Source of the DNA: Candidatus Omnitrophota bacterium
GTDB taxonomy: Bacteria > CAIJMQ01
NCBI GenBank assembly: GCA_018812925.1
Contig: JAHJCU010000004.1
Coordinates: 101,621 to 165,620, forward strand
Direction: 5' to 3'
DNA: 64,000 nt
Shown here: piece after piece, positions 1 to 64,000 of the stretch
How the letters are laid out: each line of letters begins with the position of its first letter
How positions within the stretch are numbered: the first letter of the stretch is position 1
Position numbers and translations under genes: made by a program
Notes under the pieces: generated by a model
What the model was told of the DNA's origin: nothing
Databases searched by the model: none
The model's input: only the letters and a program-made list of their open reading frames with translations

Positions 1-691
1 TTACGGCGGTTCAGTCGAAGGTAAAGCTAATATAATATTTGGGAAAGATGGCCAGCCTCATTTTTCCACAACATTAAACCTGTCGGGCCTTGAGGCAGGA
101 AATGCTTTGAAACAGTTAGCTGGCAAAGCATTCCTGACAGGAAAAACAGAAGGGAATATACAACTGGCAGGTCAAGGTACAGATATAAATACACTTACAG
201 GCAGTACAGATATCATATTCAAAAACGGTAAATTAGCTACACACCCCATACAGAACCTTTTATCCGTATTTATACCCGCCCTGAAAACAATTAACTTTGT
301 AGCCGCAAAGTTTCTTTCAACAATAGGAGATGGGAAAGTTAATATAACAACCGCCACATTAGAAAATCCGCAACTTTTAATGTATTACGGCAAAGGACAA
401 ATGAAACTCTCAAACCAGAAACTTGCAATACCGTCGCATCTTTTAATGAGATGTGATATGGTTGCAAAAATGCCACTGGTAAGCGGAGCATTTGTCAGAG
501 AAGATGAAAACTGGTGCGGCATAGATTTTAATATACTCGGCACTCTTTCTAACCCAAAATCTGACCTTGGAGACAAACTCAAGGGTCAAGCCATTGGCAG
601 TGCAATTGAACAGATATTCGGCGGCGATAAAGACAAGGAAGATAAAGGCGGTGGTGGAATAGGAGATTTATTGGAAGGTATATTTAAGTAA
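1..691 (+). CDS. Envelope protein C-terminal fragment, possibly AsmA-like; 5' end lies outside the window
   Basis: Frame of ORF 107..691 stays open back to position 2 with no start codon; Gly/Thr-rich repeats and a GGDKDKEDKGGGG tail; family assignment is tentative. Confidence 0.35.
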   Translation, partial: YGGSVEGKANIIFGKDGQPHFSTTLNLSGLEAGNALKQLAGKAFLTGKTEGNIQLAGQGTDINTLTGSTDIIFKNGKLATHPIQNLLSVFIPALKTINFVAAKFLSTIGDGKVNITTATLENPQLLMYYGKGQMKLSNQKLAIPSHLLMRCDMVAKMPLVSGAFVREDENWCGIDFNILGTLSNPKSDLGDKLKGQAIGSAIEQIFGGDKDKEDKGGGGIGDLLEGIFK

Positions 692-702
692 AAAGAAAAT
701 AT

Positions 703-2325
703 ATGCATTTAACTATATTTTTTATTGCCGCAGTAATTTTTTTGTTTGTAGGGTATATTTTTTACGGAAAGATGCTCGGGAAAATATACGAATTAAACGA
801 CAAAAAACCTACTCCTGCGCATACACTTAAAGACGGAATTGACCATGTCCCCACCGGTAAACCTATCCTTTTAGGGCATCATTTCTCTTCAATAGCGGGA
901 GCCGGGCCTATTATCGGCCCAATTTCAGGAGCTATGTTCGGATGGCTTCCCGTACTTTTATGGATAATTATAGGGTCTGTATTCTTGGGCGGCGTTCACG
1001 ATTTTTCTGCACTGGTATCTTCCATAAGAAATAAAGCTCTTTCCTTAGGAGAACTAATAAAAAATCTCATGGGCAAGAGAGGTCGTCTCTTATTCCTGAT
1101 TTTCTCCTGGCTGACTCTTGTTTTAGTTATAGCGGTTTTTTTTGAACTTACAAAAACTGCATTTATTCAATCCCCGGGCATAGCAACCTCATCAATTCTT
1201 TATATTGTATTGGCAGTAGTAATGGGAACAATGCTTTACATAAAGAAAACCCCGTTACTTCACACAACTATAATATCTTTAATCTTCTTGTTTGCCTTTA
1301 TTCATATCGGCCAAAAACTCCCACTTAATCAGGGCGAGAATTTCTGGATATTCGCTCTTGCTTTTTATTGTTTTTGTGCATCTATTCTGCCCGTTTGGCT
1401 TCTACTGCAGCCAAGAGATTATTTGAGCAGTTTTCTGCTTTATGCCTCGGCAATAGGCGGTTTTGTAGGAATAGTAATCGGCGGATACAAAATTACGTAT
1501 CCAATGTATACTGCATTTAATATCAACGGTTCTCACCTATATCCAATACTGTTCGTAACAGTTGCCTGCGGCGCAATTTCAGGTTTTCATTCGCTCGTAT
1601 CTTCGGGAACAACCTCTAAACAATTAAATAAAGAATCCGACGCAAAATTTATAGGTTATGGAAGCATGATTATTGAAGGATTAGTTGCCGTTATTGCTTT
1701 ATCTACCGTCATGATAATTTCAAAAGAAAGATACGCGGAACTTATCAGAAATCCTTTAGCCGTCTATGCCAACGGGATGGGAATATTTTTGAGCAAATTA
1801 GGATTTTCCGTAAAATTTGGGGAAAGTTTCGCAATTTTGGCTTTATCAACATTTATTCTAACAACTCTGGATACCGCCACTAGAATAGGAAGATATACAT
1901 TAAGCGAACTATTGGGAGAATATGCGGCAATATTTAAAAACAAGTATATCTCAACACTGGTTACGATAGGAGCCGCTCTATTTTTGGTTCTTGCAAAATC
2001 CTATGATTTGCAGGGCAATTTGATACCCGCTTGGAAAATCATTTGGCCCGTATTCGGCGCAAGCAACCAACTGCTTGCTTCGCTGGTCCTATTAAGTGCA
2101 ACTTTATATCTCATATCAAAGAAAAAAAGATGCCTTATTACATTGCTCCCTTTGCTCTTTATGTTACCGATGACTATTTTTGCCTTGATATCTATTGCCG
2201 TAAAAAATCTCTGCACACAAGCCCCCAACTATACAATAGGTATTTCTTCAATAGTTCTTATATTATTAGCTTTACTGCTGGTGTTAGAATCAGTTGCTTC
2301 AATATATAAAAAAGAGACCGAATAA
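703..2325 (+). CDS. cstA: Carbon starvation protein A family transporter
   Basis: 540-aa polytopic membrane ORF; CstA-type motif HHFSSIAGAGPIIGPISGA near the N-terminus. Confidence 0.8.
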   Translation: MHLTIFFIAAVIFLFVGYIFYGKMLGKIYELNDKKPTPAHTLKDGIDHVPTGKPILLGHHFSSIAGAGPIIGPISGAMFGWLPVLLWIIIGSVFLGGVHDFSALVSSIRNKALSLGELIKNLMGKRGRLLFLIFSWLTLVLVIAVFFELTKTAFIQSPGIATSSILYIVLAVVMGTMLYIKKTPLLHTTIISLIFLFAFIHIGQKLPLNQGENFWIFALAFYCFCASILPVWLLLQPRDYLSSFLLYASAIGGFVGIVIGGYKITYPMYTAFNINGSHLYPILFVTVACGAISGFHSLVSSGTTSKQLNKESDAKFIGYGSMIIEGLVAVIALSTVMIISKERYAELIRNPLAVYANGMGIFLSKLGFSVKFGESFAILALSTFILTTLDTATRIGRYTLSELLGEYAAIFKNKYISTLVTIGAALFLVLAKSYDLQGNLIPAWKIIWPVFGASNQLLASLVLLSATLYLISKKKRCLITLLPLLFMLPMTIFALISIAVKNLCTQAPNYTIGISSIVLILLALLLVLESVASIYKKETE

Positions 2326-2406
2326 AAGTCGGCCATTATTCGTTTTCAAAATTTCCAAAAGATACTTAATAATATGATTATAAAGTTGAGCCAAATTGGT
2401 TATTTG

Positions 2407-2428
2407 CGTTGCCAAAGTCTTGGCAACG
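2407..2428. other. Perfect 9-bp inverted repeat hairpin (CGTTGCCAA-AGTC-TTGGCAACG) between convergent cstA and the GGDEF gene
   Basis: Read directly from sequence; no U-tract on either strand so terminator function is uncertain. Confidence 0.4.
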
Positions 2429-2440
2429 AAGTGGACGAGT

Positions 2441-4372
2441 TCACAAATACGGATCTACATTTTGCGAATCGATTATCATTACTGGAGATTTTGTTCTTGG
2501 AGAAATCACTTCTTCCTTGATGGTGTTTCTCAAGACTGTTCGCATCAGAACTTTCCCCATACCAACGGGGTTGGTGTTTAAAGTAGCGAATAACTCTCTC
2601 TTTTTAATACTCTGAATAGCGTTTTTATTCCCGTCAAAACCCATTGTGAATATTTTATTTATTTTACCCGCTTCTTTGACTGCCTCTACTGCCCCCAAAG
2701 CCATTTCATCGCTCAAACAGAAAAATGCGTCTAAATGAGGGTATTTTTTAATTAACTCTTTAGCAACTAATTTGGCTTTATCTCTGTTCCAATCCGCAGG
2801 TCTGGACTCCACTATTTTAATTGCAGGATATTTTTTCACTACTTCGATAAATCCTTTTTTCCTGTCAATGGAATCGCTTCCTTCGGAAATACCTTCAATA
2901 ATGGCTACATTTCCTTCTGTTCTTAACAACCTTACCATAAAATGCCCCACCATTCTGCCCGCTTCTTTTTGTTCATAATAAATATAAGAAGCTATTTTGC
3001 CCGGAGGGTTCATCTTCAATGTGTTGAGATTGAAAACAAAAATCGGAATTTTTGCTTTGTTTGCTTTTACGATTATGTCTCCCACATTCTGTTTCGAGCA
3101 CAAACCGATTGCATCCACTTTATCTTCAATTGCTTTTCGCAAAGAACCTAATTGTTTTTCATAACGCCCTCCATAATTCGGGTCATCACTACCTGATAGA
3201 ACAATAACATCTACACTTCCAACTTCTTCTGCGACTTCCTTTACTCCCCGCAAAACATTGGAATAAAACGGACTAAGTGACGAGGAGCAAAATACAAACC
3301 TATTCTTGTCTTTTCTGGTAATTAAAGAAGGACATACTCTATTCCTGCCTTCTTCTTTCGCAAGATATAATGCCTCGTCTGCTTTCTTTACAAGGTCTCC
3401 GTAGAATATTGCATTTTCAGGATAAGATGACAGCCCAATACTGATAGTTAATTGGACTTTTTCTGTGCCTCCGTTTGCGTTAAATACATAATTTTCCACG
3501 CTTTTCCTTATTCTTTCCGCCGCGCATAATGCCTGATGTCTATTAGTATAAGGACAAATTACCGCTATTTCTTCTCCGCCATATCTGAAAGGTATATCAT
3601 ATGCTCTTATGGTATCCCTTATTATTTCCGAAATTACATACAAAACTTTATCTCCAACAAGATGCCCGTATTTGTCATTGAATATTTTAAAATGGTCTAT
3701 ATCAATCATTAATACTGACAGAGGATATTTAAAACGATTTGCTTTTGACACCTCTTTTATTAATGTTTCATAGAAAGACCTATGATTATACAGTGTAGTT
3801 AAACTATCAATATTTGCAGTATTGAGTAATATTGCCACTCTTTCTTTCAAATATTCGTTCTGAATCGTCATCATTTCGGTATAAAATAACTTGTTCAGTT
3901 TGTCTAAACCCAAATTAGAATATTCTTGGTTATATAACAAGATAATACCGATATTTTGTTCCCCTGCTTTCATGGGAATAACAACTGACGAAACCAATTT
4001 GTTATCTTTAACGAATGACAAATTTTTTATTTCCTTGTTTTTATCAATATCAATGGCGCAGATTTTATTTTTCTTTAACAATATTTCCATAACCTGCTTT
4101 TCTTTATTTACCTGCCCTTTTTTATGTTTACCAGCGCCTGTTATAAATTCTATCCTGTTGGTTGCTTCATCTCTTGCCCAGACGGAAAGCATATGTGCTT
4201 TTGAAGATTTTAAAATTTTTGCCAATGCAGATTCTATGGCTTTTTTCTTAAAAAAGTCCCTCAAAACAAGGTTGGTTAATGTAACATTACTTACCTCTAC
4301 AGGTTTCGTCGCACGCTGCAGACTCTTTGTCTTGCTACTTTTGAAAGCAGATTTTGGTTTCTTGGTTTTCAT
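2441..4372 (-). CDS. Diguanylate cyclase: GAF-like N-terminus, GGDEF domain, C-terminal periplasmic-binding-protein-like domain
   Basis: RAYD I-site followed by the GGEEI active-site motif; last ~270 aa resemble a type I sugar-binding PBP fold; ATG at 4372 preferred over the track TTG at 4384. Confidence 0.75.
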   Translation of the reverse strand: MKTKKPKSAFKSSKTKSLQRATKPVEVSNVTLTNLVLRDFFKKKAIESALAKILKSSKAHMLSVWARDEATNRIEFITGAGKHKKGQVNKEKQVMEILLKKNKICAIDIDKNKEIKNLSFVKDNKLVSSVVIPMKAGEQNIGIILLYNQEYSNLGLDKLNKLFYTEMMTIQNEYLKERVAILLNTANIDSLTTLYNHRSFYETLIKEVSKANRFKYPLSVLMIDIDHFKIFNDKYGHLVGDKVLYVISEIIRDTIRAYDIPFRYGGEEIAVICPYTNRHQALCAAERIRKSVENYVFNANGGTEKVQLTISIGLSSYPENAIFYGDLVKKADEALYLAKEEGRNRVCPSLITRKDKNRFVFCSSSLSPFYSNVLRGVKEVAEEVGSVDVIVLSGSDDPNYGGRYEKQLGSLRKAIEDKVDAIGLCSKQNVGDIIVKANKAKIPIFVFNLNTLKMNPPGKIASYIYYEQKEAGRMVGHFMVRLLRTEGNVAIIEGISEGSDSIDRKKGFIEVVKKYPAIKIVESRPADWNRDKAKLVAKELIKKYPHLDAFFCLSDEMALGAVEAVKEAGKINKIFTMGFDGNKNAIQSIKKRELFATLNTNPVGMGKVLMRTVLRNTIKEEVISPRTKSPVMIIDSQNVDPYL

Positions 4373-4459
4373 TGTTAATTCCAACTAGCATACTATCAGA
4401 ATTCTGAAATAAAAAAAAGTAAAACTCTTTTTTAAGAAGAGAACTACCAAAAATTTAAT

Positions 4460-5464
4460 TTACGGATAAAATAGTATTTTGCAGGAATTTTTTGCTTCTA
4501 CGGCAAGTTTCAAGCCCTTCTGGAAATCTTTCAACGACAGACGGTGGCTGATAATAGAGGTTGCATCTTTTAACTTACCACTTACAAACATATCAAAGAC
4601 CTCTTTCTGTTCTATCGGTGTGGACGAATAAGTTCCTAAAATCAGCGTCTCGTGGTATATGAGATTCGGGTCAAGCTGAACCCTGGTATTATCGGGCACT
4701 TGCGCAAATATACTTAGTTTACCCCCTACTCTGACCATATCTAAAGCTTCCTCAACAGCTTCTTTATTACCTACACTGACGATAACTATATCGGATTCTT
4801 TAAATTTATCTATTTTTTTATTCTTTATATTGATAACATCTTCCGCACCTAATTTTTCAGCAAATTCAAGTCTTGAATCTACCACATCAACCAAACGGAT
4901 GCTCTTTACTCCCATTGTTTTTAAAAGAATAAGATGCATAATCCCTGAAGGGCCTGCCCCGATTATAGTCACTACATCTTTGGGTTCAATTTGTATTCTC
5001 TTAATATTTCTCCAAGCGCACGCAAAAGGTTCAATTAGAACTGCTTCTTCATCGCTTAAAGAATCCGGTAAGGGTATAACATTATTTTTTACCAACTCTT
5101 TGGGAACTTTTATAAATTCCGCAAAACCGCCGGGTTTGATATTTGTACTCTTGAAAAGCTCACACAAAGAAAAAGTGCCTTGCTTACAGTATTTACAGGA
5201 AAAACAGGGAGCATGATGGCTTACAAATACTCGCTCGCCAACTTTAAAACTGCCGACATTTCTACCCTGTTTTTCAATGGTTCCGACTACTTCATGGCCC
5301 AAAACAGAACCTGACTGAACCGATTCCTGTTGTATTTTGTAGATATCTGTTCCGCACAGACCGCATATCTTAACTTTTATAAGAAGTTCATCGTCCGTAA
5401 TTGTGGGAACGGGAATATCTTCATATTTGATATGGTAAGAAGAATAAAAAACTTGCGCTTTCAT
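4460..5464 (-). CDS. Zinc-dependent alcohol dehydrogenase family (MDR; threonine/sorbitol dehydrogenase-like)
   Basis: GHEVVGTIE zinc-ligand region, Cys cluster CFSCKYCK, Rossmann motif IIGAGPSG; stop overlaps the recJ start. Confidence 0.8.
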   Translation of the reverse strand: MKAQVFYSSYHIKYEDIPVPTITDDELLIKVKICGLCGTDIYKIQQESVQSGSVLGHEVVGTIEKQGRNVGSFKVGERVFVSHHAPCFSCKYCKQGTFSLCELFKSTNIKPGGFAEFIKVPKELVKNNVIPLPDSLSDEEAVLIEPFACAWRNIKRIQIEPKDVVTIIGAGPSGIMHLILLKTMGVKSIRLVDVVDSRLEFAEKLGAEDVINIKNKKIDKFKESDIVIVSVGNKEAVEEALDMVRVGGKLSIFAQVPDNTRVQLDPNLIYHETLILGTYSSTPIEQKEVFDMFVSGKLKDATSIISHRLSLKDFQKGLKLAVEAKNSCKILFYP

Positions 5465-7179
5465 TGAACATCCTCCATTTTAAGTATAACCGAATTTCTG
5501 TTTTCCCATCCATCAATTTGCGCTGTATAAGCCAAATCTATGATGTCCTGCTTGTTCAAAACATTTAAATAATCCGCTTTACCAAAACCGATAACTTCTC
5601 TATGAAATTTTTCATCTTTTACCCAGAATTTTATATGATTGGAACCGACTTTTTTAGGTTCGGTCATTATTTGAAGATTCTTGGTTATAAAAACCGGTTC
5701 TTCGTTGCTTAAACCAAAAGGAGAAAAAAGTTGAAATTCTTTTACTACCGAATCAGTAAGAATATCCAAAGACATATAAGCATCCGCTACTAACAACGAA
5801 GTGAATTCCTCAATAGGTAACTCTTCGGCTAAGCTATTTATCTTGTTTCTAAATGGCTCTATATTATCCTGCGCAATCTCCAATCCGCAGGCGTGTTTAT
5901 GTCCGCCGAAAGTTACAAGCAATTCTTTTACTTTTCCCAAATTTTCGAATAAATTAAAATCACCTATACTGCGTCCGGAGCCCCTGCCAATACCGTTATT
6001 CAAAGAAATCAAAATCGCGGGTTTAGAGAATTTATCCACAAGACGCGACGCAACTATACCAATTACTCCCGGATGCCATCCTTCATTGGCAAGGACAAGA
6101 ATTCTATTTTCACGGAAATTGACATTTTCTTCCGCCATCTTCATAGCTTCCTGACAAATTTCTTCTTGTATTTTCTGTCTTTGTTTATTATCCGCTTCCA
6201 ATAAAGAAGCAATCTCCAAAGCTTCTTGTTCACACTGGCTCAAAAGCATCTTAACGCATTTATCGGCAGTATCAATCCTTCCACCTGCATTTAAACGCGG
6301 ACCCAAAATAAAACCGATATCGCGCGTCGTAATATTTTTGTTATTAATTTTGGCAGTGTTTTTTAAAGCATTTATGCCAACTTTTTTAGAAGAATCGAGT
6401 TTACTTAAACCATATTTAACTAATATCCTGTTTTCTCCTATAAGCGGAACCACATCACTTACAGTCCCAAGAGCAACTAAGTCAAGATGTTCTTCGAGGA
6501 AATCAAGTTCTTCCCGCCTGCTTGTCCCGATGTTACGTCGGGGCGAGCAGGTTTTCTCCTGCAACACTTGAGCGAACTTAAATACGACCCCAACGCCTGC
6601 GAGTTCTTTAAAAGGATAAGAACAAACTTTTGGGTTTATAACAGCTAATGCCGGAGGGATATGAACGCCTGCTTTATGATGGTCAACAATTATCGTATCT
6701 ATACCTTTTTGTTTGGCTAACAATATTTCTTCGGAACCGTCCATACCGCAATCACATGTGATTATTAATTTTACATTTTCCTTTTCTGCTTGTTTTATGG
6801 CTGTCATGTTTAGACCATAACCATCCTTAACTCTATGCGGCATATAATAAGAAGCATTTGCTCCAAGCTGTTTTAACGTAAGAAGCATAAGACATATTGA
6901 CGTTATTCCATCAACATCGTAATCCCCATAAACAAGAATTTTCTCGTCGTTTTCAATAGCCTGAAAAACTCTGGCAGAGGCTTCCCCAATCCCATTCAAA
7001 AGATACGGAGAATGAAGATCAGACAAGTTGCCGTTTAAAAATGCTTGCGCTTCCTTGGGCGTTTTACTGCCGCGATTTATCAACAGTTGCGCAGTACACG
7101 GAGAAATTCCTAAAACATTAGAAATTTGACCCGAAAGAAACGGTTCAAGTTTTTTTACTTTCCAGCGTTTCGGTTGCAT
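5461..7179 (-). CDS. recJ: Single-stranded-DNA-specific exonuclease RecJ
   Basis: DHH motifs (YGDYDVDGITS, DHH), DHHA1 region, 572 aa. Confidence 0.85.
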   Translation of the reverse strand: MQPKRWKVKKLEPFLSGQISNVLGISPCTAQLLINRGSKTPKEAQAFLNGNLSDLHSPYLLNGIGEASARVFQAIENDEKILVYGDYDVDGITSICLMLLTLKQLGANASYYMPHRVKDGYGLNMTAIKQAEKENVKLIITCDCGMDGSEEILLAKQKGIDTIIVDHHKAGVHIPPALAVINPKVCSYPFKELAGVGVVFKFAQVLQEKTCSPRRNIGTSRREELDFLEEHLDLVALGTVSDVVPLIGENRILVKYGLSKLDSSKKVGINALKNTAKINNKNITTRDIGFILGPRLNAGGRIDTADKCVKMLLSQCEQEALEIASLLEADNKQRQKIQEEICQEAMKMAEENVNFRENRILVLANEGWHPGVIGIVASRLVDKFSKPAILISLNNGIGRGSGRSIGDFNLFENLGKVKELLVTFGGHKHACGLEIAQDNIEPFRNKINSLAEELPIEEFTSLLVADAYMSLDILTDSVVKEFQLFSPFGLSNEEPVFITKNLQIMTEPKKVGSNHIKFWVKDEKFHREVIGFGKADYLNVLNKQDIIDLAYTAQIDGWENRNSVILKMEDVQ

Positions 7180-7196
7180 AAAAAATCAGTTGCAAA

Positions 7197-7285
7197 GGCA
7201 CTAAGGCACATAGGCACAAAGTTTTTTGTTTTTTTTAGATTCTATATATTTCCTCTGTGCCTCTGTTACTTTGTCCCTTTGTGCC
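7197..7285. repeat. GGCAC octamer repeats (three direct copies, GTGCC copies in inverted orientation) flanking a T-rich tract between ksgA and recJ
   Basis: ggcactaa ggcacata ggcacaaa, then gttttttgtttttttt, then gtgcc...gtccc...gtgcc; the right arm overlaps the rsmA stop region. Confidence 0.45.
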
Positions 7286-8153
7286 TATTTTGAATCTTAA
7301 TTTTTGTTATAAAATCTGCCAATAACCCGACTTCTTCCAAAGAAAGCGTTTCCCCCCGTCTTGTTAAATCAATTGGAGATTTCTTGTAAAATTCCAATGG
7401 AAGATTTAAGAATTTGAGAGTGTTCTTAAGATTTTTCCTTCTCATTCTAAACATTGCGTCTGCTATTTTGAAGAAAAGTTCCTCGTCACAAACTTTTACT
7501 CTTGGGCTTTTTAGAGGTTTAAATAAAACAATAGCCGAATCCACATTAGGTGACGGGAAAAACACCCTTCTTGAAACTTTATGAATTATTTCAATGCCCA
7601 TATGAAATTGTGCCTTTATACTTAAAAAAGAATAATTTTCACTGCCGGGACACGCAACGAGACGTTGTGCAAACTCTTTCTGAAGCATAAGCACGATGCA
7701 TGAGAATTTCTTCTTAAAAGAAATCAATTTAAATAGAATCGGAGAAGCTATGCTGTAAGGCGGGTTTGAAACTACTTTCCATTCAGGAGATTCTCTTAGA
7801 ATAATTTCCAGGTCAATTTTTAGGATATCATCATTGATAACTTTCACATTGGGATAGGAAACAGCGGCAAGCTCTTTTAAAGAAGAAGCAGCCCCCCTAT
7901 CCTTTTCTATAGCAAACACTTCAGCGCCTTCGCAAGCCAAAGCAAAAGTAAGCGTCCCTATTCCTGAACCTATCTCAAGAACTTTTTCTCCCTCTTTTAT
8001 TTTTGCGGTTTCAACTATCTTCTTAAGGATATTTTTATCAACCAAAAAATGTTGACCCAGAAATTTTCTGGGACTAAGCCCTCTTTCTATCAAAAGATTT
8101 TTGACTTGAGTAGGCGTAGCCAAATCCAAATCAGGTTTATGTAAATTAGCCAT
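7266..8153 (-). CDS. rsmA: 16S rRNA (adenine1518/1519-N6)-dimethyltransferase
   Basis: FLGQHFLVD and VLEIGSGIGTLT SAM-binding motifs, NPPY-like catalytic motif (SNPPYSI). Confidence 0.85.
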   Translation of the reverse strand: MANLHKPDLDLATPTQVKNLLIERGLSPRKFLGQHFLVDKNILKKIVETAKIKEGEKVLEIGSGIGTLTFALACEGAEVFAIEKDRGAASSLKELAAVSYPNVKVINDDILKIDLEIILRESPEWKVVSNPPYSIASPILFKLISFKKKFSCIVLMLQKEFAQRLVACPGSENYSFLSIKAQFHMGIEIIHKVSRRVFFPSPNVDSAIVLFKPLKSPRVKVCDEELFFKIADAMFRMRRKNLKNTLKFLNLPLEFYKKSPIDLTRRGETLSLEEVGLLADFITKIKIQNRHKGTK

Positions 8154-8247
8154 CAGAGTATAAAATGATGCGTTAAAAAACTAAAAACATAATATCACAA
8201 TATTGACCTGTTTTCTTTTAATCCACGGGAAAATATATTAGCAGTAC

Positions 8248-8997
8248 TTAGTATATATCGCAATAAAGCTCATTTTTAAAAGCACTATCTCTTACAGAAA
8301 TAATTTTATTAAATATATCTCTGATTCCGGTTCCAAAATTATCTTTATAAATATGCTCTTGTAGAATTTTTATAAATTTTGCTTCAAAATCAGAAGACTT
8401 ATGTGTATCTGCCGTATCTGCTATTATGGTTCCTATTTTAATTGTTACGTCACCCTGTATACACAAATAGGTGATATCTGATAGTTTTTTAATTATTTCT
8501 GGTTTGGGATAGGGTTTAATATCTTCTATTTGTTTTCTAATAGAACCAATGCGATCTGATATTTCTTTGTAGAAAGATTTTAGGAATTTAAAATCTTGTT
8601 TATCGAAACTTATTGACTTTTTATGTATTACTTTTAAAATAGCTTCAACATTTGCAGTTTTCTTGAATTCTTCATAGGCATTTGCAAAATCATGATTCTT
8701 ACCACCATTTTGTTCCGATATCAAATTAAACTTTCGCAAAATTCCATACATAAGAAGGTTTAACGAAAGTGTAATAAAATAAGTTTTTTCCCTGTTAATA
8801 TCTTTAATCTTTTTATCTTTTCTTTTCCTAATTAAAGAATCAATTCCCCAAATAGTTAAAGATACTACTACCATCCCGCTGATTAAGTTTATAAAGAAGC
8901 TGTTAATATCGGGGTGAATATCCAATTTGCAAAGTTTAAGAGTGATATATATAACTACCAGAATTAGCAAAATTATAAACACAATAATTTTTTCCAT
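8248..8997 (-). CDS. Hypothetical membrane-anchored protein (two N-terminal TM helices, Lys/Ile-rich)
   Basis: ORF with its own flanking intergenic gaps; no recognisable motif. Confidence 0.4.
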   Translation of the reverse strand: MEKIIVFIILLILVVIYITLKLCKLDIHPDINSFFINLISGMVVVSLTIWGIDSLIRKRKDKKIKDINREKTYFITLSLNLLMYGILRKFNLISEQNGGKNHDFANAYEEFKKTANVEAILKVIHKKSISFDKQDFKFLKSFYKEISDRIGSIRKQIEDIKPYPKPEIIKKLSDITYLCIQGDVTIKIGTIIADTADTHKSSDFEAKFIKILQEHIYKDNFGTGIRDIFNKIISVRDSAFKNELYCDIY

Positions 8998-9044
8998 TTT
9001 AAAGTAGTTTTTTAAACTTAAAACTTATAACTTACCACTTAATA

Positions 9045-10277
9045 CTATTTTCCCAGTGACAATTTATATATTCTCACAATATCGTTTTCCTTAACTTCCA
9101 CTGGGTTGGATTCTATAGGTCCTTGCCCGGTTACCATCGCGCTTTTTACCATATTATTTATACTGCCCGGGTCAACTCCCAATTCTTGCAGCCCTTTATC
9201 CATACCTATTTTTTTTAGTAGTTCTTTTACGGCTTCTACCGATTTCATTGCCTCGTATTTATTTGTTCCAAATGCTCTCTTGCCCATTGCTCCTGATGCA
9301 AGACAATATTTCTGCAAGGTAGTATTGTCACCGTTTTCGATATTGAACTGCATGATGTGAGGGGTTAAGGCAGCAAGTGCGGCGCCGTGTGAAATATTAG
9401 GATAATAAGCGCTGATTGGATGAGACATTGCGTGAGGCAATACAACACGCGAGGTGGTTATCACAAATCCTGCATATGTATCAGCCAAAGCCATTGCGCC
9501 TCTACTTCTTATGTTATCACCGTTTCTATAAGTATCTGTTAAGTAATTGAATACCAGTTCGATACCTTTCAAAGCCATTTCTTCCGTAATGGGATTGCAA
9601 TTTTTTGAAACCAGCCCTTCAAGACAATGTGTTAATACATCAACGCCGCATTCGGCAGTTAAAGCAGGCGGCATATTCGTTAAAATTTCCAAATCCACAA
9701 CGGAAAGTTTTGGGAAAATATGCTGTGAATATATTCCCATCTTTTGTTTAAGCTCAAGATTAGTTATTACGGAAAATCGCGTTACATGAGAACCTGTTCC
9801 CGAACTTGAAGTTATTGCTACTATGGGAAGTGTTTTTGATGTTATAGGTAGCGGAGTACTTTGAGATGGTGAAAAAGCCCATATTGATTGGAATTCTCCC
9901 TGCCCTGAACCAGAACAAGTTCGGTTCAGGGTGGAGCTATGACCTGCGACTATGGCTATAGCTTTTGCGGCATCTATACTTGAACCGCCGCCAAGACCAA
10001 TAATCACATTGCATTTATTTTCCAAAGCAACTTTTGCGCCTTCATCTACTAATTCTGTTGTGGGATTAGGTGTAATTTTGTTGAAAACAGTTACTTTTAT
10101 TACGTGATTTTTCAGATGGTCAATTATTTTTTGAGTAAAACCCAACTGATCCATACTGTTTCTGCCTGTTACTAATAGAACATTATCTCCAAGTTTTTTT
10201 ACTTCTTCGGATATTTTAACCGATACGCCTTTCCCAAAAAGCAGATTTACTTTTGGCAGTTCAAAATTGAAATCCAT
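9045..10277 (-). CDS. Iron-containing alcohol dehydrogenase family protein
   Basis: GGGSSIDAAKAIA motif and His-rich metal site region; GGAGG Shine-Dalgarno upstream of the ATG. Confidence 0.8.
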   Translation of the reverse strand: MDFNFELPKVNLLFGKGVSVKISEEVKKLGDNVLLVTGRNSMDQLGFTQKIIDHLKNHVIKVTVFNKITPNPTTELVDEGAKVALENKCNVIIGLGGGSSIDAAKAIAIVAGHSSTLNRTCSGSGQGEFQSIWAFSPSQSTPLPITSKTLPIVAITSSSGTGSHVTRFSVITNLELKQKMGIYSQHIFPKLSVVDLEILTNMPPALTAECGVDVLTHCLEGLVSKNCNPITEEMALKGIELVFNYLTDTYRNGDNIRSRGAMALADTYAGFVITTSRVVLPHAMSHPISAYYPNISHGAALAALTPHIMQFNIENGDNTTLQKYCLASGAMGKRAFGTNKYEAMKSVEAVKELLKKIGMDKGLQELGVDPGSINNMVKSAMVTGQGPIESNPVEVKENDIVRIYKLSLGK

Positions 10278-10432
10278 AATATTTTCCTCCGTCTAAGATA
10301 GTCGATAGTGTTTAGTAAATAGTTTACAGTGTATAGCGCATGGTTTTGGGATACTTTCTACTATCAACTATACCCTATAGACTATAAACTGTTTTTTGTA
10401 TTTTCATCTATTTTTCTCTTTAGGTCAAATTT

Positions 10433-10440
10433 TGTATAAT
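10433..10440 (+). promoter_or_regulatory. Sigma-70-type extended -10 element (TGTATAAT) upstream of transaldolase
   Basis: TG directly 5' of TATAAT, about 30 nt before the GGGGAGGAG ribosome-binding site. Confidence 0.4.
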
Positions 10441-10469
10441 AAAAAACTTTAAAATCCGGGGAGGAGAAA

Positions 10470-11546
10470 ATTACTAAATTACATGAACTAAAAAAAGCTG
10501 GGCAGTCTGCGTGGTATGACAATATTACAAGACAACTTCTTCTTTCAGGAGAGCTGGATAAACTTATATCTAGCGGTATTTTGGGGTTAACTTCAAATCC
10601 CACTATTTTTCAAAAAGCTTTAACATCTCCGGCATACAAAAAACAATTGGATGAATTAAAATCCAAAAAAATTAGCGTAATTGAGGCGTATGAAAAATTA
10701 GTTTTCAAAGATATATTGGATGCGGCAAAATGTTTTGATGGTGTTTATAAGACAAGTAACGGCGAAGATGGATATGTAAGCATTGAGGTGTCTCCGCAAT
10801 ATGCCTATGACACTCTTAAGACAATAGAAGAAGCAAAACGAACTTTTACGGTTTTGGACAGACCCAACATAATGATAAAGATTCCTGCTACTAAGGAGGG
10901 GATTCCGGCAATAAAAGAAGTTATTGCTTCGGGTATAAATGTAAACGCAACATTGATATTCTCCGTAGAACAATACGAAAAAACGGCTAATGCGTATATA
11001 GAAGGTCTCCAGAAACGCGCATCGGAAGGTAGGGATTTATCAAATATTCATTCTGTAGCAAGCGTATTTATATCCAGAGTTGATACTGATATTGATAAGG
11101 GTTTAGATGCAAAAGGAAATACAGCACTAAGAGGGCTTGCGGCTGTCGCTAATGCAAAGGTAATTTATGCAAAATTCAAAGAAATTTTTTACAGCGAAAG
11201 ATTCGAGAAACTAAAGAAGAAAGGCGCAAATATGCAAAGACCGCTTTGGGCTTCTACTTCTTCTAAAGACCCTGCTTATTCAAAAGTTAAATATGTTGAA
11301 GAATTAATAGGTTCCGAAACGGTAAATACTATGCCTGAAGAAACGGTTAAGACTTTCCTTCAATCCGGCAATATTAAAGTTGTTGTGGAAGAAAACTTAG
11401 AAGATGCAAAAAAAATAATTAAGAGTTTAAATGAGGAAGGTATAAATATCGATTTAGTGTGCAAAAAACTACAAGCTGAAGGAGTCAAGAAATTTGTTGA
11501 ATCATTTGAATTGCTTTTAGATTCAATCTCTAAAAATATTTTATAG
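10470..11546 (+). CDS. tal: Transaldolase; N-terminus extends upstream of the track start, start codon uncertain (possibly ATT at 10470)
   Basis: Conserved motifs GQSAWYDNITRQLL and LGLTSNPTIF; the first lies upstream of TTG 10581 in a frame open to 10443 that has no ATG/GTG/TTG. Confidence 0.7.
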   Translation: MTKLHELKKAGQSAWYDNITRQLLLSGELDKLISSGILGLTSNPTIFQKALTSPAYKKQLDELKSKKISVIEAYEKLVFKDILDAAKCFDGVYKTSNGEDGYVSIEVSPQYAYDTLKTIEEAKRTFTVLDRPNIMIKIPATKEGIPAIKEVIASGINVNATLIFSVEQYEKTANAYIEGLQKRASEGRDLSNIHSVASVFISRVDTDIDKGLDAKGNTALRGLAAVANAKVIYAKFKEIFYSERFEKLKKKGANMQRPLWASTSSKDPAYSKVKYVEELIGSETVNTMPEETVKTFLQSGNIKVVVEENLEDAKKIIKSLNEEGINIDLVCKKLQAEGVKKFVESFELLLDSISKNIL

Positions 11547-11811
11547 AAAAATCTTTAAATTCACCCGTATATTCTTCCCGGGCAACCTCTACATTTTCTA
11601 CCGATGCGCCTGATGGACCATGACGCGACCATTCTATGACCTTTTCTACATTTTCTTTGTTTCCTTCTAATACTGCTTCCACTTTTCCATCAGCTCGATT
11701 TTTTGCCCAACCTACAACATCACAATTAGAAGCTATCTGATACATAGTATAGCGAAAAAATACTCCCTGAACTTTACCTGAGATAATTAAATGTACTCTT
11801 GTTTTTGTCAT
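11530..11811 (-). CDS. acyP: Acylphosphatase
   Basis: 93 aa; VQGVFFR and GWAKN motifs. Confidence 0.8.
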   Translation of the reverse strand: MTKTRVHLIISGKVQGVFFRYTMYQIASNCDVVGWAKNRADGKVEAVLEGNKENVEKVIEWSRHGPSGASVENVEVAREEYTGEFKDFSIKYF

Positions 11812-11877
11812 TTTAATTTCCGATTCACAATATAAATGATTTTGCCATACTAACTCAATTATTATACAATAATCAAA

Positions 11878-13074
11878 ATGAAAAACATTTCACCCGATAC
11901 GCAAGGACACTGGGGAAAATTCGGAGGCAAGTTTGTTTCCGAGACCCTTATGTGCGCGCTTGAAGAATTATCTTCTGCCTATAACGAAGCTATTAAAGAT
12001 AAAAATTTTAAACAAGATTTGAATAATTGTCTTAAGCAATATGCAGGCAGACCTACCCCGCTTTACTACGCAGAAAGATTCAGTAAAAAAACAGGAGTCA
12101 GGGTTTATCTAAAAAGAGAAGACCTTCTGCATACCGGCGCTCATAAAATAAACAATACGATCGGTCAGGCGTTTTTAGCTAAAAGAATGGGCAAAAAACG
12201 GCTGATTGCCGAAACAGGAGCAGGACAGCATGGGGTAGCCACTGCTACCGTTGCGGCTTTATTGGGTATGCCTTGTGATGTATATATGGGAGAAGATGAT
12301 ATAAAAAGACAAAAACTTAATGTATTTAAAATGAAGCTCTTAGGGACGAAAGTTATTCCCGTAAAAACAGGAAGTAAAACCTTGAAAGATGCCATCAATG
12401 AAGCCTTAAGAGATTGGGTAACCAATGTAAAAACCACTTATTACCTTTTAGGTTCTGTGGTTGGACCGCATCCGTATCCTGTTATTGTCCGTGATTTTCA
12501 GTCGGTAATAGGAGAAGAAACGAAAAGACAAATACGAAAACTTGAAGGAAGATTACCTGATTATGTTGTAGCGTGTGTTGGCGGCGGTAGTAATTCAATG
12601 GGTATGTTTTATCCTTTCATAAAAGAAAGAAAAGTTAAACTTATAGGAGTAGAAGCAGGAGGACTTGGTCTTGCATCGGGCAAACACGGAGCTTCCTTAT
12701 GTAAAGGCACCGAAGGTGTCCTTCATGGCGCACGAACTTATATATTGCAGGATAAAGACGGACAAATAGCTTCAACACATTCTGTAGCGCCCGGGCTTGA
12801 TTATTCCGGTGTTGGACCTGAACATGCGCACTTAAAACAAACAGGTAGAACTTCCTATTATACGGTGAAAGATAAAGACGCAATGGATGCGTTCTTTATG
12901 CTTTCGCATCTTGAGGGAATACTTCCTGCATTAGAATCATCTCATGCAATAGCTTGGGTTAAGAATTTCGCGATCAATTTTAAAAAGAATGATTTAGTTG
13001 TTGTTAACCTTTCCGGTCGCGGCGATAAAGATGTCGATATTGTGGAAGATTATATTAACCCCGTTAGAAATTAA
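11878..13074 (+). CDS. trpB: Tryptophan synthase beta chain
   Basis: [12 protein letters not shown]-lysine motif, GGGSNSMG, 398 aa. Confidence 0.9.
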
Positions 13075-13190
13075 ATAAAATATATTGCATATATTACTAA
13101 CAGGGTGGAAAAGTTTACAGATAACAAGTTGGTTCAAGTTGTAATTTGCGGTCGCCAATAGATACAATGGCGACCTATCTCTAACGGGGT
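13058..13190 (+). promoter_or_regulatory. Nested inverted repeats spanning the trpB-trpA junction: 11-bp long-range stem around an inner 8-bp hairpin
   Basis: ACCCCGTTAGA (13058-13068, across the last trpB codons) is the reverse complement of TCTAACGGGGT (13180-13190, just 5' of the trpA SD); inner hairpin GGTCGCCA-N10-TGGCGACC at 13150-13175. Confidence 0.5.
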
Positions 13191-13201
13191 AAAGGAAGAT
13201 A

Positions 13202-14002
13202 ATGAATAGAATAGAAAGTAAATGGAAAGAACTTAAGAAAAAGGGTCTTAAGGCATTTATCGCATTTATTACGGCGGGTGACCCTTGCTTAGAAGATACC
13301 TATAAAATTGTTTTGGAAATGGAGAGACAGGGGGCAGATATTATTGAGTTAGGCATCCCCTTCTCCGACCCTATTGCGGATGGTCCCGTAATTCAAGCTT
13401 CTTCTAATAGAGCCTTGGAGAAAAGAACAAATTTAAATAAAATCTTACTCTTAGTTAAAGACTTAAGAAAAAAGACCGATATCCCGATTGTCTTTTTGTC
13501 ATACTATAATCCCATTTTCCATTATGGTATTGAGAAGTTCGTTGAGGATGCTGTAAAATCGGGTGTTGACGGAGTTATAGTGGCAGACCTGCCGCCTGAA
13601 GAAGCAAAAGAAATAAAAATATTCTCCTCCAAAAAAGGACTTGATACGATTTTCTTGGCAGCACCTACATCTTTAAAAGAAAGATTGCATAAAATAGCAG
13701 AAGCCTCTACCGGATTTATCTATTGTGTTTCTGTTGCAGGAGTCACTGGGGCAAGAAATTCATTAGCACAGAGTTTAAAGAGAAGAGTTGTGGATATTAA
13801 AAAACTTACAGATAGACCCGTAGCAGTAGGTTTTGGTATATCTAATATTCAAACTGCGAAGTGGGTTGCTTCTTTTGCCGATGGCGTAATTGTAGGAAGC
13901 GCAATCGTAAAGGTTATTCAGGATAATTTAGAAAAAAAAGACTTAATTAGTAAAGTTGGTAAATTAGTTAAAGATTTAGCTTCAGCAATCCATAAAGCGT
14001 AA
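13202..14002 (+). CDS. trpA: Tryptophan synthase alpha chain
   Basis: GIPFSDPIADGPVIQ motif, 266 aa. Confidence 0.9.
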   Translation: MNRIESKWKELKKKGLKAFIAFITAGDPCLEDTYKIVLEMERQGADIIELGIPFSDPIADGPVIQASSNRALEKRTNLNKILLLVKDLRKKTDIPIVFLSYYNPIFHYGIEKFVEDAVKSGVDGVIVADLPPEEAKEIKIFSSKKGLDTIFLAAPTSLKERLHKIAEASTGFIYCVSVAGVTGARNSLAQSLKRRVVDIKKLTDRPVAVGFGISNIQTAKWVASFADGVIVGSAIVKVIQDNLEKKDLISKVGKLVKDLASAIHKA

Positions 14003-14010
14003 CTTGGTGT

Positions 14011-15141
14011 ATGATAAAAATATGTCGCATAGCTTATCTCATCACAGAACTTAATATTGGCGGCGCTGAGAATTCTCTATATCAATTAGTAACCCATCTT
14101 AATTCTAAAAGATTCTCTCCTGTAGTTTACTCATTAAGCGGTGAAGGTAAAATTGCAGATAAATTAAGAGATAAAGGTATAGAGGTAATATGTCTTGGCG
14201 CAAAAAATAAATTTGATATCACGGTTTTATTTAAACTGATAAAACTTCTTCACCGCAAAAAGCCATATATCCTCCATACCTATCTTTTCCATGCTAACTT
14301 CATGGGAAGAATCGCAGGCTGTATTGCGGGTATCCCTATTATAATTTCTTCAGTAAGAGTTGCAGAAAAAGAGAAAAATCATCATTTATATTTAGATACG
14401 TTTACACAATGGATGATAAACAAAGAAATATGTGTGTCAAAGGAAGTAGAAAAATTTATGCAGAGGAAAGCAAAGATTTTCCCTTCAAAACTTACAACAA
14501 TTTATAACGGCATAAATACTTCCGATTTTTATTTACTTAATGATAAAGAAAAAAATAAAAAGAAAGAAGAGCTATCCATCTCTGGGTTCAATCTAATTAT
14601 TGGAACGGTTGCCAGACTTACAAACCAGAAAGGAATAAAATATCTTCTTAAAGCATTTCAGCTCGTTTTAAAAGATTTTCCAAAAAGTTGTCTTTTGATA
14701 GTAGGACATGGTCCTCAAGAAAAAAAATTAAAAGAATTGGCTTTGGAATTGGATATCGCTTCTTCAGTTAAATTTCTGGGTTTTAGAGAAGATGCGATGA
14801 AAATCATTAATATAATGGACGTGTTTGTTCTGCCTTCGCTTTGGGAAGGTATGCCTAATGTGGTTCTTGAAGCGTACGCTTTGGGTAAACCTGTAATAGC
14901 AACGCAAGTGGATGGGGCCAAAGAAATAATTCAGGATAACAAAACGGGTTTTTTAGTTCCTCCCCGTGATTGGAAAAATTTAGCTAACGCTATAAAATTA
15001 CTTCTTAAAAACCAAAAAACAAGAGAAAAATTTGGGAAAAAAGGCAAAGAATTTGTAGCCCAAAATTTTTCTTTGGATAGAATGGTAAAAGATACCGAAA
15101 AACTTTATAAACAGTTAATTTCTCAAATATTACTAAAATAA
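14011..15141 (+). CDS. Glycosyltransferase family 4
   Basis: GT-B C-terminal signature EGMPNVVLEAYALGKPVIAT. Confidence 0.8.
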   Translation: MIKICRIAYLITELNIGGAENSLYQLVTHLNSKRFSPVVYSLSGEGKIADKLRDKGIEVICLGAKNKFDITVLFKLIKLLHRKKPYILHTYLFHANFMGRIAGCIAGIPIIISSVRVAEKEKNHHLYLDTFTQWMINKEICVSKEVEKFMQRKAKIFPSKLTTIYNGINTSDFYLLNDKEKNKKKEELSISGFNLIIGTVARLTNQKGIKYLLKAFQLVLKDFPKSCLLIVGHGPQEKKLKELALELDIASSVKFLGFREDAMKIINIMDVFVLPSLWEGMPNVVLEAYALGKPVIATQVDGAKEIIQDNKTGFLVPPRDWKNLANAIKLLLKNQKTREKFGKKGKEFVAQNFSLDRMVKDTEKLYKQLISQILLK

Positions 15142-15160
15142 TTTTTATAATAAGAATGTC

Positions 15161-16123
15161 ATGAATATCAAATTCTATATTGCTTTGGCAAAAGGAATAA
15201 TCGCGGGTTATATTCCTGCCGGATTATATAGACTTGTCTCTAAAGGCACTGGGGGAACAATTTCTGCGCGATATAGTTATTCTATATGGTTGAGACATCT
15301 TGTAATGGCTTACAAAAATAATCTCCCAACTCAACCCGATACTATCGCAGAACTTGGGCCTGGAGATTCTTTAGGCATTGGGTTGGCGGCATTAATATCA
15401 GGAGTGAATAAATATTATGCTTTTGATGTTATTAAATATGCCGATAACCAAAGAAATATTAAAATTTTTGATGACTTGATAGTTCTATTTAGGAAACGCG
15501 AAAAAATCCCGGATGAAACCGAATTTCCAGAAATCAAGCCATACCTTGAATCATATGAGTTTCCAACCCATATCTTAAGTGATGACCATCTTAATTTAAT
15601 GTTGAAAAACGATAGAATCAAATCTATAAAAAACGCGCTTTTAAATACAGGGAAAACTCATAGCGATAAAATACAAATATCCTATTTTGTTCCTTGGCAT
15701 AATTCAAATATAATAAAAGAAGCTTCAGTTGACATGATATACTCCCAAGCAGTATTGGAACACGTTGAATATCTTGAATATATATATGAGACATTATATC
15801 GTTGGCTAAAGCCGGGAGGTTTTATGTCCCATCAAATTGATTTCAAATCTCATGGATTAGCAAGTGAATGGAATGGGCACTGGACATATTCAGATTTTGC
15901 GTGGAAAATAATGAGAGGGAAAAGGTCTTATCTGTTAAATAGAGAGCCTCATTCAAAGCATATTGAACTTATACATAAAGCAGGTTTTGAGATTATTTGT
16001 GATATACAATACAAAAATAAATCGAGAATTCAAAAAAAATACCTTAAATCAAAATTCAAGTACCTCTCTGATGATGATTTAACTACAACAGGAGCCTTTA
16101 TTCAAGCCGTAAAGAAAAGATAA
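15161..16123 (+). CDS. Putative class I SAM-dependent methyltransferase
   Basis: Motif I-like ELGPGDSLG, acidic beta-2 end, WLKPGGF post-II motif. Confidence 0.5.
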   Translation: MNIKFYIALAKGIIAGYIPAGLYRLVSKGTGGTISARYSYSIWLRHLVMAYKNNLPTQPDTIAELGPGDSLGIGLAALISGVNKYYAFDVIKYADNQRNIKIFDDLIVLFRKREKIPDETEFPEIKPYLESYEFPTHILSDDHLNLMLKNDRIKSIKNALLNTGKTHSDKIQISYFVPWHNSNIIKEASVDMIYSQAVLEHVEYLEYIYETLYRWLKPGGFMSHQIDFKSHGLASEWNGHWTYSDFAWKIMRGKRSYLLNREPHSKHIELIHKAGFEIICDIQYKNKSRIQKKYLKSKFKYLSDDDLTTTGAFIQAVKKR

Positions 16124-16254
16124 TAGAGAATGGGAAATACCTACTTTAGAGATAGTCAGTAGGAAAAATAATAAACTAGATAATAAACCTTTACTTTAAT
16201 AGGTTGAATGTTTAATCATGAGAGATTCATAATAAATAAAGAAAAATAAAATTT

Positions 16255-17718
16255 ATGGATATTCTACTAGTAAATCCAGATAGCCAAAGAGTTAACAATT
16301 TCCCTTTAGGGATATTAGCTATCGGGAGTTACCTAAAGAAATTTACCAATTATTCTGTAGAGCTTTTGGACCAAAGTGTATTTATAGATTCCCAAGCATT
16401 TACCGAATCTCTAATTGAGCAATGTAAAAAGACATCCCTAGTAGGAATTAGTTTCATGACAACCCAAGCCTATTTGGCAAGGGATATAATACAAACTATC
16501 AAAAAATACAATCCTCAATGCAAGATTATAACAGGAGGCCCTCACTCTATTTTATACCCGGAACAAACTATCCGCTATCAGGATATTGATTTTGTAGCTT
16601 ATGGAGAAGGCGAAAAGACTGTAGCAAAGTTACTTGAGGTTTTAAGTGAAGAAAACAGGTATACAGAGGTCCTGGGTCTGGTATATAAAAATAATGGGAA
16701 AATTGTTAAGAATCCTCCAGCTTCTTTACTTGAATCAGAAGAAATGCCTAATATTTGCTATGAACTTCTTGATAAAAAAGTAATAGATTCAATGAGAGAT
16801 TATATCGAGGTTATCACTAGTAGAGGGTGTTCATATCATTGTACTTTTTGTATCAATAGCATCTGCAGTTTGAAATGGCGGGGTAAAAATGTAGACCAGA
16901 TTATTGACGAATTAGATAATATTGTTACAAAGTATAATCCTCGGACAATTTCTTTCCAAGATCAGGATTTTTTCCAATCTAAAGAGCGAACCTATAGATT
17001 AATTGAGAAGTTAATTGATAGAAAATTTTATTTCCAATGGCAAGCTGCTGTCCGAGCAAATTATTTTTCTCCCTCGTATATTAATAATGAAATGATCCCA
17101 AAGCTAAAAAAAAGTGGCTGTATCTGTTTGCAAGTTGGAGCTGAATCTGGATCTCAGAGGATTCTAAATAAGTTGAAAAAAGGAATTAAGATAGAGCAAA
17201 TTTTTACCATGGCTAAAGACTGCAAGGAAGCCAATATTGAGTGTGTTTTCTCTTTTATTATCGGATTTCCCCATGAAAAAAAATATGATTATTATTTAAC
17301 ACTAAAGTGCATTGATCAGCTTTTTAAAATGCTCCCTAATTGTACAATTATAGGACCACAGCCCTTGCGAATTTATCCGGGTGGAGAACTATATGAAGAA
17401 ATCAAGCAACTTGGGTACCAAGAACCTAAAAGTTTCGAAGAGTGGACTCAACGTAATCTGAAACAAAAATTTTCAGACTATCCTTTCCAAGTCGAGAACC
17501 ATCACTGGACAGAAGATTCAGACTTTATAAATTATCTACAAGTTTTCGTCCATTTAGTAAGTAGTAAATTTCTTCCCAGACAAAAATTAAAAAGATTGAT
17601 GATACTTCCCTTTCGTATTATAGCTAAGCTACGTTGGAGACTAAGTTTTTTTAATTATCCCTATGATGCAAAGTTTTATAATTTTATGCTTGGAGTTGTA
17701 CGAAAGATTAAAAAATAG
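16255..17718 (+). CDS. B12-binding domain radical SAM protein
   Basis: CSYHCTFC (CxxxCxxC) cluster motif preceded by an N-terminal B12-binding-like domain. Confidence 0.75.
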   Translation: MDILLVNPDSQRVNNFPLGILAIGSYLKKFTNYSVELLDQSVFIDSQAFTESLIEQCKKTSLVGISFMTTQAYLARDIIQTIKKYNPQCKIITGGPHSILYPEQTIRYQDIDFVAYGEGEKTVAKLLEVLSEENRYTEVLGLVYKNNGKIVKNPPASLLESEEMPNICYELLDKKVIDSMRDYIEVITSRGCSYHCTFCINSICSLKWRGKNVDQIIDELDNIVTKYNPRTISFQDQDFFQSKERTYRLIEKLIDRKFYFQWQAAVRANYFSPSYINNEMIPKLKKSGCICLQVGAESGSQRILNKLKKGIKIEQIFTMAKDCKEANIECVFSFIIGFPHEKKYDYYLTLKCIDQLFKMLPNCTIIGPQPLRIYPGGELYEEIKQLGYQEPKSFEEWTQRNLKQKFSDYPFQVENHHWTEDSDFINYLQVFVHLVSSKFLPRQKLKRLMILPFRIIAKLRWRLSFFNYPYDAKFYNFMLGVVRKIKK

Positions 17719-17738
17719 TTATTAAATTACTTACTTAG

Positions 17739-19295
17739 ATGAATGATACTTTAGAAAAAACAGAAAAATGGGGAATTCCCACTTTGGATAATGCTTTAAA
17801 ACATATAACAAAGAGTGGGTTTTTTATCTTTTTTGGTTCTGCTGTAGGAGGAGTAATAGGTTTTTTAACCAGAATATTAGTCATAAAAAATATTAGCGAG
17901 TCAGAATTTGGCGTTCTTTCTATTGCATTGGTGTTTTTGAGTTTAATTGTATGGTTATTTGCTGCAGGGTTAGTCGTGGGACTATCCAGATTGATTTCAT
18001 ATTATAAATCCAGGAATAATCTCGTTAAGGTAGAAACTATTGTCAGGACAGCAGTCTGGAGTTCTTTATGTATGGGGATAGGCATTTCTGTTATATTGCT
18101 TTTTATTGGGAGTAAAATCTTTCATCTTTTTTATTCCGCGAACCTTTTCCCCGTATTTGCCATCTTGGTTGGAGGTGTTCCTTTTCTTATATTTACCGCT
18201 CTTTGTATACAAATATTTTTGGGATTTGGCGTATCTGCGCCCAAAATTTATTTAGACCCTGCCAGTTCTTCTGCTATAAGATTGGCAACGGTTCTAATAG
18301 CAATATTTTTTAGTAACATTTTCGCAAAAGCAATATTTTTAAATATTATTTGGGCTTATTTTTTCTCTTTTCTGATAACAGGTTTAATCGCTTTATTTTA
18401 TACTGCAAAAAACCTTCCGCAATTCATAAAATTTAAGCTTATAGGAAATATGGATAAAGAAATTATTCTTTTTTCATTGCCGCTCCTTGGAGCGGTGATT
18501 TTTTCTTTCACGCTTGGCTGGACAGATACATTATTTATCGGATATTTCTATAGCCCAACTGAAGTAGGTATTTATAACGTTGCGTTTACACTGGCTAACA
18601 TAATCCCTTTTTTGTTGCTTGTTCCGATTGGTTATATCTATACCCCCATAGCCACGCAATACTACGCGGGGAATATGCTTACTAAAGTGAAAGATTTATA
18701 TTCTTCTCTCTCCCGATGGATTTTTGTTTTTACTATCATCCCCACTTTTGTTTTCCTATTATTCCCCAAGCAGGTATTAATTCTTTTCTTTGGTGAACGA
18801 TATATAAATGCTTCTTTTGCTCTGACTTTACTTACCGGCGGATTTTTAGTCCAAATAATTTTTGGACCCATTGTAGCCACTTTGATAGCTTTAGGGAAAA
18901 ATAAAACAATATTATCAGCTAATTTTATAGGCTTAGCAGCAAATATCTCTTTAAATTTTTTTCTTGTTCCTAAATTAGGAATTATAGGAGCAAGTTATGC
19001 GTGTCTGTTTTCTATCATACTTGTAAATGTTGCTTACTTTTTGCCTCTTTACTACAAAGACAAAATTTCACCTTTTAACAAAGATTATCTTAAAGTTATC
19101 CTCCTAGGAACAATTTCAATTTTGTTAGTCTATATTCCCGGTAAATTTTTGTTAAATATAAGCACTTGGATGTTGCCTGCGGTAATTCTTATATTTCTAT
19201 TGATTTTGGGGATATTATTTTTCTTAACTGATAGCATAACAGAAAATGATAAAATGCTTTGGGAAGCAATTGTGCAAAGATTTAAAGGAGATTGA
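17739..19295 (+). CDS. Polysaccharide flippase (Wzx/MOP superfamily)
   Basis: 518-aa polytopic membrane protein inside a glycosyltransferase cluster. Confidence 0.6.
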   Translation: MNDTLEKTEKWGIPTLDNALKHITKSGFFIFFGSAVGGVIGFLTRILVIKNISESEFGVLSIALVFLSLIVWLFAAGLVVGLSRLISYYKSRNNLVKVETIVRTAVWSSLCMGIGISVILLFIGSKIFHLFYSANLFPVFAILVGGVPFLIFTALCIQIFLGFGVSAPKIYLDPASSSAIRLATVLIAIFFSNIFAKAIFLNIIWAYFFSFLITGLIALFYTAKNLPQFIKFKLIGNMDKEIILFSLPLLGAVIFSFTLGWTDTLFIGYFYSPTEVGIYNVAFTLANIIPFLLLVPIGYIYTPIATQYYAGNMLTKVKDLYSSLSRWIFVFTIIPTFVFLLFPKQVLILFFGERYINASFALTLLTGGFLVQIIFGPIVATLIALGKNKTILSANFIGLAANISLNFFLVPKLGIIGASYACLFSIILVNVAYFLPLYYKDKISPFNKDYLKVILLGTISILLVYIPGKFLLNISTWMLPAVILIFLLILGILFFLTDSITENDKMLWEAIVQRFKGD

Positions 19296-19298
19296 AAA

Positions 19299-20051
19299 AT
19301 GTTAAAACTAACTCTAACGCCATCACCATTTTTTAGTAGAAATAAACAATTACCACAATATTACAAAGGTTTGCTTGCGAAATCAGATGTCAATCTCCAT
19401 GCTCAATTATTGGTGCATATAGAAAAGTTGATAGACGCTCATAAAGGAAAAATTTTTAGAGTTTTAGATTGGGGATGCGGAGAGGGTAGTTTTTCTCAAA
19501 GATTACACGATTTAGGTTGTGAAGTCATAGCAGTCGATATGAATAAGAAAGAATTTAAAGCAAGTGGTCCTAAATTCTATAAATTAAATTTTAATGCAAA
19601 GGATGAGGTAATCCAATTTATTAAAGAACATTCAGGGAAATTTGATCTCATTGTTTCCATAGAAGTAATTGAGCATGTTGAAAACCCCTGGGATTTTTTA
19701 CGTACTTTAAAGCAATTATGTTCATACTCGACTTACTTATTAATTACGACGCCCAATATTAGTTGTTGGTGGAGTAGGTTTTGGTTTTTGTTAACAGGGG
19801 AAATTTGGGGGTTTTGTGAGTTTTCCTGGTTAGAAATAGGCCATATTAACGCAATCCCTCAGGTAGAAATGGTTAATATTTTCCGTGAAATAGGATTCTC
19901 GCACATTGAAGTATTCTCCGGAGGCACTCTCCCAATTATTTGGGGATACAACTGGAAAAGATTATTAGTTAGTATTTTTTTCTTACCGTTACAATTCTTA
20001 ATTAAGAAAGAACAACGCGGTCTAGCATCCTGTTATCTTGTAAAAAGATGA
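19299..20051 (+). CDS. Class I SAM-dependent methyltransferase
   Basis: VLDWGCGEGSF motif I; DLIVSIEVIEHV. Confidence 0.7.
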   Translation: MLKLTLTPSPFFSRNKQLPQYYKGLLAKSDVNLHAQLLVHIEKLIDAHKGKIFRVLDWGCGEGSFSQRLHDLGCEVIAVDMNKKEFKASGPKFYKLNFNAKDEVIQFIKEHSGKFDLIVSIEVIEHVENPWDFLRTLKQLCSYSTYLLITTPNISCWWSRFWFLLTGEIWGFCEFSWLEIGHINAIPQVEMVNIFREIGFSHIEVFSGGTLPIIWGYNWKRLLVSIFFLPLQFLIKKEQRGLASCYLVKR

Positions 20052-20105
20052 GGAGAATACGTCTTGAATAAGTATTACCATGTAAAATGAGACGTTTGTA
20101 TTTTT

Positions 20106-21203
20106 ATGCAAAAAATAATGTTTATTATTTCTTCTTTGGGTATAGGAGGAGTAGAAAAAATAGTTATTAATATACTTAAAAATCTAGACGAAAATAAATT
20201 TTCTCCCACTCTTGTTCTACTTGCTTCAGATACAACTTTGCAGGGGGAACTTCCTGACAATATTTCTATTATAAAATTAGGTATAGAAGGCCATTTTGCT
20301 ACTTTACGTCTAATCTTGCCATTGGCAAGAATAATTCAGAGAGAAAAACCTCAAACAATAGTCTCTTTTATGTGGGGAATTAACTTAATTGTTCTGTTAA
20401 CTAAATTTTTTATATGTTCCTCAGTTAAAATAATTCTTTCAGAGCGAATTCATTTGGGGAAGGATATCCCAAATTATAAATTCTCTTTTCTACGTAGGTT
20501 CCTGGTTAAAAAATTTTATCCTCAATCTGGAGCTATTATTGCTATATCTTCAGGTATTAAACAGAATCTTATAGACGAATTTGGAATTCCGGAAGAAAAA
20601 ATAAGGGTTATCCATAATGGAATTGACTTGGGAAATATAGAAACTTTGGCAAAAGCTCTTTTTCAGCCCACTTTTAAAGAATATATTATTGCTGTAGGGA
20701 GATTGGAAAAACAAAAAAATTATTCTCTTCTATTAAAAGTTTTTGCGAAAGTTAATAAAAAACATGATATAGGATTAGTAATCCTCGGGGAAGGTAAAGA
20801 GAGAAAAAACCTTAAGATCCTTATCCGAGAGTTAGGATTAGATGGAAAAGTTTTGATGCCCGGAGTAGTAGATAATCCTTATTCTTGGCTGGCTCATGGA
20901 AAAGTTTTTGTGCTTTGTTCAAAATATGAAGGATTCGGTAATGTAATTATAGAGGCAATGGCTTGTAAAATACCCGTAGTAGCTACAAATTGTCCTTCTG
21001 GACCAGGAGAGATAATAAATGATGGAGTAACCGGTCTTTTAGTGGAAAATAACAATGTTGAAAAATTAGAAGTGGCGATATTAAAATTTTTAAATAATCC
21101 TTCTTTGGTAAAAGAAATAAGTGAAAAGGCTTTCGCGGAAGTCAAACAATGGGATATAAAACAAGTCACTAAAGATTATGAAACAGTGATTCAATCTATT
21201 TAG
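20106..21203 (+). CDS. Glycosyltransferase family 4
   Basis: EGFGNVIIEAMACKIPVVAT signature. Confidence 0.8.
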   Translation: MQKIMFIISSLGIGGVEKIVINILKNLDENKFSPTLVLLASDTTLQGELPDNISIIKLGIEGHFATLRLILPLARIIQREKPQTIVSFMWGINLIVLLTKFFICSSVKIILSERIHLGKDIPNYKFSFLRRFLVKKFYPQSGAIIAISSGIKQNLIDEFGIPEEKIRVIHNGIDLGNIETLAKALFQPTFKEYIIAVGRLEKQKNYSLLLKVFAKVNKKHDIGLVILGEGKERKNLKILIRELGLDGKVLMPGVVDNPYSWLAHGKVFVLCSKYEGFGNVIIEAMACKIPVVATNCPSGPGEIINDGVTGLLVENNNVEKLEVAILKFLNNPSLVKEISEKAFAEVKQWDIKQVTKDYETVIQSI

Positions 21204-21217
21204 GAGGTACATAGAAT

Positions 21218-22018
21218 ATGAAAAAAGAAGAAATTACCTTTTCTTTTGGTAAGAATTGGGAGGAATTTATCAAAAAAAGTTTCAGCCAAGAAAGAATAGA
21301 AATATCCAAAAACTATATTTTAGATTTTCTGGAACTACCTGATTTATCAGATAAATACTTTTTAGACGTTGGTTGCGGCAGTGGACTTTCTTCTTTAGCG
21401 GCATTAGAAGCAGGAGCAAAAAAGATTGTCAGTTTTGATGTTGACTCTTATTCTGTGAAGACTACTGAAAAATTACGTCAAATGAGAGGAAATCCTACAA
21501 ACTGGATTGTTTTAGGAGGGTCTATTCTGAATAAAACTTTCCTTTCGAATATAGAACCCGCAGATATTGTCTACTCATGGGGAGTCCTTCATCATACTGG
21601 GAAAATTTGGGAGGCATTGGAGAATACTTCTAAATTAATGAAAAAAGATGGGTTCTTCTATATTGCTCTCTATACAACAACAAACAAATCAGCCTATTGG
21701 CTTGAAACCAAGAAGAGATACAATAGAGCATCAACATTAGAGAAAAAGTGGATGCAACTCGCATATATTATTCGTTATACAATTATCCCTCAATTATTTA
21801 GACTAAAGAATCCTTTGCCTTATCTTCGTAATTACAAAAAAAGTCGAGGAATGTCCTATTTGACGGATGTCAAAGATTGGCTTGGAGGATATCCTTATGA
21901 GGATGCGAAAATTGAGGAAGTATTGAGATTTTGCCGCAAGAAACTCTCTTTTGAACTTATAAACATCAAGACAGGGGAAGCATGTACTGAATATCTATTC
22001 CAAAAGAGACAAATATAA
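21218..22018 (+). CDS. Class I SAM-dependent methyltransferase
   Basis: FLDVGCGSGLSS motif I. Confidence 0.7.
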   Translation: MKKEEITFSFGKNWEEFIKKSFSQERIEISKNYILDFLELPDLSDKYFLDVGCGSGLSSLAALEAGAKKIVSFDVDSYSVKTTEKLRQMRGNPTNWIVLGGSILNKTFLSNIEPADIVYSWGVLHHTGKIWEALENTSKLMKKDGFFYIALYTTTNKSAYWLETKKRYNRASTLEKKWMQLAYIIRYTIIPQLFRLKNPLPYLRNYKKSRGMSYLTDVKDWLGGYPYEDAKIEEVLRFCRKKLSFELINIKTGEACTEYLFQKRQI

Positions 22019-22020
22019 AA

Positions 22021-23907
22021 ATGTGCGGAATATGCGGATTTTTGAATAAAAAAATTCTTTCCTCTGAAGTTTTGGAGAAAATGAATGACGAGTTGGCTCA
22101 TCGGGGACCTGATGATAGAGGTATATATTTAAATACAATTCCTAATTACCAATTACCAATTACCAATGATACTTTTCAAGTGGGGTTGGGGAATAGGAGG
22201 CTTTCTATTATTGACCTTACGGAACACGGTCATCAGCCAATGTGCAATGAAAAGAGAGATGTCTGGATAGTTTTTAACGGGGAAATCTATAATTTTCAGG
22301 AATTAAAAAAAGAATTAGAGGGCAAAGGACATAAGTTCAAAGGAAGGTCTGATACCGAAGTTATTTTGCATTCTTATGAACAATGGGGTGTAGATTGTTT
22401 GCAAAGATTCAACGGCATGTTTGCTTTTGCTATTTGGGACCAGAAGAAAAAAACACTTTTTATAGCAAGAGACAGAGTTGGTATTAAGCCGCTGTATTAT
22501 TATTTTAAAGACGGGAATTTCGCTTTTTCTTCCGAATTAAAGTCCCTGCTGAAGTATCCCTTATTTGAAAAAGAATTAAACAAAAAGAGTTTATATTATT
22601 ATCTTCTTTTTCAGTATGTTCCAACCCCTTATTCTATATTCGAAAATACTTGGAAACTACTGCCCGGTCATTATTTAATATTAAGAGAAGGTAGGGGTGT
22701 TAAGATTAAGAAATATTGGGATATCTTGGGTAAAAGAGAAGTGATAAGAAAAAAAAATGTTCAAGAATATATGGAAGAATTTGAAAGTTTGCTTAAAAGC
22801 TCTATTAAATATCGACTTATAAGCGATGTCCCTGTAGGCGCATTTTTGTCCGGCGGCACAGATTCTAGCTTAGTAGTAGCTTCAATGGCTCAATTAACAG
22901 ATAAAGTAGAAACATTCACTATCGGTTTCGAAGAAAAAAAATACAATGAAGCTCCATATGCAAAAGAAATAGCTAATTATTTAGGTACAAAACATCACGA
23001 ACTTTATTTTAAAGAGAAAGATATATTCTCGCTTATTAGAGATTTGCCCCAATATTACGATGAACCTTTCGGCGATTCTTCTTCCCTGCCAACGTACTTG
23101 GTTTCCCGTCTTGCAAAAGAAAAAGGTGTTAAGGTGGTTCTTTCCGGAGACGGAGGGGACGAATTATTTTGCGGATATAATCGTTATATATGGATGAATA
23201 GAATGCAAAATATTCTACTATTACCTGCAATTATCAGAGAAAAAGTTGCGCCTTTATTAGGAAACATCCCCTATCTAAAACTGCGGCGAATATCTCAAAT
23301 TTTGCAATACAAAGACCTTCTCCAAATGTATTTGAGCGTAGTAGATATGTGGTCCGAAAAAGAACTTGAAAAACTTTTAGGAGAAAATTATTCCTATGAA
23401 GAATTGCCTTTTTCCAAAGTTTATAAAAAAGTTAATGCATCGCATTTACTTGAAAAATTACAACTTGTAGATTTTCATACATATTTGCCCGAAGATATAC
23501 TTACCAAAGTAGATAGAGCTTCTATGGCGGTATCACTTGAGACAAGAGTGCCATTATTAGACCACAGAATAGCAGAGTTTGCGTATAGCTTGCCTTTGGA
23601 TTTACGCTATAGACAAGGGATAAGAAAGTATCTATTGAAAAAAGTGCTTTACAAAGAACTTCCAGCCAAATTTTTTAGACGACCCAAACAAGGATTTGGG
23701 ATTCCGCTTGATCAATGGTTAAGAGGAGGTGTTAAGCCTTATATTGACGAATATTTGAATACTGGGAGAATAAAAAAAGAAGAGTTGTTTAACCCTGAAT
23801 TTGTGAAAGAACTTATTAAAAAACACTTAAGCGGTAAATATAATTATCAATATCCTATATGGACTTTGCTCCAATTCCAATTGTGGAAAGAAAAATACCT
23901 TACCTGA
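22021..23907 (+). CDS. asnB: Asparagine synthase (glutamine-hydrolysing) family amidotransferase
   Basis: N-terminal MCGI nucleophile; SGGTDSS PP-loop; 628 aa. Confidence 0.85.
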   Translation: MCGICGFLNKKILSSEVLEKMNDELAHRGPDDRGIYLNTIPNYQLPITNDTFQVGLGNRRLSIIDLTEHGHQPMCNEKRDVWIVFNGEIYNFQELKKELEGKGHKFKGRSDTEVILHSYEQWGVDCLQRFNGMFAFAIWDQKKKTLFIARDRVGIKPLYYYFKDGNFAFSSELKSLLKYPLFEKELNKKSLYYYLLFQYVPTPYSIFENTWKLLPGHYLILREGRGVKIKKYWDILGKREVIRKKNVQEYMEEFESLLKSSIKYRLISDVPVGAFLSGGTDSSLVVASMAQLTDKVETFTIGFEEKKYNEAPYAKEIANYLGTKHHELYFKEKDIFSLIRDLPQYYDEPFGDSSSLPTYLVSRLAKEKGVKVVLSGDGGDELFCGYNRYIWMNRMQNILLLPAIIREKVAPLLGNIPYLKLRRISQILQYKDLLQMYLSVVDMWSEKELEKLLGENYSYEELPFSKVYKKVNASHLLEKLQLVDFHTYLPEDILTKVDRASMAVSLETRVPLLDHRIAEFAYSLPLDLRYRQGIRKYLLKKVLYKELPAKFFRRPKQGFGIPLDQWLRGGVKPYIDEYLNTGRIKKEELFNPEFVKELIKKHLSGKYNYQYPIWTLLQFQLWKEKYLT

Positions 23908-23917
23908 TAAGTTAACT

Positions 23918-25042
23918 ATGGATAAAATCAATATTTTATATCTGATTGCCACTTTAGATATCGGTGGAGCAGAGAGACAATTGGTAGAACTTGTAAAGCG
24001 AATTGATAAAAAGAAATTTAATCCGATAGTTTGTTGTTTGACAAGAGGCGGTCCTTTAGAGCAAGAATTAAAAGAAACAAGAGTTGAATATTTTATTTTA
24101 GGTAAAAAATTCAAATTTGATTTCTCGGTAATTTTTAAACTTATTTCTATCTTAAAACAAAAAAATATTCATATTCTGCATACATGGATGTTCACCTCAA
24201 ATTCTTTTGGAAGGATGGCGGGAATTGTTTCTCAAACCCCGATAATGATTGCATCGGAAAGGTGTGTTGACCTTTGGAAAAACGGATTACATCTTCTCAT
24301 AGATAAAACACTGGCAAATTTTACAGACAAGATAATATGTGTCTCTGAAGCGGTAAAAAACTTTTATCATAATGATGCCTATATACCGTTAGACAAAATG
24401 ATAACGATTTATAACGGGATTAAAATAGATGATGAAGTAAATATAGATAAAGAAAAGAAAAAAAAGGAATTCGGTGCTATAGGAAAAGACAATATTGTAA
24501 CTACTGTCGGTCGGCTTGCTCCTCAAAAAGGCATCGAATATTTACTATATGCAGTTCCTAAAATTTTAGAATCTATGTCCAAAATAAAATTTTTAATCGT
24601 TGGGGAAGGCACTGAAAAGAATAAACTAAAGAAATTAGCAGATAAACTGAATATTTCCCGGAATATAATTTTTACAGGATTGAGAAATGATGTTAACGAA
24701 ATTTTAACAATAACGGATATATTCGTTCTACCATCTATTTTTGAAGGACTGCCAAATGTTATTATGGAGGTAATGCTTTCAAAAAAGCCGGTTATTGCAA
24801 CTCGTATACCCGGCACTGATGAATTGGTAGTAGATGGAGAAACAGGGATATTAGTTCCCCCAAAAGACGCCGAATCTTTAGCATCTGCAATTATTAATGT
24901 TTTGAAAAATCCGGCAAAAGCAAAGGAAATGGGAATTAACGGTAGAAAAAGAGTAGAAAAATATTTTTCCATAGATAAAACGGTTAGAAAAACAGAAGAA
25001 TTGTATGAGACGCTAATCAGAACGAAAATTAAACAGCTATAA
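23918..25042 (+). CDS. Glycosyltransferase family 4
   Basis: EGLPNVIMEVMLSKKPVIAT signature. Confidence 0.8.
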   Translation: MDKINILYLIATLDIGGAERQLVELVKRIDKKKFNPIVCCLTRGGPLEQELKETRVEYFILGKKFKFDFSVIFKLISILKQKNIHILHTWMFTSNSFGRMAGIVSQTPIMIASERCVDLWKNGLHLLIDKTLANFTDKIICVSEAVKNFYHNDAYIPLDKMITIYNGIKIDDEVNIDKEKKKKEFGAIGKDNIVTTVGRLAPQKGIEYLLYAVPKILESMSKIKFLIVGEGTEKNKLKKLADKLNISRNIIFTGLRNDVNEILTITDIFVLPSIFEGLPNVIMEVMLSKKPVIATRIPGTDELVVDGETGILVPPKDAESLASAIINVLKNPAKAKEMGINGRKRVEKYFSIDKTVRKTEELYETLIRTKIKQL

Positions 25043-25043
25043 A

Positions 25044-26258
25044 ATGGATAACTTCAAAAAAAAAGAATTAATGTTTCTAATTTTTATTTTCTGTTTTGCT
25101 TTTGCTTTAAGAGTTTCTTATTGTTTCTTTTTCAAAGAAAATATTCTTCATATTCAAACGCATATATTCGGCGATACTCAAGATTATATCCAGATTGCGA
25201 ATAATTTCCTTTCCGGAAAGGGGTTGATAAGCTCTCCTGACAGGATTGCATATCGCCCTCCTCTGTATCCTTTATTTCTCTCGGGGGTTTACTATCTGTT
25301 CGGAAACGGTTATTGGCCTATAAGGATAATTCAATCTATTTTAGATGCCTTGACCTGTGTAATGGTTTATTTTCTGGGGAGAATGGTATTAAATAAGCAA
25401 ACGGGAGAAATAGCTTCCTTTATTTGCGTCATCTATCCTTTCTTTATTTTTTTTACCGGTTTTGAACTGACAGAAACATTATTTATTTTCTTATTGTTGA
25501 CCACTATTTATCTCTTTCAGAGAACCAAAAAAAATCCAAACTGCAGAAATATGATTATTACCGGAATTTCACTTGGGATGTCGATACTTTGTCATCCCTC
25601 ACTTACTATGTTTGTTTTTGTTTTATTAATTACTTTAGCTATCTCTGCTCTTTGGAGAGGATGGGAAAACCGATTTAAAATTATTGGTATTGTCTTAACG
25701 GTAACTATTTTAACCATTTTACCGTGGTCAGTTAGAAATTTTTATCATTTTAAAAAGTTTGTTCCACTAACCACTATGTCGGGTAGAACTTTCTGGGAGG
25801 GCAACAATCCATATTCCTCAGGAGGACCTTGCCAATATTGGCCTGAAGAAATACAAAATCTTTCTGAAGTGGAATCAGATAAATATTTAACAAAGACTAC
25901 TATTAAAGTGATAAAGGAAGATCCAACTAGATTTTTAAAACTTCTAGTAATAAAATTCACCCGTTTCTGGAATGTGAAGCCAAATTACGAAGGTTTTTCT
26001 TCCCCCCTATATAATTTAATTAGTATTTTCTCCTATATTCCGATAATGGTTACATCAATCTGGGGAATGTTTCTTACAAAAAAAATCTGGAGAAGTTTCC
26101 TAATCTTTTATCTATTATTTATTTCTTTTACTTTTACTTCTATGATTTTTGTTGGGTCTATTCGCTATAGAACCCCTATCATGCCTTTCATGATTATCTT
26201 TTCTGCATATACTTTGAAATGGATATATAATAAGACCTTTTCATTAGCAAAAAAATGA
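25044..26258 (+). CDS. GT-C fold membrane glycosyltransferase (family 39/83, ArnT/PMT-like)
   Basis: Polytopic membrane protein with an early loop acidic motif; architecture typical of polyprenyl-phosphate-sugar dependent transferases. Confidence 0.5.
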   Translation: MDNFKKKELMFLIFIFCFAFALRVSYCFFFKENILHIQTHIFGDTQDYIQIANNFLSGKGLISSPDRIAYRPPLYPLFLSGVYYLFGNGYWPIRIIQSILDALTCVMVYFLGRMVLNKQTGEIASFICVIYPFFIFFTGFELTETLFIFLLLTTIYLFQRTKKNPNCRNMIITGISLGMSILCHPSLTMFVFVLLITLAISALWRGWENRFKIIGIVLTVTILTILPWSVRNFYHFKKFVPLTTMSGRTFWEGNNPYSSGGPCQYWPEEIQNLSEVESDKYLTKTTIKVIKEDPTRFLKLLVIKFTRFWNVKPNYEGFSSPLYNLISIFSYIPIMVTSIWGMFLTKKIWRSFLIFYLLFISFTFTSMIFVGSIRYRTPIMPFMIIFSAYTLKWIYNKTFSLAKK

Positions 26259-26944
26259 GACTATCCGTAATTATTCCAACCTTTAATGAACTTGGCACCA
26301 TAGAAGAAGTTATTAATAGGGTTCAACAAGTTTCAGCCCAGAAGGAAATTATAATCGTTGATGATGGTTCCACTGATGGTACAAAAAAGATTCTAAAAAG
26401 CTTTAATATGGATAATATTACGGTTATCTATCACAACCGCAATATGGGTAAAGGACAAGCAATAAGAACAGCATTGCCAGTAACTACGGGAGATATTATT
26501 ATTATTCAAGATGCAGACTTAGAATATAATCCTGAAGAATATCTTAAACTAATTGAACCAATAGAAAAAGGCAAAACAGAAGTTGTTTATGGTTCAAGGA
26601 TATTAGATGGAAAGTTTAAATCTGTATCTTTTCAAAATTTTATCTTTTATCTTGGTGGAAAAAGCTTATCCATGCTTACAAATTTTTTATACAGAGCTAA
26701 TATAACCGATGAGCCAACTTGCTATAAAGTTTTTAAATCAGATATTTTAAAATCATTAAATCTTAAATGCAAGGGCTTTGAGTTTTGTCCTGAAGTTACT
26801 GCAAAAATATTGAGGCAAGGAATAAAAATTCATGAGGTTCCTATATCCTGTAATCCCAGAACAATTAAGGAAGGCAAAAAAATAAGATTGAAGGATTGGT
26901 TCGTTGCTATTTGGATTTTAATAAAATACCGATTCAAGAAATAA
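26255..26944 (+). CDS. Glycosyltransferase family 2 (polyprenyl-phosphate sugar synthase-like, DPM1/ArnC type)
   Basis: LSVIIPTFNE and IIVDDGSTDGT motifs, DAD-like motif QDADLEY; start overlaps the previous gene. Confidence 0.8.
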   Translation: MRLSVIIPTFNELGTIEEVINRVQQVSAQKEIIIVDDGSTDGTKKILKSFNMDNITVIYHNRNMGKGQAIRTALPVTTGDIIIIQDADLEYNPEEYLKLIEPIEKGKTEVVYGSRILDGKFKSVSFQNFIFYLGGKSLSMLTNFLYRANITDEPTCYKVFKSDILKSLNLKCKGFEFCPEVTAKILRQGIKIHEVPISCNPRTIKEGKKIRLKDWFVAIWILIKYRFKK

Positions 26945-26964
26945 CCATTGCTGTTTACTTACAA

Positions 26965-28656
26965 ATGGTCAAGATAAATTATAAAACAATTCTTTTTTTA
27001 ATACTTATATTGTCTCTTTTTTTAAATAGCTGGGGAATTAAATGGGGTCTACCCTCAAAAGAAAGAATTGCCCTGCTTCCGAAATTCGAGGATGTAAGTG
27101 CTTTGCTTCAAGAGAAAGAAGTTTTAACCGATAAAAACACCAGTTTAGTGGGGCTTATATCTAACTATGAGACCCTTCCCAAAATTACAAGAAGATTCTT
27201 GCTATACACACATCATCCAGACGAAATGTTGACAATTATGGCAATTACGAGGATGAATCCTTCTAAGCTTGATTTTAATCCGCATTTTTTCCAATATGGT
27301 GGAGTTTTCATTTATCCAATAGCCGCTAGTTTTAAAATCGGCTCTATTCTCGGCTATTTAGATGTTTCCAAAGGGTTAGATTATTTTTTAGACCATCCAG
27401 ACCAGATAGCTCGTTTTTATATAGTTGGAAGGTGGATAGTTGTTTTTTCTTGTTTATTATCTATTCTGGCTATTTATTTTGTTGTCTCTGCTATTGGAAA
27501 TAAAACCAGTGCCCTATTAGCCGCATTAATACTGACTATTCTTCCCTCGACTGTAATCTGGGCACATACTTTTAAGCCTCATATGTATGGGGTTTTCTTT
27601 GCTTTGATAAGTTTTTATTTTGCATTCAAGATATTAAAAGAGAGGCAATTAAGCCATTATATTTGGTCAGGTATTTTCGCAGGACTTTCAGCAGGGGCAG
27701 TAATAAATTACGGAATAATAATATTCCCATCCTTGCTAGCTGCACTGCTTTATTCTATACAGCATAAAGAAAGAATATATATCAAAGGATTGCTGTTTTT
27801 AGGTATCGGATTTATTTTTGCTTTCTTTATACCCAATTATTATTATCTTTTTTCTTTTAAGGAAGCGTTGAATGAATTCAGAGTACTCTCCGGTATGTGG
27901 GAATTTTCCCCTACTCCTGCTGTGTGGTTTGATTATCTAATTATCATGAAAGAAGTTATAGGAGCTTCTTTATTTTTTCTTATGATGGGTGGATTTATCT
28001 ATTCCCTTTATAAATCAATATGGCATAGGGATAAAATTCACATATTGTTATCTACAACAGCTTGTCTTTATTTTTTTCTTATAGGGTCATTGACCAGTTT
28101 AAACACAGCAGATATTGGAAGAATAAGATTCGGACTACTTCTTATCTCTATTCTCGTAATAATGACCGCACTATTTATAGTTTCTTTTCTAAACAGAATT
28201 CGACATAGACATTTAAAAGTTGTTTTTACGGCTATTCTTCTTGGTATTTTTCTTTTGACGCTCAGTAAAACAATTCTCTATGATTTAAACTTTTTTTATG
28301 ATTCCACCTCTCGTTCTACTCGGATGTTAGCCGGCAAGTGGATAAATAAAAATATTCCAGAGGGAAGTTCTATTCAACTTTGGCATTCTCCTGCTCCTTT
28401 TAATTCGCCTCCATTGAAATTTGATAATTATCAAATAATAGTTGAACCATTAAAAAACGTAGAGTATATTATAAGTTCTTATCAGCCAGAGTGGGATAAT
28501 AATCAAAATGATTATATATTGTTAAAGAGTTTTGAACCTATAACTTCCATATTGGGTTTTAAGCTAATCAACCCTTTTTATTTTTCAAATCACCTAGTTT
28601 CTATTTTTATTCGAAAAGATTTATATCCTGAAATGATAAGAATTTTGGAAGATTAA
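26965..28656 (+). CDS. Large polytopic membrane protein, possibly a second GT-C type glycosyltransferase
   Basis: Many TM helices; HHPDE loop motif; ATG at 26965 preferred over the track start 26896, which overlaps the GT2 gene. Confidence 0.4.
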   Translation: MVKINYKTILFLILILSLFLNSWGIKWGLPSKERIALLPKFEDVSALLQEKEVLTDKNTSLVGLISNYETLPKITRRFLLYTHHPDEMLTIMAITRMNPSKLDFNPHFFQYGGVFIYPIAASFKIGSILGYLDVSKGLDYFLDHPDQIARFYIVGRWIVVFSCLLSILAIYFVVSAIGNKTSALLAALILTILPSTVIWAHTFKPHMYGVFFALISFYFAFKILKERQLSHYIWSGIFAGLSAGAVINYGIIIFPSLLAALLYSIQHKERIYIKGLLFLGIGFIFAFFIPNYYYLFSFKEALNEFRVLSGMWEFSPTPAVWFDYLIIMKEVIGASLFFLMMGGFIYSLYKSIWHRDKIHILLSTTACLYFFLIGSLTSLNTADIGRIRFGLLLISILVIMTALFIVSFLNRIRHRHLKVVFTAILLGIFLLTLSKTILYDLNFFYDSTSRSTRMLAGKWINKNIPEGSSIQLWHSPAPFNSPPLKFDNYQIIVEPLKNVEYIISSYQPEWDNNQNDYILLKSFEPITSILGFKLINPFYFSNHLVSIFIRKDLYPEMIRILED

Positions 28657-28671
28657 TTACAAAAAAGGGTG

Positions 28672-29943
28672 TTATTCAGTTAGTGTTGTCTCGTAGTATT
28701 TTCTCTTTCCGACCGTTATTAAGGTGTTTTTTGATTTCGATAAAGCGATTTCACTTTTATGGTCGGTTATTTTTTCGTTGTCTATATAGACTGCACCTTG
28801 TTCTACCAATCGTCTTGCGTCAGAATTGCTTGCTGTGGCTTTGATGGTTGTCAGGAGACTGCAAATCCAGATTTTTCCTTCTTTTAGTTGGGAAGGCGAT
28901 ATCTTTTTAACTTCCGGTTTTATATGTTTTATTCTATCGTCTAAACTTTTACCAGGCGTATGTTTTGCGTCGAATGTTGTTTTTGCTTCCTCCGCATGTT
29001 TTTTATTATATAAATCTTGGACTATTGTGCAGGCAAGTTTTTCTTTTATTTGCTTTGGATTTTCTTTTTTTAAAGAAATTTCTATATCTTTAATGTCTTC
29101 ACTTTTTAAGAATGTTAAAAGTTTAAAATATCTTAGAATAAGCTCGTCCGGTATCGACATGATTTTGCCGTATATATTTTCAGGCATTTCGGATACTCCT
29201 ACATAATTGCCTAAAGACTTGCTCATTTTTTGTTTTCCGTCTAGTCCTTCCAATATCGGCATGGTAATGACAACTTGGGGTTCTTGCCCATATTTTTTTT
29301 GAAGAGTTCGTCCCATTAAAAGGTTAAACTTTTGTTCTGTTGCGCCGATTTCCACATCTGCTTTAAGAACAACTGAATCGTATCCTTGAATTAACGGATA
29401 TATGAACTCGAGCATTCTTATGTCTTTGCCGTTTTCCATTCTTTTCTTAAATTCATTTCTCTGCAATGTTTGGGATACGGATTGAAAAGAAAATAATTGC
29501 ATTAATCCGTCAAACTTCATGTTTTCAAGCCAAGCTGAGTTGTAAACAACTTCTGTTTTCTGTTTATCCAAAATTTTAAAAACCTGCTCTTTATATGTGG
29601 TGGAATTTTTCTTTATTTCTTCTACGGATAATTTTGGCCGCGTGGTGTCTTTACCGGAAGGGTCGCCTATTCTTGCAGTAAAATCTCCTATGATGAATAT
29701 GACTATATGCCCCAAATCCTGAAACTGGCGCAATTTTCTTAAGACTACGGTATGACCAAGATGAATGTCGGGAGCAGACGGATCAGCGCCCCACTTTATC
29801 CTTAAAGGAGTTTTTGTCTTACTTGATTTTTCCAGTTTCCTCAGGAGTTCGTCTTCAGGAATAACTTCTTCTGTATTTTTTTTAATAGTTTCAAACTGTT
29901 TTTTAATATTCATATTTTCAAAGTTGTAAATTTTTACAATCAT
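28672..29943 (-). CDS. tyrS: Tyrosine--tRNA ligase
   Basis: HIGH-type motif (IHLGH), KMSKS motif, C-terminal S4-like domain. Confidence 0.9.
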   Translation of the reverse strand: MIVKIYNFENMNIKKQFETIKKNTEEVIPEDELLRKLEKSSKTKTPLRIKWGADPSAPDIHLGHTVVLRKLRQFQDLGHIVIFIIGDFTARIGDPSGKDTTRPKLSVEEIKKNSTTYKEQVFKILDKQKTEVVYNSAWLENMKFDGLMQLFSFQSVSQTLQRNEFKKRMENGKDIRMLEFIYPLIQGYDSVVLKADVEIGATEQKFNLLMGRTLQKKYGQEPQVVITMPILEGLDGKQKMSKSLGNYVGVSEMPENIYGKIMSIPDELILRYFKLLTFLKSEDIKDIEISLKKENPKQIKEKLACTIVQDLYNKKHAEEAKTTFDAKHTPGKSLDDRIKHIKPEVKKISPSQLKEGKIWICSLLTTIKATASNSDARRLVEQGAVYIDNEKITDHKSEIALSKSKNTLITVGKRKYYETTLTE

Positions 29944-29959
29944 CTTATATTTTATTTTT

Positions 29960-30247
29960 TCATTTTTCGTTTAATCTCTTAAATAGAAACTTTCCCGATT
30001 TAAATTTAACGACTTTTCGGGAAGAGATGCTTATCTTTTCTCCCGTTTTGGGATTTCTTGCAATTTTGGCTTCTCGCCAACTTATCTTGAAGACTCCGAA
30101 TTTTCTTAACTCCACCCTTTCTCCTCGCGTCATAGCTTCAGTAATATGTTCCAATGTTTCTTCTATTATTCTCTTCACTACTTGCTGACGCTCGCCTGTA
30201 GAATAGGAAATTTTCTTTACAAGGTCTTTTTTTGTAATAGTATTCAT
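29960..30247 (-). CDS. HU/IHF family DNA-binding protein
   Basis: 95 aa; RNPKTGE arm motif. Confidence 0.8.
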   Translation of the reverse strand: MNTITKKDLVKKISYSTGERQQVVKRIIEETLEHITEAMTRGERVELRKFGVFKISWREAKIARNPKTGEKISISSRKVVKFKSGKFLFKRLNEK

Positions 30248-30249
30248 TT

Positions 30250-30846
30250 TTATGTCTTCATTGCTTTGGTGGGCTCTTCTTTTTCTTTATCCTCTTCTTC
30301 AAGTGGTTCTTCGGGTTGCAAGGTGTCTAAAAATTCCTGCCATTTAAAACCGATAAATTTATTATATGTTTTTACATACGCTTCGTCAGCTTTAAAAATT
30401 ATTTTATCTTCTTCGCGCAGATTATATATACTATTGGTTGCTGGTGCGATATATAGGGAAATAATTATGCAACTCATAAGATTTAAGCCCAATATTATTC
30501 CGCAAATTGCGCCGCCTATTTTATCAATAAGTGTGAAAAAATAAATCGTTTTTTCTTTAGTTTTTGAACGAATTTTTGAGAAAAATAATTGTTTTATTGA
30601 CCATAAAGGTAAAAGCGAAAATGTGAATATTGCCCAGAACGCTATAAGAAGAGCATATTGTTCATCCGGAAAAATATATTTGAAAATATAGGGCGCCAAT
30701 GATTGGAAAAGAGTAAAACTCATTCCTGCGCTGAATAAGAAATTTATAAGGTTTACAAACTCGTTTAATAACCCCTCGCTTATTCCTATGTAAATTCTAT
30801 ATGCGATTACGACAACAATCGAAAGATTAAGGATATAGGGAATCAT
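30250..30846 (-). CDS. CvpA family membrane protein with an acidic C-terminal tail
   Basis: Four predicted TM helices, CvpA-like N-terminus; neighbours purine genes as cvpA often does. Confidence 0.5.
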   Translation of the reverse strand: MIPYILNLSIVVVIAYRIYIGISEGLLNEFVNLINFLFSAGMSFTLFQSLAPYIFKYIFPDEQYALLIAFWAIFTFSLLPLWSIKQLFFSKIRSKTKEKTIYFFTLIDKIGGAICGIILGLNLMSCIIISLYIAPATNSIYNLREEDKIIFKADEAYVKTYNKFIGFKWQEFLDTLQPEEPLEEEDKEKEEPTKAMKT

Positions 30847-32255
30847 TTTAAAACTCCTTCAATTTCATCCACACTAGTAAGCCCTTGCCTGATCTTGGTT
30901 AACCCGTCTTCAAGAAGCGTTATCATTCCCTGTTTTTTTGCTTGGGTGAAAATTTCTTGTTCGGACGCCTTATTACTTATTAGTTCTTTGATTGTTTTGT
31001 CAATTACCAAAATTTCGAATAGGCCTGTGCGTTTCCTATACCCCGTATTTGTGCAATAATTGCAGCCCTTTGTTTTATAAACTTGTTCTCCTGCTTTTAA
31101 CTGTATGTTTTCCTGACCAAAAAATTTATCGGAAGGCAGAACGTAAGATATCTTACATTGCGGACATAAAAGACGGACTAATCTCTGACTAATTACCCCT
31201 GAAAGAGAAGACGATATAAGATAACGTTCAAAGCCCATTTCAAAAAGTCGCATAATTGTGCTTATCGAGTCTTTGGTGTGCAAAGTCGAAAAAACCAAAT
31301 GTCCGGTTAAAGAAGCTTCAATGGCTACTTTTGCAGTTTCGACATCTCTTATTTCTCCCACCATTATTATATCCGGGTCCTGTCGCAGTATACTTCTTAA
31401 ACAGTTGGCAAATGTTACCCCTGCACGCACATTTATTGGAATTTGAGTTGTGTTTACAATTTTATATTCAATAGGGTCTTCTATACTTATAATGTTTTTA
31501 CCCAGATTATTTACCTTATTTAAGATAGCATAAAGAGTAGTTGTTTTTCCACATCCTGTAGGTCCAACTATTAGCACAATGCCATCATTACGAAATACCA
31601 AAGAACGGAATTTGTCCTCTGCTTCAGGGAGAACGCCAAGATTTGAAATGTCGACTAATCCTTCACTAGGGTCAAGAATTCTCATTACCATGGTCTCGCC
31701 ATATTGAGATGCGGATACAGAGACTCTAAAATCTATTTTTTTATCTTTTATAGTCGAGGAGAAACTGCCGTCCTGGAAAGAACGTTTTTGCGCTATGTCA
31801 AGGTTACTTAAAACTTTGATAGCGGAAACAATCGCTTTGCACAATTCTACGGGGAAAGTCCTATATTCATAAAGAAATCCGTCTATCCTGAAACGAACGG
31901 TTAGTTTCTCTTTATCCGGGTCCAAATGAATATCCGTTGCTCTATAAGCAACAGCATCTTGAAAAATTTTATTTACAGTTTTTAAAACTTGTCTGTCATC
32001 ATTGATTGTTTTGGAAGATGAAAAATATTTTGACTTGGCATTTTGGGAACCTTTTTGTTGAGAAGTAAAATAAAAAATAGAAGGTAAATAATAGTACAAA
32101 AGTAATGCCAATGGACCCAAGAAAAAAAATAAGCTGTTACAGAGCCTTACATTTCTTCCTTTTTTCCTGGCATCTATGTTGACCCATGCCATCAAAAAAA
32201 ACCAGGCATAGGAAAATGCCAAAAGTGTAATACTAAAAGCTATTTTTCCTGACAA
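30843..32255 (-). CDS. GspE/PilB-family secretion ATPase with an N-terminal membrane anchor
   Basis: Walker A GPTGCGKTT, Asp box, His box, tetracysteine CPQC...CNYC; N-terminal ~60 aa hydrophobic; TTG start with AAGGGAG SD. Confidence 0.75.
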   Translation of the reverse strand: MSGKIAFSITLLAFSYAWFFLMAWVNIDARKKGRNVRLCNSLFFFLGPLALLLYYYLPSIFYFTSQQKGSQNAKSKYFSSSKTINDDRQVLKTVNKIFQDAVAYRATDIHLDPDKEKLTVRFRIDGFLYEYRTFPVELCKAIVSAIKVLSNLDIAQKRSFQDGSFSSTIKDKKIDFRVSVSASQYGETMVMRILDPSEGLVDISNLGVLPEAEDKFRSLVFRNDGIVLIVGPTGCGKTTTLYAILNKVNNLGKNIISIEDPIEYKIVNTTQIPINVRAGVTFANCLRSILRQDPDIIMVGEIRDVETAKVAIEASLTGHLVFSTLHTKDSISTIMRLFEMGFERYLISSSLSGVISQRLVRLLCPQCKISYVLPSDKFFGQENIQLKAGEQVYKTKGCNYCTNTGYRKRTGLFEILVIDKTIKELISNKASEQEIFTQAKKQGMITLLEDGLTKIRQGLTSVDEIEGVLK

Positions 32256-32308
32256 TATTAAAACTCCCTTTTAATTATAGCAAAAGCCTTTAATAATTTT
32301 TAATTGTT

Positions 32309-33094
32309 TTAAAGATTTTCTTTTACGTACTTTACTGCATTTTCAAAAATCGCAAGCCCCACTCCCTTCTCAGGTAATGTTTCTCTTGTATGTTTAGGAT
32401 GGTTTTCTCTATAGATGTAAGCTTCGGGATGCGGCATAAGTCCAAAGATACGGCCGGAAGGGTCGCATATACCCGCAATATTGTCCAAGGAACCGTTTGG
32501 ATTGTGCGGATATTTGGATGCTTTCTCGCCATTAGGATTTGCATATCGAAGAACAATAAGATTTTCTTTTTTCAATTTTGCAAGTGTTTTAGGCTCTGCA
32601 TAAAATTTCCCCTCTCCGTGTCGAATTGGTAGATATAGATTTTTAATGCCTTTTGTAAATACACAAGGAGATTTTTCCACTTTTAAATTTATCCACCTGT
32701 CTTCAAATTTTCCGGAATCGTTAAAAGCTAGGGTCACTTTTTGTGTCCAATAATCGTCGTTTATTCCCGGCAAAAATCCGAGTTTTACCATTATTTGAAA
32801 TCCGTTGCATATTCCGATAATAAGCTTTTTATCGGAAATAAATTTTAAAAGATTTTTCTTTAGTTTATATTTAAACTTAACCGCATGAATTTTTCCAGCC
32901 GCAATATCATCCCCAAAAGAAAATCCTCCCGGAAACGCTAAAATATCGTAACTGTCTAATTTTTTAGAACCTTCTATTAATTCGTTGGTATGCGCTTTTT
33001 CTACGCAAGCTCCTGCCAATTCAAACGCTTTTTTCGTCTCGTTATCACAGTTTATACCATGTCCGTATAAGACCAAAACTTTAACTTTTCTCAT
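32309..33094 (-). CDS. purQ: Phosphoribosylformylglycinamidine synthase, glutaminase subunit PurQ
   Basis: Class I glutamine amidotransferase nucleophile GICNGFQ; 261 aa. Confidence 0.85.
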   Translation of the reverse strand: MRKVKVLVLYGHGINCDNETKKAFELAGACVEKAHTNELIEGSKKLDSYDILAFPGGFSFGDDIAAGKIHAVKFKYKLKKNLLKFISDKKLIIGICNGFQIMVKLGFLPGINDDYWTQKVTLAFNDSGKFEDRWINLKVEKSPCVFTKGIKNLYLPIRHGEGKFYAEPKTLAKLKKENLIVLRYANPNGEKASKYPHNPNGSLDNIAGICDPSGRIFGLMPHPEAYIYRENHPKHTRETLPEKGVGLAIFENAVKYVKENL

Positions 33095-36000
33095 GGTTTA
33101 ATTGTATTAAAAGGTTCTTTCCAAACTCTTTTTAAGACCTCAATATTTTCTTTAAGTATTATTTGCCCTTTCAACCCCTTTAGCGTAAGGATTTTCTTCC
33201 CCACAACTTTCCCCACCAATTTAATATCGTTCCCTTTCATTATCCTTCTGAATTCTTTTTCATATTTTCGGGGCACAGTTACAATAAATCTTGACGCTGA
33301 CTCCGAATAAAGAAGTTTATCTGTATTGTCGACATTTTCTCTTGGAACAAAATCCAGATTTATTTCCAGTCCATATCCGCCGGCAAAGGAAATTTGAGCT
33401 AATGCAACCCCAAGTCCTCCTTTATAGCAACCATGCGCAGAAGCCACGAGTCCGCTTTCGATAACCTCACTTAAAGCTTTATAAAGTTTAATCGCTTTTT
33501 TTGTTCTTACAATGGGAACGTTTAATCCGATTTCGCCAAACATTTCGTAATATTCCGAACCACCACATTCGTCATAAGTTTTCCCCAAAACAAACACCAA
33601 ATCCCCCGGATGTTTTACATCCATCGTTACGCATTTTTTGTAATTGTCTATTATGCCTGCGCTGGAAAACATCACAGTCGGTAATGACGAAATCCTGTGT
33701 TCTTTGCCGTGTGTATCAGGTATAGTTGTATCCATTGACATTGAATCTTTGCCGGATATACAGGGGGTGCCATAGGCAAGAGTATAATCATAAAGCGCTT
33801 GATTGGCTCTTACGAGTTGCGCCATCTTGTATTTTGCGTCGGGGTTGTCTTTTCCAGACAGTGTAGATGGCCAGCAAAAATTGTCGTTTAAGACAATTTT
33901 CTTAAGGTTTCCGCCGATTGCTACAATTCTCCTTATGGCTTCATCAAAAGCATTTGCTGTCATGTGATATGTATCAATTGGGCTATATTTTGGGTTTATA
34001 CCCGATGCAATTGCAATTGCTTTCTTGGATTCAAAATCAGGTCTTATGACTACCGCGTCGGAATGGACATCGCTCTCTTCTCCCACTAAATGTTTTATTA
34101 CACTTGTTGCCTGAACCTCATGATCAAATTGGCGGACTATATATTCCTTGCTTGAGATATTTGGCCTTGCAAGCATTTTTTTAAAAAATTTAGCATGATT
34201 TTTTATTTTGGGTATTTCCGGTTCGCTTAAACCTCTTGACTGGGGTGTAAGCCACTGTGCTTCAAGCCTAAGTTGCGGAACTCCTTCATGAACAAATTCC
34301 ATATCCATAAAAGAAACATGTTTGTTGTTGTATAAACAATGAAATTTCCCGGAGGAGTTAAATGTTCCAATAGCCGTAGCTTCTACTTCGTGTCTTTTTG
34401 CAAGTGCCATAAATTCTTTTATTTTTTTAGGCGACACTGACAATATCATTCTTTCTTGTGATTCAGAAACAAGAATTTGCCAAGGGTCAAGCCCTTTATA
34501 TTTTATAGGGACTTTATCCAAATGAAGTTCAAATCCTTTTGCAACGTCTTTTGGTTTGCTCCTGCCAAAATTGTATCCCATTTCCCCTACACTAGAAGAA
34601 AGACCCCCGGCTCCGCAATCTTGTATGCAAGTATAGAGGTTTTTATCCCTTGCTTCACTTAAAAAATCATGCATTTTTTTCTGCGTATAAGGGTCTCCCA
34701 TTTGCACATGTCCCAAGGTAATATGTTTTCCACCTTCCATTGACGATTCTGTTGCCCCGTGTATACCGTCAATGCCAACTTTGCCGCCACACATTATTAT
34801 TAAATCACCAGGGTCTGTCTGTTTTTCTGAGCCGCCTTCTCCGTTTATTATTTTTGGAATAAGTCCCGCCGCCAGCACATATAGCGCAGGTTTCCCAAGA
34901 TATCCGTTGTCGAAAAAAACGATTCCATAGGGAGTGGGAACTCCATGTTTATTCCCTCCGTCTTGTACCCCTTGTCTTACACCCTCCAAAAGTCTCTTGG
35001 GATGAATTTCAGGTTTTAAATCGCCATCATAGTTAGGCTCTCCTGTACAGAATCCGTATGTTCCATATATAAGTTTGCAACCCTTTCCTGTTCCCATTGG
35101 GTCGCGATACACTCCCACTATGCCCGTAAGTGCTCCTCCATAGGGATATTTTGCAGAAGGCGAATTATGCGTTTCGCATTTGAAAGCGAAAAGATAATTA
35201 TTATTGAATTCTATGACACCCGAATTATCCCATAGCGTAGAAACCATCCATTTCAGCTTTTTCTTTAGTTTTTCCGTTGAGGCACGAATATATGTTTTAA
35301 ACAAACTATTTATATATTTTGTTTTCCCTCCTTCTGTATATTCAACATACGCATTGAATATCTTGTGTTTACAGTGTTCCGACCATGTTTGAGCCAAAAC
35401 TTCTAATTCGGCATCTGTAGGGTTATTGTCCAATCCTATATGTTTACGGTTTTTGATCACATCCGCTCTTAAAAAATATTCTTTGATTTTTTGCATCTCT
35501 TCAATGTTTAAGGCGAGATTTTTTTGTTTACTCAAACTCAATAATTCTTGAACAGAACCCAATTCCAGCTTTGATATTTTAGGTTTGTGCGCTATAAGCA
35601 CTTTGGGAATTTCAGGCATATAGCCTTTTTCTAAATACGTTTTTTTGTCTATAACGTGCCATGACTCAACGGATTCATACGCGAAGACACCTTTTGCAAT
35701 TTTTTCAACGTCTGGTTTATTTAAACAACCTTTTATGAGGAAATATTTTGATGTGTAGACAGCTTCGCCTTTATTGAATTTCGTATGCAGGATGTCTTGA
35801 ATAGCTTCTTGCGCTCTTTCTCCGGTATTGTCCTTTACTCCGGGCAGATTTTTCACATGGATAAGCCAATCCCAAGAAAATTTGCCAATTAGAGACCTAT
35901 CAACCGAAAATTCCTGAATTAATGGATCAGAAAACAGCTCCTGTGCAAGGATATTCAGGTCTTTTTTAGAGAATTTTTTGTCAATAGAATATAAGGTGAC

Positions 36001-36108
36001 TTCTTTAACGAATTTAACCTGAAACCCCAAATCTAATATCTCTCTTTGTTTATGTTCCGCAAAAGCATTTTTTAATCTGGTTTTGAAGGTGACTTCTATA
36101 GTGTGCAT
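33091..36108 (-). CDS. purL: Phosphoribosylformylglycinamidine synthase PurL with a fused PurS-like N-terminal domain
   Basis: ETHNSPSA motif, linker SEHCKHKIF, PurS-like first ~80 aa; 1005 aa with no glutaminase domain. Confidence 0.85.
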   Translation of the reverse strand: MHTIEVTFKTRLKNAFAEHKQREILDLGFQVKFVKEVTLYSIDKKFSKKDLNILAQELFSDPLIQEFSVDRSLIGKFSWDWLIHVKNLPGVKDNTGERAQEAIQDILHTKFNKGEAVYTSKYFLIKGCLNKPDVEKIAKGVFAYESVESWHVIDKKTYLEKGYMPEIPKVLIAHKPKISKLELGSVQELLSLSKQKNLALNIEEMQKIKEYFLRADVIKNRKHIGLDNNPTDAELEVLAQTWSEHCKHKIFNAYVEYTEGGKTKYINSLFKTYIRASTEKLKKKLKWMVSTLWDNSGVIEFNNNYLFAFKCETHNSPSAKYPYGGALTGIVGVYRDPMGTGKGCKLIYGTYGFCTGEPNYDGDLKPEIHPKRLLEGVRQGVQDGGNKHGVPTPYGIVFFDNGYLGKPALYVLAAGLIPKIINGEGGSEKQTDPGDLIIMCGGKVGIDGIHGATESSMEGGKHITLGHVQMGDPYTQKKMHDFLSEARDKNLYTCIQDCGAGGLSSSVGEMGYNFGRSKPKDVAKGFELHLDKVPIKYKGLDPWQILVSESQERMILSVSPKKIKEFMALAKRHEVEATAIGTFNSSGKFHCLYNNKHVSFMDMEFVHEGVPQLRLEAQWLTPQSRGLSEPEIPKIKNHAKFFKKMLARPNISSKEYIVRQFDHEVQATSVIKHLVGEESDVHSDAVVIRPDFESKKAIAIASGINPKYSPIDTYHMTANAFDEAIRRIVAIGGNLKKIVLNDNFCWPSTLSGKDNPDAKYKMAQLVRANQALYDYTLAYGTPCISGKDSMSMDTTIPDTHGKEHRISSLPTVMFSSAGIIDNYKKCVTMDVKHPGDLVFVLGKTYDECGGSEYYEMFGEIGLNVPIVRTKKAIKLYKALSEVIESGLVASAHGCYKGGLGVALAQISFAGGYGLEINLDFVPRENVDNTDKLLYSESASRFIVTVPRKYEKEFRRIMKGNDIKLVGKVVGKKILTLKGLKGQIILKENIEVLKRVWKEPFNTIKP

Positions 36109-36183
36109 AGTATTTTACATCCCATATGATATACCGGATTTTAACGGACAAGTGCGATTTTTTATTTTGTAAATTGAAAAGAT

Positions 36184-36213
36184 ATTATATCCTTAAATTA
36201 TGACTAAAAGCAA
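36184..36213 (-). promoter_or_regulatory. Candidate sigma-70 promoter for purL (TTGCTT, 18-nt spacer, TATAAT on the minus strand)
   Basis: Hexamers read on the reverse complement about 75 nt upstream of the purL ATG. Confidence 0.3.
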
Positions 36214-36376
36214 CGTAACAGGATTGCATTTTCATGATTTTTATGATAATCTGTCGGGACTCTCCCGCATAAAGTATGTGGGTTGAAAATGGTTAATTCC
36301 GGTTAGAGGTTCACTTCGTAGATAGTGCTAAAATCAACGAGATTCGTCTCTGCTCGGATTGTTAAATGACAAGAAA

Positions 36377-37567
36377 ATGAAAAACGAAATTTTGGCAACT
36401 CTTGAATCCTTAGGGAAAGAAAAGGGGTTGAATAAGGAAGTTCTTATAGAAGCAGTAAAAGACGCCGTGCTTTCTGCCGCAAAAAAGAAATTTCGCGGAG
36501 CAAAAGATGTTTCCGTAATCTTTCAACAGGATACGGGAGATATTAAAGTTGTTATCGATGGTCAAGAAAAACCATTGGGAGATTTGGGAAGAATTGCTGC
36601 ACAAAGCGCTAAACATATAATGGTCAAAGAAATTCGCCAACATGTAAGCGAAAAGGTTTATGCTACCTATCAATCTCGCATTGGCCAAATCCTAACAGGC
36701 AGGGTGGAAGCAATGGACGGTCGTGACTTTATTATTGAATTGGGAGAAATCGACGGGTTATTGCCCAGGCAAGAATGTCTTCCACAAGACAATTTTAGGA
36801 TAGGAGACAATGTTAAAGCATACCTATTCGAAATAAAAAGAGAGATAAATTTTGCCCCTTTGCTTTTTTCACGCACTCATCCACGCTTTTTGGATCAATT
36901 ATTTAGAATAGAAGTGCCGGAGATTAAAGAGGGAATAATTGAGATAAAAGCGATAGTGAGAGAAGCTGGCTACAGAGCAAAGATTGCCGTAGAAAGCCAT
37001 ATGAAAAATGTAGACCCGATTGGCACTTGCATTGGGTTAAAAGGTGAAAGAGTCAGGGCTATAACTCAAGAACTCAACGGCGAAAAAATAGATATAATCC
37101 CTTATGACAAAGATATGAAAATATTTATTGCCCGAGCACTGGCTCCGGCAAAGGTTTTGGATATTCAAATCTTCAGCGAAGATAAAAGAGCCCGAATTAT
37201 AGTAGAAGACGACCAACTTTCTTTGGCTATAGGAAAAAAAGGTCAAAATGTAAGATTGGCCGCAAAACTAACAGGGTGGAAATTGGATATAAGGAGCAAG
37301 ACACAAACAGAGAAAGAAAAGAAGTTTACTCCCAAGGGAATAGAAAAGGAACTCACTCAACTTCCCGGCATAGGGATAAAAATGGCTAATTCTTTGGGTA
37401 AAGCCGGATTAATCACCATAGAAGATATAGCCAAATCCACACCAGAAAATTTATTGAATATTCCTGGACTTGGAGAAGCAAAAGCAGTCCAGATAATAAA
37501 CAAAGCTAAAGAGATTATTGGTAATAATCCTCCCGCTAAAGATAAGAAAGGGGAGAAAACCCAATGA
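36377..37567 (+). CDS. nusA: Transcription termination/antitermination factor NusA
   Basis: S1 and KH domain motifs (DPIGTCIGLKGERV); ATG at 36377 matches the canonical N-terminus MKNEILA. Confidence 0.9.
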   Translation: MKNEILATLESLGKEKGLNKEVLIEAVKDAVLSAAKKKFRGAKDVSVIFQQDTGDIKVVIDGQEKPLGDLGRIAAQSAKHIMVKEIRQHVSEKVYATYQSRIGQILTGRVEAMDGRDFIIELGEIDGLLPRQECLPQDNFRIGDNVKAYLFEIKREINFAPLLFSRTHPRFLDQLFRIEVPEIKEGIIEIKAIVREAGYRAKIAVESHMKNVDPIGTCIGLKGERVRAITQELNGEKIDIIPYDKDMKIFIARALAPAKVLDIQIFSEDKRARIIVEDDQLSLAIGKKGQNVRLAAKLTGWKLDIRSKTQTEKEKKFTPKGIEKELTQLPGIGIKMANSLGKAGLITIEDIAKSTPENLLNIPGLGEAKAVQIINKAKEIIGNNPPAKDKKGEKTQ

Positions 37568-39516
37568 AAAGACCTGTTTATGAACTTGCCAAAGAACTCG
37601 GTTTACCTGCAAAGAAGCTCTTAGAAGAAATAAAAGGACTTGGCATTGTCGCAAAAAGCCACATGAGCACATTAAGCAAGGAAGAGTATGAACTCGTAAA
37701 AAATCTTTTCCTTGAAGAGAAGAAAAAATCCTCCAGTTCCCCTGCTTCAAAAACAAGCGAAAAACAGATTTTTAAAATTCCGGAAGGAATAACCGTAGGT
37801 AATTTTGCAGAAAAAATAGGATCAAGTCCGACTGAATTGATACAAAAATTAATTAAAATCGGCATTATGGCTAATCTTAATCAGTCCTTGGGAAAATCAG
37901 AAATAGAAATTATAGGTAAAGAATTAGGATTAGATATAGAGATTACCAAAGCTGAACCCCATTCTGAGAATAAGGAAAAACACAGAAAGAGACATTTGGG
38001 GAAAGGCAAGAAAATACGGCGCCCCCCAGTAGTTGTTGTTATGGGTCATGTTGACCACGGAAAAACAACGTTATTGGATACCATAAGCAAAAAAAATATA
38101 GCAGATAAAGAAAAAGGCAAAATCACACAACATATCGGTGCTTCGACCGTCGAGTTGGAAGACGGAAATAAAATAATTTTCCTTGATACTCCGGGTCATG
38201 AAGCTTTTACCAGCTTAAGAGCCCGCGGCTCTCAAATAACCGATATAGCCGTTTTAGTGGTTGCCGCAGATGACGGGGTTCAACCCCAAACAAAAGAAGC
38301 CATTGACCATGCAAAAGCCGCCCAAATACCGATAGTTGTGGCTATAAATAAAATAGACAAAAAAACCGTAAATCCGGAAAAAGTGAAGATGCAACTGCAA
38401 TCATTGGGACTTATTCCTGACGAAATGGGAGGGACAACTCAATTTGTAAACGTTTCCGCCTTAAATAATTTGGGGATTGACAAACTATTGGAAGCAATAC
38501 TTTTAGAATACGAGATGTTAGAAACTTTTGCCAATATAGAAGGCCCTGCTAAAGGATATGTCATAGAAAACAGAATGGATAAAGGCAGAGGACCTGTAGG
38601 GACTTTATTGATAGAATCCGGAATTCTTAAAATCGGTAATTGTTTTGCATCCGGTAATACCTTCGGCAAAGTAAGGGCAATGATTGATGACCATGGTCGA
38701 AATCTAACCGAAGCACTGCCTTCTTCAATAGTAGAATTATCCGGTTTTTCTTCACTTCCGATATCCGGAGATACTTTCCAAGTGGTAAAAAGTGAAAAAG
38801 AAGCCAGAGAAATTGTTAGCAAGAAAACCAATCAACAACAAAACGCTAAAACAAAAGAAAAAGCTGTTTTCACGCTTGAAGGCTTACAGGAACAGTTGGG
38901 CAAGCAAAAGATAGTCGAATTGCGATGTATCGTAAAGAGTGATGTTCAAGGTTCTCATGAAGCGTTGAAAAAAGTTTTGGAACGATTGAGCAATGAAGAA
39001 ATGAATTTAAATATAATTAATCAAGGGGTAGGCAGTATAAACAGTTCCGATGTGCTTCTTGCCGAGGCTTCCAAGGCTATTATCATAGGTTTTAATCTGG
39101 GAGTTCAAGGCTCTGTGCAAAAAATGGCAATAGAAAAAGGAGTAGAAATACGCCTTTATGATATTATTTACGATGCGATAGACGATATCAAGAAAGCTAT
39201 GGAGGGAATGCTTAGCCCTAAGATTGAAGAAATTCTCATAGGCAAAGCAGAAATAAAACAGGTTTTCTCCAATTCAAAAGGCAAAGTTGCTGCAGGAGCG
39301 CAGGTAACGGAAGGTAGAATCGTAGTCAAAGGCGCAAAAATACGCATTTTAAGAGATAGTGAAGAGCTTTATAAAGGCAGATTAAATTCTCTGCGCAGAT
39401 TTAAAGACAGCGTTGCAGAAGTTAAGCAGGGATATGAATGCGGATTAAGCATTGCCGATTTCAAAGATTTTCAGCCGGGCGATATCATTGAAGTATACAT
39501 GTTACAAAAAAAATAA
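37564..39516 (+). CDS. infB: Translation initiation factor IF-2
   Basis: GTPase motifs GHVDHGKTT, DTPGH, NKID; start overlaps the nusA stop. Confidence 0.9.
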   Translation: MKRPVYELAKELGLPAKKLLEEIKGLGIVAKSHMSTLSKEEYELVKNLFLEEKKKSSSSPASKTSEKQIFKIPEGITVGNFAEKIGSSPTELIQKLIKIGIMANLNQSLGKSEIEIIGKELGLDIEITKAEPHSENKEKHRKRHLGKGKKIRRPPVVVVMGHVDHGKTTLLDTISKKNIADKEKGKITQHIGASTVELEDGNKIIFLDTPGHEAFTSLRARGSQITDIAVLVVAADDGVQPQTKEAIDHAKAAQIPIVVAINKIDKKTVNPEKVKMQLQSLGLIPDEMGGTTQFVNVSALNNLGIDKLLEAILLEYEMLETFANIEGPAKGYVIENRMDKGRGPVGTLLIESGILKIGNCFASGNTFGKVRAMIDDHGRNLTEALPSSIVELSGFSSLPISGDTFQVVKSEKEAREIVSKKTNQQQNAKTKEKAVFTLEGLQEQLGKQKIVELRCIVKSDVQGSHEALKKVLERLSNEEMNLNIINQGVGSINSSDVLLAEASKAIIIGFNLGVQGSVQKMAIEKGVEIRLYDIIYDAIDDIKKAMEGMLSPKIEEILIGKAEIKQVFSNSKGKVAAGAQVTEGRIVVKGAKIRILRDSEELYKGRLNSLRRFKDSVAEVKQGYECGLSIADFKDFQPGDIIEVYMLQKK

Positions 39517-39664
39517 TCACATCGGAAATCAAACATCAATTTGTTTAGTTATTAAACCCTAATTAAAAAATTTATAGAGAAGGAATTGTCTTATATCGTA
39601 GAAATAGTAAAATCTTATCCAAAGGTGGGAATAATAGATTATTCCACTGAGGAAATATATAAAA

Positions 39665-40018
39665 ATGAAAACCAGACGCTCCAGCAGAATATCAGAAGTT
39701 ATAAGAAGAGAAATTTCCAGTATGATTCAACAAAAGGAAATAAGAGACCCGAGGATAGGCTTTGTAACAATCGTTGCTGTGGATGTATCCAACGATTTGA
39801 AAGAGGTTGAAGTATACCTAACTCATTATGGCAGCCAATCCGATAGGGACAAAAGCCTTGCAGGTTTAGAAAGCGCAGCCGGTTTTATTGAAGGGGAAGT
39901 AGGTAGAAGACTTCACTTGCGTCTTGTCCCCAAGATAAAGTTCTCATACGATGAAAAAATAGGAAAGACAATGAATGTTCTCAAAATTATAGATTCTTTT
40001 CATGAAGATGAGAAATAA
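39665..40018 (+). CDS. rbfA: Ribosome-binding factor A
   Basis: 117 aa; R-rich N-terminus and DPRIGFVTI motif. Confidence 0.85.
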   Translation: MKTRRSSRISEVIRREISSMIQQKEIRDPRIGFVTIVAVDVSNDLKEVEVYLTHYGSQSDRDKSLAGLESAAGFIEGEVGRRLHLRLVPKIKFSYDEKIGKTMNVLKIIDSFHEDEK

Positions 40019-41162
40019 AGAAACGAACATTATTGAAAAAGGCGGTAATTTCTATTGGTATTTCTGGCATTCAGGAAATAAAGACCGAAAGCAAGCATTA
40101 GACAATATATTGTTTTTCTTTCTGAAGTGTTTGGTACCTATTTATTATGCCATGTTTTTCTTGCATCGCTGTATAAAGAGAAAAAACGCGCCCCAAAAAG
40201 CTCCTGTCATAAGTGTAGGCAATTTAACATTAGGCGGAACCGGAAAGACTCCTTGTGTGGAATTTCTTATTAAAAAATTTTTGGAGAAAAAAAGGAGAGT
40301 CGGATTGCTGACCAAAGGATATGCAAGAGAAAATAAAGACAGTAAAAAAATTGTTTTTTCCCAAACCAAAGAAGATATTGCTGTCAAAGACATCGGAGAT
40401 GAACCATATCTTTTGTCAAAACACTTTCCGTCAATTCCCATTTTTATTTCCCGTCATAGAGCAAAAAGTTTTTTAGACGCCGAAAAAAAACGAGAATGCG
40501 ACGTATTTATAATGGACGACGGCTTCCAATATCCGCATATTGACAAGGACTTAGAAATTCTTCTTATAAACAAAACAAACCCTTTCGGCAACGGTTTTGT
40601 TTTCCCTGCAGGTTTCCTAAGAGAACCAATTAACTCCATTAAAAGAGCAGACTTAATAATTTTGACTCATGCCGATGAGTGTGTTATATCATCTGATGAA
40701 TGCGAAAATTCAAAAAACGTGTATTCTGTGCTATCCCAAAAAGCTCCAAGAATTCCGATTTTAGAAAGCATTCATGAACCGCTATATTTCCAAGATTATA
40801 TCTCAGATAAAAAATATCAAGCCGAAGAACTTCTAAATAAACGGTTTTTATCGCTTGCTTCTTTAGCTGACCCGCTCTCTTTTGAAGAATCTCTTAAAAA
40901 ATTAAGGCTTAATCCCGTTAAAAAAGTGCGCTTCCCCGACCATTACCCTTATAAATCCGAAAATATAGAATGGGTGTCTTCTCTTGCCACAAAAGAAAAT
41001 ATTGATTTTATTATAACCACTGAAAAGGATTGCGTTAGATTTCCAAAAGGGCCTAAATTTTCAATCCCTGTTTTATATTTAATTATAAATTTTAAAATAA
41101 TTAAATCAGAAGAAGTTATTGATGATATGATTAACAAAGTTTTGGAGAAATATAAAATATGA
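40002..41162 (+). CDS. lpxK: Tetraacyldisaccharide 4'-kinase
   Basis: P-loop VISVGNLTLGGTGKTP. Confidence 0.8.
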   Translation: MKMRNKETNIIEKGGNFYWYFWHSGNKDRKQALDNILFFFLKCLVPIYYAMFFLHRCIKRKNAPQKAPVISVGNLTLGGTGKTPCVEFLIKKFLEKKRRVGLLTKGYARENKDSKKIVFSQTKEDIAVKDIGDEPYLLSKHFPSIPIFISRHRAKSFLDAEKKRECDVFIMDDGFQYPHIDKDLEILLINKTNPFGNGFVFPAGFLREPINSIKRADLIILTHADECVISSDECENSKNVYSVLSQKAPRIPILESIHEPLYFQDYISDKKYQAEELLNKRFLSLASLADPLSFEESLKKLRLNPVKKVRFPDHYPYKSENIEWVSSLATKENIDFIITTEKDCVRFPKGPKFSIPVLYLIINFKIIKSEEVIDDMINKVLEKYKI

Positions 41163-41788
41163 AACTTAAAAAAGGGATATTGGTTACTTTCGAAGGAGGA
41201 GAGGGTTGCGGCAAATCCACTCATGTCAATCTGCTTAAAGATTATCTTGAAGATAAAGGATTTAAAGTTCTTGTGATTAGAGAACCCGGCGGCACAAAAA
41301 CAGGAGAAAAATTACGCAAGATACTGCTTGAAGGAAAGAGTAAAATATCTTCTTTAACCGAACTATTCCTTTTCCTTGCCTCCCGCAGAGAACTTATTAT
41401 TAAAGTTATTGAACCTGCTTTAAAGCAAAATAAAATCATAATCTGCGACCGTTTCATAGATTCTACAGTTGCTTATCAAGGATATGCCAGAGGCATAAAT
41501 ATCGAACTTGTTTCGAAATTGAATGATTTGGTGGTTGGCAAAAAAGCATTGCCTGATATTACGTTTATTCTCGACACTAATAAACATTTGGGATTTAAGT
41601 CGAAAGGCGAAGATAGGATAGAGGTAGAAGATAAATCTTTCCATAAAAGAGTACGAGAAGGATACCTTGAAATTGCTCAAAAAGCTTCAAGTAGAGTCAA
41701 AGTAATTAATGTAGATGATAAAATTGTAGATATTCAGAAGAAAATCAGAATAATAGTGAATGAATCCCTAACGAAATTTAAGGTTTAA
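41159..41788 (+). CDS. tmk: Thymidylate kinase
   Basis: P-loop FEGGEGCGKST; DRF motif. Confidence 0.9.
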   Translation: MKLKKGILVTFEGGEGCGKSTHVNLLKDYLEDKGFKVLVIREPGGTKTGEKLRKILLEGKSKISSLTELFLFLASRRELIIKVIEPALKQNKIIICDRFIDSTVAYQGYARGINIELVSKLNDLVVGKKALPDITFILDTNKHLGFKSKGEDRIEVEDKSFHKRVREGYLEIAQKASSRVKVINVDDKIVDIQKKIRIIVNESLTKFKV

Positions 41789-41831
41789 GATAAGAGATTT
41801 TTAAATTTTTAACGAAAACCGAGTGTAAAAA

Positions 41832-42956
41832 ATGTCTTTCAACGATATTGTTAATCAGGAAATAGCCAAAAAAGTCTTGAAGTCCGCAATAAAAGAGAAC
41901 AAGGTTCATCATTCTTATCTTTTCTTCGGACCTGAAGGCTGCGGGAAAAAAGATACTGCTTTGGAGTTTATAAAAGTCTTGAATTGTCTTGACAAAAAAA
42001 ACGATGAAGCCTGCGACAGTTGCTCTTCTTGCAAGAAAAGCATCAAAAATGTCCATCCCGACGTGATGTGGGTATCTGCGTCCGGAGCCAAACAAGTAAT
42101 CGGGATAAATGCAATAAGACAATTAGAACATTTTACTCAACTCAAATCTCTTGAAGTAAAATATAAGATTGCCCTGATAGAAAGACCGGAAAAATTAACA
42201 AAAGAAGCGGGAAATTGTTTTTTGAAAACACTGGAAGAACCGCCGAGGAATGTTATTATAATTTTATTAACAGCTTTCCCGGATAAGATTCTGCCCACCA
42301 TTGTATCCCGTTGTCAAAAGATTAAATTTCTTGCCCTAAATCCTAAGGAAGGTATAGAGATATTAAAGAAGAAATTTAATCTGGAAGAAAATCAAGCTCA
42401 CATGTTATATTTTGTTTGTTCCGGTAAGACAAAATGGATACAGTTATGGATAGAAGCGGCTCTTTGGAACTTAAGAGACGAAATTTTTGATGTTTTCATA
42501 AATATATTCTCAAAAGAAAAACGAGATTATACTGCGCCTTTAAAGCTGGCTGATTCTATGATGGAAATGGTGTCAAATTTTACTGATAAGGTTAAAAAAG
42601 AAAAACAGGATAGCATAAATGAATTTAAGGAAAATTTATCTTCTTCGCAAATAAAAAATATTAAAGCTTTTAAGCAAGCGGAGACGGAAGAATTAAAAAA
42701 AGAGTTGATAAAGATAATTTTTTCCGTTATAAAAAGTTTTTATGCGGATATTTTTTCTATAAGTTGCGAAACAGGATTTATAATAAATCTAGACAAGGAA
42801 ATTTCCCTTAAGCGGAAAACCGTAAATTTTTCGCATTCGTATTTGAATAATGCAATAAAGGAGATTGAAAATAGCAACACCCTTTTGGATTTAGGGGCAA
42901 ACTTACAACTGATTTTTCAGGTTTTATGTATCAATTTGTTTTGTGGCGAAAAATAA
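41832..42956 (+). CDS. holB: DNA polymerase III subunit delta-prime
   Basis: AAA+ motif FFGPEGCGKKD, zinc-module cysteines, SRC motif. Confidence 0.8.
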   Translation: MSFNDIVNQEIAKKVLKSAIKENKVHHSYLFFGPEGCGKKDTALEFIKVLNCLDKKNDEACDSCSSCKKSIKNVHPDVMWVSASGAKQVIGINAIRQLEHFTQLKSLEVKYKIALIERPEKLTKEAGNCFLKTLEEPPRNVIIILLTAFPDKILPTIVSRCQKIKFLALNPKEGIEILKKKFNLEENQAHMLYFVCSGKTKWIQLWIEAALWNLRDEIFDVFINIFSKEKRDYTAPLKLADSMMEMVSNFTDKVKKEKQDSINEFKENLSSSQIKNIKAFKQAETEELKKELIKIIFSVIKSFYADIFSISCETGFIINLDKEISLKRKTVNFSHSYLNNAIKEIENSNTLLDLGANLQLIFQVLCINLFCGEK

Positions 42957-43040
42957 GATGTTAATTTTTAGTTTTTAGTTTTTTTTCGCAGGATACTATA
43001 TAATTGAGATAATTGAGCTTAATAAAAACGGAGTCAGAAA

Positions 43041-43736
43041 ATGTTGAAATTAGTGCATTTAAAATTTGATAAAGAAGAAGGCAATAGCTGGTTCAGGTCT
43101 TCTTTGTCACAACATCATCTCGGACAGTTATGCGTTGCCGAGACAAAAGATGGGTTTACGGTTGGGAAAGTGGATGCAGTATCGGAAGTTACAAACAGCA
43201 AAATAGCAAGCAAAGTCAAGCCTATTTTAAGAGAAGCTACAAAAGACGATATCAGAAAGATGGAAGCGGGCATAAGGAAAGAAAGACATGCCATTTCGGT
43301 CTTTCAAAACAGAATTCAAAAATATAAACTTCCCATGAAATTGGTAGGCATAGAATCCCACTTTTCCGCAAAAAAAATAACTTTTTATTTTACTTCTCAA
43401 GAAAGAGTGGATTTTGCCGCTTTAGTGAAAGATTTAGCACGAGCTTTTAAATGCCGCATTGAGCTTAGACAGATAGGAGATAGAGAAAAAAGCAAAAGAA
43501 TTGGAGGATATGGTCCATGTGGAAGATTGTTATGTTGCCAAAGCTTCCTTAAAAATTTTGAACCTGTAACAATGAAGATGGCCAAAGAGCAGGAACTGCC
43601 TTTAGATTCTTCAAAACTTGGCGGCATGTGCGGCAAACTACTTTGTTGTTTGAGATACGAACTACCCTTCTATCGGGAAAAGAAAAATAAAACCACAAAA
43701 ACCCCGGACTCTGATACCATATCAAAGCCCGGGTAA
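43041..43736 (+). CDS. PSP1 domain protein (YaaT/RicT-like)
   Basis: Cys-rich region CGRLLCCQSF ... CGKLLCC; conserved position after holB. Confidence 0.65.
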   Translation: MLKLVHLKFDKEEGNSWFRSSLSQHHLGQLCVAETKDGFTVGKVDAVSEVTNSKIASKVKPILREATKDDIRKMEAGIRKERHAISVFQNRIQKYKLPMKLVGIESHFSAKKITFYFTSQERVDFAALVKDLARAFKCRIELRQIGDREKSKRIGGYGPCGRLLCCQSFLKNFEPVTMKMAKEQELPLDSSKLGGMCGKLLCCLRYELPFYREKKNKTTKTPDSDTISKPG

Positions 43737-43783
43737 GATTATATCTGTCAAAAACTCTAAATTTCTATAAAAGGGGTATTATT

Positions 43784-44161
43784 TTAGATTATCGCCCCTT
43801 CTTCCTTTAAAGGCACTGCTTGTTTTGTGGTTTTACATATTAATCTACTACCTCTTATTTCATATTTTATCTCTTCAAAGTCAAAATCATCCGGTAAAAG
43901 CGTAATTGACCTTATCTCTTTTATAGGAATAAGCATTCCTTTAGATTCTTCCTGAACAGTTTCGGCTATTTCCTTTGGTTGGTCAACATAAAAATTCTTT
44001 CCCTCTACAAAGAAACAGTTTTCTTTTATAGAATCGGGCAAAAACCCTTCAGAAGGAAAAGATTTTATTTCCCCTATAATTATTCTGCGATATGTAGTTG
44101 ATCCAGCGCTTCCTTCATCTACTTTAAGCCTTATTTTTGCTTTCATTTTCGGATTGGTCAC
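43784..44161 (-). CDS. Hypothetical protein
   Basis: 125-aa ORF downstream of the Lys/Glu-rich gene; no motif recognised. Confidence 0.4.
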   Translation of the reverse strand: MTNPKMKAKIRLKVDEGSAGSTTYRRIIIGEIKSFPSEGFLPDSIKENCFFVEGKNFYVDQPKEIAETVQEESKGMLIPIKEIRSITLLPDDFDFEEIKYEIRGSRLICKTTKQAVPLKEEGAII

Positions 44162-44202
44162 CTCCCCTATTTTTTAAATTTTATAACTCTACGAATGTTT
44201 TT

Positions 44203-44607
44203 CTACTTTTTATCTTCAGCTTTTGGTTTCTCAACTGGCTTAACTTCTTCTTTTTTGGGCTCTTCTGCCTTCTTTTCTTCCTTAGTTTCTTCTATCTTTT
44301 TTTCTTCTTTCGCAGGTTCAGTTTTCACTTCTTCCTTTACAGACTCGGCTTTCTTCTCTTCTTTCACAGGTTTAGCTTTCTTGTCTTTTCTCTTCTTTGC
44401 CTGCCCACCTGCTAAGATTGCATCCATTCTTTGTTTTTTGGCAACTATTTTTTTCCATTTTCTGCGCATTTTCTTGAGCTGTTTCTTCATCTTCCGTAAA
44501 GCTTTTTTAGCTTCGTCTGTAACTGTCTTTTCTTTTTTGATTTTCTGAACTTCTTTCTTTACGATTTGAATCTGCTTTTTTAATTCTTCCATTGACTCTT
44601 CCTTCAT
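44203..44607 (-). CDS. Lysine/glutamate-rich low-complexity protein (possible histone H1-like or nucleoid-associated protein)
   Basis: N-terminal basic helix then KEEKK-type repeats; start overlaps the def stop, suggesting co-translation. Confidence 0.5.
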   Translation of the reverse strand: MKEESMEELKKQIQIVKKEVQKIKKEKTVTDEAKKALRKMKKQLKKMRRKWKKIVAKKQRMDAILAGGQAKKRKDKKAKPVKEEKKAESVKEEVKTEPAKEEKKIEETKEEKKAEEPKKEEVKPVEKPKAEDKK

Positions 44608-45107
44608 TATAACCTCCTTAATTTTTTCAACTGTTGTTTTACTAACACTTCACTTACAGGCGAAGTGTAATCTATTATTAATACACCATTCAAATGGTCA
44701 ATTTCATGCTGTAGGATTCTAGCTGTTAGTCCTTCAGCCTCAATTATAACAGGTTCCCATTTTTCATTCCTGCCTTCTACCGAAATATATTCAGCTCTTT
44801 TTACGTCAACATAGATATCGGGTAAAGATAGACAACCTTCTTTTGCTTCTTCTTCTCCCTCTTTTTTAAGAATTACAGGGTTAATTAACTTTATTATATC
44901 TTCATCATTTCTGACTACGATTATTTGCTTACCTATACCTATTTGAGGAGCAGCCAACCCTATGCCTTCGTTTGCAAACATAACATCTATCATTGTTTCT
45001 ATTATGCGAAGGCCATCTTCCTTTATTTCTTTGACTTCAGAGGCTTTTTTTCTTAATATAGGCTCTCCGTATATCTTAATCGATAAATTCTCTGTTTTAT
45101 TTTCCAT
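44607..45107 (-). CDS. def: Peptide deformylase
   Basis: GIGLAAPQIG, EGCLSLP and HEIDHLNG metal-site motifs. Confidence 0.9.
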   Translation of the reverse strand: MENKTENLSIKIYGEPILRKKASEVKEIKEDGLRIIETMIDVMFANEGIGLAAPQIGIGKQIIVVRNDEDIIKLINPVILKKEGEEEAKEGCLSLPDIYVDVKRAEYISVEGRNEKWEPVIIEAEGLTARILQHEIDHLNGVLIIDYTSPVSEVLVKQQLKKLRRL

Positions 45108-46371
45108 ATTTAAACCAATCCGCTACTATTTTTATGGCACAGTACTCTCCGCACATAGTACATATACCTTCTTCCGAAGTTGGTTTGCTCTCACTTCTCA
45201 CTCTTCTTGCCGTAGCCGGGTTTATAGATAAACATATCTGTTGCTCCCAATTTCTATCTTTCCTGTATTTAGTCATCTCATTATCCCACCCTCTTGCGCC
45301 CTTTACTTCTTTGGATATATCACCCGCATGCGCGGCAATACGCGCTCCGATTACTCCCAATTTTACATCATCCAGAGTCGGCAGTCTCAAATGTTCAGAA
45401 GGAGTAACATAACATATAAAATCAGCGCCGCAACTTGATGCCACGGCAGCGCCTATACTGGCAGTTATATGGTCGTAACCCATACCTATATCCGTAACAA
45501 GAGGTCCAAGCACATAAAAAGGAGCATTGTGGCAAATCTTTTTTTCCAGTAGGACATTAGCTTCTATTTCGTTTAAAGGCATATGTCCAGGGCCTTCTAT
45601 CATGACTTGGACACCTTCAGCTCTTGCTCTTTGAGTAAGTTCTCCAAGGGTCAAGAGCTCCTGAATTTGGGCTCTATCTGTAGAATCAGCTATGCTTCCC
45701 GGCCTTAATCCGTCACCCAGAGAAAGAACCGCATCGTATTTTTTTACCAATTTCAAAAGTCGGTCGAAATTCTCGTATAAAGGATTTTCTTTCTTATTTG
45801 CAATCATCCATGTCGCATGAAATGCTCCGCCGCGGGAAACTATATCCAGTGCTCTGCCTTCCTCTTTTAAACATTTAAGCACCTTCTGCGTAACGCCGCA
45901 GTGAACCGTGACAAAATCGACTCCGTCTTTTAAGTGTTTTTCTATCACTTCAAAGATTTTGTCCTCCCCCATCTTCACGAGTCCGCCCTTTTCTTTTATG
46001 GTTTCCACCACTGCTTGATAAATGGGGACAGTTCCAAGAGGAATAGTACAGTTTTTTAAGATTTCTTTTCTTATTAAATCTAAATCCCCTGCAGTAGAAA
46101 GATCCATTACAGCGTCTGCGCCTGCTTCTACGGCTATTTTAAGTTTCTTAAGTTCAAAGTCTATGTCGTTTCTTTCGGGAGAAGTTCCTATATTTGCGTT
46201 GACTTTTGTTCTTAACCCTTTGCCTATTCCCACCGGAATAACATTGCTGCGCTTTTTATTTTTTAGGATTACGATTTCGCCTTTTTTAAATCTTTCTTCA
46301 AGGATTTTCAAGTCGATTTTTTCTATTTCAGATATTTTTTTCAGCGTTTCCATGACGGGAAATGGTATCAT
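45097..46371 (-). CDS. thiC: Phosphomethylpyrimidine synthase
   Basis: C-terminal CTMCGEYC cluster motif; NANIGTS region. Confidence 0.9.
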   Translation of the reverse strand: MIPFPVMETLKKISEIEKIDLKILEERFKKGEIVILKNKKRSNVIPVGIGKGLRTKVNANIGTSPERNDIDFELKKLKIAVEAGADAVMDLSTAGDLDLIRKEILKNCTIPLGTVPIYQAVVETIKEKGGLVKMGEDKIFEVIEKHLKDGVDFVTVHCGVTQKVLKCLKEEGRALDIVSRGGAFHATWMIANKKENPLYENFDRLLKLVKKYDAVLSLGDGLRPGSIADSTDRAQIQELLTLGELTQRARAEGVQVMIEGPGHMPLNEIEANVLLEKKICHNAPFYVLGPLVTDIGMGYDHITASIGAAVASSCGADFICYVTPSEHLRLPTLDDVKLGVIGARIAAHAGDISKEVKGARGWDNEMTKYRKDRNWEQQICLSINPATARRVRSESKPTSEEGICTMCGEYCAIKIVADWFKYGK

Positions 46372-46424
46372 AATATAGGGGTATTTTCAATAAAATAAGA
46401 TTGAGGTTTGAAGTACAAAAAACC

Positions 46425-47291
46425 CTATGAAAATTTATAACTTAACAGCTTATAAATCAGTTTTGCGGCAAGAAAATCAGGTGCTTTATTCGTGGAAGGA
46501 CACAGTTCAACTACATCAGTACCTACTATATTTCGTTTACTTGAGACCATTTCCAGTAAATCCGTCACCTGTTCCCAATTAAGTCCTCCGGGTTCAGGTG
46601 TGCCCGTAGATGGCATTATGCTCGGGTCGAAAACATCCAAATCGATGCTCACATAGACATTTTTAGAGAGTTTGTTGGTTACTTTCCTAATCCATCCTTT
46701 AGATTTAAAGATTTCTGAAGCGTAAAACATCTTATTTCTATCGATATTTTTTAATTCAGAAGAATCCATACTTCTTATCCCAACAGAGATGATTTTATCT
46801 GTGATTTCTCTTGCTCTTGCCATAACACAGGCATGGTTATACTTACTTCCTTCGTATGTGTCTCTTCGGTCGGAATGCGCATCTAAATGTAATATAGACA
46901 TATCGGGGGAAAATTCAAAGTGCGCTTTAATCGGAGCCATTGAAATAGAGTGTTCTCCGCCCACAGTTACCACAAATTTTTTGTCTTTTAGAAAACTCCT
47001 GACTTTTTTATAAGTCTGATTAAGCATTGAAACCGAATCTTTGGCGATAACTGCTTTTTCAGTGAATATTCCCATTTTATAGACCTGCGAATCAGTCTCA
47101 ATATCATAAAGTTCCATATTTTGGGAAGCTTCAATAATCGCTTCAGGCCCTTTATCCGAACCTTTAAGCCAGGAAGTGGTTTTATCAAAGGGCACGGGCA
47201 GAATAACTATTTTTGATTTGCCGTAACTTGAAAATTCTTCTGCAAGTCCACAAAAATTATCAGCCCCATTAGAAATTTTATCTTTCAACAT
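46425..47291 (-). CDS. speB: Agmatinase (arginase family)
   Basis: HLDAHSD and SIDLDVFDP manganese-site motifs. Confidence 0.8.
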   Translation of the reverse strand: MLKDKISNGADNFCGLAEEFSSYGKSKIVILPVPFDKTTSWLKGSDKGPEAIIEASQNMELYDIETDSQVYKMGIFTEKAVIAKDSVSMLNQTYKKVRSFLKDKKFVVTVGGEHSISMAPIKAHFEFSPDMSILHLDAHSDRRDTYEGSKYNHACVMARAREITDKIISVGIRSMDSSELKNIDRNKMFYASEIFKSKGWIRKVTNKLSKNVYVSIDLDVFDPSIMPSTGTPEPGGLNWEQVTDLLEMVSSKRNIVGTDVVELCPSTNKAPDFLAAKLIYKLLSYKFS

Positions 47292-47369
47292 AATGCTTTA
47301 TTTTGTTTTGTTAGTTCCCCCGCTCTTCTAATTTCTAACGGGGTGAGAGTTTTATCAGAAATGGTTTCC

Positions 47370-47924
47370 TTATTCAGGAATGAACACTGCCGCAGAAATC
47401 ACCGTAGTCCATAGGCCGTCTTTATTAGCTTCAGCAGATTGGCAGATATGCGTTGTTTTGAATATGTGTCCGCTTGCTTTATATATCTGTTCTCTTTCTT
47501 CCCACGCTTTATCGGAATCAAAAGGAATACCCAGAGTTGTCGCTAACATTGTAGCAGCCAAATCTTCTGCGTAATCGCCCGTTTTTTGCGCTATTGTTCC
47601 AAACGCATGATGTTCGGACAAATACCCGTAACTTTCATCGCCTTTTGGTATGGCAACGCCGATTGCGGCAGAAACCAACCTATTGGGTTCGTTTGTTTCG
47701 TTTTTTGCCATCACGCAATATGTTATCTGTCCCGGTTTTAGAAACGACAAACCTTCATCTTTCGATATCATTTTACAATTGGGCGGTAAGATGCTTGATA
47801 CATAAACAAGATTGAACTTTTCTATTCCCGCATTTCTTAAAGAAAGCTCAAACGATGCTAATTTATCTTTATGAATTCCTACTCCTTTAGTCAAAAACAC
47901 TTTCGCTGGCACCACAATACTCAT
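47370..47924 (-). CDS. pdaD: Pyruvoyl-dependent arginine decarboxylase
   Basis: 184 aa; PdaD-type N-terminus with FLTKGVG and the YVSSILPP self-cleavage region. Confidence 0.8.
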
Positions 47925-48036
47925 TTTTTACAATCTCCTTTCAAGTATTACTTTTCACAATCGTTATTAATTTTATTTCCTAATTACATTTATAACTAAT
48001 CTATTGCCAGATTGCAAGTTTTCTGAAAAATATTTT

Positions 48037-48081
48037 AATTGTCACGACTGCCCGCTTCGCAAGCATGCGGGCGTGACAATT
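48037..48081. repeat. GC-rich palindromic element, copy A
   Basis: AATTGTCACG-ACTGCCCGCTTCGCAAGCATGCGGGCG-TGACAATT; the inner 26-nt core matches the reverse complement of 54087-54114 at 25 of 26 positions. Confidence 0.55.
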
Positions 48082-48178
48082 ATCCCGCAGAGTATCGGAA
48101 AAATATCAAACCCTCTGGAATTTGAAAAATTGCGAGGACCAAAGTCCCGAATTTCTCAGAAGAAATTTTTCCGATGTC

Positions 48179-48814
48179 TTACGTTGCGGGATTAATCAAC
48201 TTGTTAAAAATTTCTGCGCTTAAATTATTATAATTATCTATGACAATATCTGCACTTTTTAGAAAATCTCTTTTATGAGTAGAGCTTACTCCAATACACT
48301 TCATCCCTGCTTTCTTTGCTCCTTCAACTCCAACCGGAGCATCTTCTACAACAATGCATCCGGAGGGCGAAACGCCTAATTTTTTACTTGCAAGAAGAAA
48401 AATGTCGGGATGGGGTTTACTGTGCTGAACTTGATTGCCATATACAAGAGCCGAGAAAAATTCTTTTAATCCGCATTCTTCGGTTATGAGTCCTACGTTC
48501 TCCGGAGTACCGCTACTTGCCACAGCCATTTTAAACCCATCTGCTTTTAGCAAGTTCAATAAGTCAATCAAACCATCAAAGGGTTTTATATACCCCTTTG
48601 CAAATTTGCGAAAAAGAATTCCTTTTTCATCGCTTATCTTTATAATTTCTTCCTTAGTATAACTGCCTCTAATAACCATGGGGATAATTTTGTCATCTCT
48701 CATACCAAAGAAATGAGTAAACTCTTCCCAGGAAAGGTTCACACCTCTTGCTTTAAAGATTTGTTCCCACGCACGATAATGAAACTGGGATGTATCGGCT
48801 AAAACACCATCCAT
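48179..48814 (-). CDS. HAD family hydrolase (beta-phosphoglucomutase-like)
   Basis: N-terminal DGVLADT motif I and the remaining HAD motifs. Confidence 0.75.
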   Translation of the reverse strand: MDGVLADTSQFHYRAWEQIFKARGVNLSWEEFTHFFGMRDDKIIPMVIRGSYTKEEIIKISDEKGILFRKFAKGYIKPFDGLIDLLNLLKADGFKMAVASSGTPENVGLITEECGLKEFFSALVYGNQVQHSKPHPDIFLLASKKLGVSPSGCIVVEDAPVGVEGAKKAGMKCIGVSSTHKRDFLKSADIVIDNYNNLSAEIFNKLINPAT

Positions 48815-48839
48815 ATCCCAGATTACACCTTTAGATATT

Positions 48840-49310
48840 TTATATCCAATAGGGAAAGCAATTACTTGTCACAATCGTCCAAGTAACCATATACGTTAAT
48901 GCCCACAATCCCAGAATTGCGCCTACAGTAAGAAGTAACAACTCGAATAAAAATTCTCCTGACTTGGATAATAGTTGCAACGTTTTTAGGAGTGACCTGA
49001 ATGAAAAAACACTAATCACACCAATTACAAGAAGGAATATAGAAAAGATGATAGAAAGGTAGTCATAGGGTAAACCATAGATAATTGAAATAATAAGGAT
49101 AAATCCAGCTAACCCCGCGAAAAAACAAACAACAGGCGATACCAACATTCCAAACCAAGCCAAGATAAACAGAGGTAATGCTGCAATAAAAACTAAAATA
49201 TAAATCTTTTTTCTCTTACTCTGAAGTAGAAACAGGTTCAAAATATCTACAAGAAGTGACCTGATGTGTATATTTTTACTAAAGATTCGCATTTCGTTTA
49301 ACCTTTGCAT
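48840..49310 (-). CDS. Hypothetical membrane protein
   Basis: 156 aa with four predicted TM helices. Confidence 0.35.
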   Translation of the reverse strand: MQRLNEMRIFSKNIHIRSLLVDILNLFLLQSKRKKIYILVFIAALPLFILAWFGMLVSPVVCFFAGLAGFILIISIIYGLPYDYLSIIFSIFLLVIGVISVFSFRSLLKTLQLLSKSGEFLFELLLLTVGAILGLWALTYMVTWTIVTSNCFPYWI

Positions 49311-49481
49311 GTTATTGCTATCTTCCTTCCAACTCTACCTTCATTTTCTCCAAAGGCAAATTTAATTATAGAAGTAAAAACCTTAATATGTCAAAATCTC
49401 ATACGCAAAATTATTTGACAGAAAAACAGATATTATGTAAAACTACCGTCTTTCGTATAAATTAAAACCTTAAAGAAAATC

Positions 49482-50918
49482 ATGAAAATCATTCGTTGGT
49501 TAATTAATCGGTGGCGCTGTGAAAACGGTTATCGCGATATTTTAGTAGTTGCCATTCCGCTAATATTAAGCACTAGCGCCTGGGCTGTCCAGCATTTCGT
49601 TGACAGAATGTTTCTTACCTGGTATTCGCCCGAAGCAATAGCAGCGGCAATGCCTGCGGGTATGCTTAATTTCACAGTAATGAGTTTGTTTATAGGCACT
49701 GCAAGTTATGCAGGCACTTTTGTCGCGCAATATTACGGCGCAGGAATATATAAAAAAATAGGCCCTTCCGTATGGCAGGGAGCATATATTGCGGTTGTAG
49801 GCGGAATAATTCACCTTTTCCTTATTCCTTTGGCGCGTCCCGTATTCGCTTTTATCGGGCACGACCCCTTAGTCCAAACTAACGAAATAATTTATTTTCA
49901 GGTATTATGTCTGGGAGCAGCGCCGGGTATTGCCGGAGCTGCTATGGCGGGCTTTTTCTCCGGACGCGGCAAAACATGGCCTATTATGTGGATAAACTGC
50001 TCCGCAACTTTTGTAAACTTAGTTCTCGACTATGCAATGATATTCGGCAACTGGGGATTTCCTGAAATGGGCATGAAAGGCGCGGCAATAGCAACAATTA
50101 TTTCCGGATACTTTGCTTTCTTTATATATCTTATTTTATTCTGCAAGCGTTCCTATAATGAAAAATATCATACCCTAAAAGGATTCCGTCTAAACCTAAA
50201 CCTATTTAAACGCCTTATGCATTTCGGTCTGCCCAGCGGAATACAATTTTCCTTAGATATGGTGGGGTTTAGCATATTTATACTTCTTGCAGGACGATTG
50301 GGAACGACAAACTTAGCCGCAACTAATATCGCTTTTAATATAAACACACTCGCTTTTATGCCCATGATTGGCATAGGCATAGCAATTTCCATTCTCGTGG
50401 GACAATCCCTCGGCAAAAATAGACCCGACCTTGCCGAACGAAGCACCTACTCCGGCTTTCATATGACAATAGTTTATACTACGATTATCGCTTTTTTCTA
50501 TATGGTAATGCCCGATATCTTTTTAAAACCATTTGCAGCGCAGGCAAATCCGGAAACTTTCGAATCAATCAGACAAATCGCGCGGGTACTTCTGAGGTTT
50601 GTAGCTATATATGCAATTTTTGATACACTTAATATTGTTTTTTCTTCGGCAATTAAAGGCGCGGGAGATACGCGTTTTGTCCTGAAAATGATTATAGTCT
50701 TATCATCATTATTGCTTGTTATTCCCTCTTATATTGCAGTGATAATTTTTCACAAAGGCGTCTATACCGCCTGGACTATTTTCACCTTCTACGTCATTGC
50801 TCTGGGTTTTGCATTCCTGCTGCGTTTTATACAGGGTAAATGGCGAACAATGCGCGTGATTGAAGAAGTCATCCCTGTTATTCCAACAATGATGTCAGAG
50901 ACACCATCGATGAAATAG
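49482..50918 (+). CDS. MATE family efflux transporter
   Basis: 478 aa, 12-TM organisation with MATE-type repeats. Confidence 0.8.
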   Translation: MKIIRWLINRWRCENGYRDILVVAIPLILSTSAWAVQHFVDRMFLTWYSPEAIAAAMPAGMLNFTVMSLFIGTASYAGTFVAQYYGAGIYKKIGPSVWQGAYIAVVGGIIHLFLIPLARPVFAFIGHDPLVQTNEIIYFQVLCLGAAPGIAGAAMAGFFSGRGKTWPIMWINCSATFVNLVLDYAMIFGNWGFPEMGMKGAAIATIISGYFAFFIYLILFCKRSYNEKYHTLKGFRLNLNLFKRLMHFGLPSGIQFSLDMVGFSIFILLAGRLGTTNLAATNIAFNINTLAFMPMIGIGIAISILVGQSLGKNRPDLAERSTYSGFHMTIVYTTIIAFFYMVMPDIFLKPFAAQANPETFESIRQIARVLLRFVAIYAIFDTLNIVFSSAIKGAGDTRFVLKMIIVLSSLLLVIPSYIAVIIFHKGVYTAWTIFTFYVIALGFAFLLRFIQGKWRTMRVIEEVIPVIPTMMSETPSMK

Positions 50919-50927
50919 AGTATTTGG

Positions 50928-50951
50928 AATTGTCATTGCGAGCGTGGCAAT
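50928..50951. repeat. Short palindrome with arms resembling those of element A (AATTGTCA...GTGGCAAT), lacking the full GC core
   Basis: aattgtcattgcgagcgtggcaat immediately after the MATE stop, between convergent genes. Confidence 0.3.
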
Positions 50952-51017
50952 CTCAAAGTTTACTTTTCTTTCGAATTTTTGTCGGACTTTTCTGGATTCT
51001 TTCCTGAACTTATAAAA

Positions 51018-51227
51018 TTAAAAGAAATCTTTTAAAATTTCTTTCGCTCTTTCGACTTGGTCTTTTTTTACCATAAGGCGTGTAGGAATGGCATATGCAC
51101 AATGCACAAAGTTTTCCCCCTGAAAAAAATAAGTTATATCGCAACTATCCAATATAGATTTTATTACAGCTATATCGCCTGGATTAGAAGTAGATAAAAC
51201 CGCTGTGTAATCAATGAATTCGGTCAA
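51018..51227 (-). CDS. Small DUF2007-like protein (putative signal-transducing protein)
   Basis: 69 aa; size and pattern fit; assignment tentative. Confidence 0.4.
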   Translation of the reverse strand: MTEFIDYTAVLSTSNPGDIAVIKSILDSCDITYFFQGENFVHCAYAIPTRLMVKKDQVERAKEILKDFF

Positions 51228-51246
51228 GGTATCCCCTTACTAATTG

Positions 51247-51804
51247 TTATTTCTGCTCTTTCAAAAATTCTAAAATCGGTTTCCCTGCGATATAGAGTTC
51301 CTCGACTACGGCATCACCGGATTTTACGCGGACCGTTATGTAGGCGTCCTGATTGCCTCTGACGTTGTGTCCTCTGTAAGCTCTTTCTGCGGCGGGAGCA
51401 AGTGTTTCTTCCATATAATACCGGTTAAACGGAAGAATTAGATTTGCTTCATTACGGCTACAATAGCTAACTCTTACTTGAATGTAATCATCTCCTACGG
51501 GACGTTCTATACTTAAACCGGCTATTTTTGCAAAGCCTTTGTCATCTTCTTTAATGAGGGCATAAACCTTTTGAAAATGCCTTAATTTAAGTCCTTCAGG
51601 TAAAGGGGTTTTATTTTCTTCTACGCCCAATGCAACATATCGTCCCCGAAACGCATCGTAGGGGTCTACAGGCTGGGTCTTGAAGCGGAATTGTTTTCCA
51701 TTATTAAGAATAGTTTCATAACGGATAATTGTTGAAATTGGTTTTACAAGCTGCAAGAGAGCCAAACAGAAAAACAATCCTAAAATATAAATAAATTTCT
51801 TCAT
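51247..51804 (-). CDS. Secreted protein, possibly GDYXXLXY family
   Basis: N-terminal signal/anchor; DPYDAFRGRY motif; stop overlaps the upstream membrane-protein gene. Confidence 0.4.
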   Translation of the reverse strand: MKKFIYILGLFFCLALLQLVKPISTIIRYETILNNGKQFRFKTQPVDPYDAFRGRYVALGVEENKTPLPEGLKLRHFQKVYALIKEDDKGFAKIAGLSIERPVGDDYIQVRVSYCSRNEANLILPFNRYYMEETLAPAAERAYRGHNVRGNQDAYITVRVKSGDAVVEELYIAGKPILEFLKEQK

Positions 51805-53090
51805 GTTTTATTCTTCCAACGGTTCATAAGCAGAAGATTTGTTAACAGGAAACCGATTCCGATGATTATAAAAGCTATCCCTCTGGTTATGAAGCTCATA
51901 TCGCTGTCAAAAAATCTTGCAACAACCAGCAGTATTAAAATGACGATGCCTAGATTTATAGTGCCAATATGTTCTTTTTTAACACCTTCAGCTATTGTAT
52001 TTATGCCTAAGGCTGATAGATACAAATTGAATAGGATAACAGGGAAAATAGTATTCGGATTAAATGAATATAAAGCGTGTCCTGCAAGTGTTACTAAAGG
52101 AAGAAAAGCGAACGATATTACTGCTGTCTTGTCCCGCCTGATAAATTCTACGAAAAGAACCAAAGCAATTAGAAAGAGAATTACTGCAAAAATATATTCG
52201 CCTTTAGCTTCGGCAAACTGAGGAAACTTCCAGTAAATTGTTTTCCATATATATCTATAGGTAAGAATATATGAAAGCGTGAAAGCGCCCAATAACCCCA
52301 CAATCTTGAATGGTTCTAACAGGTTTGTTTTAAATTTACCTACCCAAAGGACTCCTATGAGATACAAAATGGCAAAGAAGCTACCATATATTATCATCCA
52401 GTAAGTCGGCAATATATCTAATAGAGTAATGCCTATGGCTACGCAAAGACAGATAGAAATAATCAAACTAAAGAAATTGAAACGGATAAAATATGAATCT
52501 TTTTTTGCAATCTGCAAAAAATGGGGAATTATTAAAGCGGCGAGAGGCCAAAACAGTATGGCGTTTCCATCACCAAATTTCGCGCTGCCAGACCAAAAAG
52601 TAATTCCTATAATATAGAGCATTGCTGGGACGGTAGCCCGCATAAAATATACTAAAGGAAGTCCCAATAACATCCAGAATAATAAAAAGTGGGAGTCATA
52701 GAATGAGATATGGTATGTCTGTTCAATAAGTGCAGCTGAAGCACCTATCATAAGAAATAGAAAAGTTGCAGTCCCTTCTTTCCACGAATCGGATTCATTT
52801 CGCTTTAGTATTGTCCATCCGACAAGCAACTGTGCCAAAATCAAAGGGAGAAGAGAAAGAATAGTTCTTGCGGAACGGGAAAGTTCCTGCCAGTTGTGGG
52901 CTAAAAGGAGAATTATTCCTGACCCGATTAGTAAAGAACCCAAGAGACTGAATATTATTAGAGCAACTCTTGGTCCTTTTCTATCGCTATAGTATTGACG
53001 TAGTTTGTCGGCAGTTTCCGAAGATAATATACCCTTATCTACTAAAATAGGTATTTCTTTATAAAGCCACTGTATAGCTTTTCTGCTCAC
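51801..53090 (-). CDS. Polytopic membrane protein (DUF2157/DUF4401-like)
   Basis: Short soluble N-terminus followed by about 12 TM helices. Confidence 0.45.
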   Translation of the reverse strand: MSRKAIQWLYKEIPILVDKGILSSETADKLRQYYSDRKGPRVALIIFSLLGSLLIGSGIILLLAHNWQELSRSARTILSLLPLILAQLLVGWTILKRNESDSWKEGTATFLFLMIGASAALIEQTYHISFYDSHFLLFWMLLGLPLVYFMRATVPAMLYIIGITFWSGSAKFGDGNAILFWPLAALIIPHFLQIAKKDSYFIRFNFFSLIISICLCVAIGITLLDILPTYWMIIYGSFFAILYLIGVLWVGKFKTNLLEPFKIVGLLGAFTLSYILTYRYIWKTIYWKFPQFAEAKGEYIFAVILFLIALVLFVEFIRRDKTAVISFAFLPLVTLAGHALYSFNPNTIFPVILFNLYLSALGINTIAEGVKKEHIGTINLGIVILILLVVARFFDSDMSFITRGIAFIIIGIGFLLTNLLLMNRWKNKT

Positions 53091-53106
53091 ATTTACACTC
53101 CGTTTG

Positions 53107-53964
53107 TTACTTTACTACTTTTTGATTTAAAAATCCATGTATCATCTCTCTATATTTCTCTCTCAATATTACAGAATATCGTCCAATTTTACCGCGATTG
53201 ATTAATGCGTTCTCTATCTTAATTATCGACATTACTTCTATGAGAGAGGATGTTAGAAAAATTTCGTCGCAGGATTTTAGGAAGTCCACATCCACAAGTT
53301 TTTCTTCCACTTTTAAACCTACAGTAGGAGCCATCTGTAAAATTTTTGCCCTTGTTATGCCGGGCAGTATTCCTGAATCGCTTGGCGCAGTGATAAGTGT
53401 ATCACCACTTATCATAAAGATATTTCTTGTTGTGCCTTCAAGGACAAAACCGTCGGTACTTAAGAGTATTGCTTCATCCACGCCTTTCTCTTTTGCTTCT
53501 TTTTTTGCAAGTATATGAGGCAGGAATGAGAGTGTTTTGTGTGAGTTTATAGAAAGGGATGAATCAATTCTTATTGAAGATATTATTGCGGTATATCCTT
53601 TTTCATAGTCGCTTTCTTTGTAGCGGACTTCGTCTTTTACAATGACTATAAAATTAGCGTTTTTCTCTTCTTCATCTGTTTTGGTGAGATAGATATTAAC
53701 AAGCCCCTTGTTTATTGATGAATCGCTGATTAATTTTTTTATGATTTCGGCAACTTGTTCTAGATTAACAGATAATTTTAAATCAAGCGCCTTGGCGGAA
53801 TCCCTTAATCTCTCAAAATGCTCTTTCAGGAAAATAACTTTGCCTTCTTCTATGCATATTGTTTCAAATATGCCTTCGCCGTATCTGAAACCCCTATCTA
53901 AGATAGAGATTTTAGCATCCTGTAAAGACATGAAATCGCCATTGATATAAGCTAATCCTTTCAT
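53107..53964 (-). CDS. pabC: Class IV aminotransferase, probably aminodeoxychorismate lyase
   Basis: Fold-type IV PLP enzyme motifs; located in a pabB locus. Confidence 0.6.
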   Translation of the reverse strand: MKGLAYINGDFMSLQDAKISILDRGFRYGEGIFETICIEEGKVIFLKEHFERLRDSAKALDLKLSVNLEQVAEIIKKLISDSSINKGLVNIYLTKTDEEEKNANFIVIVKDEVRYKESDYEKGYTAIISSIRIDSSLSINSHKTLSFLPHILAKKEAKEKGVDEAILLSTDGFVLEGTTRNIFMISGDTLITAPSDSGILPGITRAKILQMAPTVGLKVEEKLVDVDFLKSCDEIFLTSSLIEVMSIIKIENALINRGKIGRYSVILREKYREMIHGFLNQKVVK

Positions 53965-53999
53965 AATTATCTTATCTAAGGGTTACGGCCCGTTTTTTC

Positions 54000-54051
54000 G
54001 TAATCAGTAATCTCAATATGTAATTCGTAACTAGTAAATGGTAAATAGTAA
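54000..54051. repeat. Tandem heptad array with GTAA at 7-nt periodicity (seven GTAA copies, one 13-nt gap)
   Basis: cGTAAtcaGTAAtctcaatatGTAAttcGTAActaGTAAatgGTAAataGTAA, in the region upstream of pabC. Confidence 0.55.
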
Positions 54052-54138
54052 TTAATCTAAACTAATTTTTAAAAAATTACGGATTACGCCCGCCTGCTTG
54101 CGAAGCGGGCAGGCTTTACGAGTTACTAATTACGAATT
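54022..54138. repeat. About 23-bp imperfect inverted repeats (20 of 23) flanking GC-rich core copy B; MITE-like or composite structured element
   Basis: AATTCGTAACTAGTAAATGGTAA (54022-54044) against the reverse complement of 54116-54138 (AATTCGTAATTAGTAACTCGTAA). Confidence 0.35.
54071..54114 (-). terminator. GC-rich hairpin (core copy B) with a downstream U-tract; candidate terminator of the RNA-binding-protein gene
   Basis: Minus strand GCCCGC-N11-GCGGGC stem then CGUAAUCCGUAAUUUUUU; the 10-nt gap before the U-run is atypical. Confidence 0.35.
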
Positions 54139-54141
54139 TTA

Positions 54142-54522
54142 TTAATATCCTCTATCTCTTGTTCCTCTGGTTCTTCTATTGTCTCTTTTTTGTCCGCCTC
54201 GTTTGGAATTATAGCCGCCATGTCCACCCGAACCGAAACCGCCTCCTGGTGAGCTGAAACCGCCGCGTGAGGGACCAAAACTTCTTGGTTTGGGAGGACG
54301 AGCTTCATCAATTCTCAATTTGCGTCCTTCAAATTCGCTTTCACTTAATTCTGTTTTTGCTTTTCCGGCTGCTTCCGGAGTAGCCATTTCAATAAATGCA
54401 AAACCTTTGCCTTGGATTAGGTCAACTTTTACAACTTCGCCATACTTAGTGAATAATTCTTTTAACTGTTCACTGGTTACCGCATAATTGAGATTTCCTA
54501 CATACAGCTTGCTACCTTGCAT
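54142..54522 (-). CDS. RRM-type RNA-binding protein with a glycine-rich RGG tail
   Basis: RNP2 LYVGNL and RNP1 KGFAFIEM motifs; C-terminal RGGFSSPGGGFGSGGHGG. Confidence 0.85.
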   Translation of the reverse strand: MQGSKLYVGNLNYAVTSEQLKELFTKYGEVVKVDLIQGKGFAFIEMATPEAAGKAKTELSESEFEGRKLRIDEARPPKPRSFGPSRGGFSSPGGGFGSGGHGGYNSKRGGQKRDNRRTRGTRDRGY

Positions 54523-54660
54523 TCTATTCTCCTTTTTCCGCCGAAGGCGGCTTTTAATGTGCCACAGGTGTTAGTCCGTGGAACTATGTTATTTGTTTTT
54601 CTACATCTGAAAACATTTCTACTAGCTACCTATTAAGTACTCTTCTCACCTCCTTTGAAT
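54523..54660 (-). promoter_or_regulatory. 138-nt structured 5' leader of the RNA-binding-protein gene
   Basis: Minus-strand hairpins CCACGG...CUGUGG and GCCGCC-UUC-GGCGG, the latter 12 nt before the AAGGAG SD. Confidence 0.4.
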
Positions 54661-56073
54661 TTATAACAGCCATTTTAAATCATTATGGTTTAAAACTTTT
54701 TCTTTAGTTCCTGACAACAGTGATTCTGCCAATGCTTTGCCTTTATGCAGTGTTTCTTCATATTCAAGCTCAGGGTTGGAATCAGCTACGATTCCGCCTC
54801 CGACCTGAAAATATGCTGTTTTATTCTTAATGATAATCGTTCGGATTGAGATATTCAAATCCATCCTCCTGTTAAATGATATATAACCGATTGCGCCCGT
54901 ATAAATATTTCTTTTTGTGGGTTCGAGTTCCTCTATTATTTCCATAGAGCGCACTTTAGGAGCCCCTGTTATTGAGCCACCGGGAAATGAGTGTTTCACA
55001 CAATCAACCGGTGTTATACCGTCAACGACTTTCCCTTCTACAGTGCTTACTGTATGAAATACGGTGGGATTTGTTTCAAGCGCTACTAATTCTTTTACGC
55101 CAACACTGCCGTAATAACAGAATTTTCCCAAATCGTTTCTTTCAAGGTCTATAATCATTATAAGTTCAGCGCGGTCTTTTGGGGAATTTAATAATTCTTT
55201 TGCCAATCTTTTATCTTCTTCTTTGTTTTTGCCTCTTGGACGCGTGCCTTTTATGGGACGGGTATGTATTTTGTTTGCTTTAAGATACAGAAATCTTTCG
55301 GGCGAGGCGCTTATTACCGAAACTTCGGGAAAGTTTAAGAAAGCGGAAAAAGGCGCAGGGTTTATGAATGCAAGTTTTTCAAATAATTCAAAAGGCGATG
55401 AATTATATTGACACGAAAAACGCTGTGATAGGTTTACCTGAAAAATATCGCCTTTTTTTATGTAATCTTTCGCCTTCAATATAGCGTTTAAGTATGCATC
55501 TTTCTTGAAATTCGATTTAAGTTCAGACGAGTTGTTATATAAAGATTCATTGCTTTTTTTTAATCGCGTAGGGTTTTTTAGAAGTTCTTTGATTCTATTT
55601 TTTTTATCTTGAGGAGTATTTATCCAAAGTATAAAACTCTCTTTTGTTTTGTGGTCCCAATATAGGACCCAGTCGTAAAAAGGCAGGATACAATCGGGTA
55701 GATTTAAGTCATCTGTTGTTTGTTGATGTATTTTTTCAAGAGTAAAGCCCATATCGTATCCAAAGTAGCCGAGCATTCCGCCCGTAAAAGGAAGTGAAGA
55801 AGGAAGATTTTGTTTACCTGATTGTTCGGTATATATTTCGCGCAGTATGTTAAAGGGATTGCCTGTTTTATGTGTTTCCTGTCCGTTTGTAATTAAAGAT
55901 GTTTTTCTCCCTTTTGCCTTGAATATCATATAGGGAAAAGCGGCCATAAAAGAATATCTACCCCACGAGGAATTTTTTATTCCACTCAAGAGAAGCGACG
56001 AATACGGGTAATCCTTGAAGTTTCTAAATACATCAAGTGGGGAATAAGAATAGGGGAAAGATTCGATAATCAT
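54661..56073 (-). CDS. pabB: Aminodeoxychorismate synthase component I (chorismate-binding enzyme; anthranilate synthase not excluded)
   Basis: Chorismate-binding C-terminal motifs (SPERFL, GGGIVADSNPE). Confidence 0.7.
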   Translation of the reverse strand: MIIESFPYSYSPLDVFRNFKDYPYSSLLLSGIKNSSWGRYSFMAAFPYMIFKAKGRKTSLITNGQETHKTGNPFNILREIYTEQSGKQNLPSSLPFTGGMLGYFGYDMGFTLEKIHQQTTDDLNLPDCILPFYDWVLYWDHKTKESFILWINTPQDKKNRIKELLKNPTRLKKSNESLYNNSSELKSNFKKDAYLNAILKAKDYIKKGDIFQVNLSQRFSCQYNSSPFELFEKLAFINPAPFSAFLNFPEVSVISASPERFLYLKANKIHTRPIKGTRPRGKNKEEDKRLAKELLNSPKDRAELIMIIDLERNDLGKFCYYGSVGVKELVALETNPTVFHTVSTVEGKVVDGITPVDCVKHSFPGGSITGAPKVRSMEIIEELEPTKRNIYTGAIGYISFNRRMDLNISIRTIIIKNKTAYFQVGGGIVADSNPELEYEETLHKGKALAESLLSGTKEKVLNHNDLKWLL

Positions 56074-56086
56074 TGATTACTAAATA

Positions 56087-56893
56087 TTAAAGTCCCAACA
56101 CATCTTCCATGCTATAGAATCCTGGGTTTTTACCAATAACCCACTGTGCTGCTTTTAAAGCTCCGTGTGCTAATGCATCTCGGCTTTCAGCTCGATGGAT
56201 TATTTCTATATGTTCTCCGCCACCTGCAAATATAACTTTGTGTTCACCTATGATGCTACCGGCTCTTACGGAATGCATTCCAACTTCGCCTTTTTGTTTT
56301 GGTCCGGGAGATTTCCTGCCTAAATTGATTATTTCGTCATAACTTTTGCCGTAAGCTTGGGCTATTACCTCGCCCAATTTTTTGGCTGTTCCTGAAGGCG
56401 CATCAATTTTGGCTTTGTGATGAATTTCTACAATTTCGGCATCGTAATCTTCACCTAAAACTTTCGCTACTTTACCGACAGTGTTGAATATAATATTCAT
56501 ACCCGTGCTCATATTGGGAGCTTTAACACATGCAATTTTTTTTGCATATTCTTTTATTTTTATTTCCTGCTCTTTGGTAAATCCTGTTGTGCCTATAATA
56601 AAAGCTTTATCAGGATAAGCTTCTGCAATTTCCAGATGTTTTAAGGTGGTTTCGGGAGTACTGAATTCTATAATTACATCTGCATTTCCTATCACGTCTC
56701 TTAAATCATCAAGTATGGTTACACTTTTTAATTTAGAAGATACAGTGCTGATATCTTGGTCTATTAAAGGATGCCCTTGTTTTTCTATAGCACCTGTAAG
56801 AACTAGGTTTTCATATAAAGGTATTAGCCCGATAATGGCTACACCCATTTTCCCGGCAGCACCTGATACTATTACTTTTATATTTTTATTCAT
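56087..56893 (-). CDS. dapB: 4-hydroxy-tetrahydrodipicolinate reductase
   Basis: GAAGKMG NAD(P) motif and EIHHKAKIDAPSGTA; ATG at 56893 preferred over the track TTG at 56905. Confidence 0.9.
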   Translation of the reverse strand: MNKNIKVIVSGAAGKMGVAIIGLIPLYENLVLTGAIEKQGHPLIDQDISTVSSKLKSVTILDDLRDVIGNADVIIEFSTPETTLKHLEIAEAYPDKAFIIGTTGFTKEQEIKIKEYAKKIACVKAPNMSTGMNIIFNTVGKVAKVLGEDYDAEIVEIHHKAKIDAPSGTAKKLGEVIAQAYGKSYDEIINLGRKSPGPKQKGEVGMHSVRAGSIIGEHKVIFAGGGEHIEIIHRAESRDALAHGALKAAQWVIGKNPGFYSMEDVLGL

Positions 56894-56987
56894 AGTTATT
56901 TCCAACCTATAATAAAATGATTATAACAATATTTTGTTATTTTGTAGAATAAATCCTGCAATTTAAGATATCGGAATACAGTTCCGA

Positions 56988-57953
56988 TTAAATATCCATT
57001 AACCGAACAATATCAAGGTTTTCCAACGAAAGAGATTTCGATTGGGAAATCACTTCACTTAACGGCACGCGAACTATTTCCATGCCTTTCAAGCCAACCA
57101 TAGAACCATGATGTCCTTCATTTAACATTTTAACTGCTTCTACACCAAATTTTGTAGCAAGATTTCTGGTAGCAGAAGTCGGTTTTCCGCCTCTTTGAAT
57201 ATATCCTAAAACCGAAACTCTGATTTCCCGTTTGGGTAATTTTTCCTGCAAACGTTCTGCCACCTCGCGAGCTTTACCTGCGCCTTCGGCAAGGACAATG
57301 AGAGAACTTGATTTGCCTTGTATTTTCTGATTTTCTAATTCCTCGACAATTTTGTCCCAATCTATTGTCATTTCCGGTATTAGAATAATTTCAGCTCCAC
57401 AGGCAAGCCCCACTTCTAATGCAAGATTGCCATGCTCTCTGCCCATTACCTCAACGATAAATGTCCGTTCGTGGCTTGTTGCCGTATCTCTTATCCTGTC
57501 TATTGCGTCTACTGCGGTATTTACTGCGGTATCAAACCCTATAGTTGAATCTGTTCCATATAAATCATTATCGATAGAAGCAGGTATAAGTACAACAGGG
57601 AAATTGAATTCAGAAGACAAAAGACTAGCTGCCTGTGCAGAGCCGTCTCCGCCTATTACCGCAAGACCTTCTATTCTGTTCCCTCTCAAATTCTTATATG
57701 CTTTTTCCCTCGTTTTCTTTTCTTTAAATTCCGGGAACCTTATGGTTTTGAGAATTGTTCCTCCCATATCAATGATTCCGCTTACACTTCTTGAATTCAT
57801 TTGAAAGAGATTATTTTCAGCCAAGCCCCGATAACCTCCTCTTATGCCGAAGACTTCCATACCCAGACAAAGAGCAGTCCTTACTACTGCTCTTATAGCA
57901 GGGTTCATACCGGGAGCATCACCGCCTGAAGTTAAAACACCTATTCTTTTCAT
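56988..57953 (-). CDS. pfkA: ATP-dependent 6-phosphofructokinase
   Basis: GVLTSGGDAPGMN motif; ATG at 57953 with GGAG SD preferred over the track TTG at 57965. Confidence 0.9.
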   Translation of the reverse strand: MKRIGVLTSGGDAPGMNPAIRAVVRTALCLGMEVFGIRGGYRGLAENNLFQMNSRSVSGIIDMGGTILKTIRFPEFKEKKTREKAYKNLRGNRIEGLAVIGGDGSAQAASLLSSEFNFPVVLIPASIDNDLYGTDSTIGFDTAVNTAVDAIDRIRDTATSHERTFIVEVMGREHGNLALEVGLACGAEIILIPEMTIDWDKIVEELENQKIQGKSSSLIVLAEGAGKAREVAERLQEKLPKREIRVSVLGYIQRGGKPTSATRNLATKFGVEAVKMLNEGHHGSMVGLKGMEIVRVPLSEVISQSKSLSLENLDIVRLMDI

Positions 57954-58086
57954 TTCTTTCTCCAATCAACGCCAATTATATAGCAGAAAAGATTAGTCAT
58001 CAAACCAAATGTTCAAAAATTGCATTTTAAATTTAGAGCGGAATAGGTATAATAAAATTTAATAAAGAATATAATCATATAAAAAT

Positions 58087-58115
58087 GGAACTTTTTAGAG
58101 GATAAAACTGTCTAA
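58087..58115 (+). promoter_or_regulatory. ECF sigma-type promoter motif GGAACTT-N16-GTCTAA immediately upstream of the ECF sigma gene
   Basis: ggaactttttagaggataaaactgtctaa; the last base of GTCTAA abuts the ATG at 58116. Confidence 0.5.
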
Positions 58116-58724
58116 ATGATTGAAGAGATAAACAAGCAAGGTGGATTATTCGGGGACGATGAAGTTTTAATTAAGGCTTTTCAATCGGGAGATAAAAAGG
58201 CATTTGATAGGTTGTTGCTTGGACATATGAATAGGGTTTTCAATCTGTGCTACAGATTTATGAGCGACTATGAAGAAGCAAATGACTGTGCTCAAGAAAC
58301 CTTTATAAAAGTTTACCGGTCTTTGAATGGGTTTAAATTTCAGTCGTCCTTTTCAACATGGCTGTATAGAATAGCAGTAAACACATGTAAAAATAGGTTG
58401 AAATCGGCGGAATATAGAAACAGAATGCAAACTTTTAAAATCGGGGAGAATAAAGAACTGAATAACAATTCGTATACGGGTGAAATTGCGGACCAATCAT
58501 TGTCTCCCGTTACGCTTTTAGATAAAAAAGAGACGGAAGCATTAATTCAATCCGCGATAGATTCTTTGCCCGAGGAACAAAAAGAGATTATTGTGCTTCG
58601 CGATATAGAAGGATTTTCTTACGAGGAAATAGCAGATATAACGGACAATGAACTCGGCACAGTAAAATCAAAACTTTCAAGGGCAAGAGGTACACTTAAA
58701 GAAAAACTAAAGGGGTTAATTTAA
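58116..58724 (+). CDS. RNA polymerase sigma-70 factor, ECF subfamily
   Basis: Region 2 motifs (DCAQETFIKVYR, WLYRIAVNTCKN) and a region 4 helix-turn-helix. Confidence 0.85.
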   Translation: MIEEINKQGGLFGDDEVLIKAFQSGDKKAFDRLLLGHMNRVFNLCYRFMSDYEEANDCAQETFIKVYRSLNGFKFQSSFSTWLYRIAVNTCKNRLKSAEYRNRMQTFKIGENKELNNNSYTGEIADQSLSPVTLLDKKETEALIQSAIDSLPEEQKEIIVLRDIEGFSYEEIADITDNELGTVKSKLSRARGTLKEKLKGLI

Positions 58725-59726
58725 ATGGAATGCATAAAAGTTAAGGAGCTTTTGTCTGAGTATATTGACAATGTTCTTGATGAACAGTTAAAAAAATCTG
58801 TAGAAGAACATCTTCTAACCTGCAATAGTTGCGCTGAAGAACTTGCTTCATTAAAAACATATCTGGAGAAAATCAACTCTCTTGAGAAAATAGAAGCTCC
58901 CGTAAATTTTATTAAGAGTTTGAATGAAAAACTGGAAAACGAAAATCCAAAACCGCAGGAACAACCTAATTTTGAACCAAAGCCCGAATTTAAAGATACA
59001 AAACAAAAAGTATTTATGCCTTTCAAAATAAAACTGTCATTTAAATTTGCAGGTGCTTTAGCAATGCTACTATTGGTTGTTTACATTGTAAAGGTAATAC
59101 AACCGTCTGAGGAAATGACAACTGTTATACCGTCATCTCAAGAAAAAATAGTTACAGAAAAACTTATGGATAAAGAAGCCAAACAACTTGCATTAGAGAA
59201 GAGAGAAGAAGACTTGTCTTCTTCCGAAATAATAAAAGGAAATCAAGTTCCTTTATCTTTAGCAATGGAAAAAGAAAAAACTATCTCATCAACTGTTTCA
59301 GCGGCGAAACCTATTGAGTTGGTTCTTTTAATAAAGCCGGATATGCAGGTTAGAGCTTATAGCAGTGTGCGGACTACAAATCTCCAAATGAAATCGGTTG
59401 ACTTGATAGGCAAAGATAAAGACGTATTAGAGAGCGGGAAGCTTAGAGAAGCAGAAAACATTGGAGCAATGATGGATGAAAAAAACAGCGTTGTAATATC
59501 TTCTGAAATTGAAAACCTTGTAAGGTCTTTCGGCGGGAATGTTTTATCAGTAAAATATAGCCAAACTGAAACTCATGTTATATCTGCAGAGATTCCAAAA
59601 GATAAGTATAGTAATTTATTAAAAAGTTTGAATGAATTAAGCCAATTCCAAAAACCTTCTCCTTCAGTTATCGGAACAGAAGGAGACTCCCTTAAAATTC
59701 GCGTAAAGCTTATTCCTTCCAAGTAA
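58725..59726 (+). CDS. Anti-sigma factor (zf-HC2 type) with one TM helix and an extracytoplasmic domain
   Basis: N-terminal H-x3-C-x2-C (HLLTCNSCAEE); start directly follows the sigma stop; TM segment near aa 105-125. Confidence 0.6.
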   Translation: MECIKVKELLSEYIDNVLDEQLKKSVEEHLLTCNSCAEELASLKTYLEKINSLEKIEAPVNFIKSLNEKLENENPKPQEQPNFEPKPEFKDTKQKVFMPFKIKLSFKFAGALAMLLLVVYIVKVIQPSEEMTTVIPSSQEKIVTEKLMDKEAKQLALEKREEDLSSSEIIKGNQVPLSLAMEKEKTISSTVSAAKPIELVLLIKPDMQVRAYSSVRTTNLQMKSVDLIGKDKDVLESGKLREAENIGAMMDEKNSVVISSEIENLVRSFGGNVLSVKYSQTETHVISAEIPKDKYSNLLKSLNELSQFQKPSPSVIGTEGDSLKIRVKLIPSK

Positions 59727-59744
59727 CATTTCAAAAAATTTTCG

Positions 59745-59771
59745 GAACTTTTCTCTCTCTCCTTTGTCTAA
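59745..59771 (+). promoter_or_regulatory. Second ECF sigma-type promoter motif (GGAACTT-N14-GTCTAA) upstream of the VIT-vWA gene
   Basis: cggaacttttctctctctcctttgtctaa, about 40 nt before the AAGGAGGAG SD and the ATG at 59809. Confidence 0.5.
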
Positions 59772-59808
59772 ATAAGTGAAAACTAGAGAACAAACAAAGG
59801 AGGAGAAA

Positions 59809-61947
59809 ATGAAAACGAAAATATTTATATCGGTAATAGTATTGTTTCTATGCTTAGTTTTTGGATTAAAAGATGTGTTCGCAGACGGATTGATAATAGT
59901 TGACCCGCCAGGCGGTTTGCACCGCCCCCACCCAAAACCAGAGGCTTTATCCGTAAAATATCATAGAGTGCAGGTTAATATAGAAAACGGCATTGCTACC
60001 ACATCAATCGACCAAGTATTCATAAATAATTACGACGTGGATTTAGAAGGGACATATATATTCCCTCTACCTGAAGACGCTGCCATTTCGAACTTCACAA
60101 TGTATGTTGATGGCAAAAAAATGAAGGGCGAAATTCTAGATAAGGATAAAGCAAGACAGATTTATGAAGATATAGTAAGAAGGATGAAGGATCCGGCACT
60201 TTTAGAATATGTTGGAAGAAATATGTTTAAGATGCGAGTTTATCCGATACCTAAACGCGGAGAAAAAAGAATCGAATTGGTTTATCAGGAAACTTTAAAA
60301 TACGATGCAGGTATTTACAAGTATATATATCCGCTTAATACAGAAAAATTTTCTCCAAAACCATTAGAAGAAGTCACAATATCTGCAAATATAAAGTCAA
60401 AAATTCCTGTGAAAAACGTTTATTCACCGAGTCATGAAGTAGATATAAAAATTGAAGAATTTGAAGCAACTTGTGGATATGAAGCTGAAGATGTAAAGCC
60501 CGATAAAGACTTTGTTCTTTACTACACTGTATCGGAAAAGGATGTGGGATTAAATCTGCTTTGTTACAGAACTGGAAGCGAGGATGGATATTTTATGATG
60601 CTTCTTTCCCCCGGAGAATTGAAAGAGAAAATTGCAAGTAATAAGGATATTATATTCGTATTAGATACATCCGGAAGCATGAGCGGAGAAAAGATAAAAC
60701 AGGCAAAAGAAGCTTTGAAGTTCTGCATAAATAGTTTAAGTAAAGGTGATAAGTTTAACATACTAAGTTTTGCGACTGGTGTAAATAAGTACAAAGATAG
60801 CTTGGTTTCTGTAAATAATAAAAGTATTAACGAAGCTTTAGATTTTATTGATAACCTTTCAGCGAGAGGAGGCACTGATATCAATGATGCTCTTTCATCA
60901 GCGCTGGCAATGATTACTGATTCACAAAAACCCAAGATGATTATTTTTCTTACAGATGGACAACCTACTGTAGGAGTTACCGATATGAAAACCATCTTAA
61001 AAAATCTTGAGGGTTCTAATACAGCTAACGCAAGAGTTTTTGTATTCGGCGTGGGTAATGATGTAAACACACACCTCTTAGATAGAATTTCCCAAACGCA
61101 TAGAGGTTTAACTGAGTATGTAGTTCCAAGAGAGAATATTGAGATTAAAGTATCTTCTTTTTATCGCAAAATAAGCGAGCCGATTTTAGCAAATATAAGC
61201 TTGGATTTTAGAAAAATCAAAACGAAAGAAATTTATCCTGTTACATTACCTGATATATTTAAGGGTACTCAACTTGTTCTTTTGGGAAGATACGATGGGA
61301 ATGGGCCAACAGCTATTAAATTAACAGGATACCTCAATGGTAAAAAGGAACAAATCATCTATGAAGGCAATTTCCCATCGGAGAATAAAGAGAACGATTT
61401 TATTCCAAGGATATGGGCAATGAGAAAGATTGGATATCTAATGAGTGAAATACGCTTGAGAGGCGATAATAAAGAACTTATTGATGAGATAGTTGCGCTT
61501 AGTAAAGAATACGGCGTAATGACGCAATATACATCGTTTTTAGTCCTGGAAAAGGATGAGGATTATAAACGGTGGGGAATACATTCTAATGAGGCATCGA
61601 AGATGATAAAAGAAGGGAAGTTGTCTGTGGATGCGATGAAACAAACAACCGGAGCAAGAAGTGTATCAAGCTCTATGGATATAAGTGATTTAAAAGGTCA
61701 GTTGGTTGTTGAGGCTCCGAGAAGGGCGACCATTAAACATATAGGAGCAAAAACCTTCTATCAGCAGGAAAACGGTTCTTGGTTGGATTCAAAATTTAGC
61801 AAAGGATTAAGTATAAAAGATATAAAATATCTTAGCAAAGAATACTTTGAGATTCTAAAAGAAAACCCTGAACTTGGTAAATATTTTGCGATAGGAGAAA
61901 AGGTTGTTGTTGTATTTGACGGAATTTGTTATCGTATAACTGAATAA
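59809..61947 (+). CDS. Secreted VIT domain and von Willebrand factor A domain protein
   Basis: Signal peptide after the ATG at 59809 (strong SD; track start GTG 59776 is less likely); vWA MIDAS motif DTSGSMSG; VIT-like N-terminal region. Confidence 0.8.
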   Translation: MKTKIFISVIVLFLCLVFGLKDVFADGLIIVDPPGGLHRPHPKPEALSVKYHRVQVNIENGIATTSIDQVFINNYDVDLEGTYIFPLPEDAAISNFTMYVDGKKMKGEILDKDKARQIYEDIVRRMKDPALLEYVGRNMFKMRVYPIPKRGEKRIELVYQETLKYDAGIYKYIYPLNTEKFSPKPLEEVTISANIKSKIPVKNVYSPSHEVDIKIEEFEATCGYEAEDVKPDKDFVLYYTVSEKDVGLNLLCYRTGSEDGYFMMLLSPGELKEKIASNKDIIFVLDTSGSMSGEKIKQAKEALKFCINSLSKGDKFNILSFATGVNKYKDSLVSVNNKSINEALDFIDNLSARGGTDINDALSSALAMITDSQKPKMIIFLTDGQPTVGVTDMKTILKNLEGSNTANARVFVFGVGNDVNTHLLDRISQTHRGLTEYVVPRENIEIKVSSFYRKISEPILANISLDFRKIKTKEIYPVTLPDIFKGTQLVLLGRYDGNGPTAIKLTGYLNGKKEQIIYEGNFPSENKENDFIPRIWAMRKIGYLMSEIRLRGDNKELIDEIVALSKEYGVMTQYTSFLVLEKDEDYKRWGIHSNEASKMIKEGKLSVDAMKQTTGARSVSSSMDISDLKGQLVVEAPRRATIKHIGAKTFYQQENGSWLDSKFSKGLSIKDIKYLSKEYFEILKENPELGKYFAIGEKVVVVFDGICYRITE

Positions 61948-61970
61948 AAAATTAAAAAGGAGGAGTTGAG

Positions 61971-63383
61971 ATGAAAAGAATAATACTTTTTCTAGTAGTG
62001 AGTTTTTTGGTTGTAGCAGGAGCTTGTTCTGCAGCAGCGCCTCTTAAAAGCACGATTGATGACCAAGAACAGATATATATAACTATATACAACAATAACT
62101 TAGGATTGGTTAAGGATATTAGGGAAATCTATTTGCCGAGAGGCATTTCAGAACTACAGTTTATGGACGTGGCGCAAAAAATAAATCCGACTACAGTTCA
62201 TATAAAATCATTAATTGAACCCGATAGTTTATCTGTTCTGGAACAGAATTATGAATATGATTTACTCAATCCCGCCAAACTTTTGGACAAGTATGTGGGA
62301 CAGAAAGTAAAACTGGTAGGCTATAGTGGAGAGGAAGGATACGATGCAATTCTTTTAAGTACTAACCAAGGGTATATTTATAAAATTAATGATGAGATCC
62401 ATATAAACCCAGGTGGCAGAGTTATTCTGCCTAAGATACCCGAAAACCTGATTGCTAAACCAACTTTGGTATGGATGTTAAACAATACACTTAGAAGCAA
62501 ACAAAAAGTGGAGGCATCATATTTAACGGACGGCATAAACTGGAAAGCCGATTATGTTGCAATTCTGAACAAAGATGATACTAAGGCAGACTTGACCGGT
62601 TGGGTTACCATAGACAATAAAAGCGGAGCCGGTTATAAAGATGCCACTATTCAGTTGATAGCAGGAGATGTAAACAGAGTAACAGATGAAGGAAAATATG
62701 ATAGATCAAGGATTATGATGGAAAAAGCTTCAGTAGGAATGGACTCCTTGGGGTTTGCAGAAAAAGCATTCTTTGAATATCACATATATACTTTGGGAAG
62801 AAAATCAACCATCAAAGAAAACCAGACCAAACAAATAAGTTTACTTGAAGCATCCGATATTCCCATAAAGAAAAATTTAATCTTCTACGGTGCTGAATAT
62901 TATTATCGCAATCGTTATGGTGAACCGATCTCCAATCAAAAGGTAGGTGTTTATATTGATATTGAAAATAAGAAGGAAAACAATTTAGGTATGCCTTTTC
63001 CCAAGGGGATAGTAAGAGTTTACAAGGAAGACCACGAAGGAAGACTGCAGTTTGTAGGAGAAGACCGAATTGACCACACACCAAAAGACGAGACAATAGA
63101 GATAAAGATGGGCGAGGCATTTGATGTTGTGGGAGAGAGAACACAGATGGATTGGAAGAAAATTGCCAGTAATGTTTATGAAGCAGAGTGGGAAATATCT
63201 ATCCGCAATCATAAGGAAGAAGATGCTGAGGTTCAAATTATTGAGCCGATTCCAGGCGATTGGACAATCTTAAAGAGTTCTCATAAATACGAAAAAATAG
63301 AAGCGCATACCTTAAAATACACCGTCAAAGTTCCTAAGGATGGAGAAGTGAAGATAACTTATAGAGTTAGGATGACGTGGTGA
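61971..63383 (+). CDS. Secreted DUF4140/DUF4139-like protein (mucoidy inhibitor MuiA family-like)
   Basis: Signal peptide, beta-rich; N-terminal pattern resembles DUF4140; assignment by recollection only. Confidence 0.5.
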   Translation: MKRIILFLVVSFLVVAGACSAAAPLKSTIDDQEQIYITIYNNNLGLVKDIREIYLPRGISELQFMDVAQKINPTTVHIKSLIEPDSLSVLEQNYEYDLLNPAKLLDKYVGQKVKLVGYSGEEGYDAILLSTNQGYIYKINDEIHINPGGRVILPKIPENLIAKPTLVWMLNNTLRSKQKVEASYLTDGINWKADYVAILNKDDTKADLTGWVTIDNKSGAGYKDATIQLIAGDVNRVTDEGKYDRSRIMMEKASVGMDSLGFAEKAFFEYHIYTLGRKSTIKENQTKQISLLEASDIPIKKNLIFYGAEYYYRNRYGEPISNQKVGVYIDIENKKENNLGMPFPKGIVRVYKEDHEGRLQFVGEDRIDHTPKDETIEIKMGEAFDVVGERTQMDWKKIASNVYEAEWEISIRNHKEEDAEVQIIEPIPGDWTILKSSHKYEKIEAHTLKYTVKVPKDGEVKITYRVRMTW

Positions 63384-63429
63384 GAAATTTTGGTTACAGA
63401 GATTTCCAGGTATAATATTAGACTTTCAG

Positions 63430-64000
63430 TTAGTGGCTTGCGAAGTTGTCTTTTTGCTCTAAACTAATCAACTTGGCAAAAGATGAAATTGCAGACCAGT
63501 ATTTCATTTCTGCGTTAGCAGACATGTAATCGTGAGTTGTGTCGTCCAACCAACAATTCATCTTGGGCTCATTAGCTTTCTGAAAAAGCTTCTCACCGTG
63601 CCAAAAAGGAATTGTTTTGTCGTTTCTACCGTGTATTACAAGTACCGGACAGTTCACCTTATCTATCATCACAATGTTGCGAAACTTGTCGAATGGAAAC
63701 AGGGGCACGCGTGTAAGAACACGGAATACAGTCACGAACGAGCTCTCTACAATCACACCTGCAATATCGTATTTACATGCCAGATAGATAGCTAAACCAC
63801 CTCCTACAGACCTACCGTGAATAATGATACGTTTGAGGGAAATCTTTCCATGTTCAATAAGGTATTTTAAGGCAGCATCAGCATCTCCATAGGCATTTGA
63901 GGTGGTAGGTCTTCCTTCACTTGTTCCATATCCACTGTAGTCATACGAGAAAACAGAGAATCCTTGGCTGCAATAGTAACCAAGGAATTCGTGGATTTCT
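63430..64000 (-). CDS. Alpha/beta hydrolase; 5' end lies outside the window
   Basis: Frame open from the window edge to the stop at 63430; nucleophile elbow GRSVGG and PVLVIHGRND motif. Confidence 0.7.
   Translation of the reverse strand, partial: EIHEFLGYYCSQGFSVFSYDYSGYGTSEGRPTTSNAYGDADAALKYLIEHGKISLKRIIIHGRSVGGGLAIYLACKYDIAGVIVESSFVTVFRVLTRVPLFPFDKFRNIVMIDKVNCPVLVIHGRNDKTIPFWHGEKLFQKANEPKMNCWLDDTTHDYMSANAEMKYWSAISSFAKLISLEQKDNFASH

Follow-up and report, generated by a model that had tools for sequence, protein, structure and literature searches.

What is the repetitive spacer that separates a gene for a single-RRM RNA-binding protein from a pabC-like gene in an Omnitrophota genome, and how did it come to fold back on itself? 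We examined it within a stretch of 64,000 nucleotides (the window). A sequence-only reading had described GTAA motifs in heptad spacing, their TTAC complements and a GC-rich hairpin at this site, and had offered a miniature inverted-repeat element (MITE), a large RNA stem or iterated protein-binding sites as possible explanations. We give about even chances to the view that the spacer descends from a selfish cassette of the IVS type common among the Omnitrophota, having been remodelled and left without an ORF, and that it forms an intercistronic RNA stem-loop. What we show is the set of repeats with its statistics, the folding potential of the spacer, the likeness of its arms to those of the cassette, the way arms and core are dispersed, and the turnover among relatives. 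The element lies between two protein-coding genes and not in 23S rRNA (helix 25 or 45), the genes around the arrays encode housekeeping enzymes, and the GC content of the genome is 36%. The RRM stop codon stands 6 nt ahead of the outer stem of the spacer and the pabC start codon 33 nt past it; the pabC leader has no Shine-Dalgarno sequence.

We found every motif at the position first given for it. On the plus strand GTAA occurs seven times, at 54000 and 54007 and then at 54020, 54027, 54034, 54041 and 54048; the last five copies keep an exact 7-nt register, and a step of 13 nt from 54007 to 54020 (a register shift of -1) splits the array after 54007. TTAC occurs on the same strand at 54077, 54084, 54116, 54123 and 54130, and once more at 53984. 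These copies had been placed on the far side of the GC hairpin. The 7-nt-spaced copies do exist, but they flank the hairpin on both sides and do not lie solely beyond it. The GTAA core is invariant in 12 of 12 units and the 3-nt spacers between cores vary; the units share GTAA only (4 of 7 positions) and are not identical heptamers.

To judge how unusual such an arrangement is, we counted it across the window. The pattern GTAA-N3-GTAA-N3-GTAA was found five times against 0.01 expected, four of the five in the RRM-pabC spacer, which also holds five of the window's seven plus-strand GTAA pairs at distance 7. A sliding-identity scan recovered five period-7 arrays where 0 were expected, and essentially no arrays at periods 4-6 and 9-13. 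Triple runs of a 4-mer likewise formed six clusters at period 7 versus 0-1 at each other period. Other arrays in the window are built from different units (ATAGT, AACTTA, TTAGTTT and TTACCAA).

The inverted repeat reported between 54022-54044 and 54116-54138 was also recovered, as a 24-nt pair (54022-54045 versus 54115-54138) that is 88% complementary. A further, outer pair (53997-54010 versus 54123-54136; 14 nt, 93% complementary) encloses about 140 bp. Segment 54020-54051 is an alternative pairing partner of 54115-54138.

Table 1. Features of the RRM-pabC spacer, the genes that flank it and the second GC core, in window positions; the spacer is listed in the direction of transcription of its flanking genes.
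Feature	Positions	Strand	Remarks
Single-RRM RNA-binding protein gene	54142..54522	-	Pfam RRM_1 match, E = 2.6e-19
Three sense-strand GTAA heptads, RRM-proximal arm	54115..54138	-	TTAC at 54116, 54123, 54130 on +; inverted repeats
GC core copy B	54088..54114	either	27-nt quasi-palindromic hairpin
Two sense-strand GTAA heptads, 5' strand of P3	54075..54087	-	TTAC at 54077, 54084 on +
AT-rich centre of fold-back, U6 then A5	54052..54074	-	mostly unpaired in predicted fold
Five sense-strand TTAC heptads, exact 7-nt register	54020..54051	-	GTAA at 54020-54048 on +
Two distal sense-strand TTAC heptads, 3' strand of P1	53997..54015	-	GTAA at 54000, 54007 on +
pabC-proximal segment TTACTGATTACGAAAAAACGGGCCGTAACCCTTAGATAAGATAATT, runs into pabC leader	53965..54005	-	right-arm profile match, alignment
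Class IV aminotransferase gene (pabC-like)	53107..53964	-	downstream of pabB-like gene
GC core copy A	48037..48081	opposite orientation to copy B	HAD-hydrolase / arginine-decarboxylase spacer

The proposal of a large RNA stem was borne out as folding potential. In a first folding run the minus-strand transcript of the spacer gave z = -5.06 and the plus strand z = -4.68; re-computation gave z = -5.3 and -5.8 (minus strand -5.8), with -0.28 kcal/mol per nt. Among the 20 intergenic spacers of at least 60 nt in the window, the RRM-pabC spacer ranks first in structure, and the HAD-hydrolase / arginine-decarboxylase spacer, which carries copy A of the GC core, ranks second. The predicted fold consists of an outer stem, the GC hairpin and an inner stem. 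In the MFE helices the outer stem P1 is 18 bp long (54136-54119 with 54015-53997) and the inner stem P3 is 12 bp long, with its 3' strand at 54032-54020; nine of the 12 heptad motifs are paired within the predicted stems. The suggestion that this stem includes the terminator of the RRM gene does not hold for a terminator of the canonical kind. On the sense strand the U6 run begins 12 nt past the GC hairpin, where 0-2 nt is the criterion, so that there is no canonical intrinsic (Rho-independent) terminator, and a terminator scan returned only a weak 5-bp alternative hairpin. Between 53000 and 55000, a search of Rfam families at a permissive E produced nothing near a gathering score, the best matches having E = 1-5.

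We then compared the spacer with its counterparts in relatives. Orthologous RRM-pabC spacers share almost no sequence (mean column identity 36% when aligned), and most of them are again inverted short-period repeats. Three (L014, L015 and L016) have five copies of GGTTAA followed by four to five of TTAACC at a 10-nt period (z = -3.1). Another (L017) has CGGTT heptads (7 nt), a GC hairpin and ACCGAA heptads (z = -3.6), and further spacers of the lineage differ from one another in motif. The closest relative, L152, is 81-85% identical to the window at the nucleotide level in the flanking genes and shares nothing with it between 54128 and 53972. A metagenome scan with pabC gave one close relative only. 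All sampled strains are ~100% identical over the whole region, so that polymorphism and constraint alike are unreadable from them. Phase variation by heptad copy number gained no support: the NCBI and Logan copies are identical save for one 1-nt indel outside the arrays, but with strain genomes ~100% identical overall this comparison is uninformative.

The orthologous site also pointed to a cassette. In L026 a PF05635 ORF (of the S23p or "23S rRNA intervening-sequence protein" family) lies between RRM and pabC, enclosed by an inverted repeat of 26 nt with 81% complementarity, and further contigs show the order pabB-PF05635-pabC. Near-identical arms surround PF05635 ORFs in unrelated operons, namely HisK-IVP-RR-IVP-HD in L153 and IMPDH-IVP-dnaE in L163, the latter cassette having a 47-nt inverted repeat. 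Copies that lack the ORF exist as well. The dapB-pabB spacer of L026 carries both arms without it (z = -3.97), 2 kb from the ORF-bearing copy, and L012 has a minimal joint of the outer arm ends. The PF05635 protein family, whose accession is given in the review PMC10053308, is very large and very similar: it gave 2278 matches at E <= 1e-10, with the top 120 clusters 76-98% identical and many on contigs under 2 kb. In its full form in Omnitrophota the cassette has the PF05635 ORF in sense orientation between two co-directional host genes, with conserved inverted arms made of 6-7-nt GGTAAC/CGGTWAn repeats and the complementary boxes GAAGCCCGTATCG (left) and CGAAACGGGCATCG (right). It encodes no recombinase; the product of its ORF is a four-helix-bundle S23p protein, not a transposase. 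The fold of S23p also serves as Avd in diversity-generating retroelements.

How far do the arms of the window resemble those of the cassette? An nhmmer profile of the right arm matched 54005-53978 on the minus strand with E = 0.047, a marginal value and the best in the window. The segment 53965-54005 matches the right-arm box CGAAACGGGCATCGTAACC of the cassette and aligned with both L026 copies, and the distal heptads at 53997-54015 belong to this putative right-arm homologue. As it stands, the window sequence is not significant against the left arm; the RRM-proximal arm aligns with it once 23 nt of the GC core are taken out. In an unbiased scan of all 15-35-nt deletions, removal of TGCCCGCTTCGCAAGCAGGCGGG best restored the left-arm similarity, and the score after this 23-nt deletion was reached by 1 of 200 shuffles put through the same procedure. 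No homologue could be detected for the five-unit TTAC array or for the AT-rich centre, and the repeat unit in the window is GTAA, not the GGTAAC of the cassette. By tblastn, no PF05635-like coding sequence was found anywhere in the window, and because of this the derivation from the cassette rests on the short arm similarities. When the arm box ACGAAGCCCGTATCGG was searched against viral contigs, all 10 matches lay in unrelated GC-rich coding sequence.

The GC core has a distribution of its own. Copy B forms an 11-bp hairpin whose stem includes one mismatch and a single G-U pair (-16.9 kcal/mol), folds as well on one strand as on the other, and is placed inside the left-arm box AAGCC/CGTA. Its designation as one of two copies was correct: the core of copy A (48046-48072) has 2 mismatches to it, with 0.00 expected by chance in the window; copy A reaches further through a flanking inverted repeat of 9 bp, AATTGTCAC/GTGACAATT, and has no heptads. 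The identical 27-nt core lies in the tRNA-Arg/tRNA-Phe spacer of another MAG (L008), where CGGT-type repeats flank it, and a variant is present in L017. Orientation relative to transcription varies among these four copies, and the flanks of core copies differ (AAAGC/GTAAT, ATAAC/GAACA and CACGA/GTGAC). In this AT-rich genome the 27-nt core is strictly extragenic and lies between co-directional genes. A search of 185,579 representative genomes, a collection apparently without the source species, gave five exact matches, four of them in unrelated GC-rich sequence, and viral contigs gave 0 matches. Logan contigs from five samples stop at the core (at 54112 on one side and 54089 on the other), which may mean either that the core recurs elsewhere in the genome or that the hairpin disturbed coverage or assembly.

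The core, though not the rest of the element, resembles REP/BIME sequences, since both are imperfect GC-rich palindromes that are extragenic and occur in both orientations at unrelated loci; REPs are known as mRNA 3' stabilisers (PMC2817692). REPs number tens to hundreds per genome; the core copies observed are few (2 in 64 kb; 1 exact in one GTDB MAG). Unlike REPs, they share no tetranucleotide at the foot of the hairpin, they came with no RAYT transposase in the sequence examined, and the core is part of a larger arm. An IS608-type mechanism was considered on account of TTAC, the target of IS608. We rejected the IS608-type TTAC target and the RAYT/REP mechanism alike: the four core copies share no flanking tetranucleotide, and no Y1 transposase was seen in the sequence examined.

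The history that we favour would run as follows. The ORF would have been lost and the cassette repeats turned into GTAA/TTAC heptads, while a 23-nt GC-rich segment would have been inserted or expanded inside the left-arm box, giving rise to the 27-nt quasi-palindrome, which is in its own right a low-copy dispersed (REP-like) hairpin. The heptad periodicity would stem from slipped-strand duplication, and the heptads would stay symmetric because both arms must remain complementary. We infer that the element is co-transcribed with its host genes, and infer in the same way its RNase III or stabiliser function and the mode by which the cassette spreads. In the transcript, the outer stem of 18 bp, the GC hairpin and the inner stem of 12 bp would meet in a three-way junction, extending from 6 nt past the RRM stop codon to 33 nt short of the pabC start codon and thereby looping the element out of the transcript. 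Such a stem would be expected to shield the 3' end of the RRM message, as a stabiliser, to damp read-through into pabC, as an insulator, and/or to be cut by RNase III, like the stems of rRNA IVSs. Most likely the stem-loop that the element forms between pabC and the highly expressed RRM gene is either tolerated or of mild use, and is not a dedicated regulator of pabC.

The closest known parallel to the full cassette is the rRNA intervening sequence. The IVS in the 23S rRNA of Coxiella has been described as selfish; the inverted repeats at its ends pair into a 28-bp stem with an S23p ORF in the loop, tandem heptameric repeats of strain-variable copy number lie upstream of the ORF, and excision is by RNase III (PMC4990558). 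The IVSs of Coxiella, Leptospira, Xanthomonas and Brucella are like the full copies in our relatives in being small and in sense orientation within the host transcript, with an inverted-repeat stem, an S23p ORF in the loop and heptamers beside the ORF, and in both kinds of element decay or loss of the ORF is tolerated. The IVSs sit in helix 25 or 45 of 23S rRNA, whereas the Omnitrophota copies sit in intercistronic spacers of protein operons. The window copy is also unlike an IVS in that it is ORF-less, has GGTAAC/GTAA units on both sides and bears a GC hairpin in one arm, and in that its cleavage by RNase III is a prediction.

A bolder proposition, which we put forward as doubtful, is that "messenger-RNA intervening sequences" form a large family in Omnitrophota, in which S23p cassettes and ORF-less derivatives like the present one spread through the intercistronic spacers of ordinary operons. 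The GGTAAC/GTAA arms would be cis sites, release from the host transcript would be by RNase III, and the repeats might be bound by pentameric S23p. If this were true, the IVS/S23p elements of rRNA would fill one niche within a wider class of selfish elements that act at the RNA level.

Our data themselves place the same kind of cassette (inverted-repeat stem, heptameric repeats and S23p ORF) in the gaps between protein-coding genes. Its ORF-bearing, ORF-less, minimal and hairpin-expanded forms at comparable sites in related genomes provide a comparative series for insertion, decay and effects on operons. For annotation, this accounts for the unusually structured spacers, the fast spacer turnover and the assembly breaks in this lineage.

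Could the spacer have arisen where it stands? Slippage would then have made the heptads, template switching would have kept the arms complementary and selection would have favoured any strong stem-loop 3' of the highly expressed RRM gene as a 3' stabiliser, insulator or terminator, with no mobile cassette involved and with an arm likeness that is convergent or reflects an orthologous pabC leader. A purely local slippage origin is conceivable because some spacers of the lineage are inverted short-period repeats of unrelated motif. Period-7 arrays with unrelated units recur in the window (ATAGT/ACTAT at 10299-10385 and AACTTAn at 9015-9041) and in spacers of L014 (AGTAGAG, CGGTTAT and TAGAAATA/TATTTC), and strong structure marks each spacer that we saw 3' of an RRM gene, however much the sequences differ. 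Heptanucleotides are, moreover, described as the commonest long simple-sequence repeats in prokaryotes, with slippage as the proposed cause (Mrazek 2007, as cited in PMC4679880). We nevertheless think a local origin unlikely. It leaves aside the near-identical arms around PF05635 ORFs in unrelated operons and samples, the ORF-less arm pair 2 kb from an ORF-bearing copy in L026 and the identical 27-nt GC core at non-homologous loci of different genomes. Relatives with genes 81-85% identical in nucleotides show complete turnover of the spacer, which is faster than slippage and point mutation suggest.

The idea that the heptads are iterated protein-binding sites, raised by the sequence-only reading, is disfavoured by the orthologous spacers, which carry other motifs and in part another period: GGTTAA recurs every 10 nt, CGGTT every 7 nt. 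Under this idea GUAA/UUAC heptads in the mRNA would be bound by the neighbouring RRM protein, by an S1 or Csp-like protein or by the S23p pentamer, with consequences for the fate of the RRM mRNA or for pabC translation, or the DNA would be an omega-like operator array. It would account for an invariant 4-nt core with variable 3-nt spacers in 12 units, a pattern not predicted if a slipped array had decayed uniformly, and for a forward TTAC array upstream of the pabC start codon, where a Shine-Dalgarno sequence is missing. Similarly placed TAACTGA heptamer arrays of Beggiatoaceae and Cyanobacteria have been proposed as regulator sites (PMC4679880), and on IMG/VR contigs (TTACTGA)n arrays abut the ribosome-binding site. 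Yet motif and period differ at the orthologous site although the RRM protein and pabC are conserved, and no single binder fits because each spacer of the lineage has its own unit. The shift of the period from 7 to 10 nt speaks against a need for helical phase or a fixed footprint, and no gene for a small regulator of the ribbon-helix-helix type was noticed beside the arrays. We consider binding sites distinctly improbable. Autoregulation by the neighbouring RRM protein was rejected as the leading explanation, the motif not being conserved where the protein is.

Two known kinds of 7-nt array bear on this comparison. The operators of the omega (ribbon-helix-helix) repressors of inc18 plasmids are made of adjoining 7-bp units that share a conserved core and occur both as direct and as inverted copies. 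The window differs from them in having no cognate small repressor gene, in a motif that is not conserved at orthologous sites and in the 10-nt period of its relatives; an omega/RHH-type operator was rejected on the cognate gene and the period. The heptanucleotide repeats known as LSSR, as cyanobacterial STRR and as the TAACTGA arrays of Beggiatoaceae, Cyanobacteria and Bacteroidetes (PMC4679880) are, like the window array, 7 nt in period, intergenic and forward 5' of a start codon without a Shine-Dalgarno sequence. Arrays of the TAACTGA type and the window array both place stop codons in all three frames over three consecutive units. In contrast to those arrays, the window units share a 4-nt core only and the unit changes from spacer to spacer, and the window arrays are base-pairing inverted pairs, whereas in BOGUAY 1 of 170 sets is inverted (PMC4679880).

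Active transposition of the spacer as a MITE-type element is very improbable, although part of the early comparison with a MITE stands: the arms are probably homologous to the inverted arms of a cassette that is dispersed and that also exists in copies without the ORF. Like a MITE, the window element is short (~140 bp), AT-rich, non-coding and intergenic, with terminal inverted repeats (the 14-nt and 24-nt pairs described above), a fold-back structure, A-runs at both ends and a longer ORF-bearing relative, and in five samples the GC core is where Logan contigs end. What lacks support is the mobility that a MITE implies. The related ORF-bearing element encodes S23p (PF05635) and not a transposase, and within the 64-kb window only the 27-nt core recurs, the GTAA arms being present once. 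No clear target-site duplication was found at the ends of the outer inverted repeat, which is flanked by A-runs alone (TAATAAAA/TTCGTAA ... TTACGAA/AAAAACG), and these are uninformative at 36% GC. Among the sampled strains, which are ~100% identical, there is no insertion polymorphism.

An RNA made from the plus strand, whether a small RNA or one antisense to the leader of pabC, running from near 53977 to the GC hairpin and a UUU, is barely credible: a sigma-70-like match lies at 53942-53970 on the plus strand, which folds equally well and has the hairpin followed by UUUACGAGUU, but promoter-like matches are at chance level (6 found versus 6.0 expected), the U-tract is weak, Rfam yields no match and no sequence is conserved in relatives.

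We also noted that the unit TTACTGA, one base off TAACTGA, is present in the spacer at 54013-54007 on the sense strand. Heptads with five GTAA units occur on more than 120 viral contigs in IMG/VR, which does not explain the origin of such arrays but does indicate that they are widespread.

The element occupies the spacer between the gene of a single-RRM RNA-binding protein and a pabC-like gene in a window of 35.6% G+C. The minus strand carries every gene around it, in the order pabB-like, RRM, spacer, pabC-like. The seven plus-strand GTAA motifs described by the sequence-only reading are all present, but their 7-nt register is broken, with copies at 54000 and 54007, a 13-nt step, and then copies at 54020, 54027, 54034, 54041 and 54048. 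TTAC occurs where it had been placed, at 54077, 54084, 54116, 54123 and 54130, but the GC hairpin separates the first two copies from the last three instead of preceding them all. Triplets of GTAA at 7-nt spacing numbered 5 across the window where 0.01 were expected, and 4 of these fell in the element. The inverted repeat reported earlier was confirmed (54022-54045 with 54115-54138, 24 nt, 88% complementary), and there is an extra outer pair, 53997-54010 with 54123-54136 (14 nt, 93% complementary). Since 7 leaves a remainder of 1 on division by 3, a run of three GTAA units brings TAA into every reading frame. All 12 heptad units keep GTAA and differ among themselves at three spacer positions, which is unlike the uniform decay predicted for a slipped array. 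A purely local origin, by slippage and selection for any hairpin, is the foremost rival to the reading preferred below; we consider it unlikely.

Structure prediction for the minus-strand transcript of the spacer, a check proposed at the outset, gave a strong fold (-49.2 kcal/mol, z = -5.06). When z-scores were recomputed for all 20 intergenic spacers of at least 60 nt in the window, the RRM-pabC spacer ranked first in structure (z = -5.3 and -5.8, -0.28 kcal/mol per nt), followed by the spacer with GC core copy A, a second GC hairpin between the HAD-hydrolase and arginine-decarboxylase genes (z = -3.2 and -3.95). The minimum-energy structure takes the form of a three-way junction, predicted to extend from 6 nt past the RRM stop codon to 33 nt ahead of the pabC start codon. 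Since the arms are periodic, several pairing registers are possible, and the pairing first proposed is one of these. No Rfam family matched. A canonical intrinsic terminator at the GC hairpin was ruled out, since the U6 run does not start until 12 nt past it.

Features of the element, its gene setting and the period-7 arrays
Feature	Position	Strand	Description
pabB-like gene	54661-56073	minus	
Single-RRM RNA-binding protein, 126 aa	54142-54522	minus	Pfam RRM_1, E = 2.6e-19
RRM-pabC spacer, 177 nt	53965-54141		
Class IV aminotransferase, pabC-like	53107-53964	minus	
Outer stem, 18 bp	54136-54119 with 54015-53997		predicted fold
GC hairpin	54114-54088		predicted fold, -16.9 kcal/mol
Inner stem, 12 bp	54087-54075 with 54032-54020		predicted fold
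ATAGT x5 + ACTAT x5, second inverted heptad pair	10299-10385		~35 nt apart; divergent Fe-ADH/transaldolase spacer
AACTTAn x4-5	9015-9041		fills most of 47-nt spacer between Fe-ADH gene and next gene
TTAGTTT x3	42961-42983		
TTACCAA x3, perfect, in frame	22146-22166		inside asparagine synthase gene, encodes NYQLPIT
Arrays in a relative's contig, L014	3988-4014, 5641-5667, 7745-7860, 9237-9261		

We compared strain-level copies from three NCBI MAGs and several Logan assemblies; these were ~100% identical across everything retrieved and are uninformative on polymorphism or constraint. Three relatives (L014, L015 and L016) carry at the orthologous site five GGTTAA and then four or five TTAACC units, which recur every 10 nt and stop 8 nt short of the ATG, with a fold z of -3.1. 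The L017 spacer consists of CGGTT heptads, a GC hairpin (GCCCGCCTGCC...GGGCAGG) and ACCGAA heptads (z = -3.6). In the closest relative, L152, whose flanking genes are 81-85% identical in nucleotide sequence to those of the window, the spacer is 266 nt long, with different perfect hairpins and nothing in common with window 54128-53972. Two further relatives (L012 and L013) lack both the RRM gene and the spacer, and their pabB overlaps pabC. The aligned spacers had a mean column identity of 36%. Sequence, motif and period all vary, and what the relatives have in common is strong hairpin potential right after the RRM gene, usually with inverted short-period arms. This argues for structure, rapid replacement of spacer content, or both; it speaks against recognition of a particular sequence by a binder, for instance the conserved RRM protein. 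That the regularly spaced heptads are iterated protein-binding sites is improbable, since motif and period change at the orthologous site while the RRM protein is conserved.

In another relative, L026, the RRM-pabC spacer holds a frameshifted PF05635 ORF (S23p, "23S rRNA IVS protein" or IVP, a four-helix bundle) flanked by a 26-nt inverted repeat, 81% complementary, and other contigs have the gene order pabB-PF05635-pabC. The L026 dapB-pabB spacer contains an ORF-less 87-nt fold-back (z = -3.97) that repeats both arms, 39 nt at 95% and 22 nt at 100% identity. With the L026 protein as query, 2278 proteins were hit at E <= 1e-10; the best 120 clusters were 76-98% identical, many of them on contigs under 2 kb. 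Two of the proteins were traced to their contigs: a marine one, L153, with the operon order HisK-IVP-RR-IVP-HD, and L163, where the gene lies between IMPDH and dnaE. Both have PF05635 in sense orientation and flanks nearly the same as those of L026. The left arm of these cassettes reads ...GGTAACGAAGCCCGTATCGGTAA(A)CGGTWANGGTAACG-ATG and the right arm ...ACGTAACC...ACGAAACGGGCATCGTAACC...TAACCG; both consist of runs of 6-7-nt GGTAAC/CGGTWAn units, and the inverted repeat of L163 is 47 nt long. L012 appears to hold just the outermost ends of the arms, joined directly to each other. Within L153 (550-1950, Omnitrophota-like), the PF05635 genes occupy two gaps in a row between the genes of a sensor kinase/response regulator/HD-domain operon; the second has the conserved arms, the first different ones.

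The best match of the right-arm profile in the window was at 54005-53978 on the minus strand (E = 0.047), spanning two distal heptads and CGGGCCGTAACCC. The RRM-proximal part, unmodified, did not match the left arm. In an unbiased scan of all 15-35-nt deletions in that part for regained left-arm similarity, the best restoration came from removing exactly TGCCCGCTTCGCAAGCAGGCGGG, 23 nt of the GC core, which aligned GTAAC..AAGCC/CGTAATCCGTAAT with GGTAACGAAGCC/CGTATCGGTAAT; 1 of 200 shuffles reached this score by the same procedure. The GC hairpins of L017 and L008, an unrelated 36% GC MAG, apparently lie at the equivalent place, GCCCG/.../(G)TTATCGG, in an alignment made by eye only. From the scan and this apparent placement we infer, with moderate confidence, that the GC core is an insertion or palindromic expansion within the left-arm box. 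GTAA would, with similar confidence, be a local variant of the CGGTAA unit. Confidence is moderate because the homologies are short and partly post hoc.

We give roughly even chances to the element being a remodelled cassette of IVS-like type that lacks an ORF and forms a stem-loop between the two cistrons. Such a stem-loop would protect the 3' end of the RRM message, lessen read-through into pabC and/or undergo RNase III processing. The window's copy is probably a tolerated relic, and the cassette family that it indicates could make the IVS/S23p problem tractable. An active MITE, to which the inverted repeats might point, is less probable still than iterated binding sites. A plus-strand small RNA is the least probable reading. 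The plus strand folds as well as the minus strand (z = -4.68).

The element has features of heptanucleotide repeats, the Coxiella IVS and REP elements, and departs from each in at least one defining respect. Among the long simple-sequence repeats of prokaryotes, heptanucleotides are reportedly the most frequent class (PMC4679880), and TAACTGA arrays of unknown function precede start codons in Beggiatoaceae, Cyanobacteria and Bacteroidetes (PMC4679880). [quoted passage not shown] Tandem heptameric repeats, varying in number by strain, precede the ORF, and RNase III excises the element (PMC4990558). S23p cassettes in mRNA spacers, with conserved arms built of repeats, were not found described in the literature searched. 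Many IMG/VR contigs have at least five heptads of the GTAA type, which in some take the form of inverted (AGTAATC)n/(TTACTGA)n pairs adjoining a ribosome-binding site. In three of these, near-identical and classed as viral (L077 540-730, L069 4575-4765, L101 190-375), inverted arrays made up of (AGTAATC)5-7, a run of nnACTGr heptads and (TTACTGA/T)5 abut the ribosome-binding site of a gene.

Heptads are a habit of the lineage. A sliding-identity scan of the window found 5 period-7 arrays where 0 were expected, and other periods gave next to none; a 4-mer scan found 6 clusters, against 0-1 for each other period. The second inverted pair is predicted to form a long hairpin (z = -3.05), and the AACTTAn array, which reads TAAGTnn on the sense strand, is without an inverted partner. 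The TTACCAA repeat resembles an in-frame expansion, 21 nt long, of this repeat type. Relatives have AGTAGAG x4 (twice), CGGTTAT x4 and inverted TAGAAATA/TATTTC, the unit differing spacer by spacer. In L014 one AGTAGAG array precedes an FGGY kinase gene and the other pfk, the two having opposite orientations relative to the gene; the TAGAAATA/TATTTC arrays are in the dapB-pabB gap, and CGGTTAT x4, after pabB, weakly matches the left-arm profile (E = 0.095).

The GC core recurs in opposite orientation at 48046-48072 with 2 mismatches (chance expectation nil); a flanking inverted repeat of 9 bp extends that copy, and heptads are absent there. An identical 27-nt core lies in the tRNA-Arg/tRNA-Phe spacer of L008, between CGGTGTT and AACCG repeats able to pair. 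Relative to transcription, the element's core and that of L008 point one way, copy A and the L017 variant the other, which fits a hairpin or a REP-type DNA-level repeat and not a strand-specific RNA motif; the closest analogue is REP elements, and the observed copy number of the core is low. A long imperfect hairpin adjoins copy A at 48071-48195 (ATCCCGCA...ATCGGAAAAAT // ATTTTTCCGAT...TGCGGGAT); over 37 nt its 5' part is 92% identical to a stretch of a relative's PFK-dapB spacer (L015 6655-6725), and it is another dispersed hairpin module. That L015 spacer also has a 13-nt direct repeat, AATCGGAACGCAG (6614-6626, 6772-6786), around ~150 nt of stacked hairpin modules, which could be a duplication or insertion footprint. 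Logan contigs from five samples (L001-L003, L005, L030) end exactly at the edges of the element's core, 54089 and 54112, and one more ends at 48120, within the module adjoining copy A. These contig ends could stem from further copies in the genome, or from artefacts of assembly or coverage at hairpins.

Compared with L012 (9990-10010), where pabB and pabC overlap at ATGA, window 54142-54660 shows the RRM gene, leader and downstream hairpin as an insertion between the two genes. An 81-nt block from the end of pabB to the RRM leader (window 54592-54672; L152 470-550), including AAGGAGGTGA, is 100% identical between the window and L152, against only 81-85% for the flanking genes. Recognizable conservation extends to L014 and L026, in which the block may encode a peptide of ~18 aa ending SD(V/I)EK. 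Directly 5' of the RRM Shine-Dalgarno sequence, a GC hairpin (GCCGCCTTCGGCGG, or longer variants) occurs in the window (54530-54556) and in several relatives, among them L014 (9440-9475) and L152 (625-665), and is a possible 5'-UTR regulatory or stabilizing stem.

Follow-up and report, generated by a model that had tools for sequence, protein, structure and literature searches.

A probable self-contained sigma-E-like ECF signalling cassette with exchangeable exported cargo in a Candidatus Omnitrophica genome

The 64-kb stretch of DNA analyzed in the current study (hereafter the window) belongs to an AT-rich (35.6% GC) Candidatus Omnitrophica MAG and carries four co-directional genes, for an ECF sigma factor, a zf-HC2 anti-sigma factor, a VIT+vWA protein and a DUF4139 protein, all of which were reproduced by our ORF check at the coordinates assigned in an earlier sequence-only reading of this DNA. 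The unit is bordered on the left by a divergent pfk gene and on the right by a convergent hydrolase gene, and its features are as follows:

58026..58053, + strand: possible sigma-70-type (housekeeping) promoter, TTTAAA-16-TATAAT, 5' of the sigma gene (consensus scan, 10/12 matches)
58087..58115, + strand: P1, sigma-E-type motif GGAACTT-N16-GTCTAA, its -10 element abutting the sigma ATG
58116..58724, + strand: ECF (group IV) sigma factor, 202 aa, sigma-E-like (Pfam Sigma70_r2, r4_2)
58725..59726, + strand: class I (zf-HC2/ZAS-type) single-pass anti-sigma factor, 333 aa (zf-HC2, TM segment)
59744..59771, + strand: P2, sigma-E-type motif GGAACTT-N15-GTCTAA, 37 nt upstream of the VIT-vWA ATG
59809..61947, + strand: predicted exported VIT + vWA protein, 712 aa, with a complete MIDAS motif (Pfam, N-terminal signal segment)
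61971..63383, + strand: predicted exported DUF4139 protein, 470 aa, all-beta multi-sandwich (Pfam DUF4139, AF2 model)

No structured RNAs or tRNAs were found within the window, and a simple scan detected no intrinsic terminator 3' of the DUF4139 gene. A role of the locus in anti-phage defence was rejected, since PADLOC models returned no match to any of the four proteins at E<=1e-3.

The domains proposed in the sequence-only reading were recovered with Pfam for Sigma70_r2/r4, zf-HC2, VIT, VWA and DUF4139, whereas DUF4140 had no match in the window protein. The sigma factor matched Sigma70_r2 (63 bits, at 37-98), r4_2 (62.7 bits, at 143-193) and Sigma70_ECF (26 bits), and its score against the sigma70-ECF model TIGR02937 (117 bits, cut-off 42.9) places it in the ECF (group IV) family; its best NCBIfam match was TIGR02939 RpoE, at 162.8 bits and below the cut-off of 236.15. 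The anti-sigma ATG directly follows the sigma stop codon, with a purine run of the AAGGA type readable in the sequence about 10 nt before it, and the encoded protein carries a zf-HC2 domain (35.5 bits, residues 3-37) in which all three residues of H29-x3-C33-x2-C36 are invariant in 30 homologues. The AF2 model of this N-domain matched RsiW (5wuq_D) in Foldseek with a probability of 1.0, and also RslA, and its helical character together with the H-x3-C-x2-C motif assigns the protein to the class I (ASDI, ZAS-type) anti-sigma factors. Hydropathy agreed with the one TM helix proposed earlier, as a single segment at about 100-129. AF2 predicts that most of the ectodomain is disordered, apart from a small C-terminal domain of ferredoxin-like fold, similar to the periplasmic domains of GspL/M; Pfam gave only sub-threshold hints of DUF4349 and DUF2275 for the ectodomain. 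Gene adjacency, the abutting stop and start codons and homology suggest that this protein binds and inhibits its cognate sigma factor.

Both cargo proteins begin with hydrophobic, signal-like segments in the hydropathy analysis, as expected from the secreted nature ascribed to them previously. The VIT-vWA gene, whose ATG is preceded by AAGGAGGAG, encodes a VIT domain (112 bits) followed by a vWA domain (VWA/VWA_3 78-88 bits, VWA_3 = 88; Pfam) with a complete MIDAS (DxSxS...T...D), which is the architecture of VIT-vWA (ITIH-like) proteins, and none of the MIDAS residues (D286-x-S288-x-S290, T356, D383) varies among 30 homologues. Its scores against the sorted families were below their cut-offs (TIGR03788, 332 against 552; TIGR04477, 63.5 against 250; TIGR04286, 60.7 against 150), and its C-terminus, ending in VVVFDGICYRITE, has no LPXTG or PEP motif that would indicate sortase or PEP-CTERM sorting.

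The DUF4139 gene begins 23 nt past the end of the VIT-vWA gene and is therefore probably co-transcribed with it; no promoter motif was found in the gap. Its product matched DUF4139 over residues 181-470 (43 bits, cut-off 31.8), and a homologue in the related locus L016 showed a weak, sub-threshold match to DUF4140 (18 bits against 27). The AF2 model (pLDDT 77.6) is all beta; no PDB sequence relatives were found, and the fold matches were limited to generic beta-sandwiches or weakly ribophorin-I-like structures. The clade comprises 2,186 clusters at 50% identity (E<=1e-30), and homologues across phyla share 58-88% identity. MuiA presumably carries a DUF4139 domain, and the NCBIfam family bearing the MuiA name is TIGR02231. 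The window protein did not match that family even at E<=10, and 8 of 10 longer relatives gave weak collinear matches of 13-20 bits, far from the cut-off of 112.6. Orthology with MuiA was thus rejected, and by these comparisons the DUF4139 protein is a distant MuiA relative only.

The sequence GGAACTT-N{13,18}-GTCTAA, previously noted twice in promoter position, matched exactly two sites in 64 kb, before the sigma gene and before the VIT-vWA gene, against 0.03 expected; none of 100 shuffled windows held two matches, and looser versions of the motif added nothing credible in the window. It corresponds to the classical sigma-E consensus, as exemplified by E. coli rpoE P2 (GGAACTT-N16-TCTAA). In the first copy, the -10 hexamer (58110-58115) runs straight into the sigma ATG at 58116, an arrangement that the sequence-only reading had missed. 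A GTG at 59776, in frame with VIT-vWA and 4 nt beyond the P2 -10 element, was rejected as a leaderless start and is treated as a coincidence, since L169 does not conserve it in frame.

The motif is likewise placed at both sites in related loci of Caldisericota, Spirochaetota, Omnitrophota, PVC phyla, Methylomirabilales and a Deltaproteobacteria MAG, as well as on many soil metagenome contigs, and in all sigma-linked relatives examined it precedes the sigma gene and the first cargo gene, which bears out the earlier proposal of an ECF-type promoter for regulator and output. The copy at the P1 position is kept in L084, L169, L170, L174, L004, L008, L013 and many other loci, a P2-type motif precedes VIT-vWA in L004, L008, L009, L013, L169-L172 and L176, and alignment identified P2 as orthologous to the promoter preceding DUF4139 in L084. 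The presence of the sigma-E consensus at both positions across many phyla supports a sigma-dependent module with cis-linked targets, and consensus and conservation together suggest that P1 and P2 are used as promoters.

The gene content behind the second motif varied among relatives. In the slot beside the divergent pfk gene, L084 carries sigma/anti-sigma/DUF4139, L170 carries sigma/anti-sigma/VIT-vWA/serpin and L169 carries sigma/anti-sigma/VIT-vWA/serpin/DUF4139, and in L174 the sigma/anti-sigma pair has no cis cargo. VIT-vWA and DUF4139 genes lie jointly under the sigma factor only in the window and L169. Among metagenome loci anchored on DUF4139, VIT-vWA was nearby in 0 of 80, and a DUF4139 neighbour was present in 1 of 80 genome loci anchored on VIT-vWA (L016, in reverse order and without a sigma gene). 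A conserved four-gene operon was rejected on these counts; likewise, they do not support a conserved dedicated two-gene output, of the kind originally proposed, and point to two separate and interchangeable cargoes. GGAAC-N15-19-GTC lay within 320 bp upstream in 55 of the 70 DUF4139-anchored loci whose 5' flank reached 150 bp or more (background 0.084 per 330 bp), and a same-strand sigma homologue was located upstream in 21 of the 32 with at least 2.3 kb. For VIT-vWA-anchored loci the motif was within 320 bp in 24 of 79, and those bearing it without an adjacent sigma gene include L005, L010, L011, L171 and L172. Recurrent cargo partners of VIT-vWA are a serpin, alpha-2-macroglobulin, ARPP-1 or a second vWA protein. 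Protease inhibitor genes adjoin about 6 of about 85 VIT-vWA loci and are co-operonic with VIT-vWA as serpin (L169, L170) or alpha-2-macroglobulin (L030, L045); the window's own cassette has none.

The best explanation of these observations, to which we assign a probability of roughly 0.7, is a self-contained sigma-E-like ECF signalling cassette with exchangeable cis cargo. By homology, the 202-aa sigma factor would be held at the membrane by the co-translated, RsiW-like zinc-finger anti-sigma factor until an envelope or extracellular cue inactivates the latter, most likely through regulated proteolysis as in RsiW and RseA. The released sigma factor would then direct RNA polymerase to GGAACTT-N15/16-GTCTAA promoters. 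From P2, one transcript would supply two exported proteins, the VIT+vWA protein with its intact MIDAS ligand-binding site and the highly conserved DUF4139 protein with its beta-sandwich fold; both would probably serve outside the cytoplasm, in binding or as scaffolds, and may remodel or protect the cell surface. P1 would provide feedback on the regulators, whose sign is left uncertain by the placing of the -10 element directly against the sigma start codon. Sigma factor, anti-sigma factor and target promoter would form a conserved chassis, and the genes behind the target promoter (DUF4139, VIT-vWA, serpin, alpha-2-macroglobulin, ARPP-1 or a second vWA protein) would be exchangeable, the window representing a lineage-specific combination of two of them.

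The feedback at P1 admits another reading. As a rule, ECF sigma factors of the sigma-E-like kind regulate their own genes positively, a general property according to PMC7826278, and for the sigma gene of the window this is plausible by way of P1. In most family members, across phyla, the only usable sigma start codon lies 0-4 nt past the GTCTAA hexamer, no conserved Shine-Dalgarno sequence precedes the sigma gene across related loci from several phyla, and in three PVC loci (L030, L045 and L058) the first ATG and the -10 element even share bases (ATGTCTAA). Transcription canonically begins about 6-7 nt after the -10 hexamer, so a sigma-dependent transcript would lack the start codon and positive autoregulation is not secure; the autoregulation suggested in the sequence-only reading thus stays plausible yet unproven, the start codon lying within or against the expected transcription start region. 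It is possible, at somewhat under one chance in three, that P1 is not positively autoregulatory or that the sigma mRNA is leaderless. In the former case the sigma mRNA would be made from an upstream housekeeping promoter, and a P1 transcript starting inside or after the sigma start codon would express only the anti-sigma factor, as negative feedback, or nothing useful; in the latter, the distance from -10 to transcription start would be unusually short. The sigma-70-like TTTAAA-16-TATAAT upstream and the purine run before the anti-sigma factor's own start codon would fit the former; however, the number of such sigma-70-like matches in this AT-rich region is not above that in shuffles, which leaves the match a candidate only, and the steady, tight spacing at P1 looks selected and suits leaderless translation better than a dead transcript.

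Another possibility, which we regard as doubtful, is that VIT-vWA and/or DUF4139 are partners of the anti-sigma ectodomain that tune signalling, as RseB-like co-sensors or feedback modulators, and not end effectors. The tight linkage of cargo genes to the regulator pair in many lineages and the small interaction-type domain of the ectodomain are compatible with such a role, as is the naming of P. aeruginosa MuiA for its effect on alginate, the output of a different ECF sigma factor (PMC10418997). Nevertheless, the cargo changes while homology of the anti-sigma factor extends along its entire length, which would be unexpected for an obligate sensor partner; many DUF4139 and VIT-vWA genes unlinked to a sigma gene still carry the promoter, and L174 retains the pair without cis cargo. 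The same unlinked, motif-bearing genes, and a motif indistinguishable from the general sigma-E consensus, mean that another RpoE-like sigma factor of the genome could also read the sites. That such a factor reads both motifs while the linked sigma has another specificity is nonetheless very unlikely, given that the motif pair accompanies the sigma gene in phyla very far apart, that the linked sigma is itself sigma-E-like, and that some variants are specific to a locus and shared by its P1 and P2 (for example GGAACAA in L009, GGAACCTTTTT in L153). Chance, in favour of which only the AT-richness of the genome can be invoked, has a negligible probability and was refuted as the origin of the motif pair and gene order by the motif counts and the conservation of the arrangement in dozens of independent loci.

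Beyond the self-contained cassette, a more speculative and in our view improbable joint reading combines an 'extracellular protease alarm' chassis with a leaderless sigma mRNA or built-in negative feedback. Foreign proteases could destroy the long, disordered and protease-accessible anti-sigma ectodomain and free the sigma factor, which could induce an exported trap or shield of VIT-vWA scaffolds, serpin or alpha-2-macroglobulin, and DUF4139. If true, this would be a widespread bacterial, prokaryotic counterpart of the inter-alpha-trypsin-inhibitor system, and a leaderless sigma mRNA touching the -10 element would imply non-canonical start-site selection by an ECF holoenzyme, or else feedback of negative sign built into the locus.

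Overall, the four-gene locus is a real and fairly ordinary stress-signalling cassette, in which a sigma-E-like sigma factor with a membrane anti-sigma factor probably switches on two exported binding proteins; its sole unusual points are the variable cargo and the start codon set directly against the promoter, and it reveals no new regulatory principle. The recurrence of VIT-vWA and DUF4139 genes behind a sigma-E-type promoter, often beside a sigma/anti-sigma pair and in many uncultivated phyla, provides a testable regulatory handle for two large exported families of no known function, the bacterial VIT-vWA proteins and the DUF4139 clade. Besides, the match of the promoter to the E. coli sigma-E consensus suggests simple heterologous experiments.

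In comparison with known systems, the VIT-vWA cargo shares domain order and an intact MIDAS with eukaryotic ITIH (VIT+vWA), the partner of bikunin, and in some relatives (L169, L170, L030, L045) it is likewise associated, through a common operon, with protease inhibitors. On the other hand, no sign of covalent glycosaminoglycan linkage or of an inhibitor complex is apparent, and the window lacks an inhibitor gene. The anti-sigma factor resembles that of B. subtilis SigW-RsiW in its RsiW-like N-domain with H-x3-C-x2-C and in crossing the membrane once, a topology suggestive of control by regulated proteolysis, but its ectodomain, made up of long disordered linkers plus a small domain of ferredoxin-like fold, is different. 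SigW promoters are of the type TGAAAC-N16-CGTA, whereas those of the window are of sigma-E type, and the window sigma factor is below the SigW cut-offs.

Our literature search on ECF sigma factors with VIT/vWA and on DUF4139 found no description of such a module. An ECF-to-MuiA regulon is, nevertheless, already described, and the sequence-only reading, which knew of no regulon pairing VIT-vWA proteins with an ECF sigma factor and a MuiA-like protein, is out of date as regards the link between the latter two: the ECF sigma factor SbrI of P. aeruginosa, controlled by the anti-sigma factor SbrR, activates muiA in an envelope-stress response (McGuffie et al., 2016, as summarised in PMC10418997). 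In both systems an ECF sigma factor and its cognate anti-sigma factor go with a gene for an exported MuiA-type protein, the main target in P. aeruginosa and a putative target in the window. They differ in that muiA is unlinked to sbrIR while the target in the window lies in cis behind its own promoter, in that the window DUF4139 protein is not a TIGR02231 member, and in the VIT-vWA cargo, which does not figure in the review's summary of the P. aeruginosa system.

The E. coli RpoE-RseA-RseB-RseC system (ECF02) is similar in its sigma factor (38% identity), in the adjacency of sigma and anti-sigma genes and in a near-identical promoter consensus, GGAACTT-N16-(G)TCTAA, with P1 and P2 both conforming to GGAACTT-N16-TCNAA. 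Membership in RpoE/RseA (ECF02) was rejected, since the window sigma factor is below the RpoE equivalog cut-off of TIGR02939 (163 against 236) and the zf-HC2/RsiW-like anti-sigma factor has no similarity to RseA (E=4). Moreover, VIT-vWA and DUF4139 genes stand downstream in place of RseB/RseC, and whereas E. coli RpoE governs a large dispersed regulon, the 64 kb examined here present a dedicated cargo in cis.

The region 58087-63383 contains four same-direction ORFs, as the sequence-only reading had described, and Pfam searches together with a hydropathy scan confirmed the sigma, zf-HC2, VIT/vWA and DUF4139 assignments; the DUF4140 label was not confirmed, as Pfam gave no match to this domain in the window protein. 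The features are:

58087-58115, sigma-E-type motif before the sigma gene (P1)
58116-58724, ECF sigma factor, 202 aa (Sigma70_r2 and r4_2)
58725-59726, anti-sigma factor, 333 aa, with an N-terminal zf-HC2 domain and one TM segment at about 100-129
59744-59771, sigma-E-type motif before the VIT-vWA gene (P2)
59809-61947, VIT-vWA protein (VIT 112 bits, vWA 78-88 bits) with a signal-like N-terminal segment, starting at an ATG with a AAGGAGGAG ribosome-binding site
61971-63383, DUF4139 protein (43 bits, cut-off 31.8), also with a signal-like N-terminal segment

A divergent pfk gene borders the module on one side and a convergent hydrolase gene on the other, and the window sequence is identical in the Candidatus Omnitrophica MAG GCA_018822305.1. 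The window (1-64000) has a GC content of 35.6%, and neither tRNA genes nor Rfam families at gathering score were found across its 64 kb.

The pattern GGAACTT-N13-18-GTCTAA matched exactly twice in the 64 kb, at P1 and P2, against an expectation of 0.03 and with no shuffle reaching two matches, which upholds the earlier observation of a repeated motif in promoter position; relaxed patterns added nothing credible across the window. Since the sigma-E-dependent rpoE P2 promoter of Escherichia coli reads GGAACTT-N16-TCTAA, the window motif is the ordinary sigma-E-type consensus rather than a new signal.

Conservation was assessed by searches anchored separately on VIT-vWA (80 genome loci, many phyla), DUF4139 (80 metagenome loci) and the anti-sigma factor. 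A homologous sigma gene was found upstream of VIT-vWA in only 8 of the 58 loci with enough flank (L004, Caldisericota; L008 and L013, Spirochaetota; L009, Omnitrophota; and four PVC loci), seven of them with a detectable anti-sigma homologue. The relaxed motif GGAAC-N15-19-GTC occurred within 320 bp upstream of VIT-vWA in 24 of 79 loci, including loci without an adjacent sigma gene; the background rate is 0.084 per 330 bp. Of the DUF4139-anchored loci, 70 had 150 bp or more of upstream sequence, and 55 of these carried the motif, typically 60-130 bp before the gene; where the upstream sequence reached 2.3 kb or more (32 loci), 21 carried a sigma gene. The anti-sigma anchor recovered a sigma/anti-sigma pair alone with the motif (L174) and a sigma/anti-sigma/VIT-vWA locus with motifs in a Deltaproteobacteria MAG (L176). 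Because the motif stood before both the sigma gene and the first cargo gene (the cargo being the genes behind the target promoter) in every sigma-linked locus examined, this phylogenetic footprint strongly supports a module that depends on the sigma factor and has its target in cis. In addition, eight DUF4139 genes without a detectable upstream sigma gene were preceded by a variant, GGAAC[CT]AAAT...TTGTCT[TA]T (L104 2199, L113 2138, L115 1335, L124 388, L125 2861, L126 2754, L128 1716, L145 1868), whose -10 is GTCTTT in seven loci and GTCTAT in L145. This variant suggests that a related ECF sigma, differing slightly in the -10 it prefers, controls these genes in trans.

The regulatory interpretation of the sequence-only reading was largely right, and as an ECF sigma/anti-sigma cassette the module is typical, but its "dedicated two-gene output" is not conserved. 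Close relatives vary in the content of a shared chromosomal slot beside a divergent pfk-dapB-pabB cluster, and cargo also differs among lineages:

Gene content of the pfk-dapB-pabB slot and cargo of other lineages
Window: sigma/anti-sigma/VIT-vWA/DUF4139
L084: sigma/anti-sigma/DUF4139 (DUF4139 87% identical to the window protein)
L170: sigma/anti-sigma/VIT-vWA/serpin
L169: sigma/anti-sigma/VIT-vWA/serpin/DUF4139
PVC phyla: ARPP-1, VIT-vWA, alpha-2-macroglobulin-like protein
Spirochaetota and another Omnitrophota contig: VIT-vWA and a second vWA protein

The end of the window anti-sigma gene and P2 align with the promoter preceding DUF4139 in L084, indicating that cargo genes are gained or lost behind a fixed target promoter. 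No VIT-vWA gene was found near DUF4139 in the 80 DUF4139-anchored metagenome loci. The window thus pairs two independent cargo types in a combination specific to its lineage. On another Omnitrophota contig (L171; 1-7, 5001-8315), a VIT-vWA/VWA_4 pair with the motif in front of it has a DUF4139 gene about 5 kb upstream, so that both families share a neighbourhood but form separate transcription units. VIT-vWA homologues 44-52% identical were also found on archaea-binned contigs (Altiarchaeota, Methanothrix; L016 6519-10256, L060, L061, L063); L016, the only one of the 80 genome loci with a DUF4139 neighbour, has this gene directly 5' of VIT-vWA, in reversed order and without a sigma gene. Horizontal transfer, mis-binning or a functional relationship of the two proteins could explain these findings.

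The position of the sigma start codon complicates the role of P1. In most family members, 0-4 nt separate the -10 hexamer GTCTAA from the start codon, which is the sole one in frame ahead of sigma region 2.1 (window 58110-58118, L004 6405-6413, L008 6155-6163, L013 5856-5864, L174 4395-4403; also loci of soil clades, for example L119, L136 and L168). The arrangement is GTCTAAATG in Omnitrophota, Caldisericota and Spirochaetota and GTCTAAccGTG or GTCTAActggATG in GC-rich soil clades; three of the four PVC loci have a first ATG that overlaps the -10 element. Under canonical ECF geometry, a sigma-dependent P1 transcript would begin at or past the start codon, and no conserved Shine-Dalgarno sequence precedes it among family members. 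Consequently, one reading is a leaderless sigma mRNA whose start site is unusually close to the -10 element. In the other, P1 provides no positive autoregulation, its transcript being unable to encode sigma, and expression of the sigma factor would depend on a promoter further upstream, such as the candidate TTTAAA-16-TATAAT at 58026-58053. At P2, a GTG 4 nt past the -10 hexamer and in the VIT-vWA frame would add 11 residues (59776-59808); an ATG in frame lies 7 nt past the hexamer in L008, but the frame is not kept in L169, and the GTG is probably a coincidence.

Regarding the cargo proteins, the MIDAS site of VIT-vWA is complete (D286-x-S288-x-S290, T356, D383) and invariant among 30 homologues, and no sortase or PEP-CTERM sorting signal was found in this protein. 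DUF4139 is unusually conserved (58-88% identity across Omnitrophica, Kiritimatiellia, Binatia, Nitrospiraceae and Methylomirabilales), its family comprises 2,186 50%-identity clusters at E<=1e-30, and the AF2 model of the window protein (pLDDT 77.6) is an all-beta multi-sandwich without a sequence relative in the PDB. Non-enzymatic binding or scaffold roles are tentatively proposed for both. A serpin gene lies 3' of VIT-vWA in the same putative sigma-controlled operon in L169 (7268-8494) and L170 (5290-6540). In PVC loci, a second sigma-E-type motif precedes a secreted ARPP-1 (PF20208), which follows sigma/anti-sigma and is followed by VIT-vWA and, in L030 (4873-13464) and L045 (4817-15008), by an alpha-2-macroglobulin-like protein; L058 and L064 have the ARPP-1/VIT-vWA pair without an adjacent alpha-2-macroglobulin gene, L055 has an alpha-2-macroglobulin-like fragment near the pair, and by tblastn the pair is present in 12 loci. 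Because VIT-vWA recurs in relatives with a serpin or alpha-2-macroglobulin behind the same promoter and the anti-sigma factor has a long disordered ectodomain, an anti-protease or trapping response set off by proteases might be envisaged, in analogy to the mammalian inter-alpha-trypsin inhibitor. However, only ~6 of ~85 VIT-vWA loci have an adjacent inhibitor, inhibitor genes are absent from the window, and we regard such a response as unlikely.

Overall, the value of the module lies mainly in the regulatory handle on VIT-vWA and DUF4139, two large families without known function, and in the odd overlap of promoter and start codon at the sigma gene. Our literature searches, which covered sources other than the ECF Hub group tables, retrieved no ECF-controlled VIT-vWA gene and no cis-linked DUF4139 module, and the module may already be catalogued in the ECF Hub as a group with conserved context. 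The window sigma shares 38% identity with E. coli RpoE, with a similar promoter consensus, its best NCBIfam match is the RpoE equivalog below cut-off (163 vs 236), and a rough NJ tree places it in a clade with VIT-vWA as usual cargo, L084 being the nearest neighbour. The anti-sigma factor showed no relationship to its E. coli counterpart RseA; its N-domain, with invariant H-x3-C-x2-C residues, resembles RsiW and RslA in the AF2 model, in which a TM helix, two stretches of predicted disorder (together ~110 residues) and a small ferredoxin-like domain follow. The window DUF4139 protein gave no match to TIGR02231 and was rejected as a MuiA-family member, and eight of ten longer DUF4139 relatives gave weak, collinear, sub-threshold matches, consistent with distant homology only. 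An ECF-to-MuiA link is already published: the nearest described system is the SbrI/SbrR sigma/anti-sigma pair of Pseudomonas aeruginosa, which responds to envelope stress and whose target muiA encodes "mucoidy inhibitor A" (PMC10418997; PMC7603352).
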